From assembly GCA_963721455.1 (NCBI GenBank), contig CAVRJG010000022.1, forward strand, positions 1 through 13,534: a stretch of DNA of 13,534 nt, given 5' to 3'. The stretch comes from an uncultured Methanosarcinaceae archaeon. Lineage in GTDB: Archaea > Halobacteriota > Methanosarcinia > Methanosarcinales > Methanosarcinaceae. The notes beneath the pieces were generated by a model. That model was given only the letters and a program-made list of their open reading frames with translations, did not search any database and was not told where the DNA came from. Position numbers and translations under genes: made by a program. This document shows, piece after piece, positions 1 through 13,534 of the stretch. The stretch's first letter is position 1, and each line of letters begins with the position of its first letter.

Positions 1-107
1 TTAACTTGAATAAACTCGCAATTCCATGTAGAAAACAGCCAGAACCCTGTCCTTAAATTTGGCTGTTCTTAAATTCGGAAACCAAAATGAAAAAACTCTA
101 AACTGAG

Positions 108-300
108 ATGACTCCTGCAGAACCTCTTTATCTTGCAATTCTGATTTTCACAGGCGCATTTATAGGCATTGTTTCAGGCCTGCTGGGTATAGGGGAGGCT
201 TTAATGTCTGTGTCCAGTACTGACTCTTGCAGGAAACCGGACTGCAGCCTTACATGGAGATAAGGATGGCTCTCGGGACAAACCTTTTTGTAGTCATTGT
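108..300 (+). pseudogene. Decayed TauE/SafE (sulfite exporter family) gene, 5' fragment
   Basis: ATG at 108 reads MTPAEPLYLAILIFTGAFIGIVSGLLGIG, the TauE TM1 GxxSGLLGIGGG motif. The frame then breaks at ~191-210. Another frame continues VQY*LLQETGLQPYMEIRMALGTNLFVVI (TGA where Trp is expected), matching the TauE 'A.GT.L' segment. Similarity is lost after ~300. Confidence 0.75.
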
Positions 301-364
301 TCAACGAAAAACTCTATTTGTAATTTCATAAAATTTTAAAAGCATATTTGGAGTATGTGGTTTT

Positions 365-727
365 ATGAACGATTTAATAATCTATTTAACAATTGGTATT
401 GCCGCGGGTATTTTAAGTGGATTATTTGGAATTGGTGGTGGGGTTATAATTATTCCTGCATTAATGTTTTTAGAAGGATTTCCTCAATTAAAAGCACAGG
501 GAACTTCTCTAATTGCATTGCTCCCGCCTGTTGGTATACTTGCATTTCTTGAATATTATAAAAGAGGAAATACTGATTTATATGCGGGTATAATTATTTG
601 TATGGCTATGGTTATTAGTGCAAAGTTTGGAGCGCAATTCGCACATATGCTCCCAATGGATGTAATGAGAAAGACTTTTGGAATATTTATTATTTTAATA
701 GGAATAAAAACGTTTTTTGGAAAATAA
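365..727 (+). CDS. Half-size TauE/SafE family (TSUP) membrane transporter, 120 aa
   Basis: Contains the GILSGLFGIGGGVIIIP and AQGTSL motifs and about four hydrophobic segments. It corresponds to one repeat unit of the TauE fold and is visibly more AT-rich than the core genes. Confidence 0.9.
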   Translation: MNDLIIYLTIGIAAGILSGLFGIGGGVIIIPALMFLEGFPQLKAQGTSLIALLPPVGILAFLEYYKRGNTDLYAGIIICMAMVISAKFGAQFAHMLPMDVMRKTFGIFIILIGIKTFFGK

Positions 728-772
728 GCAATTATTAAACTTTCCCTTAATTTATAGTTTCCAACGCAACTT

Positions 773-890
773 TAGGACTTACGTACTTGAGATGAAAAAT
801 CAAGTACAATAGACGTTACAGATAAATGCATAATTTAGACGGTTGATGGTTCAATGCCATTGATTTCTCAGTTCAACCGCGTAAGTCCTA
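773..890. mobile_element. 118-bp MITE with terminal inverted repeats and 5-bp target-site duplication
   Basis: TAGGACTTACG (773-783) and CGTAAGTCCTA (880-890) are perfect inverted repeats, extending imperfectly to ..NNNTTGA. They are flanked by the direct repeat AACTT at 768-772 and 891-895. No ORF inside. Confidence 0.85.
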
Positions 891-924
891 AACTTATTAC
901 ACATATTAATGTTTATATTTTTTT

Positions 925-1327
925 ATGGTGGGGGAGGAACAAATTCCTATTGATCGAAAGGTAACTCTTGATGAGATCAACGTTTTAATCAAACACGAAA
1001 ACAATTCAAGAGTGCTGAAAATGCCCGATTTTGTCAAATTTAGGTGTTTGGGAGATTCCGTTGAAGAAGCTGCTAATAAAGTTGGAGTGACTAAGAAAAC
1101 AGGATATTACTGGCAGGATTATTGGAATAAAGGCGGCTATGCCGCCTTAATACCAAATTTTAGTGGGGCAAGAAAAGTCCAAGCTTTCCGATGAGCAAAT
1201 AAAAGAATTAAGAACCTTGTTGGAAAATAAGGATTATTGGACTACCAGAGAAGTTTTGGAGCTAGTAAAGGAAAAATATGGTATAGAGTATTCACAGAAA
1301 CAAATCGGAGTTATACTGCATCGATTC
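925..1327 (+). pseudogene. IS630-family transposase N-terminal HTH/winged-HTH region, frameshifted and truncated
   Basis: ORFs 925..1194 and 1163..1429 join through a +1 shift in the A-run near 1170-1177. The joined protein reads ...SVEEAANKVGVTKKTGYYWQDYWNKGGYAALIPNFSG/RKSKLSDEQIKELRTLLENKDYWTTREVLELVKEKYGIEYSQKQIGVILHRF, typical of IS630 ORF-A. Similarity ends at ~1327. Confidence 0.85.
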
Positions 1328-1341
1328 TCTAATTTATCTGG

Positions 1342-1400
1342 AAAAGAGATGGGAAGAATCGTCTTAATATCATCTCCTTTCTATTCCCCATCTCATTTTT
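1342..1400. terminator. Imperfect inverted repeat downstream of the 1426..2340 gene
   Basis: GAGATGGG (1346-1353) pairs with CCCATCTC (1387-1394), with flanking A and T runs, just past the stop of the minus-strand gene. Confidence 0.35.
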
Positions 1401-1425
1401 GTCAAGCATCCAGAACTGTCAAAGA

Positions 1426-2340
1426 TTAAGCTTCAGTACTGTTACCAGTGCTGTTGTCCTGCATTCTGCCAGGGCCCATAGGGCCACAGCCTCTATGCCG
1501 CATCGGATCTTCTATATACATTCCTCTTTCCCTGGAAGAATGCATAATCTCCCTCAAATCTTCAAAAGATTTTGCTCCTTTGAGATCTTCCATCAGAGCC
1601 GTGAGTTCCGTAATCCTGCTGCTGAACTGCTCGTCACTCGTGTTTCCACTCTCATTCACTCTTGCCTTAATAAGCTCAATTTTCTTTTCAAGGGAATTAA
1701 GGGCCTGTGCGTGCTCATAGGTGAATATAACTTCCTGCAGTTCTGCTGCAGTCGAAGCCTCACTCACGTTAGTGGATAAGTTTTGAAGGTCAGAGATTCT
1801 TTCACTGAGCTCTTCAGTCCTGTCCTCATCACCGGCTTCCGTAAGGTTGGTCTGCTCAGCTTCCAGCCTTTCAGTCATATTTTCAAGGGAAGCAACTATT
1901 TCCGTCTGAACATCAGTGAAATTGTCATCGGTCACGTTCTCAATCTGGTCGAGGCCAAATAATCCAGGCATTCTACCGGGTCCCATGTGCATTTCGCCAG
2001 GACTCCTGTTCATTCCATCAGGCCCCATACATTCATTTGCCTGCCTGTGACTGGACAAAACCTTCTGGAGGTCGGATGCATTCGAAACCTCGCTTACCTC
2101 ACTATAGAAGCTTTGAAGCTCGGCAATTTTTTTACTAATCGAGTCAAGGATGTTTGCCTGAACATCAGTGAAATTTTCTTCGGTTATATTCCCTGCCGGA
2201 CCAGATCTTAGATTATACATCGGATCAGTCGAATTTGTTTGAGTTCCGTTTTCTGAAGCAAAAGCTCCCGAAGGGATGATACTTAATACAATCAGCACCA
2301 CCGCAAGACGGGAAATTGATTTTAATGCTTTTATTGTCAT
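1426..2340 (-). CDS. Secreted acidic alpha-helical repeat protein with Met/His/Cys-rich MGPG motifs (hypothetical)
   Basis: GGAGGT Shine-Dalgarno upstream, signal peptide (…AVVLIVLSIIPSGAFA), and internal repeats NITEENFTDVQ / NVTDDNFTDVQ and SNASDLQKVL / STAAELQEVI / KSFEDLREIM. MGPGRM occurs twice and there are many N-x-S/T sequons. Confidence 0.85.
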   Translation of the reverse strand: MTIKALKSISRLAVVLIVLSIIPSGAFASENGTQTNSTDPMYNLRSGPAGNITEENFTDVQANILDSISKKIAELQSFYSEVSEVSNASDLQKVLSSHRQANECMGPDGMNRSPGEMHMGPGRMPGLFGLDQIENVTDDNFTDVQTEIVASLENMTERLEAEQTNLTEAGDEDRTEELSERISDLQNLSTNVSEASTAAELQEVIFTYEHAQALNSLEKKIELIKARVNESGNTSDEQFSSRITELTALMEDLKGAKSFEDLREIMHSSRERGMYIEDPMRHRGCGPMGPGRMQDNSTGNSTEA

Positions 2341-2428
2341 AACGTACCTCCGTTAATTACCGTGTTTTCTTTTTTCCGTTTGTCTAGCCGGCTGTTCGCC
2401 TGTTGACAGTCCTGAAATTAACTGGCTT

Positions 2429-2540
2429 AAATATAAGCATACTTTCAGGAATAAGGGGATTAAAGAAATTTAATTTAAGAAATAAGCTTTTTTGGACTTT
2501 AGATTCAATAAAAAACCTTAAATATCCTGTTTAATACTTA
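2429..2540 (-). promoter_or_regulatory. Shared promoter/operator copy 1 (for 1426..2340)
   Basis: The minus strand reads AAAGCTT (from 2490)...TAAATTAAATTTCTTTA...AAGTATGCTTATATTT (from 2444), with the same spacing as the copies at 3490 and 7961. Confidence 0.65.
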
Positions 2541-2590
2541 TTAGGCCCCTTAAGCGCCGTATCTTTGAAAAGAAGAAATGTATTCATTTA

Positions 2591-2660
2591 TAAGGACTTG
2601 CGCAGTTGAACTGAGAAAAAGTAGCATGAAACTTCAAATAGTCTAATTCATAATATTTAT
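2591..2660. mobile_element. Diverged partial copy of the 773..890 MITE end
   Basis: TAAGGACTTGCGCAGTTGAACTGAGAAA...GTCTAATTCAT..ATTTAT aligns with the reverse complement of 822-891 (TTAGGACTTACGCGGTTGAACTGAGAAA...GTCTAAATTATGCATTTAT). The second terminal repeat is not found. Confidence 0.7.
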
Positions 2661-2796
2661 GATAGACCTGCTAACACAGTTGGTTAAGGATCTTACTGCT
2701 TTTATAATCCAATACGGGATTATACGAATCAGTCGTAATCAGTTTTTTACAGCCAGTTCTCATCGTCTGTTTCCGGGGAATTTTTTATTATAATCA

Positions 2797-2910
2797 TTTT
2801 CCCATTTCTTATGGTTGTTTTCCCATTTTTTATGGTTGTTTTCCCATTTTTATGGTTGTTTTCCCATTTTTATGGTTGTTTCCCCATTTCTTATAATTGC
2901 TTTCCTATTT
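2797..2910 (-). repeat. 21/20-bp tandem repeat encoding WENNHKK-type heptads
   Basis: CCCATTT recurs at 2801, 2822, 2843, 2863 and 2883, with CCTATTT at 2904 (periods 21, 21, 20, 20, 21). The minus-strand unit is TGG GAA AAC AAC CAT AA(G/A) AAA. Confidence 0.9.
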
Positions 2911-3174
2911 CCTGTAGTCGTCGCCATGTTTCTTATTGTTGTCCCATTTCTTTTTCTCGTTGTTCCATTTCTTCTGTTCGTTATCCCAGTTTCTCTTCTC
3001 ATTGTCCCACTTTTTCTGTTCGTCATCCCACTTCTTCTTCTCGGCGCCCCATTGCTTCTCAGTTTTTTCCGTAGACGCTGCGCTTACTGACGCAACAGTC
3101 ACTGACAGTACAAAACAAACTGCCAGCAAAATACCGAGTGTCTTTTTTATTCTGTCAAATGTTTTCTTTCCCAC
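2905..3174 (-). CDS. Secreted Trp-heptad repeat protein; likely truncated at TAG, ancestral frame extending to ~2750-2760
   Basis: AAGGAG SD and GTG start, signal peptide (KKTLGILLAVCFVLSVTVASVSA), and six W-x6 heptads (KKWDNEQ-like). The stop is a TAG where the repeat pattern predicts Trp (TGG), and the heptads continue downstream. Confidence 0.75.
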   Translation of the reverse strand: MGKKTFDRIKKTLGILLAVCFVLSVTVASVSAASTEKTEKQWGAEKKKWDDEQKKWDNEKRNWDNEQKKWNNEKKKWDNNKKHGDDYRK

Positions 3175-3458
3175 TATGCCTACTCCTTAATTTTGTCTAA
3201 TTGATGTATTTTAAACGGTCTATTTTTCAATTCCCTCTCCGCCGCAGAATCGATGAGATTGCTTGTGAAAATGGTTGAGTACAGTCTAAAAAGTTGCCTA
3301 TGTTATTTCGCGGGGGGTCCTAAGTGCCCTTTTGTCCGTTATATGACCTGAGAGCAAGGACACGTTTTCTAATTTAAAAAGATCGCCTGATGTAAGAAAA
3401 AATCCATTAAAGGCTTTTAAAGGGAAGTGAACCCTCAATACGGAAAAAATACGATGCA

Positions 3459-3556
3459 TAAAGGATTAAATTTAAAAATAGCGCCTTTTAAAGCGTAAAT
3501 GGTAAATTTAATCCTTTAATATAACTGAAAAAGTAAGTATGCTTTTATCATTAAAT
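3459..3556 (+). promoter_or_regulatory. Shared promoter/operator copy 2 with perfect 16-bp dyad (for the ArsR-like gene)
   Basis: TAAAGGATTAAATTTA (3459-3474) and TAAATTTAATCCTTTA (3503-3518) form a perfect inverted repeat. TAAGTATGCTTTTATCATTAAAT (3534-3556) follows and contains a TATA-like box. Confidence 0.75.
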
Positions 3557-3788
3557 CCATATATGGTATCTTCTGTCAGGAACACATCGAGCAGTACTAT
3601 CTCCCCCTAAAAATCCGAAAATATTCTATGGCAGCACAGCTTTGTACGTGCATGTAGAAACGGTTAAAACATCGAGGAAACCATATGTAGAATAGGCCTG
3701 CAATATCAGCTAGGTGTATTCCTGACTATACTTTTCAACTCTTTAAAGAGCTCTTAAGAAGCGTTAAGAAAATGTAACAGGGATAAAA

Positions 3789-4181
3789 ATGCCTGATAAC
3801 CCGGAGGAAAAATTGCTGATTCTGCAGCTTTCCGAAGATTCCAGAAAAATTGCCCGGCTTCTTTCGAATGAGACTTCAATCAGAATCCTTAAACTGCTTA
3901 ATAAGAAGTCGATGTCGGCAGGCGACCTTGCAGATGAGCTGGAGGTGCGCCTGAACACTCTTAAATATAATCTGGACTCGCTACTCGAGGCTGAAATGAT
4001 CAGAGTAAGGCACGTAAAATGGAGCCGGAAAGGGAGGGAAATAAAGGTTTATGAGGCAGTGGAAAAGGTAATCATTCTTCTGCCTGCAAAAAAGAACCTG
4101 GAAACTTCTTTTACGTCAATGAAGTTCTGGCAAAACATCCCTGAAAGTTTAGAGGGGCGGAAAATCCCCGAATTGTCGTGA
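3789..4181 (+). CDS. ArsR/SmtB-like winged helix-turn-helix transcriptional regulator
   Basis: LSNETSIRILKLL..KSMSAGDLADELEVRLNTLKYNLDSLLEAEMIRV..KWSRKGREIKVYE follows the ArsR/HTH_20 pattern. It has no Cys. Confidence 0.88.
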   Translation: MPDNPEEKLLILQLSEDSRKIARLLSNETSIRILKLLNKKSMSAGDLADELEVRLNTLKYNLDSLLEAEMIRVRHVKWSRKGREIKVYEAVEKVIILLPAKKNLETSFTSMKFWQNIPESLEGRKIPELS

Positions 4182-4324
4182 AATTTATTATAAGCCAGAC
4201 TTTTATGCGGTGATTATATCCTTTTCGATAAAAAATTTCAAAATTTAACCAAATATTAAAATACATGAATCCAGAGAAAAAGTACAGTCCAGCATTAAGT
4301 TCTTTCAATAGGACGTGTCCCGGT

Positions 4325-5434
4325 ATGAAAATCAAATATCTGTCCCTGCTCCTTATACTTGCAGGAATTATCCTGATCTCAGGCTGTGTTGATACGGAAG
4401 CTCAGCCCCATACTTATAAGTCTCCAGGAGATCTGTACAGGAGTATCTTTTATCCTTATACAGAACTTCCGGATCATGGAGGCCATGAGACGCCAGGTGT
4501 GCATCCTCACCGTCCGCTTCATAAAGGACATCATCCAGACTCTGAGTCCATCCAGACTCTGAGAGAAGCAACCTCCCTTCTCGACAGCAATATAGAGAAG
4601 GCAGAAATTATTTCCACGCGGCTTGAAGAAGGAATTCAGCGTTTCAAAGCCGAGGGTGAGGATGTTAGCAGACTTGAAGCCTTAATTGAGGAATATAACC
4701 GCCTTTTAGAGGAAGCAAAAGAATACAGAGCCCTCGCAGATACAGTTGCCGATGAAGGAAACAACAGCTCAACTACAGATTCAGGAAACGGTTCATCCGA
4801 AAGTACTGAAAGAGAAAATTTGATCAGGTCTCAAAAGCGTATGATTCAAGCTAATCACGTCCTGAAAGAGATTTTCGAAGAATTAAAGTACACGATGTCT
4901 GGGAGCGAAGAGCTCAACAGCACATCCCGACTCAGTGCGGCAGGAGACGGAAAAGCTCTTCTGGCAGGCAGTTTTGCCCTTAACATTCACCTGGAAAATG
5001 GATTGATGGCAATACCGGAGATATCTCCCGATTCCGAAATATATATAAAAGGGGATTATACGTTTGAAGAAAAAACCGGTATGCAGGATAAGGTACTCGT
5101 GTACCATATACAGTCTGCTGACGTGAACATCTCCGATTCTTTTAAGGCAGTAATGATCAGCGGCACAAACATTACCCTTACTGCAGATGGAGAAGGATAT
5201 TTGGCTTTCATGGGAAACGGCACATACAGGATTGAGGATGCAGGCAAAATAATAAAAGAAGAAAACTGGGGGGTCCCTTTCTTTGAAGAAGAAAGGAATC
5301 CCGATGAGTTAGGACCTGATGAAGAGGATCATGACACAGTAACCGGGCATAAAACAGAGAGTAATATTACCGAAGAGAACAGAGTTGATCCGGAAGCACG
5401 GGATAAAAGAAGCTTTATTAAAGAAAACCCATAG
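4325..5434 (+). CDS. Lipoprotein with His-rich N-terminus, coiled-coil region and beta-rich C-terminal domain (hypothetical)
   Basis: Likely start is ATG 4325 rather than 4265: MKIKYLSLLLILAGIILISGC is a lipoprotein signal with lipobox ISGC. It is followed by DHGGHETPGVHPHRPLHKGHHPD, amphipathic helices, then Gly/beta-strand-rich sequence. Confidence 0.82.
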   Translation: MKIKYLSLLLILAGIILISGCVDTEAQPHTYKSPGDLYRSIFYPYTELPDHGGHETPGVHPHRPLHKGHHPDSESIQTLREATSLLDSNIEKAEIISTRLEEGIQRFKAEGEDVSRLEALIEEYNRLLEEAKEYRALADTVADEGNNSSTTDSGNGSSESTERENLIRSQKRMIQANHVLKEIFEELKYTMSGSEELNSTSRLSAAGDGKALLAGSFALNIHLENGLMAIPEISPDSEIYIKGDYTFEEKTGMQDKVLVYHIQSADVNISDSFKAVMISGTNITLTADGEGYLAFMGNGTYRIEDAGKIIKEENWGVPFFEEERNPDELGPDEEDHDTVTGHKTESNITEENRVDPEARDKRSFIKENP

Positions 5435-5510
5435 CTTTCTAGAAAAAAATATAAGAATAAAAATTACCTGAAAGAATGAAAAAATCCAAATTGCAACTCT
5501 GGATTTACTG

Positions 5511-6692
5511 ATGAAAATGAATCTGAGGTTCTACATTATTTGCATTGCGGCTGTACTAGCTTTAGTTGGACCTGCCGCAGCAAACAGCAACAACACCGCC
5601 ACAATCCATGGAGAAGTATACGGCTGGGATACCTTCGAACCTCTTGAAAATGCGGTGGTTGATGTAAATTCCACGCCCTCTCAATCAATGGTGGCAAAAT
5701 ACGGCCTTTATTCCTTTAAACTGGCTCCCGGAGATTATTCTATTAAAGCCAGGTATTATCAAAACAGCACTCTTATTTATTCGGCAGAAGAAACTGTCCG
5801 GATTAAAGATGAAGGAGATTACGTGCGCGATCTCCTGCTTCTTCCCGTTTATTCCGAAGAGCTCATGGACGGCTCCGAAGTAAACGGATCCTCTGCAAAC
5901 CTGAACGAAAGTGCAGAAAACTCTTCCTCGAATACAGTAAATCCGCTAGCAGAAACAGCTATAGATAAAGTAAATAATTCCAATAGCGTGAATCTCACCG
6001 AAGAAAGCGTAGCTGATTCTTCAACTGTAAGTTACCTTTTAATATCCCTTGCGCTTTTTATCCTGCTCGCAGGCGGGTACCAGCTTTCCAGAAAGAATAA
6101 AAAGATAGAGAAAAATGCGCTTCAGGAATTAAAAATGGAACATATGACCGGATCTTTCTCCGGATCTGGAAATGTGCCCGAGCTTTCGGTAGAAGCCCCT
6201 TATAAAAATACTGAACCGGAATCGAAACAGGAATCTCAGGAAAAGACTGTAGAAACCGGATTTGCAACAGAGCCGGTAAAAGAGCAAGTAAAAGAGCAAG
6301 TAAAAGAGCTAGAACCCGAAATACCGGAAAAGAAGGTGCAGGCAGAGCTAGCAGAAAGTAAAGTGGAATATCCGGTACAGGAAAAAGAACTTGCGGAATC
6401 CGGGCCAGAAGAAGAGAACGAAATTATTTCCCTTGAAGAACCTGAAGATAGTCCCGAAATTGAAACCCCTGCTCCCAAAAAGAAGCTCCCGCTTCCCGCA
6501 GACCTCCAGGTGGTCATGGACATAATTCGAGGCCAGGGAGGCCGGATTACCCAGAAAGACCTCCGCAGCAAGCTGAAATATTCCGAAGGAAAAGTCAGCC
6601 TCATGCTTGCCGACCTTGAAAGGAGAGAACTGATTGAGAAGTTCAAGCGGGGGCGCGGGAATGTTGTGATCCTGAGAGATGAGGAGCACTAA
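5511..6692 (+). CDS. Membrane-anchored winged-HTH protein: signal peptide, carboxypeptidase-regulatory-like beta domain, TM helix, acidic linker, C-terminal wHTH (COG2512-like)
   Basis: Signal peptide …LALVGPAAA; ATIHGEVY..TFEPLENAVVDV…YGLYSFKLAPGDYSIKARY; TM YLLISLALFILLAGGYQL followed by SRKNKK; Glu/Pro-rich linker; and DLQVVMDIIRGQGGRITQKDLRSKLKYSEGKVSLMLADLERRELIEKFKRGRGNVVIL. Confidence 0.88.
   Translation: MKMNLRFYIICIAAVLALVGPAAANSNNTATIHGEVYGWDTFEPLENAVVDVNSTPSQSMVAKYGLYSFKLAPGDYSIKARYYQNSTLIYSAEETVRIKDEGDYVRDLLLLPVYSEELMDGSEVNGSSANLNESAENSSSNTVNPLAETAIDKVNNSNSVNLTEESVADSSTVSYLLISLALFILLAGGYQLSRKNKKIEKNALQELKMEHMTGSFSGSGNVPELSVEAPYKNTEPESKQESQEKTVETGFATEPVKEQVKEQVKELEPEIPEKKVQAELAESKVEYPVQEKELAESGPEEENEIISLEEPEDSPEIETPAPKKKLPLPADLQVVMDIIRGQGGRITQKDLRSKLKYSEGKVSLMLADLERRELIEKFKRGRGNVVILRDEEH
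6276..6311 (+). repeat. In-frame 12-bp tandem repeat x3 (VKEQ VKEQ VKEL)
   Basis: GTAAAAGAGCAA GTAAAAGAGCAA GTAAAAGAGCTA within the acidic linker. Confidence 0.9.
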
Positions 6693-6711
6693 AACTCAGA
6701 ACCTTCCATTC

Positions 6712-6750
6712 CTCACTTTTTCATCTCACTTTTTTCATATTTGCATATTT
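6712..6750 (+). terminator. Oligo-T archaeal terminator candidates after the wHTH gene
   Basis: CTCACTTTTTCAT CTCACTTTTTTCAT and further T-runs about 20 bp after the stop codon. Confidence 0.45.
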
Positions 6751-6780
6751 TGAGAACTCTGCTCATCCGGATAATTTAAT

Positions 6781-6852
6781 TATGTACTCGATAACTATGA
6801 TTTTTATATACTCGATAACTCTGATTTTTATATACTCGATAACTCTGATTTT
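6781..6852. repeat. 24-bp tandem repeat x3 between convergent genes
   Basis: TAT(G/A)TACTCGATAACT(A/C)TGATTTT at 6781, 6805 and 6829, contiguous with no spacers. Confidence 0.92.
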
Positions 6853-6870
6853 TCCTGCTTTTTACCGACC

Positions 6871-7152
6871 TTAATCCAGAGGCACATAGTTTGCCTCGAT
6901 AACTTCACCCTCTTTCATTTCCCTTTCTCTTCTGAAAAAGTTCTTTGTTGTAAATACTATCCATCTCCAGTGGAGTGCAATGTGGACAACAAAGAAGACC
7001 AGCATCAGGATTCCAACTTTATCGTGGATCAACCTCAAGATCGGGCCTGTAGCACGGTGGTTAAAATACATTACAAGACCTGAATAACCTACTAAGGCAA
7101 ATTGAACGAAGAGTGCTAAATCCACGAGATAATTGAGTTTTATTCTTTTCAT
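6871..7152 (-). CDS. DUF4405 family small membrane protein (cytochrome b-like His pattern)
   Basis: Likely start ATG 7152 (MKRIKLNYLVDLALF..SGLV). The LIHDKVGILMLVFFVVHIALHWRWI segment is the characteristic H-x13-H-x3-HW motif of DUF4405. Confidence 0.85.
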   Translation of the reverse strand: MKRIKLNYLVDLALFVQFALVGYSGLVMYFNHRATGPILRLIHDKVGILMLVFFVVHIALHWRWIVFTTKNFFRREREMKEGEVIEANYVPLD

Positions 7153-7320
7153 TTCTTCACTCCATTTTAACATTTACATCTATATTTTTGTAACATTATC
7201 AATTTCAGTTCATTTGATTGAGTTTCATTTGATTGAGTTCTGCTTTATGAGCCATTTACCATCGCAGTTATGCTGTTCTCCAGTTGACTGCTGTACATCC
7301 CCTTAATTGCCAGAAAAAGA

Positions 7321-7429
7321 AATAAAGATACTTGCAAAAAAAGTGACAAATATAGATTTATTTTAAATTTAAAGTTATTTTAAAGCTTTTTTTTCAGAAA
7401 TAATGTTTTATAAATGCATTTAATACTTA
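7321..7429 (-). promoter_or_regulatory. Weaker candidate copy of the shared promoter (for DUF4405)
   Basis: The minus strand has TAAGTATTAAA (7429-7419), AAAGCTT (from 7389) and AAGTATCTTTATTT (from 7333). The identical 11-mer lies 96 bp before AAGTAT both here and at 2540/2444. Confidence 0.4.
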
Positions 7430-7559
7430 ATCGGGCTGTTTTTGTGCCTTAGTTTCACGAGAATTTATAAAAACCGAATTTTCAAGATCATATCCACAAC
7501 ATTACTCCGTTTTTTCTTAAAAACGAAATTAAATACCAAAGGGTAGTAAGAAGTGATCG

Positions 7560-7917
7560 GACGATATTGGAGCAGAAACTGCGTCAACTGTAATCGCAAA
7601 TAGGCTGAATGTAGACATATTTCACAAAGCGAGAATTTCTGCCAGTTAAAGATTCTAAACTCGGTAGAAGCCGGAAACAGTAGATACGGATGCCCAAAGA
7701 TCAGCAGCATCCCTTTTTTTCTTTCATACTTCTGGCAGATTCAGAATAGAATAAAATGGCCGGTTTATTACACAAACAGTACTAAGTTTGAATGGCGGGA
7801 CTAAAACAGGGATATAAGTCTGGTTTTGTCGAAGGAAACAGCTCTTATGGAAGGCCTGAAGACCCTTTTGAGAAAACACCAAAGTGAATAATACTTTACC
7901 GGGATTCCATTTACCTT
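7560..7917 (+). pseudogene. Decayed gene relic, tentatively restriction-endonuclease-like
   Basis: The start-less open frame 7604-7804 reads ...VEAGNSRYGCPKISSIPFFLSYFWQIQNRIKWPVYYTNS..., which is strongly protein-like. Adjacent frames give DDIGAETASTVIANRLNVDIF and a broken LP(D)S(Y)LP. The family assignment is from recollection only and is unverified. Confidence 0.5.
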
Positions 7918-7929
7918 TTAGAGAGCGAT

Positions 7930-8028
7930 TAAAGAGTGAATTATCTAAATAACGTATAGAAAAGCTTCATTGGTAAATTAATTCCTTAGATTTCCTGTTT
8001 TTAGCTAAGTATGCTTTTATTATTAAAT
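7930..8028 (+). promoter_or_regulatory. Shared promoter/operator copy 3 (for the ABC operon)
   Basis: TAAGTATGCTTTTATTATTAAAT (8006-8028) matches 3534-3556 at 22/23. TGGTAAATTAATTCCTT (7971-7987) matches 3500-3516 at 15/17. AAAGC is at 7961. Confidence 0.75.
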
Positions 8029-8067
8029 GCCAATGAAGGGGATGACTGCCTACTCCTGAGAAGCTGG

Positions 8068-8385
8068 CAGATAAGGCATCCTCAGATAAGGCGTCCTGCA
8101 TCTGACAGGTGCCTTAATTCTGTATGGCTCGATGGGAATGGAATATGTAGAAACAGGATTCCTCGCCACTTTATAGGGATCCTTTAATCGATACTCAGGT
8201 TTTCCCATTTGAAGAACGAAAGAAGGAAGCAGTCAAAATCTACACTCCAGAAAACGAGGCACTGTGCATCTTGCAGGTGCCTCAAAAAACGCGGATCAGC
8301 TATCAACCTGATCAACTATCAACCTGTTATCAATCCCGTAATTCAATGAAGACAATCAAATAACAGTAAGTCAAATGACAGTAAT
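8068..8385 (+). repeat. Cluster of short tandem duplications and two related hairpins in the ABC operon leader
   Basis: CAGATAAGGC(A/G)TCCT x2 (8068-8097); hairpins at 8087-8116 and 8256-8283; GATCA(G/A)CTATCAACCT x2 (from 8294); TCAAAT(A/G)ACAGTAA x2 (from 8356). Confidence 0.75.
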
Positions 8386-8495
8386 AAAAAATTTAGATTT
8401 AATCTTTAGATTAGATGTTTCAGACAGAGTACGAACAAAAAGCAAACTTATTCAGGCAACCCTGAAGAGGCGCTGACATGATTTAGAGGGTATGT

Positions 8496-9416
8496 ATGAC
8501 ATTTACCGAGATTATAGAGACATTTAAAACGAAATTAAATCCCTCATATATTCTGAATTCGCTCGAGAAAGCAGCAGATTTCTACAGTGACTCGGAAGAC
8601 GATTCCGAGAAGAATGATCTAGGGGAGAATCTAAAAAACAATCCATACAGCAGTTCAGTCAGTGATTTCGTTAAAAGTTCTGACGCAGAAAATATCTCCA
8701 GGAACGGAAAAGTTCCATTTATCAAACTGACCGATGTATGGAAAACCTACCAGATGGGGGAGGTAGAATTTGCAGCCCTCAAGGGGATAAATCTTGAGAT
8801 TTATGAAGGGGAGTTCCTTGTAGTCCTTGGACCCAGCGGAAGCGGAAAAAGTACACTTATGAACCTGCTCGGCTGCCTTGATTTGCCCTCAAAAGGCACA
8901 GTCTTCCTGAACTCAAGCGATATCTCAGAACTTGACGAGTCCGAGCTTGCCAGGATCCGGGGCCAGATGATAGGATTCATTTTCCAGAGCTTCAATCTTA
9001 TTCCAACCCTGAACACCCAGGAAAACGTTCTGTTGCCCCTGGAATTTCAGGAAGAAGATGCACAAAAAGCCCGAAAAAAAGCTGCATACCTGCTTGATAT
9101 AGTAGGACTCTCGGACAAGAGACATAACCTTCCTTCCCAGCTCTCAGGCGGGCAGAGGCAGAGAGTTGCAATAGCCCGCTCTCTTGCAGTGAACCCGCCT
9201 ATAATCCTTGCAGACGAGCCTACCGGAAACCTGGACAGCAAGACCGGGAATTATATTCTGGATTTTCTGGACGGATTGAACAAAAAAGAAGGCAAAACAA
9301 TCATTATTGTGACCCATGACCTCGAAATTGTAAAGTATGCGACAAGAATTGTGTACATCAGGGATGGGCAAATAGAAAAAATCGAAGAAAGCAAGAAAAA
9401 CAAACCGGAGGAATAA
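8496..9416 (+). CDS. ABC transporter ATP-binding protein, LolD/MacB family, with ~70-aa N-terminal extension
   Basis: Walker [11 protein letters not shown]-loop [10 protein letters not shown], signature [13 protein letters not shown], Walker [13 protein letters not shown] and H-loop VTHD. Confidence 0.96.
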
Positions 9417-9417
9417 A

Positions 9418-10809
9418 ATGAAAAAATTTTCCTTGCTAACGCTCTTGCTCATATTTTCATCAGTTATGGTGCTGGGAGCAGGAACAGCTTATGCTGCAAG
9501 CGGATTGATAGACTCCTCGTCTGTTCAGGTAAACATGACTAACCAGAATCCCGATGCTGCACGTCCAGGGGAACCGGTTGAACTTACTGTCAGCGTGCAG
9601 AATGTAGGAAACAATGACCTGAAAGATATTAAGGTCGCAATCGAACCCGGATACCCTTTCAGTGAAGTTTCCGGAGAAACTCTTGAAAAGCAGGTATCTT
9701 ACCTGAATGCACGGCAGGATGATAATGATGCAGCTGTCCTTAAATTCAAGCTCATGACTGATTCCAATGCTTCCGAAGGCACATATGACGTCAACATCGT
9801 CACAACCGCCAGAGAGGACGGCTCATCATCAAAGACAGTAACTACAACAAAAACCATCCAGCTCGAAATAAGGGGTAAAGAGTACGCGCAGATTGTTACC
9901 ATAAACAAAGCAAATATTGACGTGGTGACGGAAGAGTCTCTGGAATTTATCATAACGAACACAGGAAATTCACCCCTGAAAAATATGGTTATTTCCTGGA
10001 AAGATCCCAAAGGTGTTATCCTCCCGGTCTACTCGGACAATACAAAGTACATTAAGTACCTGGAAGCCGGTCAATCCGTGACAGTTGCTTACTCTGTCAT
10101 GGCAGATGTAAACGCCAATCCCGGGCTCTATACTCTTGATATAAACCTTAGCTTTGAAGACTATGAATCAAATACAAAAAATATCCAGACAACAGCAGGA
10201 CTTTTCGTAGGTGGGGCAACTGACTTCGATGTTTCCTTTTCTGAAAGCTCCGCAGGAGCGACCTCTCTTTCAGTCGCAAACGTGGGCAATAACATGGCAT
10301 ATTCGGTAAAAGTATCGGTTCCGGATCAAGATGATTACAAGGTATCAGGAAGTTCTTCGACTATTGTGGGAAATCTTGAGAAAGGAGACTATACAATCGC
10401 TTCTTTTGATGTTGCGAGCACACAGGCTGCAGGAGGGAGTGCAGGAGAAGTGTCAGGTACCGCAAAAGCCAGTGCTGTAGCCGGAGACAATGCAAGTTCT
10501 GTTTCAAAGGATACCAATCCACTAAAAGTCCAGATCGAATATACGGATGCGAGAGGAGAAAGAATAACAGTCGATAAGGATGTGGCAGTCCAGATGTCCG
10601 CACCTGCAGGAACTGGCACTGAAAGCGGATCAAGAGCAACAGGTAACAGCAGTGGTCTCAGTTCATACCTGCTGTATATTGTGGTATTAGTGCTTGCCGG
10701 AGCAGGAGTATTCGTGTACCGCAAGAAAAAACAGGCAAGGAACGAGAAACAATTCGGAGATAAAAAGCCTGAAGACCAGAAGCACGGCTCCGGGACAATA
10801 AGAGACTGA
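9418..10809 (+). CDS. COG1361 S-layer-family / Ig-like surface protein with C-terminal membrane anchor
   Basis: Signal peptide; QNPDAARPGEPVELTVSVQNVG, ITNTGNSPLKN and SVANVGNNMAYSV beta-sandwich motifs; C-terminal TM YLLYIVVLVLAGAGVFVY followed by RKKK. It starts 1 bp after the ATPase stop. Confidence 0.88.
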   Translation: MKKFSLLTLLLIFSSVMVLGAGTAYAASGLIDSSSVQVNMTNQNPDAARPGEPVELTVSVQNVGNNDLKDIKVAIEPGYPFSEVSGETLEKQVSYLNARQDDNDAAVLKFKLMTDSNASEGTYDVNIVTTAREDGSSSKTVTTTKTIQLEIRGKEYAQIVTINKANIDVVTEESLEFIITNTGNSPLKNMVISWKDPKGVILPVYSDNTKYIKYLEAGQSVTVAYSVMADVNANPGLYTLDINLSFEDYESNTKNIQTTAGLFVGGATDFDVSFSESSAGATSLSVANVGNNMAYSVKVSVPDQDDYKVSGSSSTIVGNLEKGDYTIASFDVASTQAAGGSAGEVSGTAKASAVAGDNASSVSKDTNPLKVQIEYTDARGERITVDKDVAVQMSAPAGTGTESGSRATGNSSGLSSYLLYIVVLVLAGAGVFVYRKKKQARNEKQFGDKKPEDQKHGSGTIRD

Positions 10810-10845
10810 AAAGAGCAATTTCCATAGAGAACGGAAGGATGCAAG

Positions 10846-12087
10846 ATGAGAAACTCAACCTACCTGAAAATGGCCCTTAACATGCTTCTTCACAGCAAAC
10901 TCCGAAGCTGGTTGACCATTATCGGGATAGTTATAGGGGTCGGATCTGTTGTTGGCATCCTCTCCCTCGGGGACGCCATGCAGGAACAGGTTCAGAGCAG
11001 GCTTGCCGAGATGGACCTGACAAAAATAGCCATAACTCCAGGGTATACTAAGGCAATGTCAAGTATGCACGGGCCCGGAGAAGGAAGAGGCGGTACGACT
11101 ACGGATGTCGAATTGACAGATGATGATATTGATGCACTCCAGGGCATAGAAGGTATACAGTATATATCCGGTGAGATTTCCGGCAGTGAAGAAGTGGATT
11201 ATGCAGGGGAAAATGCGACTCTTTCAATTACAGGTGTAGACCCTCAGGTCTGGAAATACATGACTACTCTGGAGACGCAATCCGGAAGATTGCTCGAGCC
11301 TGCTGACAAAAACGTCGCTGTCATAGGGAGCGGCGTTGCCAGTGAAATTTATGACCAGGACATAGGGATCAACCAGGTAGTAACAATAAACGGTAAATCG
11401 GTGCGCATTGTCGGAATCCTCGCAGAAGAAGGCGGGCATGGTGACAGAAGCATCTACATGCCGATAAATGTGGCAGTGAACCTGATTACAGATGCAAAAA
11501 AAGATGTCTTTGATACTATCACAGTAAAAGCCAAGAGTGAGGATCTGGTGGACACAGTGATGGAAGATATCACAGATAAGCTCATGATATCCAGGCACAT
11601 TGTCCGGGAAGATGACGTGGACTTTTCCGTGACAGCTTCAAAGTCCATGGCTGAGTCAGTTACCGAAATGACCTCTTCGATGACCCTTTTCCTGGGAGCC
11701 ATTGCAGCCGTGTCCCTGCTGGTAGGAGCTGTGGGTATTGCAAACACTATGTTTACCTCGGTCCTTGAAAAGACGAAGGAAATAGGCACTATGAAAGCCA
11801 TAGGAGCAAAAAACAGGGATATTCTTATGATCTTCCTCTTTAATTCCGCAATGGTCGGTTTTGTTGGCGGTATCTTTGGAGTCATGCTGGGAGCTCTTGT
11901 TTCAGCTCTGTTCCCAATGCTTGGCGTGACTCTGATGAGATCAGGGGGTGGAACAAGCATATCACTTTCTCCTCACCTGATGGTCCTGGGGCTTGGCCTG
12001 GCAGTTATGATAGGCGTGATCTCAGGAGTGGTCCCTGCATACAGGGCATCGAAACTGAAGCCTGTAGATGCCTTGAGGTACGAATAA
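10846..12087 (+). CDS. ABC transporter permease, MacB/FtsX family
   Basis: KLRSWLTIIGIVIGVGSVV TM1, a large extracytoplasmic domain, IAAVSLLVGAVGIANTMFTSVLEKTKEIGTMKAIGA, and C-terminal PAYRASKLKPVDALRYE. Confidence 0.96.
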   Translation: MRNSTYLKMALNMLLHSKLRSWLTIIGIVIGVGSVVGILSLGDAMQEQVQSRLAEMDLTKIAITPGYTKAMSSMHGPGEGRGGTTTDVELTDDDIDALQGIEGIQYISGEISGSEEVDYAGENATLSITGVDPQVWKYMTTLETQSGRLLEPADKNVAVIGSGVASEIYDQDIGINQVVTINGKSVRIVGILAEEGGHGDRSIYMPINVAVNLITDAKKDVFDTITVKAKSEDLVDTVMEDITDKLMISRHIVREDDVDFSVTASKSMAESVTEMTSSMTLFLGAIAAVSLLVGAVGIANTMFTSVLEKTKEIGTMKAIGAKNRDILMIFLFNSAMVGFVGGIFGVMLGALVSALFPMLGVTLMRSGGGTSISLSPHLMVLGLGLAVMIGVISGVVPAYRASKLKPVDALRYE

Positions 12088-12164
12088 CCGAGAAGTTACC
12101 CTCAAGTTTGATTAAAATATTTCAACTTTAAGAGACCTGTAAATCACAAGGGGAAAAAGCACAC

Positions 12165-12295
12165 TCAGAAGTTCTCGTTCCGGCTTTTCAGAGGGATCGA
12201 AAACTCGAAGGTGCTCCTCTCCATGTTTTATTTTTGAATTGGACATTACCTCTGTGGAGCCGCACAATTTCTTTTACCGGAGCCAGGCCAAAAGT
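12165..12295 (-). pseudogene. C-terminal relic of a sensor histidine kinase (HATPase_c G2 box to end)
   Basis: The minus strand reads FGLAPVKEIVRLHRGNVQFKNK and, after a frameshift near 12215-12225, STFEFSIPLKSRNENF*. This matches the canonical GLGLAIVKEIVELHGGxIxVxSxxGxGSTFxFxIP. Confidence 0.75.
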
Positions 12296-12710
12296 GATGT
12301 GATCCGGTTCAAACTTTCCGGTTTTACTTTTAACTCGACCGCAGACCTGATTAGATGTCTCTATTTTTTTGTGGTTGTGTGTGAAAAAATGGGCGAGTTC
12401 AGAGCAAAATTTATTTCGCATCTTTCCTATAAAAATGTGAATTATATCTGGCAATTAGAAGTGTTATTTATCCCGTGCTGCGGCTTAAATCCTGGAAAAT
12501 CAGGCCATCTTATGGAATTTTTATAGTATTTATTTTTTTTGGGAGACGCCCGCACCAAAATTGATATTTTATATATAACCTCCTTTTTATTTTTTAGGCT
12601 AGGCAAAGGAAGCATAAATGGGGCATACATGTAAATATGACTTATAAAAAATATATCCAATATACATATCGTAGGCAGGGGTTTTCGGGTTGATTTATAA
12701 GAAAATACCA

Positions 12711-13349
12711 ATGCAAATGTATGAAGGCTTCCACAGGATGTTCAGTGGAAGCAATCAAAATACTTTTAACATCTGCAGGGAATGCGGGGGAGCGTGCGAG
12801 CATAATAAGATAGGAACTCTGCTTCCTGGGGAAGAAGAGTATATGGCAGAGAAAATGGGTATAAGCGTTTCGGATTTCAAAGTTCGCTACCTGGATGTTC
12901 TGAAAATGGATGACGGAACTCTAATACACGTATTAAAATTAGGAAAGTTGTGCCCCTTTTTAAATGAAGAAAATGACGAATGTAAGTGTCGGGATTTTAA
13001 GCCGATATTTTGTAAGATCTATCCTGTTATTTTTACGCTTGAAGATGAAAAAATAAATTTCATAATAGATGACTGGTGTAAGTTATCGAGAAAGAAAGCG
13101 TGCAGGATGTATTTTGAGACCGCTATACCTCTTTTATCAAGCCTTTCAATTCCGATAGAATGGTTAAGGTATGTAGTTAGCTACGATAACCTCTGCTTTG
13201 ACTACGACCAGCTGGAAAGACACAGGAACGGAAAAAACAGGTATGCGGTTTTTTCGCTTGAAGAACTGCTGAGTTTACAGAAAGCCGAGATGGAAACTGC
13301 CATCTTATGTATCGATTTCGGTCAGAGGGTTGAAGAGCCCGCCTTTTAA
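12711..13349 (+). CDS. YkgJ family cysteine-cluster (zinc/iron-chelating, CxxCxxCC-like) protein
   Basis: CRECGGACEH ... CPFLNEENDECKCRDFKPIFCKIYP ... DWC. The start is probably ATG 12711 or 12717 rather than TTG 12690. Confidence 0.85.
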   Translation: MQMYEGFHRMFSGSNQNTFNICRECGGACEHNKIGTLLPGEEEYMAEKMGISVSDFKVRYLDVLKMDDGTLIHVLKLGKLCPFLNEENDECKCRDFKPIFCKIYPVIFTLEDEKINFIIDDWCKLSRKKACRMYFETAIPLLSSLSIPIEWLRYVVSYDNLCFDYDQLERHRNGKNRYAVFSLEELLSLQKAEMETAILCIDFGQRVEEPAF

Positions 13350-13380
13350 CTTCACACAGAAAAAAAGATCTTATTTCGAG

Positions 13381-13412
13381 TGCCAGCAGGGATCTGAATT
13401 TACTTGCTGGCA
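13381..13412. terminator. Inverted repeat downstream of the YkgJ gene
   Basis: TGCCAGCA (13381-13388) pairs with TGCTGGCA (13405-13412). Confidence 0.35.
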
Positions 13413-13534
13413 GAACAATAAATGACTTCAACTGCAGTGGAATATCTTGAAAAAATATTTTGGGAATAACACTTTTTACTATCTGAAGTTTCGAATGCTC
13501 TTCCCCTGTTTGACTCACCTGAAGATTTTAATTC
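13400..13534 (-). CDS. Possible 3' end of a gene entering from the right edge
   Basis: The frame is open for 45 codons from the window edge to TAA (ELKSSGESNRGRAFETSDSKKCYSQNIFSRYSTAVEVIYCSASK*). No recognisable motif. Confidence 0.2.
   Translation of the reverse strand, partial: ELKSSGESNRGRAFETSDSKKCYSQNIFSRYSTAVEVIYCSASK

Follow-up and report, generated by a model that had tools for sequence, protein, structure and literature searches.

Transmembrane transcription regulators (TTRs) working with partner proteins constitute a known class (PMC10269533), and since Demey et al. 2023 found as many as 1,384 of them when surveying the class, spread over 367 archaeal species, regulators of this kind are known in archaea as well (PMC10269533). 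Moreover, ArnR and ArnR1 of Sulfolobus acidocaldarius are characterised membrane-bound one-component transcription factors of an archaeon (PMC13286277, PMC6396743). The statement of an earlier note on the DNA analysed here, that no characterised equivalent was known in methanogens, was therefore too strong as far as the kind of system is concerned. Control exerted by a membrane-anchored DNA-binding protein together with a lipoprotein outside the cell has nevertheless barely been studied in archaea.

The stretch of DNA analysed in this work (hereafter, the window) is a whole Methanosarcina contig of 13.5 kb (13,534 nucleotides), and its content consists of envelope and regulator genes (Table 1), the gene calls thus confirming the envelope/regulator cluster proposed in the earlier note. 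We consider it fairly probable that this cluster represents a TTR system with an extracytoplasmic partner and a local regulon.

Table 1. Genes and promoter elements of the window
Feature	Position	Strand	Remarks
304-aa secreted protein gene	1426..2340	-	signal peptide; class C promoter target
core box class C (AAGTATGCTTATAT)	2431..2444	-	104 nt before 304-aa gene ATG
Box 1 AAAGCTT, class C	2484..2490	-	45 nt upstream of class C core box
89-aa secreted protein gene	2905..3174	-	signal peptide; W/K-rich repeats
inverted repeat GGATTAAATTTA...TAAATTTAATCC	3459..3518	.	surrounds class A Box 1
Box 1 variant AAAGCGT, class A	3490..3496	+	ArsR promoter
core box class A (AAGTATGCTTTTAT)	3535..3548	+	254 nt before ArsR-like ATG
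ArsR-like HTH gene, 130 aa	3789..4181	+	first gene behind class A promoter
lipoprotein gene	4325..5434	+	lipobox ISGC; ORF open from 4265, likely true start 4325
transmembrane regulator gene	5511..6692	+	signal peptide, ectodomain, one TM, C-terminal DUF7343 wHTH
DUF4405 membrane protein gene	6871..7173	-	0 to 3 copies at orthologous position
degenerate core box (AAGTATCTTTATTT)	7320..7333	-	3 mismatches; upstream of DUF4405
Box 1 AAAGCTT, class B	7961..7967	+	ABC operon promoter
core box class B (AAGTATGCTTTTAT)	8007..8020	+	489 nt before ABC ATPase ATG
conserved block in long ABC leader	8225..8283	+	ends in hairpin
ABC transporter ATPase gene	8496..9416	+	LolD/MacB-like
463-aa anchored Ig-like protein gene	9418..10809	+	signal peptide; NPCBM_assoc, CARDB, DUF11 repeat; C-terminal TM anchor
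MacB-type permease gene	10846..12087	+	MacB_PCD + FtsX

Three differently oriented promoters of the window have in common the 14-nt box AAGTAWGCTTWTAT, which matched the window three times, versus a mean of 0.04 matches in shuffled sequences (none of the 200 shuffles reached three). The sequence GTATGCTTWTAT occurs four times in the 3.94-Mb genome, i.e., three times in the window and once next to a paralog of the regulator gene. The box joins a near-palindrome, AAGYATRCTT, to a TATA box and overlaps the TATA and BRE positions; as the box contains the TATA element, a part of its conservation is basal. At 10 bp, this near-palindrome is short for a wHTH dimer. A second common element, Box 1, is located about 45 nt upstream of each core box, and the right arm of the inverted repeat in the class A promoter corresponds to a conserved -33 element. 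Within the leader of the ABC operon, the hairpin (8256-8283) shows compensatory changes. In front of DUF4405 the core box is degenerate in the window, and locus L027 carries a box with a single mismatch at the corresponding place; this gene is a possible member of the regulon.

The analysis upholds the common promoter architecture of three transcription units that had been noticed earlier, and the element they share proved to be both rare and conserved. The synteny check proposed in the earlier note also gave a positive result, as 15 further genomes of the genus have retained both the order of the genes and the presence of the box at the three corresponding promoters. The class A box was found in all 15 ortholog loci (at most 2 mismatches), the class B box in all 13 (12 of them exact), and the class C box in all 11 loci examined with a full ortholog (at most 2 mismatches); in genome G019 the regulator and lipoprotein genes are kept and the class A core is degenerate. 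The exact box matched 81 times in 25 genomes of the genus versus 2 times for the reversed control (counts that are not independent across genomes, because genomes of one genus are kin), while in 16 other genomes of the order 2 matches were found versus 2 control matches. Outside the cluster, 15 of 21 sites (20 loci) precede ABC operons, homologs of the 304-aa gene, W-rich small secreted protein genes or other signal-peptide genes, and six have no clear target (L041, L048, L042, L054, L055, and L057). Several of these targets are paralogs (i.e., the 304-aa homologs, the W-rich small proteins and the duplicated ABC operons), which could suggest that the promoters resemble each other through the shared ancestry of duplicated genes and promoters, with no common regulation involved. 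We regard this as most improbable: none of the three units concerned (ArsR operon, ABC operon, 304-aa gene) is a paralog of another and yet all carry the common box, the flanking sequences differ among the promoter classes A, B, and C, the box and Box 1 stay in a fixed register across the genus while their flanks have diverged, and the box recurs in another genus at about 25% protein identity.

On comparative grounds, the most likely regulator acting via this box is the membrane wHTH protein. The protein comprises a conserved ectodomain (residues 27-119), a transmembrane helix (167-193), an acidic cytoplasmic linker and a wHTH (324-393) matching DUF7343 with 55.8 bits (cut-off 27.6); the wHTH hardly varies within the genus and is the most conserved part, whereas the linker is hypervariable. 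Of the 81 exact box matches, 38 are located within 6 kb of a member of the regulator family, a zone making up 0.85% of bases. In genome G000, box promoters lie beside all three DUF7343 regulator paralogs, and in other genomes paralog-specific box variants precede signal-peptide genes at 6/6 C53-type and 4/5 C8-type loci, compared with matches in 57 of 300 random pieces used as a control; at the C8-type locus L071 the pattern search found no box. In genus g4 of the same order, the box lies between the gene of the regulator homolog and a secreted helical protein gene at 4/4 loci, at one of them as the perfect palindrome AAGCATGCTT, although among the regulator homologs outside Methanosarcina a pattern search found no box at 4 of 8 loci. 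In nearly every case, a box variant beside a member of the regulator family has a signal-peptide gene downstream.

It should be stressed that the link between the protein and the box is one of guilt by association alone and that the remaining 43 of the 81 exact matches lie away from members of the family, as would be expected if an unlinked transcription factor bound the box and the membrane protein and the lipoprotein were members of its regulon, e.g., envelope proteins whose wHTH serves a different purpose. We judge such a factor unlikely, as the association holds in three paralog types with their own variants and in a second genus, and the wHTH is the part of the regulator that is best preserved. 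The position of the box on TATA and BRE brings in another explanation, in which a variant basal factor (an alternative TBP or TFB) would recognise the 14-mer as a core promoter of a special type, the regulator genes merely lying in or near this promoter class; Methanosarcina acetivorans possesses three TBP genes (PMC5112694, citing Reichlen et al. 2010). The 99% complete genomes G008 and G017, however, gave only two TBP repeat matches each, read as one TBP gene (the count covers TBP genes), and both keep box promoters, G017 those of all three classes and G008 those of classes A and C, at a locus without the ABC operon, and thus one TBP, as read, is enough for these promoters. Furthermore, the conserved part shows dyad symmetry and is shared at one locus by two divergent TATA boxes, and the box variant differs from one regulator paralog to the next, which makes a basal-factor explanation very unlikely.

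The ArsR-like protein, whose gene comes first after the class A promoter, must also be considered. It scored above the cut-offs of both HTH_20 (46.1 bits versus 27) and HTH_5, and 14 of 16 loci retain its gene, with identities of 70-85%. Autoregulation at palindromes is typical of the ArsR family, and the ArsR-like protein might likewise bind the box and, in the classical manner of an autorepressor, repress its own operon as well as the units next to it, with the membrane wHTH having other targets or none. The gene has decayed in two species, being interrupted by a stop in G019 and reduced to a 38-aa remnant in G012. In G012, where the sole other match is a 50%-identical paralog within a 317-aa frame, the boxes of classes A and B are intact together with the lipoprotein, regulator and ABC operon genes, so that the ArsR-like gene is, judging from these sequences, dispensable. 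In addition, the box adjoins regulator paralogs at loci that lack an ArsR-like gene, both in G000 (C53 and C8) and in genus g4. The autorepressor model is consequently quite unlikely in our opinion, and the ArsR-like protein may be a second or alternative binder of the box in the main cluster. Hence, of the hierarchy suggested earlier (membrane wHTH, shared operator, then ArsR-like regulator, secreted proteins and ABC operon), the part that stood is the placement of the box ahead of three units, namely the operon of the ArsR-like, lipoprotein and regulator genes, the gene of the 304-aa protein, and the ABC operon, whereas the ArsR-like link gained no support.

The lipoprotein gene is located directly upstream of the regulator gene in 16/16 loci, and its product combines a pair of long helices with a C-terminal half rich in beta structure. 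At the g4 loci, three of four neighbours of the regulator homolog are distant homologs of this lipoprotein (E 1e-9 to 1e-14), and the neighbour of the C8-type regulator shares an interface helix motif with it. The lipoprotein is predicted to bind the ectodomain of the regulator: the modelled complex, computed from our own alignments of 22 and 14 rows, reached ipSAE values of 0.70, 0.70, and 0.72 (a score of model confidence), against 0.01 for the best control, a mark that, in a benchmark of 157 solved complexes and 215 mismatched pairs, was attained by 116 of the former and 2 of the latter. The pLDDT of the partner was no lower than 72, with a value of 73 in each of the three runs, between which at least 61% of the contacts agreed. 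A sequence search retrieved no solved relative.

As for the remaining genes, the 304-aa protein contains two internal repeats, 16 N-x-S/T sequons and loops rich in Cys, Met, His, Gly, and Pro, and a Pfam search assigned it to no family. Its own family comprises 222 proteins; among the 120 listed, the named taxa are all Methanosarcina except for one metagenome bin filed under Alphaproteobacteria, every named member is annotated as hypothetical, and 118 have no precomputed Pfam domain. No box was found in front of the 89-aa gene in the window, although its paralogs at other loci do have one. The ABC operon (8496-12087, plus strand) is arranged in the order ATPase, Ig-like protein, permease. A response to metal stress, which had been part of the reading in the earlier note, gained no support, as the His-rich loop of the lipoprotein is not a conserved feature of its orthologs and the ArsR-like protein has no Cys and one His; no evidence of a stress or metal signal was found for the cluster.

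In the mechanism that we propose, the 393-aa regulator would be a type-I membrane protein with a beta-rich ectodomain outside and the DUF7343 winged helix inside, the two being connected, beyond the membrane helix, by a long, disordered, acidic linker. The lipoprotein is modelled to contact the ectodomain through its two long helices, and the pair would constitute the sensor. The winged helix, probably dimeric, would read AAGYATRCTT at the BRE position, in a site running into the TATA box. The putative targets include its own operon (i.e., the ArsR-like gene, the lipoprotein and the regulator), the divergent gene of the 304-aa secreted protein, the MacB-type ABC operon with its long structured leader, and perhaps DUF4405, while two paralogous regulators elsewhere in the genome may act likewise with their own box variants and secreted-protein genes. 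We lean slightly towards activation of BRE-poor promoters rather than repression.

The Cpx, Bae, and Zra systems of bacteria are two-component envelope stress systems with the accessory proteins Spy, CpxP, and ZraP. They resemble the cluster in that one regulon brings together an efflux-type transporter, a sensor in the membrane and secreted accessory proteins of a helical type, putatively so here for the 304-aa protein, but the regulator proposed here is of the one-component kind, and the likeness to Spy, CpxP, and ZraP suggested earlier was not borne out, since searches with E values up to 1 matched neither the 304-aa protein nor the lipoprotein to such families. A further parallel is offered by MacB-type ABC modules that possess a sensor of their own (MacAB-TolC, and BceRS-BceAB of Firmicutes). 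The cluster shares with them the MacB_PCD and FtsX permease, the separate LolD-like ATPase and, putatively, a dedicated membrane-located regulator; unlike MacAB-TolC, it has no MacA/HlyD adaptor and no TolC, and a gene of an anchored Ig-like protein is inserted between the ATPase and permease genes, whereas in place of the histidine kinase pair BceRS there would be a one-component TTR.

ArnR and ArnR1 are likewise membrane-bound one-component factors of archaea, which control genes of cell-surface structures (PMC13286277). Compared by description rather than by sequence, ArnR differs in its N-terminal HTH and C-terminal membrane part, in belonging to another phylum, in targeting archaellum and pili genes, and in being controlled by phosphorylation, and the passages on ArnR in PMC13286277 describe no partner lipoprotein. 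The resemblance to ToxR-ToxS, TcpP-TcpH, and VtrA-VtrC extends to a single-pass protein with a cytoplasmic winged helix and a sensor domain outside, to a partner encoded alongside and acting outside the membrane, and to the control, here putative, of envelope and secreted-protein genes. We claim no homology. The topology is reversed (an N-terminal sensor behind a signal peptide and a C-terminal wHTH), the DNA-binding domain is the MarR-like DUF7343 instead of an OmpR-type domain, the partner is a helical lipoprotein without a family in contrast to the lipocalin-like ToxS and VtrC, and the operator lies on the archaeal BRE/TATA. The system is best read as comparable to ToxR-ToxS, i.e., as an archaeal TTR with an extracytoplasmic partner, whose regulon would take in secreted proteins as well as an ABC transporter.

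The proposal that separately oriented transcription units of the window (the entire contig C22 of a 73-contig, 3.94-Mb genome, assigned to Methanosarcina by the source organisms of close homologs) share one promoter architecture was borne out. The 14-nt core box AAGTAWGCTTWTAT precedes the gene of the 304-aa secreted protein (class C promoter, 104 nt from box to gene), the ArsR-like gene (class A, 254 nt) and the ABC ATPase gene (class B, 489 nt). These three copies compare with a mean of 0.04 in shuffled sequences, none of 200 shuffles reached three, and of the four copies of the 12-mer GTATGCTTWTAT in the entire genome, the window contains three. About 45 nt upstream of each box a second element, Box 1, was found (AAAGCTT; AAAGCGT in class A). 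Among all fetched loci, exact AAGCTT is located between -60 and -30 at 30 of 62 box sites (at 26 of these 30 exactly at -45), as compared with 195 of 11,400 random windows. A third element, TAAATTnAnTCC, is placed near -33 in many promoters of all three classes, and the sequence 3' of the box is conserved but different in each class. Near the DUF4405 gene, a box with three mismatches was recognized, and at the equivalent place in another locus of the genus (L027) it has only one. Separately, between the 89-aa protein gene and the class A promoter there is a box-like sequence, AAGTGCCCTTTTGT and then TTATAT, which is conserved in locus L031 (position 7225) and could be a further or decayed promoter.

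Features of the window, with coordinates in nucleotides
Feature	Position	Strand	Remarks
TauE/SafE ORF	365-727		120 aa, covering only profile positions 2-109 of 237; left side of the cluster
Terminal-inverted-repeat-like sequence	768-803, 860-895, 2593-2618		three copies, 81-92% complementary
IS630-type transposase fragments	925-1429		two frame-shifted N-terminal fragments; left side of the cluster
304-aa protein gene	1426-2340	minus	signal peptide; without family
Class C box	2431-2444	minus	
21-nt repeat of the 89-aa protein	2767-3055		12 copies in total
89-aa protein gene	2905-3174	minus	signal peptide; W/K-rich repeats
Box-like sequence	3322-3365	plus	
Class A box	3535-3548	plus	
ArsR-like HTH protein gene	3789-4181		130 aa
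Lipoprotein gene	ORF from 4265		start at 4325 indicated by orthologs and lipobox ISGC
Regulator gene	5511-6692	plus	393 aa; signal peptide, ectodomain, one TM segment (167-193), C-terminal DUF7343 winged helix
24-nt tandem unit	6780-6853		three copies, 92% alike
DUF4405 membrane protein gene	6871-7173	minus	
Class B box	8007-8020	plus	
Leader of the ABC operon	8021-8495		
Conserved block of the leader	8225-8283		
Hairpin of the leader	8256-8283		
ABC operon	8496-12087		ABC ATPase, 463-aa anchored Ig-like protein, MacB_PCD+FtsX permease
CxxCxxCC protein gene			right side of the cluster

In another 15 genomes of the genus, 16 loci were identified around orthologs of the 393-aa protein, and the gene order is kept among them. 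All 16 have the lipoprotein gene immediately 5' of the regulator gene, and in 12 the ABC operon follows. A complete ArsR-like gene was recognized in 14; of the two others, one has a copy interrupted by a stop codon and one retains a remnant. The 304-aa protein gene is full-length and divergent in ten loci, partial in three, distant in one and was not found in the two others, DUF4405 genes (one to three copies) are present in nine, and the 89-aa protein gene in four. The box itself is retained in 15/15 class A promoters (with at most two mismatches), 13/13 class B (12 of them exact) and 11/11 class C promoters. In genomes G004 and G024 the ABC operon is absent from the cluster, and ABC operons with class B promoters are localized elsewhere (L038, L039, and L047).

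In 25 genomes of the genus, the exact 14-mer was found 81 times (two times for the reversed control), and in 16 other genomes of the order twice, equal to the control. In a sample of 20 loci outside the cluster, 15 of the 21 box sites have a recognizable target: four are found before ABC operon genes, three before genes of 304-aa protein homologs, three before those of small W-rich secreted proteins and three before those of signal-peptide helical proteins adjoining a regulator paralog, and the last two precede a Cys-rich and a small PKD-like secreted protein, respectively. No clear target was recognized at the remaining six: two of these sites lie within a permease gene, one is a class-B-like promoter that lacks an ORF, and the other three are unclear. 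Judging by this distribution, the box probably marks a genus-wide regulon of exported proteins. It is also worth mentioning that a two-box promoter of the same type, observed at C16:20979(-) of the genome studied and in L050 (G024), precedes the gene of a 167-189-aa signal-peptide protein with CC-x-x-C repeats, a possible metal-binding secreted protein of the same regulon.

The 393-aa protein carries a DUF7343 (PF24034) match at residues 331-388 (E 4.2e-15; 55.8 bits, cut-off 27.6), and the same domain is precomputed on nearly all of 120 homologs, among the matches listed. It has an N-terminal signal-like segment and a hydrophobic segment preceded by N-x-S/T sequons and followed by RKNKKIEK (positive inside), flanks that would place the winged helix on the cytoplasmic side of the membrane. 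Across the genus this winged helix is almost invariant, and the cytoplasmic linker is hypervariable in both length and sequence. Members of the family were found in all 41 genomes sampled from the order and, at E ≤1e-12, in 37 genomes of a phylum-wide sample of 121, where they are concentrated in three families (11/11, 13/13, and 10/13).

Three regulator paralogs are encoded in the genome (on contigs C22, C53, and C8), and each adjoins box promoters. The C53 paralog is flanked by two small signal-peptide genes, one with an exact box and one with the variant AAGTATATTTATAT, and the C8 paralog is divergent from the gene of a 391-aa signal-peptide helical protein, placed behind a two-box promoter; the ArsR-like gene is absent from both loci. 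In other genomes of the genus, box variants precede the signal-peptide genes by the paralog in 6/6 loci of the C53 type (mostly AAGTATATTT) and likewise in 4/5 of the C8 type (AAGTATACTT or AAGAATGCTT); of 300 random pieces equal in size, 57 matched the relaxed pattern. As regards the upstream part of the promoter, in the C53-type loci L066-L070 and L075 a conserved TTATTTTATTAATTAAACC (about -45 to -27) takes the place of Box 1, so this half of the promoter is paralog-specific as well. Overall, 38 of the 81 exact boxes lie within 6 kb of a member of the regulator family, a zone comprising 0.85% of bases, in genomes that are kin and thus not independent.

The same arrangement was recognized in another family of the order (genus g4), in which the regulator homolog is divergent from a gene of a 333-417-aa signal-peptide helical protein in 4/4 loci, and the intergenic region contains AAG(T/C)AT(G/A)(C/T)TTATCT 84-91 nt upstream of the latter gene. 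In one of these loci the sequence is a perfect palindrome, AAGCATGCTT, with TATA-like runs on either side; in the other four loci outside the genus the box pattern was not found. The core is therefore best described as a dyad AAGYATRCTT fused to a TATA box, a shape that fits a dimeric winged-helix protein. On this evidence, which is associative but broad, the membrane winged-helix protein appears to be the most likely reader of the box.

The ArsR-like protein is a weaker candidate for this role. It does contain an ArsR-type HTH (HTH_20, 46.1 bits at a cut-off of 27; HTH_5, 23.1 bits at 22), and it was placed by the earlier note as a possible step in a regulatory hierarchy, yet this step is unsupported: in genome G012 its gene is a 38-aa remnant, although the boxes of classes A and B are intact, as are the lipoprotein, the regulator and the ABC operon. 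This genome is 99% complete, and the sole other match in it is a paralog with 50% identity within a 317-aa frame. The possibility that the -33 element is the protein's own binding site was dropped as unsupported; this element persists in G012. In G019, in which the ArsR-like gene contains a stop codon, the class A core is degenerate as well, and the cluster appears to be in decay. In the G019 locus L037 (C84:1-14900), neither the ABC operon nor the 304-aa protein gene adjoins the regulator. ArsR-like paralogs with 50-54% identity over about 100 aa (G012 C22:156713, G004 C1:2954188, G002 C45:73149, and G009 C110:9669) open frames of 317-338 aa, i.e., they represent a longer relative.

Recognition of these promoters by an alternative TBP is unlikely: the 99%-complete genomes G008 and G017 each show only two TBP repeat matches, which we read as one TBP gene, yet box promoters are retained in both. 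G017 has all three classes, and G008, in which the ABC operon is absent from the locus, has classes A and C.

A function in metal or stress response, also proposed earlier, is unsupported. In ArsR/SmtB proteins, metal ligands are Cys and His residues; the ArsR-like protein has no Cys and one His, and it scores below the NCBIfam HTH_metalloreg cut-off (28.8 bits, cut-off 55). The His-rich loop of the lipoprotein is specific to the window. A weak lead toward metals is given by the 304-aa protein family, which retains loops rich in Cys, Met, His, Gly and Pro, and by the Cys-rich secreted proteins that use the same promoter type. The first observation was confirmed and sharpened, and its interpretation is partly supported. 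Support was obtained for a conserved local regulon with a shared operator, of which the membrane winged-helix protein is the most likely regulator, and not for the stress/metal role or the place of the ArsR-like protein in the hierarchy.

A partner of the regulator that was not part of the earlier proposal is suggested by structure modeling. For the complex of the regulator ectodomain (residues 25-130) and the mature lipoprotein (residues 22-330 in the numbering that starts with the Met at 4325), the model gave ipSAE values of 0.70, 0.70, and 0.72, the best of three controls reaching 0.01. In the calibration of the tool, solved complexes attained this mark in 116 of 157 cases and mismatched pairs in 2 of 215, counts which are only roughly valid here because our own alignments were used. 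The partner had a pLDDT of no less than 72 (73 in each of the three runs), and the runs agreed in 61% or more of the predicted contacts. These contacts (regulator residues 31-42, 64-68, and 103-120; lipoprotein residues 78-100 and 163-188) coincide in the model with the most conserved stretches of both proteins, and on the lipoprotein they are spaced every three to four residues, in a helix-like manner. A PDB sequence search retrieved nothing below E 0.01 for either family, and since neither has a solved relative by sequence, the score is not a memory of a known complex. The lipoprotein is thus a predicted extracytoplasmic partner that would bind the regulator ectodomain. The 391-aa neighbor of the C8 paralog shows weak similarity to it (25.7% over 140 aa, E 1e-5) and shares its second contact-helix motif, and three of the four g4 neighbors match it (E 1e-9 to 1e-14); therefore, the regulator and its helical partner appear to have been duplicated as pairs.

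The ABC operon is of the MacB type (MacB_PCD, 124.5 bits; FtsX, 79.6 bits; ABC_tran, 113.4 bits). Its ATPase matches the LolD (E 1e-66) and MacB (3e-65) models, in both cases below the equivalog cut-offs. Neither a MacA/HlyD adaptor nor an outer channel domain was found in the 13 proteins scanned, the middle gene of the operon encoding the anchored Ig-like protein. The ABC start codon is separated from the class B box by a leader of 360-600 nt, which contains a conserved block that ends in a hairpin. In the alignment 94.7% of the hairpin cells are paired, with changes on both sides in 6 of 11 pairs; none of 500 shuffles reached this, and slid controls pair at 30-47%. No Rfam match was obtained for the block, and the leader may be a cis-regulatory RNA. 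In one sediment metatranscriptome, a small share of words matched, with contigs on parts of the 304-aa protein, regulator and ABC genes and of the last gene; such contigs cannot give starts, strands, levels or co-expression, and the uncovered parts are uninformative. One high-depth contig, of a kind that cannot rank expression, begins matching near position 8235.

The TauE/SafE ORF is a truncated gene adjoining the IS630-family transposase fragments, and together with these fragments the inverted-repeat copies, one of which lies between the promoter of the 304-aa protein gene and the 89-aa protein gene, are mobile element or MITE remnants beside and inside the cluster. The tandem units are situated in the convergent gap between the regulator and DUF4405 genes. 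The repeat encoding the W/K-rich units of the 89-aa protein extends about 140 nt past the stop codon, and the gene may formerly have been longer, like its 126-136-aa paralogs elsewhere. An Rfam search at E up to 1 and a tRNA scan of the window gave no match.

In the mechanism that we propose, the regulator-lipoprotein pair would sense something at the cell surface, and the winged helix, on a linker of more than 130 residues, would bind the BRE/TATA dyad of its own operon, the 304-aa protein gene, the ABC operon and perhaps the DUF4405 gene. Binding would either bring TBP and TFB to a promoter that lacks a normal BRE or keep them off it, and we lean slightly toward activation rather than repression; the regulator could act tethered or after cleavage. 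A wider reading, put forward tentatively and falling a little short of probable in our judgment, is that Methanosarcina and its relatives run much of their secreted and envelope proteome via a family of paired sensors. Each pair would consist of a type-I membrane-tethered winged-helix regulator and a secreted or lipid-anchored helical partner, with three pairs per Methanosarcina genome, each using its own variant of one near-palindromic, TATA-fused operator. The residue (G, V or S) before the conserved KVSLML of the recognition helix may set the box variant.

For very few transcription factors of archaea are the binding site, the regulon and the input all known. Here, sequence alone offers a candidate regulator, a precise operator joined to the core promoter, targets that form a coherent set (a MacB-type ABC transporter and signal-peptide proteins) and a predicted partner whose contact residues can be named. 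Natural controls are on hand, i.e., the paralog-specific box variants and species that lost the ArsR-like gene, and Methanosarcina species are genetically tractable, so each step is directly testable. The system could reveal how a membrane-tethered transcription factor operates on a TBP/TFB promoter and how methanogens sense their surroundings at the envelope level. If the paired-sensor reading is true, this would be the first case in archaea of a co-component system whose operator and regulon are defined.

Among the known systems, the likeness to CpxP, Spy and ZraP that had been drawn was not borne out: these families are absent from the Pfam matches (E up to 1) of the 304-aa protein and the lipoprotein, as well as from the tallies of 19 and 14 relatives (best 25 of 111 families, and all 13, respectively). 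Both proteins gave sub-threshold coiled-coil-type Pfam matches only, and the ESM Atlas returned their own or unnamed archaeal clusters, with one weak DUF5667 lead (0.77). The search of the library found no paper naming DUF7343, nothing on this cluster under MacB/ArsR and envelope stress, and none combining Methanosarcina with the box core (public transcriptome tables may list the genes); papers containing a 10-mer of the box were unrelated, among the matches listed.

The closest described class is that of the TTRs, surveyed in bacteria and archaea and characterized by a DNA-binding domain and at least one TM region (PMC10269533); a predicted DNA-binding domain and a TM region are combined in the 393-aa protein. 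TTRs with partner proteins are called co-component systems, e.g., ToxR-ToxS, TcpP-TcpH, and VtrA-VtrC (PMC10269533). In systems of the ToxR-ToxS type the wHTH is N-terminal and of the OmpR type, whereas here it is C-terminal, with DUF7343 and MarR-type matches only; and the partner there is ToxS/VtrC-like (lipocalin-like), whereas the lipoprotein is unrelated and its family scores above the cut-off of no Pfam model. ArnR and ArnR1 of Sulfolobus, the sole characterized archaeal membrane-bound cases named in the literature consulted, have an N-terminal HTH followed by C-terminal TM segments (PMC13286277), an order which, compared by architecture, is reversed here. The system described in this work belongs to the known TTR class, and it is set apart from the ToxR-type systems and ArnR by its domain order, DNA-binding domain, predicted partner and probable operator within an archaeal core promoter.
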